Positions 1-64,000 of a stretch of 64,000 nt of DNA are shown here, piece by piece. The translations under genes were made by a program, and so were the position numbers. The DNA comes from Paramecium tetraurelia. Lineage: Eukaryota. The notes under the pieces are model-generated. The model did not search any database and was not told the DNA's origin. It was given only the letters and a program-made list of their open reading frames with translations. The stretch lies in the NCBI GenBank assembly GCA_000165425.1, contig CT867987.1, forward strand, positions 248,001 to 312,000, given 5' to 3'. Position 1 is the stretch's first letter; each line of letters begins with the position of its first letter.

Positions 1-801
1 AAAATTAGTTATTACTAAGTGAATATCAGAGGAAGAGTGGTATTTATTTCAAAAACCCAGAATACAATAAAACGGATGGATTTTTTCAGGAGAATAATTA
101 GGTGCTTTTAAAACAATTCAAAACTAGCCAAGACTTATAGAAGGAATAATATAATTCAATTTATGATAATATAGTGGCATCGACTAAAATTAGCGATTAT
201 AATAAGCACTTATTGTTAGGGTTATTTTAAGATGATCTTTGTGATTATATAGGTGACTAGTTGCCGTTTTGTTTTTATTAGAATGGGAAATTTCAATACT
301 TTCCAGATTTCCCATTGCCATTAGATATAAATAACAATCGAGAGCATCTCAAATAAGGGTTTAATGGATTGTACTAAGAGTAAAATTAAATATAAATATT
401 GTAGAATTTAAGCTCTTTTTTCGAGTAAATTTGTAAAGGAATTAAATGGGGAATTGGAGACAGATGTAGATGAAATTGTTAATTTTTTGGAGACTGCTGA
501 AAATCTTTAATTATTGATGCCATATTTTTTTGATCTTAATAAAGCGATAGTAGAATTTTACGTAACGATAATATCTACATCTGTTGATATTTTAGAAACA
601 GATTATTAAAAATATTTAATCTATTATATTATTTTTGGAATAGCAGCATCAGCAATGTTATTTTCAGTTGTAATTTTTGCAACAAGGAAACTATAAAGAT
701 AAATTAGAGCAATTAGATAAGCATTAGTATTGTTACCGCATGAAAGTTTATTGGATGTATAAGTATATAATGCAATAAAGAGATTCGAGTAAAAGATGTG
801 A
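1..801 (+). CDS. 3' end (partial) of a multipass membrane protein, probable paralog of the PAS-type proteins at 25775 and 35061
   Basis: Table-6 frame with a 25-nt intron (380-404). DDLCDYIGDQLPFC motif, a hydrophobic helix, then the tail IRAIRQALVLLPHESL..KM*, matching the C-terminus of 35061-40397 (NDLC..MC; LRQILVLIPVDLI). TGA at 799-801. Confidence 0.75.
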
Positions 802-845
802 CAAATAATTTTGAAATTAAAAACAAATATTATGAACTAGAATAT

Positions 846-1188
846 TCAAATTTAATATGAGTAAAATGCTTCGAGCTCCTTTTGAATTTCTTCAAAATTG
901 TTCATATGATAAGTTTCCTCATCTTCAAAATCATTTTCATCAAGTACATAGGGATAGGGTTGATCGTCTTATAAAATTGGAGGCTAAGCAGCCATTGATC
1001 TTTTTTTTTTAAATAAATTTTCATTCCTCTCTTTTTACATTTTCTTGTGAAAGTCTTAGACCTTCTAATGGGTAATTGAAATAGCATACCATTTAGAGTA
1101 ATTGTTTGGTATCTTCTTAATATTTCTTATCGGTTTGAATTTCCTCAATTTATATATTTGAGTTTGAGTTTAGAGATAATAATTGCAT
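846..1188 (-). CDS. Small hypothetical protein (~105 aa) with a basic helix and an acidic tail
   Basis: ATG 1188, one 25-nt GT-AG intron, TGA 846-848; spliced length 318 nt is divisible by 3. Confidence 0.7.
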
Positions 1189-1243
1189 GAATTAAATATT
1201 ATTAAACAGAAATAAGATAAGTATCACAAATAATCCCTGCAAT

Positions 1244-2657
1244 TCATTAATCATATCTGGATAATAAGCGAAAACTAAATACAATTAAGAATTACTCTCT
1301 ATGAAACTAACTGAGTTTGCTATACTTTTGCCACAAAGATCGATCTCCCAGATATTCATTTACTTGATAGCTGATTAGATCCGTGTCGAAGTCCAAATTA
1401 TCTGAATTTTTCCTAGAAGATGAGTAGAATGGATTTACAGAAAGACACTGTTGACTACCTAATAACATTTCAAAGTAGACTACCTTAAAAGGAAGCCAAT
1501 GTGGGTTTTTTATTCTCTTCTCTTCCATTAAGATTGTTTCTACTTGAGAATTGCGGAGGTGGAGCCAATAATTGATTAGTACTATACAATAAGCAAACAT
1601 GGCTTTACTTTTATTGATTCAAAATGCCTGACAATTATTTCTCAATTGATTTCTTCATTTCTATGCTGTTATGAGGGACCAAAGAATCATAATGTGTAGA
1701 AGATCTAATCTCACTCCAATCATAGAATCCATCAAGATTTAATTTTAAAGATTCAGCTGCTTTTTTTAGCTCAAATGTAATCATCTTGTAATTTGGCTCA
1801 CTCTAAAACTGTAATTTACGTATATAACTAATGTAATTAGAAATGGAATACTCAAATATCTTTTGAAATTCTTTAGGCTAATCTCTAAATATTTCCTACT
1901 GTAAGAGTATTTTCATCTCACCAACCTTTTTCGTTCTTTCATCATCAGTAACATTTTACATATTTTGCCAAGGCAGCTATCTTGATATTAATTAAGATTT
2001 ACCCTCTAATAAAGTATAAGATGATGTACATCATTGACTCCAAATCATCCTTCCTACTTAATTCATGTCCAAGATGAGCAGCAATAGATGCATACCGAGT
2101 AGTCCCCAAAAATGATCTATGTTCTCTAAAGGGACTAACTATGATTTCTATGCTTACATATGCTTGTTATTGCAATCCCTGTATATTTTACTGATTCCAA
2201 AATCGAGCAGATAAATTTTACCATTATCTTTGCCTGAACCTAAGAGTATGTTCTCTGGCTTCAGATCTCTATGAATTACACCTTGGAAATGCAGCTTTTC
2301 CAATACATCAATCAATTGTATTGCTATCAATAAAGCAGTCTTCAGTGTAAAGCGCTTCAACTGTTTAAAATGATAAGCTAAGTCGTTGCCCAACAGTTAC
2401 ATAACTAATACATTATAACCATATTCTTCTCCTGACCAAATTAATTTAGGTATGCCATCTATACCACCCAAATGTTTGAAAATTTACACTTCTCTATCCA
2501 ATGATCGAACATCTTCATTTTCTTCTCTTTCTACTTTTATAGCCACCTCTTGTTTAGTACTCTAATCTAACCCTAGGAATACAATTCCAAAAGAGCCAGC
2601 AGATAATTTCTTCTAAACAGAGAATTAATTGTTAAAGATCCTATTCTAAAGTAACAT
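1244..2657 (-). CDS. Casein kinase 1 family Ser/Thr kinase
   Basis: SAGSFGIVF, VAIKVE, HRDLKPEN, LLDFGISK, GTTRYASIAAHLG, RKDDLES, LPWQ; introns of 23, 22 and 25 nt give an intact frame. Confidence 0.95.
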
Positions 2658-3883
2658 AATATTTTTATAATCATTTCTAAACAATCAAAGTTGTTGTAAA
2701 TTGTCGAAGCTATGCTTAAAAAGAATTCAATTCTCTTGATGTCATTATACTGTATAATAAAACTACATTTATAATAAGTGTTAGATCAATTAAGTAACAA
2801 AAGTCTTTGAAAATAACATCAATGTTTAAATTCATGGTAAATAACTTAAAGTCTAATTGCAAATTTACTATGATATTGTTCACTGCTAAGGATTGAGTAA
2901 GTTAAGAGTCTAAGGAATGATTGATCCAGAAGATTTCAGAATATATTCTCTTAAATGGTGTCAATCATTTTTAGACAAAATGGAATAAGCTTTGATATTA
3001 CGAAGAAATATTCTAATTACATCAAATTTCATCAATGATTCTTAGAAGAATTTTATTTTTTGAGAAAAGACTAATAAGCCTTGTTATAACTAAATTGGAA
3101 ATTAGTTCAAAGTGAGATTGAATTGAATTGGATTGGTTTGAATATTTTGGAAACCATTTCTTTAGATTCCTTGATGATACCAGCAGAACCTAGGATATCT
3201 CGACTTTTTAATGTCAAATCGAGTTTAAAACTTTGTATTATACTTCTAATATACGACCTACCAATTAAACTTTCATTGAATACAATACAATACCAGAACT
3301 AATCTCATTCAGTCTTTGTTTCCCCAAAAATAAGAATCACATAAATTATCCAAAAGTGATTGAAAAGATAGGCTCTTGTTTTATAATCGACCCATTAACA
3401 AAGATAAGAAACTAATGTGCACATAGAATAAGAGCAAAAATATTAAAATTAGAATATTATTAAATCATCATATAGATTAAATATATATTAATTAAATAAT
3501 TAAAGAAACTTAATTATAATCCAAATAATTGCTAAATCATATCAAAATTGAATATCTAGTATATTAATTATAAAGTAAATTAATATGCATGATAAACAAT
3601 CAAATAATTAGCAATAAAGATGAATAAAAATTGATTAGGTTGATGAATAATTATTAAACAAATCAAAATAATCTTATATTTAGAGGAAAAAAGTAATAAT
3701 TCTGTTTAAAATAACATTAAAATGAAAAATAGATCATTGTGAAAATATTTATAATGATATTCATATAAAAAGATAAGAATTCTAACAATATTAATACTGA
3801 ATATTAAAATTATTATATCAAAATAGTATATTTTTCATAAAATTCAAAAAGAATGAATAGATTCTTATTATATTCACTTTTAA

Positions 3884-5075
3884 TCATTTTTTTTTAATTT
3901 TTGGAGTATCATGATTTGAAGAACATAGTTAGCTAGGAGTTAAATATTTAGATCTTAAGCTCTTCATGGAACTTTTAAGATCTTCAAAGTTTTTCTAACT
4001 ACTAAACATGCTTGTTCTTCCTTTTACAAAAAAATTATTTTATTGTTGACTTGCAACCTTCCTTTTTGAATTGCTATTATTGAAAACCATTTTTGTAGAA
4101 AACATTTTCTTTGCTAATTCCAATACCAATTCATTCTATTATGGAGTATTCCTTGCAGTTGTTAAACAAGATTTAGTCATTTCAATATTTCCTAGAGAAG
4201 CGTGTCTTGATTTTAATTAAGGAGGTTTTCTTATTATTTTTATAGGAATTTCGATTTTAGATCTTTGCTTTTAAGCTGAAGTCTATCTTGAAGTTTAAGC
4301 AGGCTTTGGGATTCTTTGAGTTAAAGGTGGTGACCTTAATAGTTGTACCTATCTTAATTGCATCTCAATAGTTTTTTTAAGAGTTGATTAATAATTGGAA
4401 TTGATCTGTTTTTAAGCATCAATTGTAGATTTTAAAGAGTTTTAAATAAGCTTATTCTGATTAAATATTTCAAAAGGCTTAGCTTAATTTTACGAGTCTC
4501 CAATCATATGAACTAAATCTCTGAGCATGGTGGTATTACTCATTTTAGATATGTCAGTTTAATTTGATTCAAGTTTGAGATCTTTCAATAAATATTTAAG
4601 TTAATTAACTGAACAGTCATCAGAAGTGTCTTTTACTTTGGATTGAGTTTATTCCTTGACTTCTTCATACAAACCCAACTCCATTTTAATCTTACAATAC
4701 TGTATATCCCTATTTTTTTGCATTCTCTTGTTAATTGGTTTGCAATGAAAGTTTCTGGGAATATTAATGTGGTACTTATAATATTCTAATAGAGCTGGTA
4801 TTCTATCATCACTTTCAAAGAATCTATAAAATCTTTTTCATAGTATGATTGTTTATTTACCTTCTCATGAATTCTGTCTACTGATAGAATTAGGTATAAT
4901 CTTTAAATCGAATAGTAGATTTAACTTATTTGTCATCCAATATATCATTAATGTCTTTTTGGTAATAAAAGTTTTGTGACTGAGAGTATTTGGAAGAAAG
5001 TGCTCTCGTGAGAATTAAATGAAAAGATCCATCAGTGTTCAATTTAGTACAGAACATGCACTTGTTAACTTACAT
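3884..5075 (-). CDS. Hypothetical protein with a conserved-looking N-terminal domain and a low-complexity basic C-terminus
   Basis: ATG 5075, one 28-nt intron, TGA 3884-3886; motifs SQNFYYQKDINDIL and LLEYYKYHINIPR. Confidence 0.8.
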
Positions 5076-5198
5076 TTTATTTTATTTCCTCAATATATAA
5101 ATATATTATGTAATAATAAATATAAACATAACATAGTTCTGAATTAAGGAGTAATTTGATATATATATTTGATTTATAATAGATAAATAATATTGATA

Positions 5199-6436
5199 TC
5201 ATTAATTAAGTGGTTTCATCTCTTCCTATAAATATAAATTGTTCCTTTGTTAGTTATTGATTGATCCAGTTTTATTGGATTTCAAAGGATCATTGATATC
5301 AGATTATTACTCAGGGGAAATAGTCTTTTATCTGTTATTTCCTTCTATTTTCATGAGTTATTCGGTGTCCACCTTTTCATTTTATTGTAAAATAGTTTTG
5401 ACTTATTATGAGTATTTTAAATCAACTTCTTCTTTATTCATCTACAAGAATGATTGAAATATATACTTTTATATATTTTCCATCCGGAGTGATCAATTGA
5501 TAGACTTGGTCCACAACTTATTTTTATTTTTCTAAATCAATAACTTCATCGGTATAAAGAATAAAGTAGCATTCTAGAATGTATTTTAAGAAATGAATAC
5601 TTTTTTCTTTATGATATTTGGCATAAAATTAGCCTCCCTCCCCCTTTAATTAAATAAATTCTTGAGGTTTCTTTTAATTATCCATTATTATTTTCTATAA
5701 AGCGTTTCGATCATTTATCCATTTATTCTAAATTGGGATGGCTATGTTGATCAACATCAAAAAATATTGTCGAACATAATCAAACATCATGAATCCTTTG
5801 AACATAAACTTATATTATGGTTCCAAATCGGCAGTTTTGGTTTTTATTATCAATTTCTCAATTAATTCATAAGTCTTTTATTTGTGCTCTGCCTTTTTAT
5901 CAATTTATTATGCCAAATCCTTTCTAAATTTCTTTTTTTCTTGTGACTGTTAAATCAATAAATAATCCAAATTTCCATGTGTCTCTATATACTCCTACTC
6001 AGCTCGACTTAAACTATCTAAAATATCTTATTTCAACTTCTATTCAAATTCTTCTCGCGTTAGCTGCAAATAATTTATTATTATAATAATGTACTTTGAT
6101 GTAATTGTTAACCTTTTTTATTTGTTCAATAATGGTTTGTAACACTTTTTATTGTTCTTCCTTTTTTGTGTTCTGATTGCTCAACAATATAAAGTAACAC
6201 TCTAAAATATACGCACATAATTAACTTGTTTGCTTTTCAAATTGGCAATAGAAATTTCCAAACTCACTCTCCATTTCGAAAGAACTCTCAGGCTTTTTTT
6301 TCTATTCTTATAACTTTTTTTCTAATTCACTCCTGACTTCACACCATCTTTATGAAGTTTGAAAGTTTCTTCGTACAAAGATGGCAAAATATTCTCTCCC
6401 ATAATCATAGGCTGAAAATCCTCTAAAAACAGACAT
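5199..6436 (-). CDS. Protein (~376 aa) with two tandem longin-like domains and no SNARE or TM segment
   Basis: Introns 6202-6225, 6064-6094, 5574-5600 and 5442-5466 give an intact frame. Two homologous ~115-aa units with a beta-beta-alpha-beta-beta-beta-alpha-alpha-like pattern. An alternative in-frame ATG lies at 6487. Confidence 0.75.
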
Positions 6437-7086
6437 AAATTTAAATTGATATAATAATTATATAGTTACAGGATTCATTGCATTCATTATGTAATTAAGT
6501 TAAATAATTTAGAATGAAGAAATAACGTACTTATGTTTTTTTTGTGTTGAGATAGTATAAAAAACTTAATTTAAGGCTTATTTCATTCTTTTATTATAGA
6601 GTTCGGATGTAGTTTTAAATTATTAAAAATTGATCTCTCCATCTAATAAACCGTATGGAAATAAAAATCAAATTAAAAATATTCCATTAATTCAGATTGC
6701 CAAACAATATCTATGAAAAGATCTGCATAATAACACTAAAGATATCTCTATTTCTTCGGCAATTAGATTCATAATAAAATTAATAAATTCCTTGATTTAA
6801 ACTAAGAATTATTAGTTTTTGAATTAAGAAATATTAATATTTTTATTTTAACTAACGCCTCTAAAATATTTAAGCAGTAAATTCTCAATAATACTTTATG
6901 TTTTTCCTGTTACTAGTATATATATTGAATTGTTTTAGTATGATATATTAAGCAATAGTATATAAATGTAAAAATACATATTAAATTAAAAGTGTTTAAA
7001 ATATTTTTACAATTTGAAAAAATCGAAGGCTATTTGGATTTGATATTATAAAGATTAATTCAATTTAACATATTAATAATTTTATT

Positions 7087-7647
7087 ATGCTAAATAAATC
7101 AATAAAAGTAACAAAAAAAGTTATTATCATTAATCAAAAGTATTATATTGTGATATTGATAAGAACTGACACTATAAGTGAGAATACAAATCTGATAAAT
7201 AGAGAACCATCGAAAAATGGTGGTGAAGTGCAGAAGACCAATTAAAAGAATTCAAATTAAACTTAGATGAACAATGAAATAGACTAATGTAAAATATGTG
7301 TTATAAGGAAAGAGAGGTGCGATTTAAGACAGTTACAGGAAATGATAGACATATATTTAAAAAACAATTAGAAAATCAAGGAGATCAAATCGATAGTGGA
7401 TTCATTAAAAAATAGAACTAGCAAATTGGAATAACAAATGAGACAGCAGGAAGGGAGATACAAAGTGAAGAGAGTCAGGAGAACCTCAACCTAGATAGAA
7501 AAGAAATATAAAGTTTAAATTAGTAATTATAATTTCAAGTGTTTCTCAAAGAATTGTGAGAAGAGTTATGGGTCCATGGTGTCCTTGAATTTGCATATGA
7601 GAATAAAACATAAAAGATAGAGAAATGTTTAGGAATAATAAAAATGA
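7087..7647 (+). CDS. Single C2H2 zinc-finger protein with a coiled coil
   Basis: KRVRRTSTQIEKKYK-[27-nt intron]-CFSKNCEKSYGSMVSLNLHMRIKH; TGA 7645-7647. Confidence 0.85.
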
Positions 7648-7689
7648 TAAACTTTCCTTACTTTTATATATATATTGATTTATTTTCAC

Positions 7690-8220
7690 TCAATAGGTTT
7701 GGCCATCAGGGGGTTATTACAATTTTTTGTTAGCAGCGGAACTCATTTCATTTTTTAATCCTGTTAAGATGTTTTCTAGAGTATTTTTGGATACCCAATT
7801 TTTTAAAATGCCAAATTTATTAATATCAATCTGAGTATTATTGAATGATGAATACCTATCCATTTGCTTGGACACAAGGGAGATTGATTTTAGTAACAAA
7901 TTTGACTTGGGGAGCAACTTTAGGATATTGAGGACCACAAGTGATTTTAAGTGAATAGATTCTATTCTCAAATGATGTCTACGATATACAAGAAAAACAT
8001 TACATTGTATGGTCCAAGGATTGTTCCATTCCAATTAGTCATTTACATGTCCTCAGCTACAAATGTCAGATACTAATTTTACCATCTTCCAATCCATAGC
8101 TTACAGTTCCATCTCCAATACCTTTTTCTCCGTTTTGGAGTTCTTCAAGTAATCTAAATCTTCTTGGGACTTCTAAAAAAAGTGTAAAAACGATATAAAG
8201 TTACCTGGTGCTCCTTACAT
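7690..8220 (-). CDS. MMS2: Ubiquitin-conjugating enzyme variant (MMS2/UEV1)
   Basis: [74 protein letters not shown]; four introns (32, 26, 25, 25 nt), 140 aa. Confidence 0.95.
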
Positions 8221-8291
8221 TAGGATTTGATTTAAATAATTATTATATGATATTAATTATATATTACAATCTATATATAATTTGTAAATCG

Positions 8292-9401
8292 TCAGATATT
8301 GTGAATTCTTTGTTTGAATTAGTGTTCCTGAGTCATCGATCTCAGTTGATTTTTGAGTCCCTGAGTGTTTTAAACTTTATTCATATCAAGATATTGATGA
8401 GGATTGTTTAGAGCATCAATAATAAATTTATCCCACAAGCCATTTGAAATTTTCCTATGGATCATTTCCTTATGCAAGATGCACAAAGGTATTTTTTGAG
8501 ATGGATGAGTATTGGGTAATTTAGTCTTTTGGGCTAAACATTTTGAATAAAAGATTCTCTATTATTAATTAAATTGATTTGAATTATTAAGATCAACTTC
8601 ATTTGAGTTGATTTCACTTTCATCAAATTGTGAGGTTGAAATTTTGGTAAGAATTTCGCTTTTGATATCATTCAATTGATTTCTATCTTGGCTCCCCGAG
8701 AATTTAGTAATCATAGTAGGTCTGCCATAGGTTGGACTTTGAAATTAAGAAGTAAAAGGTAATTGGGAAGTTCTATTCTATTCAGGCTATTATTAATATC
8801 TAAATGATTGAACACTACTGTAATTATTATTTTAAGGATTGTAATTACTATTATTAAAATTGATAAGGTTAATTTTTTGTGTATCTACTTTAGGCATGCG
8901 TATTTCCTTTTCTAGTTAGGCTTACTTCTGTAATGCTAGAGAATGGAGACGTTCCAGATAGAGAGCAATAGCCAGAGAACCCCTGTAGGATTCAGTGATT
9001 GTCTTCAATTCTTGATTTAGATCCTGCAACTTGCGTAGTTCAATTTAATTTGTGTTATGAATGGTGAGGATTTACTCGGACATCTCATCTGCTCTATTAA
9101 GGTATTTGATATTGTCTGATTTGGATTCTTTTTAATTCAATTGTAAAATAGACTCCCTCAATTTCTATATCTTAAAATTGATTTCATCCAATATTTTATT
9201 AGATTTAAGTACTGCTGTCACATTCTTTGAAACACTCTAACATTTCATAGTGTGAATATCAATTTCATTTATCGGAATAAGATTTTCGCAGTTCATACAA
9301 GGAACTGAATAGATGGTTTAAGTCATAGACATCATACTCCTAAGTTATTAAGTAGAATGATGGTTTTTTCCATACTTATTGGAAAAATAATCTGACTGCA
9401 T
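8292..9401 (-). CDS. Hypothetical protein with an N-terminal C2HC zinc finger and coiled coil
   Basis: 1110-nt table-6 ORF; VPCMNCENLIPINEIDIHTMKC; C-terminal FYSKCLAQKTKLP..W domain. Confidence 0.8.
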
Positions 9402-9977
9402 TGTATATGATACTATAAATAATATAAACGAATTATTGGATCAAAAATTATAAACAAATTATCACGTCCATAGAATGAGTAAATTCTCTGGTCTATTTGA
9501 TTAATTTAAGTTCTCTTGCTAATAATTATGCTTTTCGATCTATGTAATACTAATAAGATTTTTAAATATCCAACTAAAAGTACGCAATCTTATTCATTCC
9601 TTTAGTTTGCATCAATCAATTGTTGTTTAAGAAAAAGTGATATTCTTTTTACTCATTCTAATAGATTATTAGCAAAATATTATTTTAACTCTTATGATTT
9701 GTTATTCCTATTTGTTTTTATTAATAAGACCTAAAAGTTCTTTGGCATTGAAAATGAATTGAATGAACTGCAATTATTGACCATGCAATTGGATTCATTT
9801 TAATGGTTGTGGGAATTATCATGTCAAATATTTTATTAGTTTGATAGTAGTCTTTGTATTACAGCAACCATAATGCAAGAGATGGATGGCACCATAAAAT
9901 TTTGAGTGGATGAACAAGTAATTGAAGATAGCACAGAAATATAATATGCGGATGCTAATTTATGATTAATATATAAT

Positions 9978-11305
9978 ATGTTTCGAAAAAAAAGACCTTC
10001 ACATTTACAGTTACCTGATTCGATTGACAAATTATCTACTCCTGCCATTTTATCTTAAAGAACACCTCTTTCTCTGTAAAGTCCGAAATCACCTCCGATT
10101 ATACATAGGATGAAGTCTTTTTAGATTACTACTCATCGCAAATTACCAGAAAATAGTTTTGCTTTCGATGATCTTGTCAAAACACCCTTTGATGAAGAAA
10201 TCATGAGTAATCTATGTAAAGTAAGTCAGGATTCAAACACAGAAGTACTGCCAATCAGCATCTGCGATTAGAATCCATCTACAAATTTGTCTATGAAAAG
10301 AAACTCCATGGAGCCACTAAATATAATTTGAATCCGAAATCTCATTAATAGGCTCTACCTGTTCCAAATGGTTCCATTAGCATCATGCTTAATAAATAAA
10401 AAAAAGATCAAGGCTTTAGCATCTCTCAATTTAAAAAGAAGATCCCCCCAAAGTCTAAATTTAAAATGAAATGGAAAACTATTTAATGGATATTACTGAA
10501 TCGAAAGGATGCAATCGATCAAATCTTTTCTAATTATCAGAAAATTATCCAAAAAGCCAAAGACAAGAAAGAAGGTATGAATAAAGAAGAGTTTTCTGAA
10601 CTTTTGAATTCTGTCTAATTGGGAGCAGATAGAAATCTTGCTGAAAAGTTGTTTTATGTTTTCGATGAAGATCAAAGTGGTACAGTTGATTATAAAGAAT
10701 TAATCGTTGGTTTAGAAGTATTAAAAGATGACACCATAGAGGAGAAATTGAAAAGTATTTATGATTTAAACTTTAAGTATTCTTTGATTTATGTGATCTT
10801 GATGGTTCAGGTAAAATAAGTGAGAAGGAAATCTTCAATGTTTTAAAATCAAATATTGTTTCTGAAAGCGATAAATACTAATTGAGATAAAGCATTAAGG
10901 AAATGATTAAGAATTGTGATTCAAATGGAGATGGGGAATTGGATAAATAAGAAATTCTAGCGGCAGCAAGCAACAATGCAGTGTTAAGAAGATTACTGGA
11001 ACAAACTATTTCGAATGTGAAAAGAATAGATACAATCATTCAAAATGACCTAGAAGAACCATTTCATTAATTCGTACCGGCAACTGCTCATTTCGTCTAA
11101 TAAAAAGAAGGAATTCATTTCCCCACTCAATAAAAAATATTGGATATGATATAAGAAATGGAATCTGTAACGTTTATATTTTAAATAGATCCATGAAACT
11201 GCAAGAGAATATATCACACCTAGAAACAAACATAGCTCACTTCAGAATAGTCAATTCTATTAGGGATTATAAGAAACTAAAAACTTAGACGATTCTCAAA
11301 ATTGA
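9978..11305 (+). CDS. EF-hand Ca2+-binding protein (NCS/calcineurin-B/calaxin-like) with a long N-terminal extension
   Basis: EF loops DEDQSGTVDYKE, DLDGSGKISEKE, DSNGDGELDKQE; introns of 23 (10207-10229), 23 and 22 nt restore the frame. Confidence 0.9.
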
Positions 11306-11634
11306 TTTACTTAATGTATATATAATTCAGCAACAAGTATTATTTTTCATATTAATTAAATGTGTTTATTTCTCTATTTGCATTCCTATTTAATTCTAAT
11401 CAGAATATTCCTTTCTATTGAATTAATTTCAGAAAATTTAGTTCATATTTTGCAGATGTCTCATATTAATCAAAATTATACATAATCTCAATTTCTATAT
11501 ACTTATATAATTCTTTATTTTTCAGGTTGAAATCAAAAATTTTATATTATACTGAATCTCCAAAAAATGACATTTTATAAATAGTATTTATAATGTCAAA
11601 CTAATACTAAGATAATCAATAATATGTTTAATAA

Positions 11635-14600
11635 TCATTTCTGCAACAAGTTGTCCTGGGACATATTGATTTAATCTTAACTAGTTTATTCTATCATAAT
11701 TGATTATTCCATTCCCTTAGTTTATAATTGTTTGGTATCTACTGGTTAAGATGGCTTTTGTTCTTAAGCCTTTTGCTTTGGTTCTTCTTCAACTTCTTCC
11801 TTCTCCTCATAATAGTGGATCATTCTAATAAGTTATGAATCAGACACAGTCTCAAATTATTATAATATGATTGTGGGAGTCAAAGAAATGCAGGAAAGGA
11901 AGATTACAATGAAAACACTCTTTACGCTATCCAAAATGGCTTCTAAATGATGAATATATTGTGCAATGCTTGTACTCCAAGTTTCAGATGAGCATGTAGT
12001 AAATAATATCAAGATACAGATTGTAATGTTGAACATGATTACAACACTAAATTAGAGAGATAGATATACATTTATTCTTTTGAAAGTGTGCTCAAGTAGA
12101 GTATTGGTTACATTTGAGTAGTCAAAAGGACTGTCAAATAGGAGACCAACGAAATGTAATAAAATCCCTCGATGATACCGTCTTAATTGTTGGCATATTA
12201 TAGAATCTAAGAATATATGATAGTAAACTTACATTAGCAGGTAAATAGAATATGATGAAACCTTGATAAACTGAATCAAAGAATATTAGGAACAGTTTCT
12301 TCCTGTTGAAATAATAATCTCTTTGACATTTGATGAATTCACTAGCAAACATTCTAATGACTCTATGATTGACATCAGAATAGAAGGAGAAGATCAAAAA
12401 TCCATATAGCGGTGTGAAATAGGTCTAGAACATGAAGTGGAAACTGGTTGTGAATAATTATGTGCTGGAGTACCCATTAAAGAATGAGAAGAAGAATTCG
12501 CACATAGTAATGAGGAAACCCTTATAAAGTATGAATAACAAAAATCCAGCAGTTCTAACATGGGTTTGTCTGGCATGAGTCAAGATGAGTTTGGACAATC
12601 CATCTAAGCTAACCAATTCTACATGACTCATGGCAGAAAATAATGATGGGTTTTTAGCACTTTGGGATTGAACACTTGCTCTTATTGTGTTGACTTTGCA
12701 TAAACATAAGTCTTCATCATGTAGTCCAACGGATACAATAGCCTAGGTTTTAGATTGATCCTTTTGAAATGTGATAAGTTATTCGATTTGAATTTTGGTA
12801 AGATCATGGAAGACAACAAAGGAAGCAATCATAATGACTTCGTAAAACTGTGATCTCATTTCTCCATCTGACAATGCTTAATCCAACACTTCCTAATTGA
12901 TAATCAGAGTTATGAATTTATCATCAATCTTATACAAATTATCAAACACTTTGAATTCTCTTGTGGATTATTTGAATAATGGGGCAGCTTGACTCTTAAC
13001 ACTATTCATTTCATTATGTAAATCATCCTTAGTGAATTCAACACATTCCATATACTATTTCAAATATTGTAGAGTTTAATCTCTTTCTACGTCTCTAATG
13101 AAGAACCATTGTCTAATGATAGCCAGATTCATATCTAATAACAAGTGGAAATTATGATGAGCAACAGTCTAGAATTAGAATACTCCACATGGTTTAATTT
13201 AAGTCATCAATTATTCTTCTGCAAATGGGGGTAATTGAATGTACTTCCTCTTAAAAGCTGATGATCCCAATTGCTTGTACAATCTCTAATATTCTTATTC
13301 TTGGAATGTATACTCAAAGATGGCTTTTCCTTACATAAATTGTGATAATTGAGGATGCTCCTTACATAAAGTACTTTCGATATCAGCCTACAAAACCCAA
13401 ATATATCTTTTGCTATTCATTTTCTCAAACAATTCTCTATCCTTCTTAATTCTATCTTGCAATTATTGTAAATCTGATGCTTCTTCATCATCTGATTCCA
13501 AATCCTTCTCCTCCAACAATGGCATCTCATACAAATAAGCATCCCATTATTCAGTATTAACAATCAATTTCACTGTATATGTTCTTAGCACTTCCTTTGG
13601 TAGTAATACACTTCTTTGATTGTCATCATATGAAAATTGTACACACTCACCCAATTAACAATATTTCTATACGGCCAATTAAGTAGGATTCAAAGTCTTA
13701 TATGGTAGTGTCAATAATGCTCTTTCAAATACAAATGTGCTACGTTCCTTATCATCACATTGAGCATCATATTCTAAATCAATTTACTCAAAGGCAGTTG
13801 ATTAATTAACTTAAATCTAATCTTCCATAATCTCCTTATTAGGTTTAGGTTCATATCCCTGCAACTTAACATCGTCATTATTCTTCTCTAGATCTTTCTT
13901 CTCTCCTTATGGTCCTCCTAATAAGGTGGCCTTTCCAACTCTTAATTTTGGCTCATTTAGCACTTAGCCATAATTGACAAACTTGGTATTAGCTAGATTA
14001 TCCAGAGCTATATAGCTGTTCAACTTCGTCAATTATCCTGATCTTTGAGGGTCCATTCCAATATCATCAATGACCTTCTTCCTTGCCAACAATAAAAATA
14101 TTGGTCTGAACACTTCTACAAATATTGGGACTATGTTGCTGAAGATTATCAATCTATCAATTAATAAGGATATAAAATTATAGTTGCTTTATTCTCTGAT
14201 ATAAAGATGCTTATCTTTGTTATTGCTACTCCAAATAGATCCTGCAATTGAAAATGTAATTGAGAGTACTATGGCAATACCGATGCTGAAAAACTCAGAA
14301 TTCAAGGGGTTTAAATACAAGGGTAGATTGAAGGATAAGGCTTCTCTTAAATACTTTTAACGAGTGGAAGAATGAAGCAAGACACCAATCAATTCGGATG
14401 ATTCTACAATTCCATTCTCCTCCACTAAGTTGTCATGGTTCAGTTGCACGTCAATTGGTTCTACCAAATCCAATCTCAATCGAGCCTTAGTATTTTCTGA
14501 GAATATTGGCAATTGATTGAATTCCAATTATCCATCAATGTATGTCAAATCAGGCTCTTGCAATTTGGGAGCAGCCACTTTATATGTTTTTATGTCGTCT

Positions 14601-15671
14601 CCAAAATTGACCTGAGCGTGTTCACGGCCCTCTGCACTTAGAATTATCATGGGTGCAGGCACTCTGTCTCCCTTCTTTAATTAGACTATGCACCCAGGAA
14701 ATAGTCTAATTATGGATCTGGTACTGAATCGTTTTTATGCGAAATCGAACACGGATACTAATTGCCTATCAAATTTGAATTCCAAATCTAATTCCTGTCT
14801 ATATACCCTATACCATAAAAATGTGGGCAAGGAAGCAAGTATCAGGATGTATATTATAAAGAATTAAAATTGCTTGATAAATAGTAATAGAAAATTACAT
14901 TAACTGACGTCATTGTATAATCAAGAATGGTAATGATTATAATAAATGGCAGAATGGGAGTCATGAAAGCACGTTTTAATGACATTTTGAGTGCATTTTG
15001 AAACAAACTGCCTTTTTGTGTCAACATAGAAATTCCATAAAAGTCTGTTTTGGGATCTGTTGATTGAATGCCTATCTTCAATTATTGACTGAAGATAGTG
15101 TCCACCAATTCATCTCTATTTTCCTAACTGGCTGGGAATTGTTCTGTAGTTCCCTTTCCGATGGGATGAACAGAAAATTCAAGACTGTTTTCCATGTTTT
15201 TTCCGTCGTATTTCTGAATCACATCCAAAATACTTTCATCTTTTTTTGGAGTGCTTCTCTAGGAACGGTTGGATTTCGATTTGATAAAGACATCTCCTTC
15301 TTCTGGAGGCAATGGCTAATCTTCAGGATCCTCCAATTTCAAGACACCAGGGTCGTCATCCTCCTCTTCTTTTTCATCTGGATTAAGAAACAGAGATTTT
15401 GCCATGGGAGCCACATATTATGAATCAACTTTTATTCCCTATGTAGCTCCTGCCTCCTTACTAGTCTTGAATAGTTTAGTAAAATTGATCACGGGGCCAT
15501 CCTCACTCGCCTCCTAGGCCTATTCATTGCTGATCTCTTGTTGTCTCACTTGTTTATGTTTAAATCTGGTGGATATTTTTGGCTATTCTTTTGGTGGCAC
15601 ATTGTCATCATCTTCCTCAAAGGCAATGATATCTAATTAAGAAAGAACATACTATCATCTTCTTCTGTCAT
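11635..15671 (-). CDS. P4-type ATPase (flippase)-like protein (~1313 aa) with degenerate catalytic motifs
   Basis: PGCIVQLKKGDRVPAPMIILS (A domain), TM4 NIVPI, C-terminal LYKGFLITMCEFFFSFFNGYSST membrane block; four introns (20, 26, 26, 23 nt) give an intact frame. Confidence 0.85.
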
Positions 15672-15730
15672 CTGATTATTTAATATTTATTATATTTTAA
15701 CCTGAGTGTTAAGAAGTCTATATTTATATA

Positions 15731-16655
15731 ATGTAATAATATCATAGAACCTTCAATTCAAAGGCTCCTGATCGAAATCTCATTGTTCGTTCAACCCTCA
15801 AACTCCCTCAAATAAGGTATTATGTTCCAAAACCACAAAAGCATTGGAATGATGAATATACCCACAAGATCTTCTGAGCATATACGTAGTTCTCGTTTGC
15901 ATACAAAAACCAAGACATACATTAAACCAAAGGAACGACCAAAATTCAAACAATTTCCAACAGAAAAAACTATGCCTACTTTGGGATCACTGAATTCTCC
16001 AAGGTCTGAAGATGAAGGAGATTCTACTCATAAAAGTTAGTTCTCCTTTCGCAGAACTCTCATTGATACATTATCATTACGACAATCTCGAAAAACAAGT
16101 CTTGAAAGAGAGAAGCAGATGGAGGACAACAGGTAAGAAAGGATCGAAAATGATAAATCTTCTGACAAATAAGCTTTAGAAGAAGAGGCTAAAGATCCCA
16201 CTCTAGATGAGCCAGAAATCAGACCGAAAAAGGAATCCCAGTCTATCAGACCTAAAAATGAGAGTGTATCATCCTAATTCACTTAACTTACAGATGAAAT
16301 TCACTCAGTTTGGGATAATATGGATTTGTACTTAAGAGGTGTTCAATTTGATGATTTTGATCATTAAAATCAACTGCAATCATTTCTTCAATTGTATAAG
16401 ATGAGGAGTGGTGGCTTTCCTGTATGTTATGAATTGTATCTTTAGGGTGCAAAAGAGAATCTTTAGAATGAAGAAGTAATCAGACGGGCAGTTGAATATG
16501 CAAAAGGTAATCGACAAGTGTTCAAGAAGTATTTTCCGACCAAACAAGTAGTTTTTGAAAATGACGAAGACTATACATAAAATTACGATGTAAATGCAGA
16601 TCCTAATTTTAGAAAATTTCATATTTATTTAAAAAATTATAATTAGCAATCATGA
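15731..16655 (+). CDS. Hypothetical protein, divergently transcribed 59 bp from the P4-ATPase-like gene
   Basis: ATG 15731, 25-nt intron, TGA 16653-16655; frame intact. Confidence 0.75.
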
Positions 16656-16686
16656 TGTATCTCATACTATAAATATATATAAGTAA

Positions 16687-18579
16687 TCAATTAAATAATA
16701 CTTTTTCAATATAATTTATACATTCGTTCCTGCTTAATTATAATTTGCTACTCTGTAACAATTGTTCCACATTCTAAGTGTACTCTCCAACGAACTTCGC
16801 ATAGTTGCACAACAGAAATGTGAACAATTAAATCTTAGGATTTTCATATCCCAAAATTATTTAATATAAATATTCTAAATATAGTCGAATTCATTACATT
16901 TTATAAACTACAAACTCAAATGCTTAGCCAAATTACAAAACTATATTGAATATTCAAAGTTATTGTTAAAAATGTCCATGAATTCCAAATCATTCATTAT
17001 CAGAGTATAATTCTCATTTAACAGCAATTAACATTCCTAAAAACTATTGAAACTATCAAAATGCAATTCCAGTATCTACTTCTCTATGTTCTTAAAAGTA
17101 TCGCTCTATTTAAAGATTTCAAAATCCTTTAATTCGAAATTATTCACATTTCCATCAATCAAACCGTGTTTCAATTGAGTAGTCTTCATCATAATATTCT
17201 TCAATATGATAAATTGCAATTTATATACAGTAGTCTATTAAATGGTGACTTACGAATAATCAAGTAATTAGATCCTTAATTGTTTCATCAACAACAAAAA
17301 TTCTATTTAATTTTGAATGATTTATTTATTATTTTACAATTCATCGTTCTCACTCCTCTATCTCGAAAATCCCTTCTAATTCTCTCCAAACATCTTGTTC
17401 CCACTATTCCTTGTACTCTATGGCTGATTGCCAATACTGATAGTCCTATCTTTCTTTAAAGTCTACGGAATCATCATCGTTTTACTATGATGAAATAGTT
17501 ATCGAATTTCTTATTTAGGAGAATCAACCTTTGATAATAACTCCTTCTAACTAGTTTTCTACCTATTGTAAATTTAGAGAGGAGATTTAGTTTATGGAGG
17601 CGAATTGACTGCAACTAATTTTGCATTGATATTTGATGAATCAGACTCATTCTTAATCTATGAGGTAGAATGCTGAGACCTTTGAGACTTCTAATCTAAC
17701 TCCTTCATCACAAATTTATTGTCGAACAAAGGATGGGTAAATACTTGTTCCCATCCTAAACGCTTTTATTCCTCATATTATAAACAGCCCAAAATGAATT
17801 ATTAGGACAGGGGTGATATCTTCTTGCCTATAATTAATAATTAAAGTTACTAAATTTGATACTGGTATTTCTCTGCTTATTTATTAAATCCAGAATATCC
17901 ATAACATTCCATGGAGTTCTGCCTTCAATCAATTCATAATAGATTAGACCCACACTCCATACATCACACTTGGAAGTGTACTATTTCCTCAATAATACCT
18001 GTGGAGACATGTACAAAGGCGTTCCTGCCAATGAACTCATGAGATCTCCTTCTAAGTGTTAGAATCGTTTAGCGAACCCGAAATCAGCTATCTTAAATAT
18101 ATTTTCAGCAGTGATCAAAATGTTAGCTGGTTTCAAATCGCGATGGACGATCCCTCTCTTGAAAGATTAGAGTATCCCTTTTAAGATCTGTGTTATTATG
18201 GGTAAGGCTTGTTATTCAGTTAGGCATCCATGTCTTTTCATGTACTCTCTCAGATCACCCCCTGTGCACAATTCGCTAACAATGTAGCAATTATTTGGAG
18301 TTTGAACTACATCTAATAATTTAACTATATTTGGACAATCCAGATCCTTCATTATATCAATTTCCTTTCTAAGAGATTGCTGGTCGCATTGCAAAGGTAC
18401 AACTTTAATAGCAACAACTTAACTTTAATTTAAATTTCGACATACTTTGTATCAATATTCATTCCAACATATACAATCCCATAGGACCCACGTCCTATAA
18501 CAGCTTATTAACTGAAAGTGTAGTTGAGGATTCTTTTATCTGGCTGAAGCTAAGATAACTATTGAATTCGAGTCTGCAT
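16687..18579 (-). CDS. Ser/Thr protein kinase (ATG1/ULK-like ciliate expansion)
   Basis: [49 protein letters not shown]; three 23-nt introns. Confidence 0.9.
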
Positions 18580-18857
18580 GATCGTTAATTAAATTAAATA
18601 TCATAATGATTATACATTCAATTCTACTAACTCAATACAAATTCACAAAACCATCTAAAATTCAACCCACTCCTTGATTCGACACAATTAACATAACAAT
18701 AATGAACATAAATTTATTGGAGTGCTAAGTTAAATTCTGAATTGCATTGAATAATAATAATTAAAATAATCCAAATTCTGAATGTTGATTCCAACTTTTA
18801 AAGGGATTTTCCTAAATATATCATTTCCTATACTCATTGGGGATAACAAAAAATAAA

Positions 18858-19462
18858 ATGATAAACCACTAAGAACTATCTTCATCTGAAGAATAGAATC
18901 AAATTAAATCAACTCGTTTGCAATAGCAGTCCTCAGAAGTGGGTAAGCCCTAGACTCAGGAAAGAACTGAGCCTAAAGAGAGTTAACCTGATCTGTCTTC
19001 CCAATCTGAGGATAATTCCCACTCTTTAGACACCAGTTAACATCAATAGATTAGCACTTCTTCTCGTAACACGATTAAGCTATCCGATGCAAAATTATTA
19101 TATAAACCAGTGCCAATTAAAAAGGAACCCGAGAATGTGTTCAATAAAATAGCGTCGACCACAATTGATTCTCTGCCAATGGAACTTTTTCATATCGGGA
19201 CTTTTAGTCACCAGGGTAGTTTCATAAATGGAGATCAATGTGAAAGGGTGGTGGAAGTCAAGACTGTTGGCAAAAATATCATCTTCCCAAATGATTCGTA
19301 TGAGTTAGCAATATTGGAATGGAAACCAAGGTATTATTTGTGAATTCTCATTGTAGAGCCAATGGGGTTAAACCAAAGAACTCAGGAGAGTTATTAAAAT
19401 ATGTTCAGGAATTATATCCTGACTTACTCAAAAAATATTATGATGGAATCAGGAAGGAATGA
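18858..19462 (+). CDS. Chromo-shadow-like domain protein without a chromodomain (~192 aa)
   Basis: GSFINGDQCERVVEV..ILEWKPRANGVKPKNS..YPDLLKKYY resembles the HP1 chromo shadow pattern; 26-nt intron; Ser/Gln-rich N-terminus. Confidence 0.7.
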
Positions 19463-19576
19463 TTATATTAATTTGACCCTTTTTAATTAAGTAAGTGTCT
19501 GATTCTTCTGAAATAATTATGGTAACTATCTCCGAGATAATTAATTTGAAAAACATTATTATTATATTTATTTAAA

Positions 19577-22500
19577 ATGTCGGAATCACTTGAAAGTACT
19601 TCATTAAATCGATATTAGAGTAATAATTCCAAGGTCCTTAGTCTCTTTTAATGTCAAATTGCGTAGGCTTTCAAGAAGGTGATTTTCTACAACCTCCAAG
19701 TTAAAATTCGTACTCTGTTCCTGTTGAACTTTCTCCTAATAATCCAATTAAAAATTAAATAAAAAAGACATTGATTACTGGAACTGGCAGGTAGAGCGTG
19801 TTTGAAGAAGAATCTTCAAATCATGGTAAACCTGAATTTTTAAGATTAATTATTGCAAAAAGCTTATAAAATAACTTTATTAATAATCTATGGAATAAGT
19901 CATACTTACGAAAATTACATTAATTGACGGAGTATCAAATAAAAACAATAGACGATTTAAGATTTAGCAGTTCCTCTGCTGAGTCAGCTTATGACAGCTT
20001 GGATGTATTTACACCTTATAGCAAATTCATATTCTTTTGGGATATTTCGTAGATAGTGTTATATTTATTTATATTTTTTTGGTTGCCTTTTAAATTATCA
20101 TTCGGAATGAATGAGATTTGTGAGTTTTGGAATGATAAAAATAAACACGATTTGGAAATCATCATCCTTAGCATCTTGTCATGCGATGTTTTGGTTGGAA
20201 TGAATATGGCCTTTATTCACAAAGGATAAATCATCAAAAATAGAAAGAGGATTTTATAAAATTATATTAGATAGTACGCATTTGTCGATTTAGTATTATT
20301 TTATTTATTATCTTGGTCTCATTAGCAGTATTGACCTTCCATTTCTTTCTTCATGACAATTCAAAATAAGCAACCACCCTGTTAATTATATTTGCAGTTG
20401 TATTTTACATCTTAAGACTCAACAAAATAGAAAAGATACTCGCCCTAATATAGGAGTAAATTTGATTATAAATTATTAGATTCTTCAATTTGAATGGTAA
20501 ATTAAATGATCTACTTGCATTAGTTTAGATGATTACAATCATTATTTATATAATCCACATTTGCGCATGTGTTTGGCATGGCATAGCTAATATTAATTGT
20601 CATCCCAATTGGATAGATTCCTATGAATTGAGAGATACTGATATTTATGTTAGGTACAATGTAGCTGTCTATTGGGCAACCATGACAATGACTACAGTAG
20701 GATATGGTGATGTTACTGCAAAAAACAACATTGAAACTGCTGTTAATAATGTCACTATGTTAATTGGTAGTATTGTTTTCGCATATTCAGTTAATAGTAT
20801 AGGAATATTTGTATCTAATCTATATAAGAGTAGATAAGAGTACAATCACACTGTAAACTTAATCAATACATTTATGTCTAAAAACAATATCTAATTTGAT
20901 CTTTAGACAAGAATTCGAAGTTATTTGCAATATATATGGCAAGAAGAGTAGTAGATGAACGAAGAACAAGTGGGTTCTATTGTTTAAAAGTTAAGTAGTC
21001 ATCTTCAAGATGAGCTAAATTTTCAATTAAAGGGCAACATATTAAATTAATGTAAAATAATAACCAAGACTTTTTCACTTAAATTCAAGCAACATCTCTT
21101 ATTGGTGATGGAAGAACAAAGCTTTTCTCCTGAAGAAAGAATAATAACGGTACAATAAAGAATACTATAATTTTAGTTGAATTAACAGGATGATAATTCT
21201 TTGTATATAATAACAAAAGGGGAAGTGGAGATAGTATTTGAAGGAACCAATCAAAATGGAGATGTGCTACAAAGAAACAGTTTGTAATGGTTGAAGGCAG
21301 GAGACTACTTCGGTGAGATATCATTCATAACAGGCAAATTGAGAAGTGCATCTGCAATTGCAAGAGGGTTTGTGAGAGTGTTTAAAATCAAAAGGGAATA
21401 GTTATTAAAGCTCTTAACCTTATTTCCTAATGAGTATGAGAAGTTTTGCTGTTTGAAAGACTAATTGATGATGAAATAAGCAGTAGCATCAGCCATATCA
21501 TGTTATAGTTGCAAGAGTGATTAGCATCTGATAAATGAGTGTCACTTCCATCATTATTGTGCAGACATGGAATCCCTGATAAAGAAGGAGTAATTCCCAG
21601 TTGAACAAAAGAGGAAATCTTATGATCGTAGAGGCTACACAAGCAAATTGCATCCTTGGTTAAACCAATATGTCCTTACTAACAAAGCCAAATAATATGC
21701 GTATACAAATACTATAACGGATAATGATTCTGAGGAAAACGATGATGAAGAAAATGGTATATACTAATCAAGTGAGGATGATGAAGAATAAGCCCAATTG
21801 AGAGATAACTCGTAGTCTATCAGTGCCACTCAACACTTAAATGACACTGAGGATGAGGATAATAATAGGATCCCAAAGTATAAGAGAAACATAGCAATAC
21901 CTCATGAGACCATCAAGACTGCTGGATTTGGATAGCACAAATAGGAGAGACAATAGCAACATGATTCTCCTTAAATTGAGGGTGTGATTGCAGAATCAAA
22001 GAAATTGATCAACACCTATTAAGTAAAGCCTCCTCAAGGGGATAATAGAACTAATCCTAAGACATCCAAGAAGAGAATTACATTAGTTAAGGAGGCGGCA
22101 CAAGAGGAGCGATAAGGGTCTGAGTAATTTTAGAAGACATGTATAGCAATAATGTGTGATATTTTGTTTAGTTCGTTAAGCTACAAAGAAGAGATCTAAA
22201 ACGGCTAGAGGAGTCAAAGATCACAGTTAATTTACTGATGGTTATTTGAACCAAGAAGGTTAGTTGGCAGCGTATTTTGATAAGATGTAGATATTTAGTT
22301 ACTATTTCCCTATCAATAATTACGATGTTATTCTGAAACGCTATGCCAGAATTTAGAAATAATTCGGCAAGAAAAGAGTATTCCCTGATTCTTCCATTTA
22401 TAGTTTTTTTATTTTGACAATAAAGAAAGGCTATAAATTGAGAAGACTTGGAGAGGAATTATAAAATCGTGCTGGACCCTAAAAGTTGCCAATAACATCA

Positions 22501-22578
22501 AAAAAGCCACATAGAAAATCGAAACCAACTTTATTGTTTGGAAAAGACTTTATAATGAATAATAATATAAATGTGTGA
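19577..22578 (+). CDS. Cyclic-nucleotide-binding-domain K+ channel (KCNH/CNG-like), paralog 1
   Basis: YWATMTMTTVGYGDV pore, C-linker, CNBD FGEISFITGKLRSASA; introns 19596-19618, 20293-20315 (non-canonical), then 24, 27 and 31 nt; TGA 22576-22578. Confidence 0.93.
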
Positions 22579-25500
22579 TTCTTCTGATAGTTTATTTAGG
22601 AATTATTTCTAAGAAGGAGAATTCCAAGGACCAAATCCTCAACTTCTAAGCAACAAGGTTGTTTTTTAATAAGGAGATATTCAAGGAGATAGCAGTAAAT
22701 CAATTACTGTACCTGAATAATTTGTGATTTAGTAATCACCTGTACGAACTCCGAGGAATATGGAAAGGACTAAAACAATGGGAGGTCGTAGATCAGAATA
22801 TTAATCTGCCTACGATCAGGAGGATGTAGAATCGATAAAAGACAGCAAACCGTAATTTCTAAGGTTAATAATTGCTAAAAGTTTGTAAAACAATTTCATT
22901 AATAATTTGTGGAATCGATCTTATTTGAGGAAATTGCATCAATTGACAAAGTATTAGATAGAATAATTGGATGATTTATAATTGGAATAGGAATCATTTT
23001 CTAGTGTGGGAAATCAAAATACTAAATCTTTTATTTAATCGTTGGCCTTTTGGAAATTTATTGATGTCTTCACTCCTTATAGTAAATTTATCGTGATTTG
23101 GGATGTGTTCTAAATTTTGACTTACATAATGATATTCTTTTGGCTACCTTATAAAATATCATTTTAAATATATTTCATTAGCGATTTATTCGAGATGGAG
23201 AACACCAAAATTATAGAGATGCTTCTCCTATCAATTTTGGCATTGGATGTTGTAGTTGGCCTCAATCTGGCATTCATTTACAAGGGCTAAATTATAAAAG
23301 ACAGGAAGAAAGTAATAATAAATTATTTCAATTAATACGCATTCGTTGATTTGGTATGAATTACATATAACTTATGGTTTCCTTATTCACAGTTTCTGCT
23401 TAATTTTTCATTCCGAATCTCGATAGTCAAGACAACACGACCTTAATCATCCAGATACTGTTATGTGCAATCTTTTACATTCTCAGGAGTACTAAAATTA
23501 ATAAGATTCTCGCTTAAATCTAAGAGTAAGTACATCATTAATAATTTAGATTCTTCAATCTGAATGGTTCATTGAATGACATGGTTGGATTGATGAAACT
23601 ATTGATGGTAATAATATTTATAGCACATATATGTGGTTGTACTTGGCATGGTTTGGCATATTATTCCACCAGCTATTCTTGGCTCGATGCCTATAATTTA
23701 AGAGAAAGATCTAATGGAACTAAATACAATTACTCAATTTATTGGGCAACTATGACTATGACCACAGTCGGATATGGTGACATTACTGCCTAAAATAATA
23801 GTGAACTATTGATAAACAATATTACTATGTTTGTTGCTAGTATTGTATTTGCATATTCAGTCAACAGTATTGGAATATTTGTATCAAATATGTACAAAGG
23901 TACTATGGAATACAGTAGATCAGTTACTTTGATAAATACTTTTATGTCTAAGAATAAAATTCAATTTGATCTATAGACTAGGATTAGAAGTTATCTGGAG
24001 TATATATGGTAAGAAGAGTAAGAAATGAATGATGATGAAATAGGATCAATAATGAAGAAATTAAGTAGACATTTATAAGATGAATTACAATATTAATTAA
24101 GAGGGAACATTCTCAAAAATAGTAGAGTCATCGTGAAATTATTCTCTGAACAATGTGTAAAAAGTTTATTATAATAAATGGAGGAAATCTCATTCTCTCC
24201 TGAAGAACGAATTATAACTTGCAATTAGATTGATGATTGTTCTCTTTACATCATTACCAAAGGAGAAGTGGAATTACTGTTTTCTGGTAAAAATCAATTG
24301 GGAGATCTGATCAAAAAGAATTCCATTAAATCTCTATCTTAACAGGAGTGCTTTGGTGAAGTAGCATTCTTTACAGGGAACCCAAGAACTGCTACTGCCA
24401 TCTCCAAGGGATTCACTAAGGCATTCAAAATCAAAAGAGAAAACTTCATAGCCATTTTACAGTCTTTTCCGAATGATTATGAGAAATTTTGTGATGTAAG
24501 AGATCGATTAATTTATAATGAATACTCTACGTTATAGCTAAATTGTTATAGTTGTAATAGCAATAAACATCTAATCAACACCTGCCATATCCTACATTAT
24601 TGTGCTGATCAAGAGAAAATACTTAAGAAAGAACTCTACCCTGTTGAATAATTAAGGAACACCAAGTTTTACAGATAAAAAAACAATAAGGAACCCTAAT
24701 CTCAATCCATGCAGAAATACCATTCAGCAAGAGCTCATGATTTGATGCAGGATCTCAATTAAGAAGAAAAAGGAGGAATGGATGTTGATGAAGCTGATTC
24801 ACACACTCTGCCTATCAATGATGCTTATGAAGATGAAGAAGGTATTTAGATATATTATAAACACAGATCAATATTCATCAATTAATTAATAGAGAAGTTA
24901 ATCGAGAACATTAAGTTAGAGATAAACATAATAATAAGAAATAGATGATGATGAGAAAAATATTAAGAGTCACTCTAGAAGACAAATTTCGTAAAGATAA
25001 ACTGTTGCAACTGCTGGATTTGGAGTTGATTCTTAAAAAAAGAGAGAAAGTATTGATCTACCCTTAAATAGTTACTTGGAATGTTGAGGAATTAAGTAAT
25101 TCTAAAGATTCATCTGAAGAACAGGATTAAGTAGTCCTCCCAAAGTAACATGTAATACAGTAGAAATCAAACGAAAACCTCTAAAAACCATCACTCAAAA
25201 GATAACTTTCAAGAACGGGATCAAATGATGAACATTCAAAACCAGTTGCCAAATAATCATCATAACAAAAACATCAGTCCGATCTCGAAATCAAGTTTTC
25301 ATCTTAGAGAGAACAAGCAAGAAAAATCACTAATAGAACTAGAACTCACAATGAAGAATAACCTACAATAATTGGTGAAAATGCAACTATGAATAATATT
25401 TATTTTCCTGCTCCCACATTGTCTTTGTTGGTTTCAAATTTTGATAAAATGTCCATATTTCAATATTATTAGCCTCTGAATAATTATGATGCTGTTCTTA

Positions 25501-25760
25501 AAAGGTATGTTTATTGAATTCTTAGGATTTGAATTAGATATGCTAGAGCGTAGAAGCACTTTGGAAAAAAAAGAATGTATCCTGAAACATCTCTATACTC
25601 ATTCTTTTTTATTGCCATCAAAAAAGGTTGGAAATTAAGGAAACTTGGCAATGTAGTTCCAAAAAACATTTCTAGTTTTCTTGCCAATACTAAGGTTTTA
25701 AAAAGAGCAGTCAAAAAATTCAAGAATGAAAAAAATAACATTTTAGTTTAAATTAAATGA
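22571..25760 (+). CDS. Cyclic-nucleotide-binding-domain K+ channel (KCNH/CNG-like), paralog 2
   Basis: YWATMTMTTVGYGDI pore, CNBD FGEVAFFTGNPRTATA; collinear with paralog 1 from MCDSSD.GEFQGP to IKKGWKLRKLG; TGA 25758-25760. Some C-terminal intron boundaries are uncertain. Confidence 0.93.
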
Positions 25761-25774
25761 AATCAACATATTTT

Positions 25775-28700
25775 TCATTTTTCCTAAACTATATTCTTGA
25801 TTTAATGTAAAATGTTTTTTAACTACATTTATTCATTTGGAATTGTTCTTAAAAAGAGTATTATAATTTTAAAATCTAACCGATGATAAATCTATGTTAG
25901 ATATCCATAAAGTAAATACATTAAGCCAAGACTAAAAATATTGAATTATTTTATTACCTAATCCCCACTCCAATCTCGTATAATTCAATCATCAAAACAT
26001 AACTACTAAATTAATCTTATCCAACCTAATATACATTATCTATTTCCTTATCTAATACGTTTACACTCTCTGAAAAATACACTAAAAACGTATTAATAAA
26101 AGACTAGCTATTTATATAATCTGTTAATTCTTTGGATTCTTTCAAAAATTATTTAGTTGTTAATTCTTAATTGAATTCAGTATTCTTTACTTTTTGAATG
26201 TTATTTGTTAAACTAATAATTCCTCTCTCGATTAATGAATACATTTCATTATATTGATAGTAACTATTCTGACAATATTCTATCATATCCTTATAATAAA
26301 GACATTAATCATTAATTAAAGTATCAAGCAAACTTCTTTCTTACAATGTCTCTAAATGATCAATAATTTCATTTGTTACGTCTATCTAGTTATTGATGGA
26401 TTCATTGAAGTTCTCGATTATAGAATTATCTAAGGATCTCGATATCTATAAAATGTAATAAGTTTTTATCAGGCTTCCATAAATCAGACTATGATCTATC
26501 ATAATGTTTAGTTTTAGAAATTATTTCTATATTGTTAGATACTCTTACTAATAATATATTTGTTAAAAGAGTAACCCCATAGCAGCAAATAAGCACAAGA
26601 GTACTATTGCAATAATATTCGGATAAATGTATTAATGTCCAATATTCCCTTCTAAATCATGATTTTGCTTTTTTTATGATTTCTCATGTTAAACATCTTC
26701 TGAAATAATTTGTACATAAGAGGTTAATTTCCAATTTTTGGAATTATTACAATCAAAAGTCTCTTTGATTGTTGAAAGTCTAGCGATTTAATTTTGTATT
26801 TTATTAATATTAGTTTGATGGGTTAATTTCAGCAATTTGATAATCACCTTTTACTTGGCGTATAAAAATTTGATTTAATAAACAATTAAAAGAACATAGA
26901 GAATAATAAAAATAGATGCTGAAATATAATCCAATTTTTAGTCATCATACTTATCTAGATCTTGCATTACAATATCATAAATGTAATTAAAAATTAATTA
27001 TGTTTCATTAGTAAATTAAAAGGTGGAGTTTAAAATACTGGTTTATTCTACATTTTAGTGACTTTTTCTCATATCATTATCAAATTATTATATCAACATG
27101 TTAAATTGATCAGCAGTTACTTATTGAGTTGATTCATAATTATTTATCAATAAATACTATTGATTATAAATATTATAATCATAGACGTATTAACTTTACT
27201 TTTATTACAACTAGAATATTACTTAATTCTTATTGATAATTGATTATTACCCTAGAAGTTTTGTAATGAACAAACTCAATTTGATGGCACAAATTCTATG
27301 ATATTTTATCTCATCTAAAGTTTAGATTATGAAGCTATCATTCTCTGATACATGAGTATAAGCCCTCAAGGAGTCCATAACAACATTTATCAATAGTAGT
27401 ATTATAACACAGAGAGAAAAATATGTAAATTTTTTGAGTGAGTTTATAGTAAAGTTATTGCTGCTTATCTTTTCAAGATATTAGAATGTGTCTTTAAGAG
27501 CAGATAGCTGCCTAGTAAAAGTTTAATTGCTTTATTATTCATTAATAATTTTAGTTTTCTATTTTAAATAGTAATCTTTTTGGTTTTTGTCTCTCTGCAT
27601 ATCAAAATTATCTTCATCGTAATCTTAATCTTAGTCTTAATTATTAATCATCTTTCTCTCAAAGACAATTTCATCAAATTCCTTTTCTACTTCTTACATT
27701 ATATCGTCATCATCATGCTGAATATTAATACTTTGGAGTTCAATCCTTGTGGTTAGAAGATGTTTCTTAGGTTACCTGTCAGTTTGAATCTTCAATAGTC
27801 TTGAGGAATTTTCAAAATCATATGATTACATTTTCTACTTGGTTACATTAATTGAAGATATTTGGTTTTCATTTAAAACGATAGTTTATTTATCAATTTC
27901 TAATTTATTGAGATACAATAAATGATTTTTTAGATTAATTTATTTTATCTGATTATCTAAATCATCATCTATAATTGGTTTTTCCGAATAGATCTCTTCA
28001 ACTTCACTCATAGGAAATGTATAATTGGATACATTTTTATGACTAGATTCTGTTTTTTTTGTTAAATATGTTGTAAAATATTGAGATGTTGTTTTCTAAG
28101 TGAATTCTTATCGATAATCTTTTAATTCCATTACAAAATATCCCAATGATCTTTTTCCAAATGAAATCTTTTTAAAAGTCAAAGAATAAATCATTACTAA
28201 CCTAATTCTATTTGTCTTCTATTTGTCACTAAATTAGTCTAGCATCTATCTAATAGAATTGTGAAAACTTTAATTTAATATTGACCACTCAACTCCATCA
28301 ACTATCAATTCTTTATTTTATGATCCTGATTCATCAAAATCAGAAATTTGAGCTGACTTTTCTGTTTACTTTGATGTTTATAAATAAGTCTTTTAAGACA
28401 TAAAATTTGAAAAAGATAACATTTGATTGATTGATGAATTGTATTACTACTTGAGGATTGAATTTGTATTGAAAAGACAATTTAAATGATTATCTGGATA
28501 TTGCCATTGGGATTAAGCCTCTGAAATTACATAATTTTAATGTTTCTCAATTGACTATTTTAAAAGTTAAATTTATTCTTATATATTTTCAATGTAATAT
28601 TATACTAGAGAACCTTTATCAACTAAATCATTGATTGATAGCTTTTTAGAATAAGTATCAAACTGCATAGATTACTAAGAAAATTCGAAAAAGTCTTAAG

Positions 28701-30699
28701 TCATCCCATAAAGCCTTCCATTCATACCAAAGACAACACATTGATTGTAATTTAAATCTTTTGTAATTATTGCATTAATAAGGTAATCATTCTATCCTTA
28801 TTATGGTATTATATGGATATTACACGGAATAATATATCCCTTTAAATCTTAATAGAATGTTGATTGTCCTTATTAACATAAACGAGATTGTCCTTTTTGT
28901 ATAAAGTTTTCAACTAACTAATCATGTACATGAGATATAAATTAAGGCATAACTTCATAACTTGTTTTAATAAAATTAACTTCCTCAATCTATGCGTCAA
29001 AAAATAAACTTATTTATTAGTAATTTGGTTAAAGCAATTTATTAATATTGTATATAAGACTTGTTGTTAAAAGCATGGATCTATCTAATGTTAGCACAAT
29101 ATTTACTCGTTGCTAATTAATTATTATCGATTGTATTAGATTATCTGAATTTGTCACTTCGAAACAAGTCATTAATTTTATCTTCCATTTATTATGCCTA
29201 AGATTTTAAAATGGTATATACTTTAATGAGGTCAACATTCGCAATACAATAGTAAATTTACAATAATCTCAAAGTAATAACATCACTGAATTCATTGCCT
29301 TTTAATTTGCAATTTTTTACATCATAGACTTTTTCTATAGTTTTATTAATTTGATCTATTTTTTTGCCTACTTACTAAACTTATTTATAAAATTATTTAA
29401 TTCCAAACTGATTCATAATAGTTTAATTCCAAAATTTAATCATAAATGTAATTAAAGACAGCAATCTACTTTTAATATTTTCGCATTCTATTTATGATTA
29501 GTACGATGTATAAATGTAATTTGATATATCAAATTTAGACTCATTTGTCTTCTGAAATGTTAAAATTGCTGACTAAAAATAGAAATCCTCATTTTATTCC
29601 TTCAATAGTTCTACCAAAGCTCTTAAGGGCCATTTTTTAGATATAAAATTTGCATAAATAATCTTATCTCTTTCGTTCTTACAAGTCCTTTTTAATATAC
29701 ATTCAATAATATCATAAAAAGCCTTACATTTTGAACATTTGTGATTATTTTTGAAAACTAACAATTGAATTCTGGCCTATTTATCAACTAAGCATTTCTT
29801 ATAAACTCTTTCTGCTAGTTAACAGCTAAGTATGGTATCTGAATTAAACAGAATTTATTATAATTTACTAAATTAAATCTATGATTGTAATGATAATATT
29901 AGTATACTAATCAATAAATAATCCATCATTCTGTAATCAGCATATAAGGATAGATTAAATATCAAGAATAATATTCCAAGTTGAACCTTACTTGCAGATA
30001 TTGATGTTAACTTGAATAGATTTAACAAGATTATGCAAACTAGAATAAATTATTCTAGAATGAATGAAATTGTATCATCTAAAAATGATATGTAAACTGT
30101 TATAAATTCAGTTAGTTTGATTAAGATTCGAGTAACAATAATAGTATTAGTAATATTTTCATTTTATGCTAAGGAATCTCCTCTTTGAAAAAACACAACA
30201 AAAAAAGTAATAACAAGTGTAAAAATGATGTTGATCAATGCAATAAAGAAATACAAGATACTTTAAGTAAAACATTATTTAATATTTAACCATAGATTTG
30301 GAATGAAAAATACATTAGGGTACACATTCAAAGTCACATTAATAGTAATCATTAATAATATCCAATTTTTTGAATTATGATTAATATTTAGCAGTACTAC
30401 AGTAAGTATGCTTATTGCTAAAGACAAATTATAGATGAGTAAAAGAATTTAAATATGAGGAAAGTACTTTTCTGGAATAAGATTTAAAATAAATGTACTT
30501 TTCAAAAGGGAATAAATGGTTCTAAAATTATAAGAGATGCATACACAATTTCTGAGTTGGGTTGAAAATGTTTTCCTAAAGTCAAAAGCTAAGCAAAATA
30601 TAAGAAATTTGTGAATAGCAAAATAGATTCACTTATGTTGGCTTAATCGAAGTGCAATATGTAATGAAAGTTTTTAGCTTTTTAAATTATTTTTTTCAT
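25775..30699 (-). CDS. Large multipass membrane protein with a PAS-like domain (TmcB/TmcC-like ciliate family)
   Basis: N-terminal TM bundle; PAS-like VMPQFISHVHDQLVENFIQKG..DLKGYIIPC (~28820-28970); C-terminal TM and FLRTIPNE tail. Confidence 0.8.
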
Positions 30700-30980
30700 T
30701 TAATTATTTACAATATATTAATAACAACATATTATTAAAAATTACGTAATTTTTTATCCTCTATCTTGTTAAAAAGAACTAATTTTGTTTTTTATTTAAA
30801 AGGCAAATAATATATATTGAACATGATTTGAACGATAATTTACTACAAATTATATGAAATTCCATCTTGACAATAATCAAAATATTTGTGGAATATATAT
30901 TAATAATGATAATAAATATTGTATTGAGTATATATGTTTATTTAATATTTATTCGCTTATTTTGGGAGAGAAAAAACAAA

Positions 30981-33900
30981 ATGTTTTTGGCTTTTATGAT
31001 TTAGATTGTATTTGGTTGCCAAGTCTATGAAAAAGAGAGAAACCTCTTTCCTACAGAAGAAGAATATTATAATGTCTATATGAATGAACTTTTTAATGGA
31101 GATAACATGATTTTCTAATGCAAAAATTGTCCTGAAAATGTCACATTGTGGAATACGATGAATTTAATCGGAAAACCATTTAATACAGGTAAAAATTATC
31201 ATAACTATAGGATATATATTTAGATCAATAGCAAATAATAACTCTCATTTTGTTGCACTTTCTGATAACAATACAATAAATATTTACAATTGGTAAAATT
31301 AATCACTTAAAACTGGGTAAATACTGAATATAGGTTCAGACTTAAACTGTTTGAATGTTGTCTTTACATTAGATGATTAGTTTCTTTTAGATTGTTATAT
31401 TGGTGATATGATTTAGATATATTACTTAGAAGGCTTGAATTTATCACTAGTTTTTTAGGATTATGCAGCTTATCCGCTAAGAACTAATCTCTATTCCTTT
31501 AGGTCCAATTAAATTAATTATACTATCTATGCATAATATTATAAGTAGTATTAAATCTTAACACTTTTAAAATATGATGATTCGTTTCAAAATCAATAAT
31601 TTATTAATGTCTCAACTTGGGCTTCCATATTTCAAGATGTTGAAATTTCAATCAAAGGAATCGAAGTTAATACATTTTATGTATTAAATAATCAAGAGAT
31701 CATTTTGTTAAAAATCACAGAGGATGAGAAATTTTCTTCAGATTACTTTTTTCTTATTAATCCTCCATCCCAATAAATGACCATTTATTAATCTGTAAAC
31801 AAGTATTCAGAGTGTGATTAATTATTTTTAAAGAGCAATTCATTGATTTATTCCCTCCTAGTTTGTGAAGATCAACCTGATTAGGAATTATATTAATAAG
31901 ATGAGATGTTTTATTAGATAGACGAAAATATAGAAATTTAATAATTTTATGCAAATGACCTGTTTTTAATTTTATAAACTAATAATTCGCTTATGATTAT
32001 ATCATTAGAAACAAAGACATTATTGAGATAAAGTCAAGCGGAATCTATGTAAAATTTTACAAATAGTTAAATATATTTCAACCAATAACGTAATGAATTA
32101 ATGATTTTTAACTATTATACTTATGTTTATCAATTAGAAATACCTAGACTGAGTGGATACTTCTAGGTTACAGATACAAAAAAATAAATGGATGAAATTT
32201 ATATATTTGCCATTGATAACTTTGGAATTGATATTTGCTTTGTGAAATTAAAAGTAAAAACATTAAATTTGAATGATTATGATGTCTATGAATTATATGA
32301 AAATTAAGTCGAAAACTTTTACACATTTGAATAGAAAAGATTTGTGCAATAAATCAAAAATATTAATGGACCTTTGTTAGAGATCTAATATAATTAAAAC
32401 AATTACAATTTAGGAGCATTTAACAATATTACCTTCTACAAACTTTATGATTTTAATAAAGAATTTGAGATGATGAAAATGATATACATAGAAACTACAT
32501 ATATTGTGGGAATATAGAACAAATCTATGACAATTTTTGTATTTGAATTACCTGAACTATTAGACTAAAGTTCTGTAATATAGTTAGATACTTAAGATCA
32601 TTAAATATTGAGAGATTTACAATTAGCATATTCATTTTAAGAATCTTAAGTTACCATAATTATTGGAATTAATTTTGACTAAACTACACTGTTATTTTAC
32701 TTTGTTACAGAATAATAAGCAGATTTCACAATTTTGTCAAATATAACTGTTTCAACCATGCATTTCAATCAATTTTTATTAACTTTTAATTGTTATATTT
32801 TGATGTTTGATAATAAAATCATATTATATTCTTTTGATAATGTTAAATAGATTAAAGTTGATTAAGAGACAATATAGTAATATCTAGGGGAATATGTGGA
32901 TTTTAATCCTACCGAAATGACTTTGGATCAATAACTACAATCTTCAGTTGTATTTGTAAGTAACTAATACAATTTCATAATATTTGTAATTGATTTTGCT
33001 CTTAGAATGATACCGTATGGTATTTATTATGTTGATTACATAATCCAATAGATCAACATAGTTAATTAGAAATTGATATTATCTTATAAATGTGATCAAG
33101 GATTATGCTTTGATGTTTGGAATACCTAGAACTTATTAAAACCATTCTATGAGAAAAAATTGATGAGTATATCCTAATAAAATGGCGTTACTTGCTATTC
33201 TGACAATCTGTTCTACTATGTGAAAATTGATAAAAAACAAACTTTAATTTATAATCCAATGTTGTCATATCATTAATCCTTATTTACATCAATTCAACTT
33301 AATGGATCATATTTTTCCAGCATAGTAGTAGAGGGTTTATCAGCTTTAGCCTTTGGTAATAATCTCTACTCACTTTTTCCCTTCTTTACATTTGAATTCA
33401 TTCGAAATAACTCATACTAAACCTTTGAATATCTCCCTAGCACAATTTATAACTTCACTATAAGATCTTAATTAAATGGGGGTGATAAATCGTACACCAC
33501 CAATAATTAAAGTCTTTCCATTCTTAATCCTTAATTGAACATGTTTATTGAAAATATTACAATAGTTATTGAGGATGAATCTGATTTGAAGTATACCTAT
33601 ACTTTTGATAACGTATCAACGATTGGATAAATCCTCTATTTTGAATTGGAACCAGAAGATGATAGGCATCAAATATCTATAAAGAACTTTCAAAATGCTA
33701 TACAATTATCTAGTTAACTTAACAATGATGACTAATTTACTATTCTAACTGTAGTCAATAACTTATTTGTACTCCAAAATTATAACAAACTCATGATTCA
33801 AAACACTAATGTTGTATTCAATTTGAATGACACACAAATCTGCTATTAATCGTATGCTTATAATTCTACTCTCTATTCATATTGTTAAAATAATTCTAGT

Positions 33901-35010
33901 TATTACATAATAAGTTTCTAAATCAATAATATTTCTATTGTTCAAAATGAATAAATTATTATATTACCTAATAATGAACTTTATGTATCAGAAACTTCTT
34001 TATCTGTTATTTCTGATGGGCTCTTTTACTTAACTCCTGACTCATACTTATATTATTATAATTTGTAATCAAAACAGAATGTCATTATAACCTAATGCAA
34101 TACAAATACTTTTCAACCCATAGTAATTAAATAGGCTTCGAATTACTTACTGATCGCTGTTTTTTATGTTTGTTAAGATAATGATAAATATTTAAGCTAT
34201 ATTATTGGCAATTATAGTAAGATTAACTATACAATACAATTTTAGAATAATTTCAGAACTATTGATATTATAGAAACCTATTTCAGCAATATCGGTGATT
34301 TTTATATTCAACATCTTTAAGTTATCAAATAAGAACTCAAAGAAATAATTATGTTAATTACCACTAATCAATAATTAATTTTTCTTATCTTATTCAATGT
34401 TAATTATGGTATCCATGATAACACAGACATTGAAATCAAGTTTTAAGATATTATTTCTACTATAGCTCCTTATAATACTATAGATTTTGAAATATAATAG
34501 CATCCTAGAATGGCAGGATCCAATTTGCTAATTTTTTTATCTAATAAAAAGATAACAACTGAATTTTTGCTCTTGGTTTATGATTTAGCAGATTTATCAT
34601 AATTTAATAGATCATCTCCAATTAGATTATAGGGAGGGTATATTATTCCGCAAATGCAATATAATTTCATATTGGGTTTCTAGATATTTTCTGAAAATCG
34701 AAATAAGGGATAGATCCTGATTTTGACAGAATAAAATATTTATAATTTTAATTTCAGTACATTTACTTTTTGTTTGGATATGCCATTATACTCGAAGGAA
34801 AAATATATTACATTTAGACTGACTGGAGCTAACACGTACTTCAGTACAACTTCCTTAATCCAATTCTAGTATGAAACATAAGAAGGATGGTTGTATGGAT
34901 TATATACTATCATTGCTGCAATTATGATAATCTCTTTAATATATTGTTGGCAAAGAAGAAAAGCGCCGAATGATTATGAGATAAACAATGATGAATGGAT
35001 AGAATTTTGA
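30981..35010 (+). CDS. Large type-I membrane protein (~1335 aa) with signal peptide, Asn/Ile/Tyr-rich ectodomain and one C-terminal TM
   Basis: MFLAFMIQIVFGC signal; one 22-nt intron; GWLYGLYTIIAAIMIISLIYCWQRRK; TGA 35008-35010. Confidence 0.8.
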
Positions 35011-35060
35011 ATAGTTTATATATACATTTATTAATACTTATATATTTTATTATTATTAAG

Positions 35061-38000
35061 ATGTTATAATCTATTGAGAAATTATTCAAATTAATTTGCT
35101 AAATTATTCACCCTCCAACTTCTTAGAAATAATCAAATGCATTGCATTATTTGTTTACAATACTTAATAAAATTTAAGAATTGTACTTGATTGAAGATAT
35201 AATGTAAAAAACAGGAATGTTTACAAAGTACCATTTTTTATATTTAGTTCTTTAACTTAATTTATCGATTACTTTTTCGTAATTAACAGTCTAAGCTCGA
35301 CTTAGTTAGGATTTGTTATGATTCTCTTTTTTGTTTTGCATTTGATGTTGCCACTTTTAATCATCAAATTTGCAATTCATCGTGATTTAGTAACACAAAT
35401 GATAACTCATAAGTTTTTAATCAATTATCCGTTGATACTCACAATACCTATTGCATATACTAGTTTCGCCGTCTTTTTTAATGAATCAATTTATACTATA
35501 TCAGAGGAAAATTCAAATAGAGACTTAAGTTTCTTCTTCTCTATTATGAATTTACTTTTTTTGATTTTTTTAACTGGAATTCATATTTATTTTGCTCGTT
35601 GTGAAACCATTATGGATGACAATAATATTTTAAAATTAGATTAATCAATTCCAAAGAAAATTTTGGAAAATTTACTTTTACTTTCAATAATTGCTTTAAA
35701 ATAATCAAATCAATTACAATCCTTAAGAGTTATATTATTACTTATTAAATATTTATTGTATATCATATCTTCTCTAAAATGGATTAATGAAAAACACTTT
35801 GTAATAATTGAATGTATCTCCTCAGCTATAACTGTTGGAATTGTACTCAAATTATCATTTTTTGATATTCTATTGATAAGTTTGCTACTTGTATCAATCA
35901 TGTTATCAGTTTAAGATTATGTTTTATCATTTTATATCACTACAAAAGAATAAGATAATTTTGTTACAATATAAGTATAATATAATAATAATTATTTTTA
36001 GATAATAGAAGAATGTCTAAAAATGGGTACAAATTCAAAACATGCTATCATCCTCAAAACTATAGCAAATAATCATTTATGTCCAAGAAAGACAAAAAGA
36101 GCTGAATCAATAACAGATTGCTTATTAAGAAAAATGGCAAATACTAAGGAATAATCAAACAAGAATAGAAATATTTTAATTTATTGTTAATATATAGCCG
36201 ATAACGCTCCATTAAAGGGATTGATCAAATTAATCACTGTTAAAACAGAAGATTTTTATCACCGATCTTCGTATTCCAATCTGTGCACATTATTGAATGA
36301 TAGAGTTAAATAATTCTAATAAGAAGCTTAACAACTTAATGGAAAGAAAAGTTCGAATGAACATACCAATAATCTGGATGCAGAGTCTGCATATACTACT
36401 ACCAATTCAAATGATCTACTTTTTCCAATTCTAAGTAAGGCTTTGACTGCCAAAATCTAATTTTGGAATAAACTAATAAATGGATATCAAGATATAGATA
36501 ACCTATTAGGTGAGACACTTTAGACTACTGAAAAGATGTTGAAATGCAAATTGTCATTTGAATAAAGATTTGACTTTGAAAATATGAAATTAAAAAATGG
36601 GAAAACAACAGATGTTCTTACTATGAGAATTTTATAAATATTTTATTCTGGAGTTTATACTAATTCCTATTTTGCTTATATGCTAGAGAAATAGATTGAA
36701 GATTTATTAAAGAGTGAACGATTTAAAGAGGAAGAATCATTAGACAATGTTCAATTAGTGGAAAGTATTTATTTTGCATACTTTAATTCTAGATAGAATA
36801 ATAATATTGAAAACTAGTTTAGTTAGAAAAAGAGGAGAACTTATAGATGTTAATAATAAGTAATTAAGTTAGTTCTTAAATGAGAAAGACGAGGCAATAA
36901 AGCATATAAAGCATTGCACATAGTTGATGCCTAAATTTTTAACTTAAATCCATGACAATTTGATGGATAATTACACTTCTAACGGTTATTCCAAACTCAT
37001 GATTCATGGAGAATCTAGTTTTTATGAGTTATTGACAGGCTATTTGGAACCATGCAATATAAACTTATATAACTTTTATGATAATGAATAAGACTTCATA
37101 CTCAACATGATTATGACCAAAGTTTAATCAAAAAATGAAACAATTCTGTTTGGAATAGATGGTAGAATTTTAGGATTTACTAAATAATTTTATGAGGAGG
37201 CGTTTAAAGATTAAACTTTAAGTTCTCGTTAAACACTTTTAGTACAAGAATTATTGATTAGAATGCCATTAATAGCATATTACTTTCCATCAATTATTAG
37301 TTAGACACAGGAACTTTAAGCATAAATAAACTCATCATCAAATTATTTGCTTAATAATTTAAAATCATAATGGATCATTCCTGATAATCATATGGAATGT
37401 TTACAAACATCAACTTTGATATTGTCTTAATTTAAAAAGAAACAAGAAAACTCCAATTATAGATCCTTAAAATCTTAAACGTAATCAAGATATTCTCAAT
37501 ATTCTTAAAATACACAAATTGAAAATTACGATGACAAAGATTTCTCGAAGGATTTAAAAAATTTACTTATGATTAATGAAAATCCTATCATATTATTGCA
37601 TCCTGAATACAATGAATTAATCACACGTTAAATAAGTTATAATAATAATTAGAATTCTTCACTTGAAGTTCACTATAGTCTCTAATACAAAACTCTTAAA
37701 ATGAAAAAAGGGGAATTTGGCTATTTCCAAATATCTATTAAAGAGTATAAAAAGTGGACTTAATCATTATCACAAACAGGAGCACAAACAAATTAAACAA
37801 CTATAGAAATTCAATAATCAATTAATGTTGTAAGTGACAATGGAATAAAAAGCAGATCTTAACAAATGAGTAATGTAAATTCGGAAATTTCAGAAAAATT
37901 TGATGAAGGGTTAAAAGATATTAAATAGATTTAATATTTTAATAGTTTATAACACTTTAAAGACAACAACAACAGCGCAAATTAATCTAAATTATAATCA

Positions 38001-40397
38001 GTTTCAAATTCAAGATTAATAGTTTAGAAACTAGGCAACACTGATAGAGTATATGAATCAGAATAATAAACTGCGGGTTAGATATCACTTGCTACTAATA
38101 CAAGAAGGTGCAATTCAAATTTATTTTTGCAATCTCAACTTACACTTTAGCCACAGTATGTTTAACCAAAGAAATTTGATATATAAATATTATAAGAAGT
38201 GAATGATATTGAAAATGAAATGAATTTCATTGAAAATTAAGAATAACTTAAAGAACAGCAAGAACTTGATAGAAAAAACCTTTACGATTAGGAAGATTAA
38301 TTAGAAGTTGTCCAATCAAATAGTTAGAGTGAAAAAAAGAAATCCAACATTCTAGAGAAATTTTAAAAGTCATAATTAAGAAAACAAAAGGATAATTATG
38401 GAGATTTTTAATCTAATCCATCTAGAACTTCAACAAGTTCTACATCAAAAGAGGCACTTACAATAGTGTAACAACTCTACGATAATAAAAAATTGATTAG
38501 TCCTTTGAAGAAAATTTCACTTATATTAGTAATAATCTGTTGTGGTGTTTTAACCATTAATGTTATCAATGTTAATGAGATAGAAAATAATTTATTAACT
38601 TAAATTGATTAAATCAATAATGTTAGAAAACCATTAAATATAAATTATTTTTATTTTGGTGTATTATTTTAGTAATTAACCTAATTACTACATGAGAAGA
38701 ATATTTTAGATCTCAGTCCCTTTTTAGCTAATAGAATTAAGGAATAACTTGTAAACATGTATGAATATGGAAGAGAGGTTATGTTTGATCATATAGTCGA
38801 TGTCCCAATTTTGGCGAAGGCTTTGGATATCACAACATTTCCATGTAAAATAGTAGAAAATAATGAAAGAGTAACTTTAAACACTACTTTACATGAATTT
38901 TATTCTATTTATTTTGAGCTTGCTGAAGATCTATATAGAAGAAATTTAGAATGCACAAAAAATTGTGATTATTCAGATTTGTATACACAAGGGTTTCTTA
39001 GATAAAACATTGTTATTATGATGGAATTTCATGATAAATTAATTGATTAAATTACGAAAGTCACTCTTCAAACCTAAAACTAAGTTAAAGGAGATTTCTT
39101 ATAAATAATGCTTGCTGAAATGTGTGTCGTCCTATTTTTCATTGGGATTTAACTCAAAATTTGGCTATTCGTTGATCAAATAACTAAACACATTTTATTT
39201 TTGATATCAAGATTGAATGAAATTTAGGCATTTGATTAAATATAAAAATTATCAACAATTAAATATTACATAGATCTAGAAAGTAATAATTAATGGAAAA
39301 TGACAAATTTTTCTGATTTAATGTTCAAATATTCCGAAAAAATAAAAGTTTAAAAAGCAGTTCTTATAAGTTAAAAAGAAACCGATAAAATAAATAATAA
39401 TTACAAATCAACCACTGCCTTATATTCGAGAATCTAAAAGACTTATTACATCAACAGAATTAATGTAATTCTTACCTTTGCCCTAGCCTTGACTTGGCCA
39501 TTATACTTAATGACTGGATATTTGATTCATATGTAAAACAACAATGATTTCTAGCCTTCATTAGAGGTTACATTAAATATGGTATAGTTTAGACACAATA
39601 TGGACGCATCTGCTATATTGGCTGGTTTGATAAAAAGTGAGAGTTTGTTACCTAATAATAATCTAAATTTTATCAACTAAACCTATATTATAGAGTTATT
39701 TTCATATCTCAAAGATAATTTATCACCTATCATAAATGATATGGCTACTGTTGTGTTAGATAACGCTAACTAAAATAACCAAAAAAGCAGGTTCGACGAT
39801 TTATTGAATAATGATCTGTGTATATCCAGTAATTCCACAGTTTTATCAATGTGTGAACCTGGTTTAATCTAACTATCATATTATGAGTAATCATCACTTT
39901 TATTTAATAGCAAGGACGATTATAGCGATATCATTAAGAATGGAGCCTTGGGATTTGTGGCTGGCTATATTAAATTTATTAATCAAGATTTCAACATAGA
40001 ACTTACTACATAATAATACTATCCAAATAAATCGGAAAATCTTTAGGAAATTAATACTTAGTAATTTAATAATTATTTGATATCCTATTCTACTGATATT
40101 TTATAAGTAATGAGGATGTTTTTAATTTTGCTTTAATTAGAAAATTAATCAATAGCTAATCAAATTATGTCCATCATTAAAGCATATTATTTAGGATTAG
40201 GTATTAGGTATTAAATTAATTAATATATTTATAGTTTATTTCTCATCTATTCTTTTACTTCCATTATGTGGGTTTATTTAGCTTAAAAATAGATGAATTC
40301 TTTAAGATAGATCTTAGTTTTGATTCCAGTTGATTTGATCTTGAGTGCAAATATTAGAAGCTAAGCAAAAGAAATTCATAGTTGGCTATACTCTTGA
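35061..40397 (+). CDS. Large multipass membrane protein with a PAS-like domain (TmcB/TmcC-like ciliate family)
   Basis: N-terminal TM bundle; PAS-like LMPKFLTQIHDNLMDNY..LTGYLEPC (~36915-37060); SNPSRTSTSSTS linker; C-terminal TMs; TGA 40395-40397. Confidence 0.8.
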
Positions 40398-41006
40398 ATT
40401 GAATAATTAATTTATCATATTAATTTGGGTTTTTTATTTATTATTCAATTTAATTACTTTTTTAAGCCATTTTACAACCATTGTTTTTGAAATATTCATT
40501 CTTCCTTAATTAAATTTTTAAAGTATTTAATATTATTAGATTTGTGGTTTTATATAACTTCAGATATTATCTATTTATGAAAAGAATGTTTTAATTCCTA
40601 ACCCAAAAATAACAACAAATTTACTATTGCCATTCTATCTTCTGATACAATCTAACTAACCAAATCAGGAAATAAGGAAATTTAATGAGACAAAATATCT
40701 GATCTATTTTTATTGAATTTTTAAGATAGATTAATATTCTAGCTCTCTGATGTAAATTGCCAAATACATTATCAACAATCAATCAAATAAAAAGATTAAA
40801 TTGGCATAGATAGAAAATTACTTTACTTCATCACACTTTTTGATATATTTATGGTTTTACTCATTCTAAAACAAATTTAGGAAATACTGTTTTTGTTTGG
40901 GTATGAAAGTAAAGAATATGATTTCAAATATCTATTATATTTATTAATGATCATAATTTAAACAAAACCAAATTTTATTTGGAATATTCTTTGATTAAAT
41001 AATTCA

Positions 41007-43071
41007 ATGAACTAAAGTATTTTTGCTTACGGATTCTTAAATAATGGTAATCAATTATTTGCTATTATTAGGCCTTGTTTATTCAAAGCAGGGAAAATTT
41101 GAAAAAGCAATAATTGAGTATAATAAAGCTATTGAAGAAAGTCCCTAATACGCTGCTGCTTATTAAAATAGAGGTAATCAAAATTTATAAAATATTAGCC
41201 AATGCATATTAAGGTTTGATGAATTTTGATGAGGCGCTTGGAGATTACTGTATGGCTATAAGAATCAACCCATAATATAGTGCAGCCTACTTTAATAGAG
41301 GTTTTAATACTTCTTAATGTTGAGGATTGTTATTCGGAAAATAGGGTAAATTTGAAGAAGCAATAATGGATTATACCTAATACATTAAAATGGTTCCTGA
41401 TAATGCTCAAGCTTATAATAATAGAGGTAAATAATATCTTTGAGAATAAGCAAATGCATATTAAAATTAAGGAAATTTTAATGAAGCAATAAAAGATTAC
41501 TCCAAATCAATTGAAATTAACCCTAATTACGCTGCTGCTTATAATAATAGAGGTAGTTATTAATAAATTAAGATTTTGGCAATGCTTATGTTAATTTTGG
41601 TAAGTTCGATGAAGCAATTTCAGACTGTACTAAAGCTATAGAATTGCAAATGGTAAATTCAGATGCGTTCTACATTAGAGGTAGAATAATTTAGATAATT
41701 AGGGAATGCGTATAAAAATTAAGAAAAATATTAAGAAGCAATAATAGATTATTCAAGAGCAGTTGAAATAAATCCTTAACACAGTAATACTTGCTTATTA
41801 CAATAGAGGTAAATCAAATATGTTGAAAACAAGGACTTATTTATTCTGATTAAAAATTATTCGATAAAGCAATTTTAGATTACTAAAGAGCCTTAGAAAA
41901 TTTGGCAGCAAATCCATTGTATCATTTTAGTTTAGGTTTTCTTTATTTTTCTCTCAAACAATTTGGCAAAGCAAATTAGTATTTTGAAAGTGCATTGGAA
42001 TATTCGTCAAAAGTATCAGTTTAATAAAGATTGTAATTCTAACTTTCAAAGGAAAAGATGTTGTTTCTTTAATAAAAAGTCGATATTTTAAGGTCCATAT
42101 ACAAAGAATTGTAAATTGCTTAAGAAGAAATATCTGATTTGTTGAGAACAAGTAAAATCTCATAAACTTAGCATCAATATTATTAATTTAAAATAACTAA
42201 AATTGAAAATCAGTTTTTACAACTTGTCCCAAATTAATCAAAAGAAAACTAAGTTGAAGAATTTAGGAAACTTAAATAGTTTATGGAAGAAATTATATGT
42301 CTAAGAACAGAGATTGTTAATTTAGAGACCAATTAGATTTAAGGCATAGAAACTTTGATTTAAAAAATTAAATAAATTAATTCCTTCCAACAAACCAAAA
42401 AAAGTAATATTTAGGAATTTAGAGAATAAATGAGTCCAAGTAGGAAATTGTATCATCGCTCATTATTTTGGCATCTGTTTAATTATTTCAATGCTGTAAA
42501 ATTAATTTCTGAAGACTTAGCTGTTAGAAATGTTGGAATTCATTATGTAAAAGTCTTGGAAATGTTACCAAAGTCTGAAAATCTAAAAGATCAAGATTAA
42601 GGATCTGTACCTCACATGAGCACAATATTCTCATTATTAAATTCTGCATTAGATTCAGTTGAAAATATCAAAAATAAAAAATTTGAAAGTAGAATTAATG
42701 CATTAAGGTAAACTTTGCAGGTTTTCACAAGATTTCCCTCTGAATTTGAAAGTGAAATTGAAAGAGCTTCTTTATTTATGGCAAATAATATCAATTTCTG
42801 TTTCGAAAAATTTAAAACAAACCCATTTAATTAATATGTCGATAGGATTTCTATTTTAGAATTTGATTTTGAATAATATTCAAAAAATAACTGTTGGAAA
42901 ACTGGTATCCTACATACATTGATAATATTAAAATATTTAATAGAGAACTTCTAAGAAATAATACTCTAGTATTCTTTTTACACTTTTAAAGATATTTTAC
43001 ATAGATCAATAACTGAATTCAATTTTGAATATCTTGAAAAAACTAAATTTTAAGACAAGAAGGTTCCCTGA
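41007..43071 (+). CDS. TPR-repeat protein with a C-terminal helical domain; apparent +4 frameshift (possible pseudogene)
   Basis: About 7 TPRs (AYNNRG..F.EAI.DY..AI.INP), most interrupted by a phase-1 intron at the NR|G position; 4 extra nt near 41789-41792. Confidence 0.8.
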
Positions 43072-43339
43072 TATGAAATTATTGAGTTTAATCAATTTAT
43101 ATTATAGTTTGAATTATAAGATTATTAAACTGTTATAATTAGTTTTATTTTTTATTTAATTGAAGAAATTCTAGTTACTAAATTTCTATATAATTAAAGA
43201 TAAACACTTTCTATATTGATTGAATAATTTGAAATTACTATTTTATGTAAATAATTTAATTTTTTTATGATATAATTAAATTATAAGTCAATCTTTAATT
43301 AGTATTATTCTATTTACCAATTATTTACTGCTCGCCTGT

Positions 43340-46300
43340 TCATGAAGTTATCAATTTGTTCACATCTATATCAACTAAGGTCTATCGATATCTGATTGTT
43401 GATTAGGAATTAATCAATGAGAAAATTTATCTATATATAATATTATATTATAATACTTTTGATATCCTAACTAAGCCTTTGATAAAGATATTAGATGACA
43501 TCGTATTTTTATAAAATTATTCCTAAGGCGATATTCCCTTTAATTTATTATTTTGAGTTGATTATTCAAATAGTTGGTAAGTGAACAATTTGCATTTATA
43601 TATCTCGAAATTTTGTATAATAATTAGACAAAAGGTACTTTATATTTCTTAAAATAAACTCTAAAAATGTTTATAAGGAATGGGTAGCATAATTTAACGC
43701 AAAGTAGTATAATACAAATTTATAGAGGTATTAATATACTTGTATAATTTTCTTATTCACACACATAATTAGCTCCAGCAAGGAATAAAGTGATAGAGCA
43801 AATTTACCCTGTTTGAATATCTAAGTAATTTAAACTTGAAATAATATATGGTTTTTGTTTTACAGCTGCCAATTAATAAACTAATAAGCACAATCCTAAA
43901 AGGGATGCTTTTAAAAAAATATTGCCTTCAAAATATGTTAAGATTATTATAATAATAGTTTTTTTTGTCAGTTTAATTGATTCCCAAAAATAGCTTTCAC
44001 TATTATATTCATTAAAAAGATAACAAATATGTCTTCTCAATTTTATGTTATCCAATTGTTCTCTATTTATATACATAATAAAGAATAGGGAAAAAGGAAT
44101 GAAAAGGCCTAAGATTCCCAGACCAGGAATAGCAAAAAATATAATCCAAGAAATATGATTTGAAGTACCATACAATAGGGATACATCTCCTTGAATATAT
44201 GCAATTTGTGAAATTTATCTAGTAGAAATGATGGAACAGAACCTAATTAATATATACTTAATTACTATTTAATTAAAGCAGCATAATTGGATACATATAA
44301 ATAGAGCAAAGTATTTGAAATATAACTTCTATTCAGTAATTATTTCTTGCATTTAGCATGAATAGCGAATCCTGCCCAGATAATTAAAAGTTGAATTATT
44401 ATCAACATCAACATAAATATTAATCTTAAATAGATTAATTCTATATTTTAGATTTCAGTGAGATAACAATCCAAATTATTAACCATAACAAATAATGTAT
44501 TACTAGTTTATTCAATAAAATTGAATGAAAAAGAAACACTTATATTAAATACAACTGTAAATATCCATAAATAATTCAGTAGCATCTTGATAAGAATACT
44601 TTCATGATCTGTAATATTAATATTTAATTACCTTAATTTAGCTTAAATATTATTTTACTATATTTTTGTCCCACCTTAAGAGATGAGAACAATTTATTTG
44701 ATTTTTCAATACTTCTTAAAGTAATCAAAATTTAGAGAAAAGCCCTAAAGTTTAATGAAGAAAATACCAAATTGAAGTCAATACAAAGGGTACAATACTT
44801 TTCCAGATTTCATTACATTCTTAACATTAAAAATCTGATAAATTTTTATAAAATTATCCCTTCCCCATTAAATCAAAATTATCACACTCTTCGCATAATC
44901 CTCCTATATGACCCAAACTGCATAATTCATTTCCTACATCCCACCCACCAATGCAAAATTTAGGGTTTTTAAAACAGCTTTCGGTATAATCTGATAGGTA
45001 ATTTGGTCTCCAATATCCCGGTTACAATTTAATTTAATTGGATGAAATATTATCAAATTTTTATTTGTCAAATATTGAACATTTTGTTGTATTATAAGTT
45101 ACAGAATAAAACCCTTAATTTGACTAGCAGATTTAACAACCTTTATCTACATAGAATTCTCCCAATTAGCATTTAAGCGCTTTAGCATAAATTAGATATT
45201 CTAGCTATTCACTATTCTAATCAAATAGACATTTAAATTCTATCTACAATAATGATTAATCTTAATTATAAGGATCAAAACGAAAAGAGAGAGAACTTAA
45301 GTCGAAAGCTTTCTAATTTTAATCTAATTCTACATTATAGGTTACTTTTTCTTATGAGACACTGTGATTATTTTCATAAAAAATGGCTGCATTTACTTAA
45401 CAAGATGAATTAATTTAATTTTCTAATTTTTCATTAAATCGATTTTTAACAGATATAAGTATATTGTGGATGTAATTTATAAATATTTAGTAACTTGGAA
45501 CATATATTTAATAACTATTAATCTTTTAATTACTTGGAATCATTAACTATTTTACCTTTAATAATTATCCTTATTCAATGACATTATAAGGTCTGATATT
45601 TGAAGTTAACATAGTATTTCTCCCGAATTTTTATTATTCAGACATTATATCAATATCATTAATCGAAAGACTTAAATGAGTAGGAGTTTCAACTAAATTA
45701 TTTCCATAAACATCAGCATAGTTAAAAAGCAAAACGGATTAGAAAAAGTTTTCATCATTAAGATTATACTATTTTGCAAAGTAAATACCCCCTCCTACCT
45801 TAGCTTTATTTAAGATTACAATCGATTTATTAATTTCAAAATCTTTTTTGTCGATATCAGCATATATGCCTCCACCTGCTTATGTTACTCTATTTCCGAC
45901 TATTTTGCAATTTCTTATAAAGAGTGCTATATTTTCAGCGTTTATGGCACCTCCTTGACTAGCATTATTTTAGATAAAATTAGAATTATATATCATAACC
46001 TTGTTCTAATTATTTTAAGAGGAGTTAAGTTTAAAATTTAAACAACCATTTTCTTTGATTTAATTATAAATACACAAAAACTCTTTAATTTTAACATAGT
46101 TAAATTAAGTGAGATCAAAAAATAAACCTCCCTTTGAGCAACTTAAACATTTATTTTATATTAATTATACAGAATTTACAATAAATCTCGCTTTATTGTT
46201 TGAACTAATAAAGTAGAGTAATGGATAGCCTATATTATTTGATTCTTCTTGTAATTATTAAATATTTTAACTTATTAGATTTTACTAATGTTACTCATCT

Positions 46301-49300
46301 TATTAAGATAGATATTGAAGTTAGCATTCAACAACCACATATTAGGGTGTAATATAAAAGAATTCCTCTTCTCCAGAACGAAATTAATATATTGAAAATC
46401 GTTAAATGATGAGTTATTCAAGTATAATAATTGAATTTACTTATTAATCAACAAATATTAATGGTAATTGATAAAAAGAGAAAACATCGATTATTTACAT
46501 ATTCTTTATTAACAATTGGATTGAATTTTCTATTTTAAAGATATGGGATAATATTATGCCTTTAAGAACAAATTATTCAACAGTAATTTATCCTCCAACA
46601 ATATTAAAAATTCCATTATCTTAATTCATTTAAGTAATTTCAGTAGATGCTCCAAATTATGAAAAATATCTAATCCAAGCTGATTCTTCAAAAATTAGTT
46701 TTATATTTAATATTGATATCTTAAATAAACTTTATTCTTTGTACTATGGAAATTAGACTTTAATTAATTAATTTAAGAATGACAAACAGTTTATCATTTG
46801 TATATCCTTCAATAATATGCTGGCTTTTCTTTGTGATGGACTGATAGTAAATAACACAGTACTCAATCCATTTTATACATTTAGAAAATTTGTATTGGAG
46901 ACTTCTAAATTTAAATAACTATTTAAGGAATTAATATTTATACAACCAAAATTATCTGTTCCATATCTATAAATAGAAGATATTGATTAGATTGTGTTGT
47001 TGATAAATTATAACTATCCTTATCCTAAAGTTTTAATATCAAAGACAGCACTAGTCAAGGCTAAAATATGTAGATATTTTGAATTTTGGCTGACAAATTA
47101 CTCACAATTTATTTTGGCAACTCCTCCTTAAACGTAGGTTGGATAAAGTTATTGAATAATTTAGTTAATCTGATCTTAGTCATACTATTAACCCAGATCG
47201 AATTGATAAAATTTGTTCCATAATTCTTAGCTGATGACATTATGATAACTAACAGTGGCATTATTAAAGAAGATTGATTGTGAAATTAAAACAAGAAAAG
47301 ATGTAGATGAATTTGTTATTGCATTTTCTTTGCAATATAAATTACTAATATTAATCTAACCTTGTGTTGAATCTATATATATTAAACCAGCAAAGTTTTC
47401 AGTTGGATCATCCAAATATTGATGGAAGAAGTTTTGTTAAAAATTTAAGTCTTCAAAATTAACAAATTATTGTTTTTTTGAATATATACTTATTATAGAT
47501 ATAATACTTTTTTATAGAACCTTTTTAATAATATTATTTTAAAATAGACTATTAGTTATTTCGATATTTTAAGACACATTTTCTAATTATTAAGGGGATG
47601 AAAGTATTTCAATAAATGCTTAATTAAAATTTTCATAATTTATGATTTTAAGCTAATTTAATTTAATAAATGAAAATCCTTAAACAAAAAGAAGTTAATT
47701 ATTAAATTCGTCTGACTATTAACAGTAATGAATTTAATTTTTTTGAGTATTTTATTAAAAAATAAGGCTTTCTATAATGATTTCATTGCTTTCAAAAAAA
47801 TAAAATATTGGAATATTCTTTGTATTTAGAATCTAAATGTATTTTATTGAGCAGCTGAAGCAATGGATAAATTTAAATAAATTTTAAACATTATTAAAAG
47901 TATCTATTCCTTCAACTTTCTAAAGTATAAAATTACTAAATTATATTATCATTTTAACCTATGAAGATGAAGACAAATAAATTAAGTTTGAATTCATTAG
48001 TTTTAAATTGATAACTGAAAGTTATTCTAAGAAAAATGTGACATCACTTGTTGCATTAGTATCAATTGCATTTATTAATATAGAATTATTTAAAATATTA
48101 TCCTCAAAATTTGCATCTGTTAAAGATAAATTGTAAAAAAAAATCATAAAGTTAGAATTCTACCAAGTGTTTTATAGAATTTATAGGTTAAAAATTTACA
48201 ATTAAGTCAGGTCATCATAATTTATGATAGAGGAATAAGATAATTGACAATTTCTAATTCGAATGTGTGATATTGTTGTCAGTTTTGCTACTATTTGATT
48301 CTATTTCATTTTTAAAATAGTTGAATTTATTAATGTGCAGTTTTCAATCAATAAACTGTCTACCTTAATTGAAATCTAGCTGTTTGTAATTAAAAATAGA
48401 TCTGTATTAATAAATGTACTATTAATAATTGTTAACTAATTAATTTGCACTTATGCTTCTAATAGCTAAAATTCAATTTTGAAAAATGATGATTCGTTGA
48501 GGACAATATTCATGATTGTAATATTTACTAAATCAATACTTTCAAATTACTGTGAATTAAATAATTTATTAACTTGATTTTAATTAATTCCCAGAATCTT
48601 AACATTTTTCATAGTAAATTTCAATTTCTGATCACCCAACAGATTAAAAGTTAGATTCGACAGTTAGATGTCAATACTAAAAATATTTATTATTTCAAAA
48701 TTGTTGATTTTAACCTCTTCATCTTTTGGTTGATATCGGATTCCATTCCCCAAAATAGTTAAATTAGTTGTTCTTAAAGAAAATATCTGTTCTTTGAGTT
48801 AGTTAGAATTGATACGAATAACTTGATTACATTAAGCATTGGGTGGAGTAAATTAAAGTTGAATAATTATACTTTAGGCTCCAATTACATTTAGGTAATT
48901 GATGTTTTGATTAATTAATAAATCAGTCATTGAATTATCATACAAATAACAAGGACCCTTGTAATCATATACCAAATTACTGCTACATTATTCATCCAAA
49001 CAATAAATTGGAATATATTATTTTGTTGAAAGTTTAACATTTGGATCAAAAATTGGCTGAATACATTATTTAGTATACAATTGATTATTCTCATTAACTA
49101 TAAAATTGGGCTAAATTAGCTAAAATTTAATTATTAATAGATTACAGATATTTCTTCAGCTGTCCTTTCCTAACAATATAGACATAATGGAGGGCAATTT
49201 AAGCACTATCCATCCCTTTGCACTCTCTATGGTCTTTTATATTAATCTATGGGACATTTCTTGCAATAATACTTTGGAGTATCTGTTCTCAATTTACATT

Positions 49301-51964
49301 CTATACAATCTGGTTGACAAGCTGTAAGACAAGTTTTATTTTGATACATTTCAGAACCCTCTAGGCAAGAGATAGCTACTTCATCAACAAAATATGAATT
49401 TGATTTAGGATAAAAATATTAATTTGGTAAAAAAGATCCCATAAAGCTTTGTATTCTTTGCATCCATGCATCATATATATAAAAATCTCCTTCTATACTT
49501 ATTTTTGCATTGAATCTTTTATTAGGGGAACATCTTCCGTTCATTTCAGTAGTAGTACTAGTATAACCCACTTTACAAATTATACATCTCAAAATTGATT
49601 ATACAGTAATGAAACATTACAGACAATTGGAGATTAATTGTTCACAATTAATAATTTCTTTTGCTACAGAAAAATCTTATTTCGAGGATAATGTGCAGAT
49701 TTCTGTACCTTCCTAATTAATATAGCTTCTTAAACATGTATCTATTTTAGAACTCTTTTTTAGGCACTCGCCTAATTGAAAATCAAAAATATATCCATCC
49801 TCACACAATGCACATCCTACTTTTAGATTATCTTCTCCATTAAATTTTTAGAAGTTCTGGTAGAGTGTACTTTTTGTTAAATCATCAAAGACATATTCAA
49901 AACAATACACACAATTAGTTATAGAACACAATACACAATCATAATTTGAAGTAATGTAATAAGGTGTTCTACAATTCTTTTCATCTAAAATTCCCATTTC
50001 CAAAGCAATACATTACCCATTTATTCGTTCACTATACCAATCACAAACTATACATATTTATCCTGTTATAGACAATGCACAAAGAGAACAATTAGATGTC
50101 TAGCAAAAGTAACAATCATTTTGAAATAATGTAGACCAGCAAAATTACATAAATGGTTGAAATTTAGCATTATTATCATAATTAATATTGTTTAAATCTA
50201 TAATGCTAGAGTTGACACAACCTACACAGAATTCAAGATTTATTCCATTAAAATTGAAGTACTAGGTCCATCCATCATTTTCTTCTTCCACAAATGCCGA
50301 AGTGCTTCCATCCTGCTGAAACTACAAACTTGATTTACACTCAGGATTCTTACTCCATCCTTTTGGATTTAATACACATTCTAAACATGTTACGGCATCT
50401 TGATTTTGAACTCCAGGACTTTAATAATTAAATAAGATTACCAGTCATAACATTACCCATCTAATTCAAATTACCCATATTTGCATTCTATATTTTCTTC
50501 CTTAATAGAGATTGGCTACAAGTGAAAATTCGTATAGTTCTTGCAATCAATATCATCAATTGTGAAATAGGGACAAATACATTATTTATAATCTTGAAAA
50601 TAAACTCTTAATGAACCTTCGGAGCAAGTTAAACAATCCTTCTCCGTTGGACCATCACATTCACCACAACTATAATGGCAATCTCATTAAGAAAAAACTG
50701 TTTCGCAATTAACCAAATACAAGTTTCTCCCCATTATATTTAAAAAGTTGAAATTTGATTATTAGTTATTTCCCAATATGAGTTTATAATATATTTGATG
50801 AAATTACTTTATGTTCATTTGCATATTGTATTCGTATATTTTTCTCATATCAAAAAATTTGATATTAACTTAAAAGTCATCCTCTTCTAATTTCACATAT
50901 ATTAGATGCCACAATTAAATATTATGATTAATGTCGACCTCTCTTGTAATTAAGAAAGGGTTGTTCGTAAAATCTAAATTTACAGATGGAAATTAATAAC
51001 TGTAGGTTGTTATTATCAATTTTTTCGAGTTTTCTTCGAACTTGTAAAATAATTAAAACGGAGATAAATTCTAATTTTAAAGCTAACCATTTTAATAATT
51101 TGATGACAACTTAATAAATTAATATGTCATTGTCACATCACTCTATATTATATCTTTTATTTTAAACCATCCTGAAAATAGAAATGAATTACAATTATTA
51201 TATTTTGATATATAAATTTGAGTGTTCAGCTCAAGAAAATCGTAATCGTCTAAATTATTTTAAGGATTTTCTTAACACCTACATAATTTACTTCGACTAA
51301 TAAACTAAATTGCATAAGCAGCAAAATCTTTTAATTTATTATTACAAGAGACTGGAAGGATCCTACCTGGGAAGGAAGCAAACTTTCTTCCTTTTTCAAT
51401 GTTTATTAATCTTGAATTTTCAACTATAAAACTTCCTCCTATTTTTTGAATCAAAATAACATTTGAAAATGGAACTATTTGTAAAAATTCATCCATAATG
51501 ACTTCTTCATTCTTAATTATTATTATTTAAAATTAATTGGTGTAAGGGAAGAAAATAAAATCAAAATAATACCAGTAATTTTCATACTCAAAAATGCTTA
51601 TATCGATTTCGTAACTATATTGCAAATCGTCATTTCCTATAAATTATATTACTTTTGTGATAGTTCTTGATGTTAAATCTTAACAATCATAATGTAATAA
51701 ATTTAACTAGTTCGATTCCTTTTCAACCGAACTGAATAAATGATAGCAATTACTATCCAATACCCCAAGTTAATCAGAATATACTATTGAACTCAATGGA
51801 AGGTATTGAAACCATGAAGTCCATCTTTATATAACACCATCATCAATAATGAAATCTAATATTGAAAATTCCTCTATCCAATAAGGCAATTCAGAATTCA
51901 ATCGTATTAATTATTCTGAATATACTGCTTTCAACATCCAAATCAAGAAATATATTGATATCAT
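43340..51964 (-). CDS. Giant surface membrane protein: signal peptide, furin-like Cys repeats, beta-helix/pectin-lyase-like region and C-terminal multipass domain
   Basis: MISIYFLIWMLKAVYS; CHYSCGECDGPTEKDCLTC; GGAI/GGGIY repeats; GYWRP..C..GHIGG.CEECD; YLFNEY..YFWESIK. Confidence 0.88.
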
Positions 51965-54900
51965 TTTGAATAATTAAATAATCTTTAAATTTATCAACCA
52001 ATACTTTATAATTCAGAAAACATATTCATTTTTCGATTCAAATATCATCTTTAAATTGCAGATTCAAAATAATAAGTCATCATTTCTAAAGTCAAATATT
52101 TTCATAGTTAAGATACCTTAACTTCATCAAAAAATAACTCTTTCATCTTTTTCACTTTGAATACAAACAGTTACAAAAAGTTGATATTATAACTAAATTT
52201 TCCTTTATTTTTCATTTTGTGCGATTTGATTAAAAATACTAAGTTTTATGCAATTTTACTAATCAAATTATAGTATTATTTATCGTCTGGCACATTTTGA
52301 GAGGGAAAATTCAATTCCTAAATTTCTTTTAATTCTGTTCACATTTGTTAAAATAATAATCAATTAAAAAAAAGTAAAATAATGTAATTGTTCTCCATCA
52401 AGGTGTTTAAGGTTTTACATAGAATTTAATCTTGAATTGAATTCACATTGAAACCCTTTCCTGTAGAAAAAATTATATAAAAAATCGAATTTGAAATTTA
52501 TTTTCTAATAAAATTATTTCAAAAATAATTAAAAGGTTGATGAAGCAATATTAATTGGTAAACATCAGCTCTATTAGTAGTAAGTCCTAAAAAATTATAG
52601 TAGATAAATAAGAAAAATAATATTTTACAATTATTAACTTTTGTATGCTATAATTAAAAGTTATGGTCAATCTAAGTTATATTTAGAATAATCATAAAAT
52701 TAAATCGTTTTAATTTTGTTTAGGAAGGAAATAAATTTTATGATAGTTATTAAAAATAAAAGGACTTTTATAAAAAAATTTGTTTCAAAAATAAAATTTT
52801 TGACATTTACATCAATAAAAAATTTATATTTTAAAAAATGAGAATTTGATTTAATTTCCATAAGAGATTGTTAGGTGTATTAAAACTACTTCTAAATATT
52901 GTATAAATTTCTCATTAATTTCCAATTATCGAATGAATGGAAGGTAATTATTTAATTATGTATACTTCTGTGATATAAATTCCATAAAGGTGGTTTATCT
53001 ATTAAAAATCTTATATTTTTATTAATAGGGTGATCTCTATATGAATTCATAATATTTATTAATTCATTTTTTAAAGAGTAATTGGCTAATGGAATTTTCA
53101 ACTCATTAAAATCGAAGGCTAATATTGAGATAAACCACATTTAGTAACCATCAAATTGTTAATTAGTCTTCTCATTGCATAAGTTTTAAGATTTCCCTAA
53201 GCATACTAAAGTGATATTTAAGAATTCTTAATATTATTCAGCAATCACAGCAGGTTAAATTTAGTAGAGATCTATTTAAGGAAATAAAGAATTTTTGTCA
53301 TTAACTATTAAATTATGAATTGAGAAATTTTTGGATAAACCTGGATTATTATGATATGAAAGTTAAGTAAATTTTTTTGAAAATTTTAATTTGTATTTTC
53401 GATTTGCTGATGTAAATCATTTATTAAGCATTTATTTGTTAATTTTCAAAAAAAAAAATCAGAGTGTGTTAGTTCGAATTAATTTTAACCTGAATTTATG
53501 CATAACTTCAAATTTAAGAAATTTGCCGAGTTTATAAATTATTTATTTCTATATTGATAAGATAGGATAAATTTGAAATGACTCATCAAAAATATTTCAC
53601 TAAAAATAAATGGTAGATTAATGTTTTATTTAATTGTTCCATGACTACATAAATATTGCTTTATCTTTATAGTTTTGGATTTACAATTAAAAAATATCAA
53701 TATATTCATTTTTCAATTCTATTATTTTTCTCATTTTCTTTGAGTTTAATAATTAATATTTTTATTGTTTATAAATTATGCTTTGGATTTCTTCTATAAT
53801 CTGCCTTTTTATCCCTACAGTAACTTTTTGAAACTTAATAGAGTCCTACAACTACAACTTCTAATCATCTTAAGTTAGAATTTGTGGGCAAGTTTTGGTT
53901 AAAAATTATCATGACTAGAATTTAATGTATAAAATTTAATTATCTACAAAAGATCAGCAAAGCTTCTCAAATGTTAATATCTCTTTTGAGCTTCAACGCT
54001 ATTATAAGGTTGTTATTGTTATCGGAATTAAATTCTAAATTTGATGTTTTTTTTCTGAATACTGTATTAGCTATTATTTTGAATAAATATTTTTGTATAT
54101 AGCTGGGCAAGATTTTTTTGATGAATAGAATCGCTTTAGAATTATTCCATATAAGTAGAATCTAAAGAGCCAATGCTGTATTTGCTACTTAAAAAGGGAT
54201 TGAAATCAAGGCTTAAAATGTAATTTTGAATATAGATTTTGATATTTGATGCAATTTTTCAAATTTTTGAATTTACATTCATAAAATATCAACCAAATTC
54301 TAAATGTAAATCGATATTGGAGTAAGTACAAAATCAGCGAAGAGATTCAGCTCTGTAAGGGAAGCAGCTTAAGAAGCTAGTTAAAATTATGCTTAACTAG
54401 TGAAGTGATTTTATTAAGAATCAATATGAATTTAATCAATTACAAAATTTTTGGAAAAATAAGGAGCTAATCTCAGTATCTAAAATTAAATAATTTTTTA
54501 ATAAAATGAATATCCTTTCAAACAATTATCAATAAACTTCAATATCAGGCTTATTTATCTGAAATATTAAACAATTAAAATCTCTGAACTTGATCTAAAA
54601 AGATTATTTATTGAAATTTAAAAATTTAATAAAAGGTGCCTTACAGAATTTTATGTAAGTTTACTTGAAATTTGTTGCTACAATTTCTCTGACAAAATAG
54701 TTTTTCAAATTATTTTGCTATTTATCAAAGGTTACTCCTATTACTCAAAACTCAGTTAAATACTATCATTAAATCAAATAAGTCAAAGCAATTTGTTGAG
54801 GTGTTTATATTATAACAGCATTACACAAAATATAGAAATTTCAATGGATTTTTAAAATGTAATTAGAAAGATCATAACTTCTAAAGTAGGACCTAAAATA

Positions 54901-55747
54901 AAAATTACAAATAGATGAAGCATAACTCAGAACTAGGATTTTAATTGTTACGTTTAATATATGTATCAATTGCAATTTGTACTCCTGAATTATCAACAAT
55001 TACTTATTAATTTAATTTCAATATATAAAATGGAATGAGATACTGTGTTTAACTTAGACTATTTCGTAAGGAAAAATATCATTATACTGAAATGTACGAA
55101 TTATTTCATATTTATTCATGCATCCTCGCAGTTCTGTATTGACCCCTTTAGAAAGATTATGAGAAAATTTCAACTGTCATGGTTTGAAAAGAATTTGTAA
55201 TTTAAAAAAAATTTTTTAGTAAATAAAGGATGATAGTTTAATATCAATTAAAAAACTATTTTAAACTAGGTACTTCAATAATATAGTATTATGAAGGAAG
55301 AATTCACGTATTTCATTTATTTTAAGAAACAATAATAGCATATAATAACTGAAGATTTTAAGCATGTTTGGTACAAAATTGCAAATAAATTATATATATT
55401 GTATTTTCATCTATTTTTGGTTCAAAAAAAGAAAAATATTTTATAAAATCAAAATTCATAAAAATAATAATGATACATTTTTTCTATGTGCTTAATAATT
55501 TTCATTAATGTTAGAAATTCATTGATTTCATTAATTAAATTTAAAGTAAAATAGTCTTGCATTATTTATTTTACATTTTGTTATTTATAAAATAGATGTA
55601 AAGATAAGTCACGATGAACATGGAATATTTTATTTCACAATCTATCATATTTTATGTCTAGAATAGGATAATGGTATTATAAAATTGAAGTTCATTGTAT
55701 TTAATTAATTTTATTAAAAATTGTAAATTGCAAAGAAAGCAGAGTTT

Positions 55748-56287
55748 ATGATTATACTTATATTTATTCATTTGATTATAGAATCTAATTCAATTTGTTT
55801 GAAAAATTAGAACTACTTTCTATCAATCATCAGAGGTAACTATAAGAATGTTTTACAAAAAAATGGAGAAGCAATCATTTCATCTAGATTACAAAATGGT
55901 ATGAAAGCTGGTAAAGATGGCAGCTGTCTTAATGATTCAATGTATGATTTAGACATTTATACTTGGAATTATCATGGATAATCAATCGCTTTTTAACTTA
56001 GACAAGTATATGAATTAAATACTTTAAAAATCTGGTTTTGGGATGGTGATAGCAGAATCTACAGATTCAAAATATACATTCAAAATGAAAATTAAGAGAA
56101 GTTGGTTTATGATGGGACAGGAAAAAGTATATTTATCTTAAAATTTCCTGATTTATTTGTTTCAAGATTTCGATTATAGAGTATAATTTCATTTTTTTTT
56201 AAAATAATATTATCTATAGTAAATGTGAGTGGGAATACATTCAATAATTAAATGCATTTATTAAGGGCTGAGGCCTACTACAATTGA
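55748..56287 (+). CDS. Secreted discoidin/F5/8-type-C-like (BTBD9-type) domain protein containing an IES-like or intron insert
   Basis: Signal peptide; LRQVYELNTLKIWFWDGDSRIYRFKI..FP..VSRFRL..NVSGNT..HLLRAEAYY; 540-nt frame open even without removing the insert. Confidence 0.8.
56175..56218. other. Candidate internal eliminated sequence (IES), 42 bp between TA repeats
   Basis: Ends TATAGAGT...TATCTATA form a TATAGA inverted repeat fitting the TAYAG IES consensus; AT-rich core; excision leaving one TA gives R-L-V-N-V-S-G. Confidence 0.55.
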
Positions 56288-56724
56288 AAAGCAGATGATA
56301 AATATGTATGAAAATAATAATATTATATAATTTTAAGACGATAATCTAAGAATATTTTATTCGAATTATTAAGAAAGAAAGTGTCGTTAAAATTTAAATA
56401 ATTCTAGTCTAGAAATTCAAATTCTTAATATAAATTGGGAAAAAAATATATTTTGTAAAAGAAATTTTAATTATCATCCATCATTCTTTAGAACAATTGT
56501 ATTCATTAAATAACTCAATAGCATTTTGGATTTTCTCTGGAATTTTGATCCTTGAGCTTTTAATTTTTTATATACAACAATAATACACGAAATTCGTTCT
56601 AAAATTGATGCTTCTATTGACTTGTAAAATGAAATGAGCATGAATGATAAAATAATAAAAACAAATAGTAATTTTTAAATTAAATTCTGTTTGAATCCAA
56701 AAATTATATTTTAAATTAATACTT

Positions 56725-58564
56725 ATGGGAAATAAGTAAATCAATTAATTTTCCTAAGAACAGTAAAACCTTAATAAAGAAATGTAAATACCTTCATATG
56801 TTTCATTATAGAACAACAGAAAAATAAGAGATTTCAATTTATGAGGATAATGTTTGGGATTGTTATCATTCTCGTTTTTGTAGAACTAAATTTTAAATTA
56901 ACTAAAGTTCTAAACAAGAAATCTAATATTCAACAATTGAAGGATTAGTCCTTAGAATGTAAATGTTCTTATACTTAATTAAAGCGATTAAATAACAGAT
57001 ATATCAGACAAGCCAGAAATATTAACTAACTTAGAACAGATTAAATACCTAAATTGGCTAGGAGAATATGGAGATAATTTAAAGAAGGTTGGCAAATGGA
57101 TTGCAAAATGGAAGGGAGAGATTTTGAAAGGTGTAGGTGGATGTTACTCTGAAAAAGGTGATGGATAAAAGTTAGGGTTATGGAAGGAATTAATTAAGAA
57201 TTATTGGAGGTAGTTTTTATTGATAATTGTTATAATTAAGCAAGGCTTAAGTGTACGAAATAGGAGAATACTGCGATGGTTAAAGAACAGGAAAATGGAT
57301 ATATATGTATAAAAATCAAGAGATGTATGATTTGTGTTTATATTTTTGTAGTGGTGGCGGATTTTATAACAAATCAGGTGAAAAAATTGGTAAATGGATT
57401 GTAATAAATGATGCTTTTTGGGAGTATTTGATTACATAATTCATTATTTAATTAAATTAGGTAAAGTTATGTCATTTTCAGTGGCTAATATGAAAAAGGT
57501 AAAAAAGTAGGTTTATGGGATACATATTACAATAATAATTGTGGAGAATAATAGACCTAATTGATGTATTATATTAATAACTGTAATTATAGGGGAACTG
57601 GAGTATATGATGAACAAGGTAGTAAGGTTGGAAAATGGGAAGAAATGAGTGAAGGATCTTGGAGGTAACCTAACTTTTCCTACTATTAATTTTAGAAGGA
57701 GATTAATAAATATAGTTGGAAACTATAAAAAGGAATAAAAAGTTGGTAGTTGGGATACTTATTGGACTTGGGATAAACAAATTATCAAAATGTAAATGTC
57801 ATAATATGCGATATCTTATTCATATTATTAGTGGCGGTGGAAATTATGACGAAAATGGAGGTAATGTTAAAGTAGGGAAATGGATTGATTTGAATGATGG
57901 TTTTAGAAGGTATAGAATTTACTTAAATTGTTACTTTAGTGATTATTAAGTGATATTTGAAGGTGATTATAAGTTTGGGACTAAAGTTGGTTTATGGCTT
58001 ACGTATTGGAGATGGAATCATATTTCTACATTTGAAAAGATGTAAATATTAATTTTACATTGCTCCTTACTAGTGGTGGAGGGACATATGATATTAAAGA
58101 AACTAATAAAAAAATAGGATATTGGATTGAGTAAGGTGATAATTTCAGATCGTAATTTAAAAATATCATTCTCTTAGTGATGCATAAGTCATAACCTTTG
58201 AGGGTGACTATCAAAATGATAAAAAAGTTGGCAGATGGAATTATTATTGGAGAGAAAATATATAAAAGAATTATGAATAGATGTAGTAAATAAAGACTTA
58301 TGTTAATAGTGGAGGTGGGTACTATGATAAATAAGGGAATAATTTAAAGATTGGTAAATGGATTGAGGTGAGCAATAAATTTTTTAAGTAAATTTAGAAT
58401 GTATTATTAGAAAGTCTAAAGTCATTTACAAGGGAACATATAAAAATAATAAAAAGGTTGGGACCTGGGATGAGATAAAAATAGATGATAATAAGAGGGG
58501 TAAATTAAGGGAGTTGTAAGAATTCACTAAATTTAGTACTTTCCTAGATTATCATGAATTATGA
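56725..58564 (+). CDS. MORN-variant (KVGKW) repeat protein with an MG- start (possible N-myristoylation)
   Basis: LTNLEQIKYLNWLGEYG; repeated GGG.Y...G.K.GKW.E and G.Y...KKVG.W units with introns at recurrent positions. Confidence 0.85.
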
Positions 58565-59709
58565 AAAAAAGACAAATAGAATTTGATATTTTTGTGAATT
58601 ATATAACTTAAACCACATAGTTTAATTTAACATATTACTTCAATTTAATTAACTTTCAGATTAAGTTTAAAGAAAATTCTAAATAGAAATCAAATTATGG
58701 ATTTATTTAATCTTATATAAACAAGAACAGCAAAACAAGACGTTTGTCTCTTTGTTGTCATTTTCAGTTTTCAAATTAATTAGTTTAATGAATACTAACC
58801 TATTGATTTAAGAAATAAAGTCTAAGTGTTTATTTGGTTATTTATAAGATTTTGAAAATACTTAATGATAAGTAACAAAGTAATAATGTAAAGTAATTAT
58901 AGAGGAGACAAGTTTATTTCAATTTATGTAAAATATAATAGAATTTAAATAATTCGAGCATTCAAACTAAATCATCAATGAATAGTCAAATTATAACGTT
59001 ATTATAGGTTAATTATAAAAAAGATAAATATAATTCTGATTTTGAAAAATCATTAATCAATTTATCAAATCTCAATTTTAGAATGTTTAGTAGTTAACTT
59101 TTAGAAATTAATTTGGTGTGAAAGATTCAGAATTTTTAATATATCAGTAATGGCAAGAATACATATAATTTAATTATAAAATTTGACTAGAAAAGTTAAA
59201 CTGAGCCATTATATATTCGAATAAATGTAGTCATAATAAGGGATAGCTCAGAAACATAAAAATTCTCTATCACGGTAATTACAATTAGAAATTAACAATT
59301 TTTGCATCCCTCATTACGTAGTTTATAAACTTCATATGAATTAATAACAAGGAGGGATTGTAATAAGCAGATGATTAAATGTGATTGTTTTCTCAAAAAA
59401 TTCTAAAAATTATCCTTACTCAACCTTTGAAATCAAGATAGTGAATAGTTATTTATTAATACTCATAAATGAAATATCATAATTAAATATACATGTTTAA
59501 TAATTAATGAGAATTCAAAGAATTCAATTGTATAATTCTTCATTTTGCATTTATTAAAATGAATTGTAAATCTATTGTAATTAAATTAATTATTTCTTAT
59601 AATATATATTACAATACAAATAGGTGATTATAGAATTTGTTTCTGCGTTGTGCATTTGCCTTATTAAAGCAACCTTTTCAATACTTCTTATTATTAAATC
59701 TTATAATAA

Positions 59710-60693
59710 ATGTCACAAACAAATTATCCAACTTTGAATTACACAAACCAGTAAGCCCCATCATAATAGTTGTTTGATAATAGAAATTAAAATTTGAAAT
59801 TTATACCCATAATAATTCCAACAGAAGGATAAAATTAATACCAACCATAATATTCATCCTAATAATAATATTGTCATAACTAAGTGACACCCAACTTGGC
59901 ATATTCAAATATTCAAGTTAATGAACAATTAATATTTCCTACACCAAATTTAATAAAGGATAAAGATTTTTCATAATAAAAACAGTTTCTCTTTTAAATT
60001 TTGGGAATATTTATATTATGGACAATTATTTCTGCTTTCCTTTATTATATATTGATGTTTAGTGTGTTCGGTATATTTAGGATAAGTGGAATCTATTTAG
60101 TTGTGGCAATCGCTTCTCTCGTATGTATTGGATTTCTGATTAAATTTGGAATTGACTAAAAGTAGAGAAAGGTAATAACTATATGAAATTGTAGTCGCAA
60201 TAAATTTTACTCGTACTATTGGGACTTATTTTTTGCTATACATTATTTTACATCGGGCTATTATACTTTCTATTGATTTCAGTACACAATTATTGGACAT
60301 GTAAAATTCTTATATCATTTCTAGCTGTGCTGGTATATTTTGTATTCCAATGTTTGATATGTTGTAATTTTATTACGAACTTCATAATATTAATCTATCT
60401 TCTTTTTGAAAATACTAAAATAAGAGTGATTTGTAAATTAAATAAATTATATGTAGATGTTTGCTTAATAGAATTTACCATAATTGCCATAATGGGAATC
60501 ATCTACTTACCATTCTTCTATTTGCTTATTGCAGTCTTACCTTATCCTATTTGTATTTTGAATGCCTTCAAGCAAATTCTAAAAGGAAGAGTAAACATTT
60601 TATTATATAATCTAGTTTAATTTATAATAAGATGAAGTAGTTGCAGCATCAATCGCAGCATTTTATGGCATGTTTGTTATCTGTGAAGATTGA
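59710..60693 (+). CDS. Divergent TMBIM/Bax-inhibitor-1 (lifeguard)-like multipass membrane protein
   Basis: Pro/Gln/Tyr-rich N-terminus, KQFLFQILGIF, about 7 hydrophobic helices, tail KQILKGRFNLQQDEVVAASIAAFYGMF. Confidence 0.65.
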
Positions 60694-60816
60694 ATTTAAT
60701 ATAATTAATAAATTTTAATATTAATTACTATAATTATTCAGAAAACTCTGTCTATTTAATTAAATTGAGTATATTCACTAATTTTATTGATCTTTTCTTT
60801 AATTATATACTATTGA

Positions 60817-61167
60817 CTGAAACTTTTATTGCAAAATGCAATCGGATTCATTGATATAAATGAGATTAAAAAATTAATTCATCCCCCAATAATTGTTGAG
60901 AAGATAATGACAATAGTATGCATTTTATTGGACCCCATATTCAAGAAAAGTGGAAATGTAAATTGGACAGCTTGCTTAAAGATAATTAAAAATGCATTCT
61001 TTATATTCCAACTAAAAAATTTAGATTAAAATTTGCTCTAAGATATCTACTCAATATCAGCAGAATAAGTTTAAAGAGTCTCAACTGCATGCCTTTCATT
61101 TTATTTATATATTAGAGCTGTTGTAGCTATCAAAAGAATCTAATTGTATTAAATAAAAAGTTATTGA
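60817..61167 (+). pseudogene. Fragment resembling the dynein heavy-chain microtubule-binding domain
   Basis: DINEIKKLIHPPIIVEKIMTIVCILL..NWTACLKII..FIFQLKNLD..VQRVSTACLSFYLYIRAV; no in-frame start ATG ahead of the domain (upstream TGA at 60814-60816). Confidence 0.6.
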
Positions 61168-63754
61168 GAAATTGATAAAAAGAGACTAAAAAGCTGTGAT
61201 GCGACTTTAAAGAATGAATGACTGATGAAGAGCATTCAAAATAAATTTAAAAATTAATAAAATTATAATATATAAATTATGATATACATTGTTCTGCTAT
61301 AAATTCGATTAACTGTTCTCAAATAAAAGCATAAATAAAAGTGATAAAAATAAAAATGGTGGAATGATGAATATTGCATTATCAAAATTCTAAATTGGCA
61401 TTACATATTATATGAGAAATGAAGTTGAGGTTTCAATAGATATATTTTTCATTAAAAATATTGGTAACATTTTAATCTTGAATTATATTAATTAGAGGGA
61501 TTTACAGTTTAGATCTTTGATTGAAAAGAGCAAAACTAATTTCAGAAGTCATAATTATGATAACATAAGTATAATAGAAATGCTTAATTCAAACTGTGAT
61601 GAGAAGAATGCCCTGCTGAAACTTCAAAACTTTTAAAAACTGGAAATCCTATGATGTTAATTTTTGATAATAGAAAATATTTAAACGAAATTGAATATGA
61701 TTTAATTTTCTAAAAGAAAATAGCATTAAACTGAATTCAAGAAATATAAAAGTCACCTAAGTAGAATGAAAGTATGAAGTATAACGAGTGAAAAACAGCA
61801 ACAGAAAGAGTTACGAGGATCTATTTAGGTATTAGGGAAAAATATTTGAAGAGATGAAAATAGGTATCAAAATAATCAACTTAAAAATTAGAAAGCAGAA
61901 ATTATTAAGAAACAACAAGTACATAAATATTAAAATTAGTTAATTTAAAATTCGCCATCCTAACAGGTAGGAAGATCCTCTTCATCTGTAACCAAAATTA
62001 AAAATCAGTATACGTTTTTGGATGAAACTTGAAGTCATTAGATCATCTCGTTTCAACTGACAATTTTTTTCCATCAACGCTTGTTGCGGAAGGTTACTCT
62101 TAGGGATGATTTCAACCTAATTTGAGTATCCAATCTGAGGTCGGTGTAAGGTCATTCTCATTGGAAGGATTTTACAAAGACCTCTTAATTCAATAAAATT
62201 TTAATTTCTGAGATCTAAAACAAACTACAATATTTACTTAGAAAAAAAAATATTGTAATTCAGGATTTGGTACATTTTTACCAATTAAGATAAAGGAATA
62301 TGAGAGAGTAGGACATTAATGACAATTTTTATTCTTTTAAAAAGACACTTAGGAAGAAGAAGAAAACATAGAGAGAATGACCCATTTGTGGATGTACAAA
62401 GTAAGTGTTTGAAACTAAGAATATCAAATGAGAACATGGTCTCAGCATTACGATTATTTTTTTACTCTTGTGAGTGAGTGGATATATAATTTGAAATATT
62501 AAAATTAAAATGCTCAGAAACCATCAGATTGTGCAGCCAGACATTAACTTAAAGGATTCCTCAACATAAATTATAAAGAATAAATTACTTGTTACGTAGA
62601 CATCAATTAACTTAGACATTGGGTAGGTCTAGAATCGAAATGGTGAACATTAGAATAATTTGGATTAATATTTTTTATAAGCGGCTGAAGAATGATTGGA
62701 ATATTGAAGGATATGATCTTTTGAAGGAGATTAAGGTTTTTAAAGAAAATTTTAGAGAATTCAACAAGATGCTGCCAAAACATAGGAAGAAATGGCCAAA
62801 TTGAATACATATGTTTGTTGAAGGGCCTTGAATAAATTAATTTAATAAACAGAAATCTGATGTTAATTCATGAGTATAGCAAAATATAATCCCTTGTAAT
62901 CCATTCCACCATCCTGAAAACTTCCAGTTTTACCAGTGGGCTATTAGAATATTCATTTGATGTATCTAAAAATGAGGCTTATAATAGATTAGCTAGATGA
63001 TAGAATTTATGAAAAAGACTCCTAGAAAGACTTTTTTCTACATTATAATCGTATCAAAAAATAATCCATTGTAACAATAGAATTAATACAACTTCTTAGT
63101 GAAATGAGAATGATAAAAAAACCTGTTTCCAGTTTGGAAATCAGCACTTAATGAGATTTACCTGAAAAATGTTTTCAATCTAAATTCAGCCAGACAATAA
63201 TTTATTGGTTATCCAAATTAAGAAAAGATTATTTCGATCTACTTTAAATACTAAATTTATGAAGAATAAAATTGATCAATTTGAAATAAGTATCTGTTGC
63301 TTGTTCACATAACCATTAAAGTAACATCCTCTGTGCTCAAGAACATTTATCCATTACTCCTTTGCGCTTAAGATTAATCTGCCTCTGAAAGAGACCCAGA
63401 TAATTCCATCAGGCAGGATGTTAGTCCGGCACTGACAGAGTAGGAAGGCCATACCATCTCCTTTTTGCTTGGACTCCAACTCCAAGTTGTCTCTGTAGCC
63501 ACCAGACAAAACAGCTTAAGTGTAAATACTTAAATTCTTAAAATTATATATTTATTTACTCTAAATTATACAAAAGAAAATCAATTGGTGATTTTAAATA
63601 TTTATTTTAATAATAAATCATCTTGCTGTATATTATATAAATAACAATTAATATCTTACTATCTTAAATTTAGTAGCTTTTACTAATGTAGATGATGCTT
63701 AACTTAGTAGACCTTAATTGTTCTAACAGATCTCATAAATTTATATAATAATAA

Positions 63755-64000
63755 TCATAATTCTGTATACTTTCTTATTTAGATTTCTTTTGATCCAATA
63801 TCCCATGTTATCAAATACTCTCCATCATTGCTTAATTATCCAAAAACATCATGGCAATCGAACTCAATAGATTATTAAAGTACAAATTCACCATTTTCTT
63901 ACTCTCTCATTAAATTAACATTCTTGCCATTCTTATTTACTAAGAGACATTTAGACTTTACGTAAGATTATGGAAAAAAGATTTCATCTTAATTTAAACT
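63755..64000 (-). CDS. 3' end (partial) of a Paramecium WD40-like repeat family protein
   Basis: FFPQSYVKSKCLLVNKNGKNVNL..GEFVLQQSIEF..FGQLSNDGEYLITWD..SKEIQIRKYTEL*; runs off the window edge. Confidence 0.8.

What the first reader, a model, noticed from the sequence alone, without database searches (positions are those of the whole stretch)
20293..20315. Same-position, same-length GT-TG intron in K+ channel paralog 1
Seen: YAFVDL|GTATTATTTTATTTATTATCTTG|GTC TCA TTA GCA. This is again 23 nt, phase 0, ending in TG before a GT exon start, while the intron interior is fully diverged from paralog 2. Retention gives TGA at 20332. The AG acceptors at 20325 and 20328 give 33 and 36 nt and still hit that stop. 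Two diverged paralogs sharing the TG end argues against sequencing error or independent decay. Caveat: in this paralog only, a canonical 20-nt GT-AG intron (20274-20293) also restores the frame, but it deletes the conserved YAFVDL.
Basis: partly seen in the sequence, partly recalled or inferred. Interest (0 to 1): 0.8.

Follow-up and report, generated by a model that had tools for sequence, protein, structure and literature searches.

The report
Conserved tiny intron lacking AG end
Two neighbouring Paramecium potassium-channel genes, and their relatives in other species, are interrupted at the same spot by a tiny intron-like insert that does not end in the usual AG, so every public gene model gets them wrong and it is still unproven how the cell makes an intact channel.

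Summary
In both tandem channel genes a 23-nt, AT-rich GTA...TG stretch separates YAFVDL (one frame) from VSL (another frame).

All 5 nucleotide differences in the 9 flanking codons are synonymous. No canonical GT-AG intron restores the conserved frame in paralog 2.

In paralog 1 the only canonical option is the 20-nt one. The public model uses it, but the one RNA assembly available does not.

Eleven protein models from four Paramecium aurelia species imply the same non-AG end: TG|G in three lineages, and CG (tetraurelia) or C/T-G in a fourth whose element is 25 nt. A sister subfamily reads DLVSL without a break.

The differing frame offsets (23 versus 25 nt) argue against ribosomal frameshifting and against restart at an ATG. 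They favour excision.

The RNA evidence is awkward. One RNA-seq assembly shows paralog 1 cut at the predicted GT but missing 24 nt (GT..GG, out of frame). It shows paralog 2 keeping the element while its next intron is spliced. The frame-restoring 23-nt form was never seen.

Best reading (about 0.5): an old intron with a degenerate YG acceptor, spliced imprecisely.

The parts
20293..20315 (+). Paralog 1 element: 23 nt, GTA...TTG. Removing it joins YAFVDL to VSLAVL.
   Evidence: GC is 3/23. Differences in the flanking codons are synonymous.
20293..20316 (+). The 24 nt actually missing from the one assembled transcript (GT..GG). The product reads ...DLSHQQY and then stops.
   Evidence: table 4 and table 8 record 1: 19901-20515, length 567, 0 other letters, 48 gap letters.
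20274..20293 (+). Canonical 20-nt GT-AG alternative. The public P. tetraurelia model uses it; the RNA contig does not.
   Evidence: P0055 reads ...NYIRYIILFIILVSL. The contig keeps 20274-20292.
20323..20328 (+). Nearest downstream AGs (TAG then CAG), 10 and 13 nt after the TG. Using either gives a stop.
20332..20334 (+). The TGA reached on retention, and after removal of 24, 33 or 36 nt.
23354..23376 (+). Paralog 2 element: 23 nt, GTA...ATG, same position and phase. It is retained in the RNA contig.
   Evidence: table 8 record 5: 23141-24151, with only the 24-nt gap at 23526.
23357..23359 (+). The TGA reached two codons into the retained paralog 2 element.
   Evidence: The public models P0055 and P0056 end ...YAFVDLV.
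19577..22578 (+). Paralog 1 coding region (cyclic-nucleotide-binding K+ channel). The start is taken by analogy with the primaurelia model.
   Evidence: Pfam Ion_trans, Ion_trans_2 and cNMP_binding hits. Introns at 20456-20479, 21150-21176 and 22141-22171 are seen spliced.
22571..24841 (+). Paralog 2 coding region from its ATG to the end of the exon before the 24842-24866 intron. The 3' end was not traced.
   Evidence: Introns at 23526-23549, 24842-24866 and 25050-25071 are seen spliced.

Best explanation
The 23 nt are a tiny spliceosomal intron at an old, fixed position. That position is phase 0, between the Leu of YAFVDL and the Val of VSL, in the voltage-sensor-like part of a clade of Paramecium cyclic-nucleotide-binding K+ channel genes.

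The 5' end is the normal GTA. The 3' end has lost AG and reads ...YG|GT.

Shown:
- Both flanks are under protein-level selection in two different frames.
- No canonical intron joins those frames in paralog 2.
- The same non-AG junction is implied in four paralog lineages across four species.
- The spliceosome (or whatever makes the cut) does start cutting at this GT in paralog 1.

Inferred:
- A fraction of transcripts lose exactly 23 nt (GT..TG), and only these encode the intact channel.
- Because the acceptor is not AG, the second step is imprecise (24 nt, GT..GG, in paralog 1) or inefficient (retention in paralog 2).
- Both failure products carry an early TGA and would be targets of nonsense-mediated decay.
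- The nearby downstream AGs (10-16 nt away) may help early 3' recognition, as in the human TG-AG tandems. Alternatively, in a 23-25-nt intron the cut may be set mostly by distance and a terminal G.
For: (1) Anatomy. The element is 23 nt with a 5' GTA and a GC of 13-22%, against about 29% in the exons. Retention gives a stop codon. The 6 other RNA-confirmed introns in the 5.7 kb laid are 22-31 nt, GTA...AG.

(2) Selection. 5 of 5 differences in the flanking codons are synonymous, and exon 3 is best conserved in the frame reached by a 23-nt removal. Both paralogs keep a pore motif and a cNMP_binding domain downstream.

(3) Sister genes. All ten sister-subfamily models fetched (P0061-P0069) were inspected, and all ten read QYAFVDLVS(L/I)S... 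without a break: P0061, P0063 and P0066, and P0062, P0064, P0065, P0067, P0068 and P0069. This is the product expected here.

(4) Public models. Every public model of this clade fails at the junction, each in a different way. Some are truncated at ...DLV (P0055, P0056). Some start at the ATG that ends the element (P0001, P0003, P0004). Some read through in the upstream frame (P0057-59, P0073-75). Others use ad hoc introns (P0055, P0056, P0060, P0070, P0009).

(5) Back-translation.
- Codon 8 of the read-through is Trp (TGG) in P0057, P0058, P0059 and P0075. That gives TG|G at nt 22-24.
- P0060 has Met directly before VSFF.
- P0073 and P0074 against P0070 fit only a +1 offset over 19 and 23 consecutive codons. 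That makes the element 25 nt, ending (C/T)G|GTT, with CG in tetraurelia.
- Offsets of 23 and 25 nt cannot both be served by one frameshift or one restart codon, but they are irrelevant to excision.

(6) RNA. In run X6 the paralog 1 transcript is cut exactly at 20292|20293.

(7) Why it could have been overlooked. Paramecium pipelines accept only GT..AG gaps (PMC5663052 section 17; passages of PMC5485702).
Against: - The frame-restoring 23-nt junction was not seen.
- The only informative RNA data are one run's assembled contigs, at depth about 8 and about 14. They show a 24-nt (GT..GG) removal in paralog 1 that leaves the frame broken, and retention in paralog 2.
- Three raw-read runs had depth 0 at the paralog 1 junction and listed no spliced junction at the paralog 2 element. 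They add nothing.
- Contigs keep only the majority form, so a minority 23-nt form is not excluded. It is not shown either.
- In humans TG acceptors are never the sole acceptor, and AG>TG mutants do not splice at TG (PMC2374985 section 12).
- Eleven of the 13 junctions are inferred from protein models, not read in DNA.
- Three of those (P0001, P0003, P0004) show ATG only because a predictor needed a start codon there.
Confidence: 0.5

Rival explanations
1. Mostly unproductive genes. The acceptor is simply broken, and transcripts are essentially all mis-spliced or unspliced and decay. In this view the clade is non-functional, or is kept at a trickle of output by drift in weakly expressed genes.
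For: The only RNA forms seen are out of frame. Expression is low, with raw-read depth of about 0-5. Saudemont et al. argue that weakly expressed Paramecium genes accumulate poor splice signals (PMC5663052 passages).
Against: Both halves of the gene stay open and conserved in four paralog lineages and four species. The pore and cNMP domains are intact. Only synonymous changes flank the junction. A dead gene would have collected TGAs and indels downstream. None of the 13 junctions examined (2 read in DNA, 11 inferred from models) shows a reversion to AG.
Confidence: 0.17
2. Translational recoding. The element stays in the mRNA, or a multiple of three is removed, and the ribosome shifts -1/+2 near GAT TTR to reach the downstream frame.
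For: The forms seen are retention in paralog 2 and a 3n (24-nt) removal in paralog 1. Both leave the same -1/+2 requirement. In the 24-nt-deleted paralog 1 mRNA, a -1 slip after TTA would give DL-I-SLAVL, close to the expected DL-V-SLAVL (by hand).
Against: There is no X XXY YYZ slippery site at the 7-nt window that paralog 2 allows, 23350-23356 (by inspection). The P0070 lineage needs the opposite offset, 25 nt and +1. In paralog 2 the product would carry 7-8 extra residues inside a helix that sister genes lack. The element is AT-rich and diverged like an intron. Programmed frameshifting in Paramecium is not known to me (recalled, not searched).
Confidence: 0.07
3. Two products. The upstream ORF ends at the TGA, and the channel core is translated separately from the ATG/TTG that ends the element.
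For: The element ends in ATG in paralog 2 and its orthologues (P0060). Predictors start three models there (P0001, P0003, P0004). Paralog 1 has the near-cognate TTG.
Against: It would split a transmembrane helix. The P0070 lineage has GCG at that place in tetraurelia. It would need re-initiation after an ORF of more than 260 codons. The transcripts span the junction.
Confidence: 0.05
4. In paralog 1 the real intron is the canonical 20-nt GT-AG at 20274-20293, as in the public model.
For: It is the only canonical stop-free solution, and the P. tetraurelia model P0055 uses it.
Against: The RNA contig contains 20274-20292 and is cut at 20293 instead. This intron deletes the conserved QYAFVDL. Paralog 2 has no equivalent GT or AG. 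The primaurelia orthologue model had to use a different, long intron (P0056).
Confidence: 0.03

Closest known systems
Ordinary Paramecium tiny introns (about 25 nt, 5' GTA ... 3' TAG; retention visible to NMD)
   Same: Length of 23 nt, a 5' GTA, low GC, a stop codon on retention, and a position fixed among paralogs. [quoted passage not shown]
   Different: The last three bases are TTG, ATG or GCG instead of TAG or CAG. All 6 other RNA-confirmed introns in the stretch end in AG.
Human TG 3' splice sites in TG-AG tandems (Szafranski et al. 2007, PMC2374985; abstract and sections 7 and 12 read)
   Same: A GT..TG intron with an AG close downstream: 10/13 nt in paralog 1 and 16 nt in paralog 2, within the human limit of 28 nt. 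Paralog 1 has the human-type TTG motif followed by G. The TG is conserved between species, and the intron flank looks conserved too.
   Different: In humans TG is always an alternative to a productive AG and never the sole acceptor. Here the AGs give stops or the wrong frame, so TG would be the only productive site. One lineage has CG. Paralog 2 has A, not a pyrimidine, at -3. The cut actually seen in RNA is after GG.
Programmed ribosomal frameshifting at stop codons in Euplotes (recalled, not looked up here)
   Same: A ciliate gene whose two halves lie in different frames, with a stop at the end of the first.
   Different: There is no conserved shift site. The offset differs between lineages (23 versus 25 nt). 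The interior is intron-like.
Paramecium internal eliminated sequences (TA-bounded DNA excision; minimum size of about 26 bp is recalled)
   Same: A short AT-rich insert that interrupts a coding sequence.
   Different: It is present in the somatic assembly and in RNA. Neither the 23-nt nor the 24-nt removal has TA at both boundaries. It is also shorter than known IESs.

Membership tests
Paramecium U2-type tiny intron | Length within 20-35 nt | tested here: met
   The element is 23 nt in both paralogs. Other confirmed introns in the stretch are 22-31 nt.
Paramecium U2-type tiny intron | 5' end GT(A) | tested here: met
   GTATTA and GTATGA. The RNA contig is cut exactly before this GT in paralog 1.
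Paramecium U2-type tiny intron | 3' end (T/C)AG | tested here: not met
   The ends are TTG and ATG. The RNA-observed end is TGG.
Paramecium U2-type tiny intron | Removed from mature mRNA to give the coding frame | tested here: inconclusive
   In one search paralog 1 loses 24 nt rather than 23, and paralog 2 retains the element. This is one run's contigs only, and raw reads had depth 0 at the paralog 1 junction.
Paramecium U2-type tiny intron | Composition unlike exons, and retention gives a premature stop | tested here: met
   GC is 3/23 and 5/23 against 0.29-0.30 in exons. Retention reaches TGA at 20332 and at 23357.
TG-AG tandem acceptor (human type) | Intron ends in TG with an AG within 28 nt | tested here: met
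   The next AGs end at 20325 and 20328 (paralog 1) and at 23392 (paralog 2).
TG-AG tandem acceptor (human type) | TG used only as an alternative to a functional AG acceptor | tested here: not met
   Use of the AGs gives a stop or the wrong frame. No AG-spliced contig was seen.
TG-AG tandem acceptor (human type) | Splicing at the TG demonstrated in transcripts | tested here: not met
   No 23-nt deletion appears in any of the 4 runs laid.
Programmed ribosomal frameshift site | Conserved slippery sequence and a constant direction of shift in relatives | tested here: not met
   No heptamer is present in 23350-23356 (by eye). The offset is +2 in three lineages and +1 in the P0070 lineage.
Internal eliminated sequence | TA dinucleotide at both boundaries, absent from somatic DNA | tested here: not met
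   The boundaries are TTA|GT...TG|GT. Runs of the same organism whose kind is unrecorded ('?') hold 100% of the sampled words of the stretch.
Cyclic-nucleotide-binding-domain K+ channel | Pore with GYGD plus Ion_trans and cNMP_binding domains | tested here: met
   Pfam PF00520, PF07885 and PF00027 score above their cut-offs in both paralogs. TVGYGD is at 20700 and 23770.

The most novel reading that the evidence does not exclude
A whole clade of Paramecium channel genes depends on an obligate non-AG (TG or CG) acceptor that has been kept for a long time without reverting to AG. On this reading, in 23-25-nt introns the 3' cut can be placed without AG, by distance and a terminal G before GT. The resulting sloppiness (23 nt, 24 nt or retention) would be used, together with NMD, to throttle or regulate channel output.
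Probability: 0.3. Interest if true: 0.8.

Novelty: new variant of a known kind. Interest (0 to 1): 0.6.

Why it matters
If the 23-nt form is made, it breaks a rule drawn from human data: that TG never serves as an intron's only acceptor.

It would also give a compact natural system for asking how the second splicing step finds its site when AG is missing. The introns are only 23-25 nt, and several paralogs differ at position -2.

There is a practical consequence whatever the mechanism. Every public model of this channel clade seen here is wrong at this junction: truncated, fused to the neighbouring gene, or patched with an invented intron. Paramecium splicing pipelines that accept only GT..AG gaps will have discarded the relevant reads, so similar cases elsewhere in the genome would have been missed.

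Tried and rejected
- Whole genome of the window: none is held.
- Related DNA from metagenomes: 4 loci were returned. The best, L001, is 40% identical and starts downstream of the junction. None is informative.
- Raw RNA reads (X19-X21, 58-nt reads): depth was 0 at the paralog 1 junction and no spliced junction was listed at the paralog 2 element, so they say nothing about splicing there.
- Earlier notes of this scan: nothing relevant.
- Literature on non-AG introns in ciliates: two full-text searches found no report. The searches match words only, and supplements were not read.
- The Haynes et al. 2003 paper on Paramecium K+ channel genes is not held.
- IES-type DNA excision was rejected because the boundaries are not TA.
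- Ribosome hopping between matching Leu codons was rejected. It fits paralog 1 (TTA to TTG) but not paralog 2 (TTG to ATG).
- An assembly or sequencing error was rejected. Other runs of the same organism hold all sampled words, and the feature recurs in other species' models.
That P0072 carries a 30-nt and P0076 a 28-nt intron at this position, possibly ending in AG, is my hand reading. It is unverified and ambiguous (AAG or AAA).

Full report
**What the window is.** The window reads like a ciliate with TAA/TAG as glutamine. It is AT-rich, with GC of about 0.21-0.36, and has long ORFs only under table 6. A public Paramecium tetraurelia protein model (P0055) is 100% identical to the N-terminal ORF of paralog 2. 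No whole genome is held for the window.

**The two genes.** Two cyclic-nucleotide-binding K+ channel genes lie head to tail on the + strand.
- Paralog 1 spans about 19577-22578. Paralog 2 starts at 22571.
- Each has TVGYGD and Pfam Ion_trans, Ion_trans_2 and cNMP_binding hits above the cut-offs.

**The observation.** It is correct to the base.
- In paralog 1, YAFVDL ends at 20292. A 23-nt GTA...TTG stretch follows (20293-20315). VSLAVL then starts at 20316 in the frame shifted by two.
- Retention stops at TGA 20332. The AGs ending at 20325 and 20328 give 33- and 36-nt removals that still hit that stop. The 20-nt GT-AG 20274-20293 keeps an open frame but deletes QYAFVDL.
- Paralog 2 has the same layout at 23354-23376 (GTA...ATG, then GTT TCC TTA), with TGA two codons into the element.
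- The two elements agree at 11 of 23 positions and are GC-poor (3/23 and 5/23), against 0.29-0.30 for the neighbouring exons.

**Is it more than chance?**
- In the six codons before and three codons after the element, all 5 differences between the paralogs are synonymous.
- Exon 3 of the two paralogs is most alike in the frame reached by a 23-nt removal. That frame gives 23/46 identical and score 86, against 11/46 (score 10) and 19/44 (score 44) for the other two.
- An exhaustive scan of GT..AG removals of 15-45 nt around each junction finds one stop-free solution per gene. In paralog 1 it is the 20-nt intron. In paralog 2 it is a 39-nt removal that carries on in the non-conserved frame.
- So paralog 2 has no canonical way to reach its pore and cNMP domains.

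**Relatives.** Three protein searches returned models from P. tetraurelia, primaurelia, sonneborni, octaurelia and pentaurelia.
- Sister subfamily. It is about 60-64% identical over the N-terminal part. All ten sister models fetched (P0061-P0069) were inspected, and all ten read QYAFVDLVS(L/I)S... without interruption. This is the product expected here.
- This clade. Every model of it breaks at the junction, each in its own way:
 - P0055 and P0056 end at ...YAFVDLV.
 - P0001, P0003 and P0004 begin with the Met encoded by the last three bases of the element, followed by VSLFTVSAQ.
 - P0057, P0058, P0059, P0073, P0074 and P0075 read on in the upstream frame.
 - P0055 (for paralog 1), P0056, P0060, P0070 and P0009 use differing ad hoc introns.
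- Tandem arrangement. P0055 and P0056 also fuse paralog 1 to the N-terminus of paralog 2. P0060 fuses a paralog-1-like C-terminal part to a full paralog-2-like sequence. The tandem arrangement is therefore shared by three species.

**Back-translating the read-through models.**
- The eighth read-through codon is Trp (only TGG) in P0057, P0058, P0059 and P0075. Nt 22-24 are therefore TGG, that is ...TG|G, as in the window.
- P0060 has Met directly before VSFF.
- P0073 and P0074 against P0070 fit only a +1 offset, over 19 and 23 consecutive codons. In that lineage the element is 25 nt and ends (C/T)G before GTT. In P. tetraurelia the Ala codon in P0070 makes it CG.
- In total, 13 genes in four paralog lineages and four species have a non-AG ...YG|GT junction. 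Two are read in DNA and 11 are inferred.
- Three of the 11 (P0001, P0003, P0004) are weak evidence, because a predictor needs an ATG to start a model.
P0072 has 30 nt and P0076 has 28 nt, and each could end in AG. This suggests the intron position predates the loss of AG.

**RNA.** One search and one lay were allowed.
- Three raw-read runs had depth 0 at the paralog 1 junction and listed no spliced junction at the paralog 2 element. They say nothing.
- One RNA-seq run's contigs (X6) match the window without a single mismatch. They lack six canonical introns of 22-31 nt, all GTA...AG after right-shifting the aligner's placement.
- At paralog 1 the contig (19901-20515, depth 8.3) lacks 24 nt starting at 20293.
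 - That placement is unique. The base before the gap differs from the last deleted base, and the first deleted base differs from the base after the gap.
 - The removal is therefore 20293-20316, GT..GG. The product reads ...DLSHQQY and stops.
 - The 20-nt intron of the public model is not used.
- At paralog 2 the contig (23141-24151, depth 14.2) retains the 23 nt, although the 24-nt intron at 23526 is spliced.
- No contig shows a 23-nt removal or use of the downstream AGs.
- Contigs keep the majority path, so a minority form cannot be excluded.

**Weighing the mechanisms.**
- Excision. This explains the intron-like anatomy, the cut at the GT in paralog 1, the old shared position, and the fact that 23-nt and 25-nt elements both join DL to VS.
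- Ribosomal frameshift. It would need opposite shifts in different lineages, has no slippery site in the 7-nt window that paralog 2 allows, and would insert 7-8 residues that sister proteins lack.
- Restart at the terminal ATG. This fails for paralog 1 (TTG) and for the P0070 lineage (GCG), and it would split a helix.
- Plain decay. This is hard to square with intact, conserved downstream domains in four lineages and four species, and with no reversion to AG.
- DNA-level (IES) excision. The boundaries are not TA.
- Best reading. I take the element to be a spliceosomal intron with a degenerate acceptor whose productive 23-nt excision is inferred. Confidence is only about 0.5, because the RNA seen is out of frame.

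**Comparison with what is known.**
- Annotation and splicing studies accept only GT..AG gaps (PMC5485702 passages; PMC5663052 section 17). The latter reports that more than 97% of alignment gaps are GT/AG.
- Human TG acceptors exist in 36 genes. They are always alternatives, lie within 28 nt of an AG, and are never the sole site. AG>TG mutations do not splice at TG (PMC2374985, abstract and sections 7 and 12).
- Here an AG lies 10-16 nt downstream, as in those tandems. However, using it is unproductive, one lineage has CG, and the cut seen is after GG.
- Two full-text searches found no report of non-AG introns in ciliates.

**Verdict.** I rate it a new variant of a known kind, with interest 0.6. 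Junction-level RNA data would settle it.

Noticed in passing
window 22571-22578: The ATG of paralog 2 (22571-22573) lies just upstream of, and out of frame with, the TGA of paralog 1 (22576-22578). The two coding regions therefore overlap by 8 nt, with no intergenic spacer. The public models P0055 (tetraurelia) and P0056 (primaurelia) join paralog 1 to the paralog 2 N-terminus with an invented intron, and P0060 (sonneborni) joins a paralog-1-like C-terminal part to a full paralog-2-like sequence. The arrangement is therefore conserved. Where paralog 2's promoter and paralog 1's poly(A) site lie is open.
   Followed up: partly
window 21150-21176 and 23526-23549: Two RNA-confirmed introns (27 and 24 nt) are multiples of three and have no in-frame TGA. 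Their retention would be invisible to NMD. The Paramecium literature describes this class as counter-selected.
   Followed up: no
window 24154: In raw-read run X20, 4 of 4 reads show C where the window has T. The X6 contig shows the window's T at depth 22 (0 of 22 other). In X19 and X21 no reads covered the position. This may be a strain difference, or less likely editing.
   Followed up: no
window 19596-19618: There is a likely canonical 23-nt GT..AG first intron in paralog 1, just after a short first exon starting at ATG 19577. This is inferred from the primaurelia model P0056. The tetraurelia model P0055 starts at a later Met instead. RNA contigs did not cover it.
   Followed up: partly
L001 (metagenome contig, 2152 nt): This is a ciliate-coded (TAA/TAG read as Q) relative of the same channel family, 40% identical over the pore and cNMP region.
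   Followed up: partly

What the first reader, a model, noticed from the sequence alone, without database searches (positions are those of the whole stretch)
23354..23376. Non-canonical 23-nt GT-TG intron required in K+ channel paralog 2
Seen: after YAFVDL (S3) the sequence is GTATGAATTACATATAACTTATG|GTT TCC TTA. Unspliced, it hits TGA in the second codon. Removing exactly these 23 nt restores VSLFTVSA..ILRSTKI, collinear with paralog 1. No GT-AG intron of normal size fixes the frame: the next AG at 23392 gives 39 nt, which is out of frame, and sliding the boundaries never yields an AG end. Established: Paramecium introns are nearly all ~20-30 nt GT-AG. Inference: a conserved TG 3' splice site, probably chosen by intron-length measurement. 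It could act as an inefficient-splicing/NMD switch controlling channel expression. I cannot confirm whether this has already been described.
Basis: partly seen in the sequence, partly recalled or inferred. Interest (0 to 1): 0.85.

Follow-up and report, generated by a model that had tools for sequence, protein, structure and literature searches.

The report
Conserved GT-TG mini-intron candidate, Paramecium channels
Two neighbouring Paramecium potassium-channel genes are each interrupted at the same codon by a 23-base intron-like insert that ends in TG instead of the usual AG; related species keep it, but the only readable RNA evidence shows it still in place.

Summary
The window is Paramecium tetraurelia. 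In paralog 2, YAFVDL ends at 23353. A 23-nt GTA..TG segment (23354-23376) follows, with TGA as its second codon, and only its removal restores the conserved frame (VSLFTV...).

Paralog 1 has the same feature at the same codon (20293-20315, also 23 nt, GTAT..TG). Synonymous sites between the two paralogs are saturated, yet the exons on both sides are under purifying selection. Only the ends of the segment are shared.

Published gene models imply the same TG end in 9 more genes, giving 11 genes in 5 aurelia species. All of those models work around the site, in four different ways. Nine other paralog models read YAFVDL-VS(I/L)S without a break.

Splicing is not shown. In one RNA-derived contig set, five canonical GTA..AG introns nearby are removed, but the 23 nt are retained. 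Three raw RNA runs were too shallow (about 1x) to tell.

Best reading (about 0.5): an old spliceosomal intron with a non-canonical TG acceptor that is removed inefficiently. Rivals are recoding, a split or truncated gene, decay, and the annotators' alternative introns.

GT-TG introns are known in mammals. My searches found none described for Paramecium.

The parts
23354..23376 (+). Paralog 2 segment: 23 nt, GTATGA..TTATG, GC 0.22. TGA at 23357-23359 in the unspliced frame. Candidate GT-TG intron.
   Evidence: retained in an X5 RNA contig
20293..20315 (+). Paralog 1 segment at the homologous codon: 23 nt, GTATTA..TCTTG, GC 0.13. The unspliced frame stops at 20332.
23336..23353 (+). Paralog 2 codons for YAFVDL (S3, first half), the last codons before the segment.
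20275..20292 (+). Paralog 1 codons for YAFVDL. Together with the preceding Q codon they differ from paralog 2 only synonymously (4 synonymous, 0 non-synonymous changes in 7 codons), so they are coding.
   Evidence: sequence read directly
23377..23525 (+). Paralog 2 exon for S3 (second half) and S4: VSLFTVSAQFF..ILRSTKINKILAQIQ.
20316..20455 (+). Paralog 1 exon for S3 (second half) and S4: VSLAVLTFHFF..ILRLNKIEKILALIQ.
22571..25760 (+). Paralog 2 gene. With the 23 nt and four canonical introns removed it gives a 1020-aa cNMP-binding K+ channel. It is annotated as two separate models (GSPATT00027702001 C-terminal part and GSPATT00027703001).
19577..22578 (+). Paralog 1 gene. With the 23 nt removed it gives 966 aa (counted with the 27-nt stretch at 21150-21176 left in).
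23526..23549 (+). Canonical 24-nt intron GTAAGT..TTTAG, left out in an X5 contig.
24842..24866 (+). Canonical 25-nt intron GTATTT..CACAG, left out in an X5 contig.
25050..25071 (+). Canonical 22-nt intron GTATTG..AATAG, left out in an X5 contig.
25505..25537 (+). Canonical 33-nt intron GTATGT..ATTAG, left out in an X5 contig.
22141..22171 (+). Canonical 31-nt intron near the paralog 1 3' end, GTATAG..TTTAG. Left out in an X5 contig and in 3 raw reads.
20456..20479 (+). Paralog 1 canonical 24-nt intron, homologous to 23526-23549.
   Evidence: by homology and frame; no RNA evidence
19596..19618 (+). Paralog 1 canonical 23-nt intron GTACTT..ATTAG near the start codon.
   Evidence: by frame and model P0002
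20274..20293 (+). The 20-nt GT-AG 'intron' used by the published paralog 1 model. GC is 0.40. It removes the conserved QYAFVDL codons and is judged wrong.

Best explanation
The 23-nt segments at 23354-23376 (paralog 2) and 20293-20315 (paralog 1) are one old spliceosomal-type intron. It is in phase 0, in the middle of helix S3, and predates the tandem duplication. Its 3' terminal dinucleotide is TG instead of AG.

Full-length channels (1020 and 966 aa) can only be made from transcripts in which exactly these 23 nt are removed.

Inferred mechanism:
- The U2-type spliceosome recognises the strong GTA donor.
- It takes the G at the usual short distance from the branch site as acceptor, even though U replaces A at position -2.
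- This second step is slow, so most transcripts stay unspliced.
- Unspliced transcripts carry an early TGA, one codon into the segment in paralog 2 and 13 codons in for paralog 1.
- They would be unproductive and probably NMD targets, which would keep channel output low.

Shown: the anatomy, the conservation, the selection on both flanks, and the retention of the segment in the major RNA form of one run.

Inferred: that splicing at TG occurs at all, and that it is spliceosomal.
For: 1. Intron-like anatomy. The length is 23 nt, the 5' end is GTAT as in 4 of 5 RNA-validated neighbouring introns, and GC is 0.13 and 0.22 against 0.20-0.32 for those introns.

2. Evolution like an intron between coding flanks. 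Paralog 1 versus paralog 2 gives pS 0.78-0.95 (saturated) and pN 0.30-0.35 in the upstream, middle and downstream exons. The segment is 11 of 23 identical, with the shared blocks at the ends (GTAT and the final G with the T before it) and only scattered matches inside.

3. The flanking codons are translated. QYAFVDL shows 4 synonymous and 0 non-synonymous differences.

4. Removing 23 nt gives YAFVDL-VSL.., the arrangement seen uninterrupted in 9 of 24 family models (P0007-P0015). It also scores best against their HMM.

5. The TG end is kept in 11 genes of 5 species, 2 by DNA and 9 inferred. Five C-half models start MVSLFTV. Four read-through models have ..YLWS.. One model has ..QFM-VSFF.

6. 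No normal-size GT-AG solution exists in paralog 2.

7. The TG is confirmed by an independent run.

8. GT-TG U2-type introns exist elsewhere: ARS2 conserved between human and mouse, GNAS and TSPYL2 (passages read in PMC1557818 and PMC4176328).

9. A large Paramecium splicing study counted only GT/AG gaps, so such an intron would have been ignored (PMC5663052, 'Detection of splicing events').
Against: - No spliced read or contig was seen.
- X5 contig record 2 runs from 22172 to 23525 without a gap, so the 23 nt are retained in the dominant assembled form. In the same contigs, 5 canonical introns are removed. Contigs drop minority forms, so this bounds splicing at less than about half in that sample. 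It does not bound it at zero.
- Raw RNA runs X19-X21 had a depth of about 0-2 at the site and are uninformative.
- In paralog 1, consensus-like TAG and CAG acceptors lie 10 and 13 nt downstream of the TG. They would give 33- and 36-nt introns that lead to a stop, and they should compete.
- A single T-to-A change would make a canonical AG, yet it has not been fixed in any of the 11 genes. This needs an explanation.
- No DNA from the 9 'clean' paralogs could be obtained to see whether they carry a GT-AG intron at this position.
Confidence: 0.5

Rival explanations
1. The gene really is split or truncated, as annotated. The unspliced mRNA is the mature form. Paralog 2 yields an N-terminal S1-S3a fragment ending at TGA 23357 and, separately, a C-terminal protein that starts at the ATG at 23374-23376 (MVSLFTV..).
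For: - The X5 contig retains the segment.
- An ATG sits exactly at the end of the segment, in frame, in the paralog 2 lineage (5 models start MVSLFTV) and in the ohnolog lineage.
- Annotators in 5 species produced two models.
Against: - Paralog 1 has TTG, not ATG, at that place. Its next in-frame ATG lies in S5, yet its S3b-S4 exon is under purifying selection (pN 0.35, pS 0.95).
- The break falls in the middle of a transmembrane helix.
- Reinitiation after a 262-codon ORF is not expected in eukaryotes (general knowledge).
- The conserved GTA start and the 23-nt length of the segment would have no reason.
Confidence: 0.15
2. Translational recoding on the unspliced mRNA. One option is a -1 frameshift near GAT TTG GTA. 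The other is a 23-nt ribosomal hop of peptidyl-tRNA-Val from GTA (23354; 20293) to the next Val codon (GTT 23377; GTC 20316). The hop would give the same protein as splicing.
For: - The segment is retained in the major RNA form.
- The needed shift is 3n+2 in both paralogs.
- The segment is flanked by GT(N) Val codons in both paralogs, and by a TGGT repeat in paralog 2.
- In paralog 2, a stop follows the would-be take-off codon.
- The -1 frame through the segment is open in both.
Against: - There is no X XXY YYZ heptamer in either paralog.
- There is no stable or shared RNA structure: z +1.39 and -0.50, and 190 and 58 of 200 shuffles fold at least as well.
- The 8 residues added by a -1 shift are not conserved (SIILFIIL versus GMNYIQLM) and lower the fit to the family by 13-14 bits.
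- The stop after the take-off codon is absent in paralog 1 and in the ohnolog models.
- I know of no nuclear bypassing in any eukaryote (recalled, not searched).
Confidence: 0.1
3. The frame is restored by canonical GT-AG introns, as in some published models. These are the 20-nt intron at 20274-20293 in paralog 1 and the 101-nt intron at 23354-23454 in paralog 2. The proteins then simply lack parts of S3.
For: These are the only stop-free GT-AG solutions found. Model P0001 uses the 20-nt intron.
Against: - The 20-nt 'intron' contains the QYAFVDL codons, which are conserved with only synonymous changes, and has GC 0.40.
- It cannot exist in paralog 2, which has neither the GT nor the AG.
- The X5 contig shows no 101-nt gap.
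- Scores drop by 22 bits (paralog 1) and 56 bits (paralog 2).
- 101 nt is far outside the lengths of the five RNA-validated introns here (22-33 nt).
Confidence: 0.07
4. The genes are decaying or non-functional. The interruption is an old lesion, and the transcripts are noise.
For: The segment is retained in RNA. Expression is low, with raw depth of about 1. The family is very large: 298 K+ channel genes are reported (PMC2234077, passages read).
Against: - Both sides of the break keep open frames of 261 and 759 codons and show pN well below pS after saturating divergence.
- The same structure persists in 5 species with 86-100% identity in the S3b-S4 exon.
- A lesion would not keep the GTA..TG ends and the 23-nt length in paralogs this old.
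Confidence: 0.08
5. The segment is removed at the DNA level (an IES-like element excised in part of the macronuclear copies), or by non-spliceosomal RNA processing of the IRE1 or tRNA-endonuclease type.
For: The size of 23 nt resembles IRE1-type introns (recalled). Saudemont et al. warn that non-GT/AG gaps may reflect macronuclear heterogeneity (PMC5663052).
Against: No TA..TA pair gives the required product. No hairpins or shared structure surround the junctions. The junction sequences are AT-rich.
Confidence: 0.03

Closest known systems
Canonical tiny U2-type introns of Paramecium tetraurelia (GTA..TAG; an average of 25 nt is given in PMC8997360 and 'GTA..TAG' in PMC5663052, passages read)
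   Same: Length of 23 nt, GTA(T) donor, low GC, rapid sequence turnover between paralogs, and a position between conserved codons. An in-frame TGA makes retention visible to NMD.
   Different: The terminal dinucleotide is TG, not AG. The segment is retained in the dominant RNA contig while five neighbouring canonical introns are removed.
Mammalian U2-type GT-TG introns (ARS2 conserved between human and mouse, PMC1557818; GNAS and TSPYL2, PMC4176328; passages read)
   Same: A good donor combined with a TG acceptor. The TG is conserved across species. In TSPYL2, use of the TG site gives a premature stop and varies by tissue.
   Different: The mammalian cases cited in PMC4176328 (GNAS, TSPYL2) are alternative acceptors. 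Here TG would be the only productive acceptor of a 23-nt intron, in a ciliate, kept in a gene subfamily through duplications.
Weakly spliced, NMD-visible introns of Paramecium (Saudemont et al. 2017, PMC5663052, passages read; Jaillon et al. 2008, recalled and cited there)
   Same: Retention introduces a premature stop. A weak signal goes with lower intrinsic splicing efficiency.
   Different: Those data sets counted GT/AG gaps only. Nothing there covers a TG acceptor.
Programmed translational bypassing (phage T4 gene 60; mitochondrial 'byps' of Magnusiomyces). Recalled, not searched.
   Same: A short untranslated gap lies between matching codons (Val to Val). A stop follows the take-off codon in paralog 2.
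   Different: There is no structure. The stop is not conserved. The gene is nuclear. The segment has intron-like ends.

Membership tests
Paramecium U2-type spliceosomal intron | Length in the narrow 20-35 nt class | tested here: met
   23 nt in both paralogs. Validated neighbours are 22-33 nt.
Paramecium U2-type spliceosomal intron | 5' GT, preferably GTA | tested here: met
   GTAT in both paralogs. Val (GTN) follows DL in the read-through and truncated models.
Paramecium U2-type spliceosomal intron | 3' AG, preferably TAG | tested here: not met
   ATG in paralog 2 and TTG in paralog 1. TG is inferred in 9 further genes.
Paramecium U2-type spliceosomal intron | Absent from mature mRNA | tested here: not met
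   Retained in X5 contig record 2 (22172-23525, 0 gaps), while 5 canonical introns are left out. Minority forms and other samples were not testable, and the raw runs had depth of about 1.
Paramecium U2-type spliceosomal intron | Removal restores the conserved reading frame and protein | tested here: met
   open reading frames of 1020 and 966 aa, and the best HMM scores.
Paramecium U2-type spliceosomal intron | Lower GC than the exons, and no amino-acid conservation | tested here: met
   GC is 0.13 and 0.22, against 0.35 in the downstream exon. The interior is not conserved.
U2-type GT-TG non-canonical introns (as defined in PMC1557818: good 5'ss, non-canonical 3' terminus, conserved between species) | TG terminus conserved between species or paralogs | tested here: met
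   11 genes in 5 species; 2 by DNA and 9 by inference from ATG or TGG codons.
U2-type GT-TG non-canonical introns | cDNA evidence for the GT-TG junction | tested here: inconclusive
   No junction was seen. Coverage was too thin in the raw reads, and contigs keep only major forms.
-1 programmed ribosomal frameshift site | Slippery heptamer X XXY YYZ plus a downstream structure | tested here: not met
   No heptamer. Fold z-scores are +1.39 and -0.50.
Translational bypass element | Matching take-off and landing codons, a stop after take-off, and a stimulatory structure | tested here: inconclusive
   Val codons GTA to GTT or GTC match in 2 of 3 letters in both paralogs. The stop is present only in paralog 2. 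There is no structure.
Paramecium IES (PiggyMac-excised) | TA at both ends, with one TA left after excision | tested here: not met
   No TA pair gives the conserved product. The window is macronuclear according to the record names.
IRE1-type or tRNA-endonuclease-type intron | Cleavage sites in paired stem-loops or a bulge-helix-bulge | tested here: not met
   No significant or shared structure. The loop consensus is recalled, not taken from a tool.
Cyclic-nucleotide-binding 6-TM K+ channel (host gene) | Ion_trans / Ion_trans_2 pore with GYGD, plus a cNMP_binding domain | tested here: met
   PF00520, PF07885 and PF00027 are above their cut-offs in paralog 2. In paralog 1, PF00520 scores 24.8 against a cut-off of 25, and the other two are above their cut-offs.

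The most novel reading that the evidence does not exclude
The 23 nt are never spliced. Ribosomes translating the unspliced nuclear mRNA hop from the Val codon GTA that opens the segment to the Val codon (GTT or GTC) just behind it. This would be the first programmed translational bypass in a nuclear eukaryotic gene, conserved in a ciliate K+ channel subfamily.

A less radical novel reading has probability about 0.25. In it, TG-terminated introns are a selected, deliberately weak class that throttles channel dosage through NMD.
Probability: 0.05. Interest if true: 0.9.

Novelty: new variant of a known kind. Interest (0 to 1): 0.55.

Why it matters
If the TG acceptor is used, Paramecium's minimal introns can complete the second splicing step without the AG. 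The feature has been stable through gene and genome duplications in at least five species.

That would bear on how 3' sites are chosen in roughly 25-nt introns, whether by distance from the branch point or by dinucleotide identity. It would also give a natural substrate for studying AG-independent exon ligation.

There is a practical consequence. Every public model of these genes is wrong at this site:
- chimeric paralog 1 + half-paralog 2 models;
- models starting at MVSLFTV;
- frame-shifted read-through models.

Pipelines and splicing surveys that accept only GT/AG will miss such introns systematically (PMC5663052 counted only GT/AG gaps).

If the segment is instead not spliced, the conserved downstream frame demands recoding or a split channel. 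Either would be more unusual.

Tried and rejected
- Whole genome: none is held for this window, so no genome-wide scan for GTA..TG gaps was possible.
- RNA holders: no RNA holder is listed in the run index. Three raw oligo-dT RNA runs of the same species label were laid, but depth at both sites was about 0-2 reads. No statement on the junction is possible from them.
- DNA of relatives:
  - Metagenome contigs gave 4 loci out of 214 pattern matches. The best (L001, 41% identity) starts after S3 and is from another ciliate-like organism.
  - Genome contigs gave 0 of 76 by protein. A degenerate junction pattern gave 4 matches, all in bacterial or archaeal records.
  - Viral contigs gave 0 of 23.
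- Earlier scan notes: nothing relevant.
- Haynes et al. 2003 ('PAK paradox') is not held. It may say something about introns of these genes that I could not see.
- IES excision, the IRE1 or BHB type, and the classical -1 frameshift were rejected on sequence grounds.
- The 39-nt (paralog 2) and 33/36-nt (paralog 1) GT-AG introns are 3n and lead to stops.
- Supplementary files of the Paramecium splicing papers were not opened. They might list non-GT/AG gaps.
Full report
**What is in the sequence**

The window is AT-rich (GC 0.21-0.36) and reads as ciliate nuclear DNA, with TAA and TAG as Gln. It is identical to Paramecium tetraurelia macronuclear gene models (P0001, 100% identity; GSPATT00027702001 and GSPATT00027703001).

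Two tandem paralogous genes lie on the + strand. Paralog 1 is at 19577-22578 and paralog 2 at 22571-25760. Both encode 6-TM K+ channels with a GYGD pore and a cyclic-nucleotide-binding domain (Pfam PF00520, PF07885, PF00027).

In paralog 2, the codons for YAFVDL end at 23353. They are followed by GTATGAATTACATATAACTTATG (23354-23376). The unspliced frame reads GTA TGA. The frame that encodes the rest of the channel (VSLFTVSAQFF..ILRSTKINKIL, S3b-S4) starts at 23377.

**Paralog 1 has the same feature**

After its own YAFVDL (ending at 20292), paralog 1 carries GTATTATTTTATTTATTATCTTG (20293-20315). This is again 23 nt and GT..TG, followed by GTC TCA TTA (VSL..).

The placement can slide by up to 2 nt, because GT in paralog 1 and TGGT in paralog 2 are repeated at both ends. 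GT..TG is the only placement with an intron-like donor that both share.

**Can a canonical intron do the job?**

I enumerated all GT..AG pairs of 15-120 nt around both sites.

- Paralog 2: the only stop-free solutions are 101 and 110 nt and delete at least 26 conserved residues. The first AG after the segment gives 39 nt (3n), which keeps the wrong frame and ends in a stop.
- Paralog 1: the AGs after the segment give 33 and 36 nt (3n) and a stop within two codons. The only stop-free solution is a 20-nt GT-AG at 20274-20293, which the published model P0001 uses. That stretch contains the QYAFVDL codons. They differ from paralog 2 by 4 synonymous and 0 non-synonymous changes. Its GC is 0.40, and paralog 2 has neither its GT nor its AG. 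It is coding sequence, not an intron.

**Age and selection**

Between paralog 1 and paralog 2, synonymous sites are saturated (pS 0.82, 0.95 and 0.78). Non-synonymous differences are 0.32, 0.35 and 0.30 in the exons before, just after and far after the segment (223, 46 and 429 aligned codons).

Both sides of the break have therefore been translated, in their respective frames, for a long time. Within the segment, 11 of 23 positions agree, which is about what two AT-rich sequences give by chance. The only shared blocks are GTAT at the start and TG at the end.

**Other genes and species**

From 24 full or half gene models of this subfamily (29 proteins fetched, 5 of them short fragments), four kinds of work-around appear, plus a clean group:

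- 3 models end ..YAFVDLV at the stop (tetraurelia, primaurelia, octaurelia).
- 5 models start MVSLFTV.. (tetraurelia, octaurelia, primaurelia, pentaurelia, sonneborni). Their start ATG is therefore the last three bases of the segment.
- 4 models of the paralog 2 ohnolog read straight through as ..DLVNI(T/K/I)FYLWS.. (primaurelia, tetraurelia, sonneborni, pentaurelia). The Trp codon TGG spans the junction, and seven codons plus two bases again make 23 nt.
- 1 sonneborni model reads the segment in the -1 frame (..QFM-VSFF..).
- 2 models have gaps at the site.
- 9 models (P0007-P0015, five species) read QYAFVDL-VS(I/L)STVT.. without interruption.

Because Met and Trp have single codons, TG at the end of the segment is implied in 9 genes besides the 2 read directly. 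That makes 11 genes in 5 species. All published models avoid the site in one of four ways, and none uses a 23-nt removal.

Against an HMM built from the 9 uninterrupted paralogs, the 23-nt-removed products score best:

| Product | Paralog 2 (bits) | Paralog 1 (bits) |
|---|---|---|
| 23 nt removed | 1150.2 | 932.8 |
| -1 frame reading | 1135.9 | 919.5 |
| GT-AG alternative (101 nt / 20 nt) | 1093.8 | 911.0 |

With the 23 nt and the canonical introns removed, paralog 2 is an open 1020-codon gene and paralog 1 an open 966-codon gene.

**RNA evidence**

No run in the index is on record as an RNA holder. I laid three raw oligo-dT RNA runs of the same species label, plus one contig set (X5), on 19500-25600.

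The raw runs gave only about 0-2 reads at either site and say nothing about the junction.

X5 is RNA-derived. Its contigs lack the canonical introns 22141-22171, 23526-23549, 24842-24866, 25050-25071 and 25505-25537, all GTA..AG. Its record 2 runs from 22172 to 23525 without any gap, so the 23-nt segment is present in the dominant assembled transcript form.

Contigs keep the major path only. A spliced minority of up to roughly half is not excluded, but efficient splicing in that sample is.

The same contig confirms the TG letters independently of the assembly. Its only differences from the window are at 22616 and 24154.

**Rivals tested on sequence**

- There is no X XXY YYZ slippery heptamer in either paralog.
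- There is no significant or shared RNA structure around either site: z +1.39 and -0.50, and 190 and 58 of 200 shuffles fold at least as well. This speaks against classical frameshift stimulators and against IRE1- or tRNA-endonuclease-type processing.
- No TA..TA pair can give the conserved product, so a PiggyMac-type IES is excluded.
- A Val-to-Val ribosomal hop (GTA to GTT or GTC, 23 nt) would give the same protein as splicing and is not excluded. But the stop after the take-off codon is present only in paralog 2, and no structure is present.
- The split-gene reading has an ATG at the segment's end in paralog 2 and its ohnolog in its favour. It fails for paralog 1, which has TTG there and no ATG before S5, while its S3b-S4 exon is under selection.

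**Literature**

Four full-text searches and passages read in five papers with Paramecium or ciliate splicing data (PMC12862383, PMC8997360, PMC5663052, PMC13685798, PMC9612004) found no description of a GT-TG or other non-GT/AG intron in Paramecium.

PMC5663052 states that more than 97% of TopHat gaps matched GT/AG and that only those were counted as splice variants. It attributes the remainder possibly to macronuclear heterogeneity. Such an intron would therefore have been filtered out.

GT-TG U2-type introns are documented in mammals: ARS2 conserved between human and mouse (PMC1557818), and GNAS and TSPYL2 (PMC4176328).

The Haynes et al. 2003 paper on these channel genes was not available. 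No supplements were opened.

**Verdict**

The feature is real, old and conserved. It behaves in evolution like an intron whose acceptor is TG. Whether and how the 23 nt are removed from the message is not shown, and the one informative RNA data set shows them retained.

I put about 0.5 on a genuine, inefficiently used GT-TG spliceosomal intron. The remainder is spread over a split or truncated gene (0.15), translational recoding (0.10), decay (0.08), the annotators' canonical alternatives (0.07) and DNA-level or other RNA processing (0.03).

As a kind, it is a new variant of a known phenomenon (non-canonical TG acceptors), in an organism and intron-size class where it has not been reported in the sources I could search.

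Noticed in passing
22571-22578: The paralog 1 stop codon (TGA 22576-22578) lies behind the paralog 2 start codon (ATG 22571-22573), in the stretch AATGTGTGA. The tandem genes therefore have no intergenic spacer. An RNA contig (X5 record 2) runs across the boundary from 21526 to 23525. The paralog 2 promoter would have to lie inside paralog 1, or the two genes are co-transcribed.
   Followed up: partly
22575-22599: Published models in tetraurelia, primaurelia and octaurelia fuse paralog 1 to paralog 2 through a 25-nt GTG..TAG 'intron' that removes the paralog 1 stop. A sonneborni model also fuses the two genes. The X5 contig does not show this stretch removed. A review mentions unpublished 12-TM two-pore K+ channels in Paramecium (PMC2234077), so a fused isoform is worth checking.
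   Followed up: partly
25050-25071: The annotated C-half model P0021 differs from the product implied by the RNA-supported intron at residues 533-541 (9 residues). The published model probably uses a different splice choice here.
   Followed up: no
21150-21176: Paralog 1 contains a 27-nt GTA..TAG stretch that the published model removes (IIT-LNQQDD). It is 3n long and has no TGA in frame, so retention would be invisible to NMD. No RNA covered it.
   Followed up: no
22616 and 24154: Run X5 reads T for G at 22616. Runs X5 and X20 (4 of 4 reads) read C for T at 24154. These are either strain differences or errors in the reference.
   Followed up: no
L001:73-1673: A 2.1-kb freshwater-type metagenome contig encodes a K+ channel of the same family (41% identity, TAA and TAG read as Gln) from another ciliate-like organism. 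The contig starts after S3, so the intron site could not be seen.
   Followed up: partly
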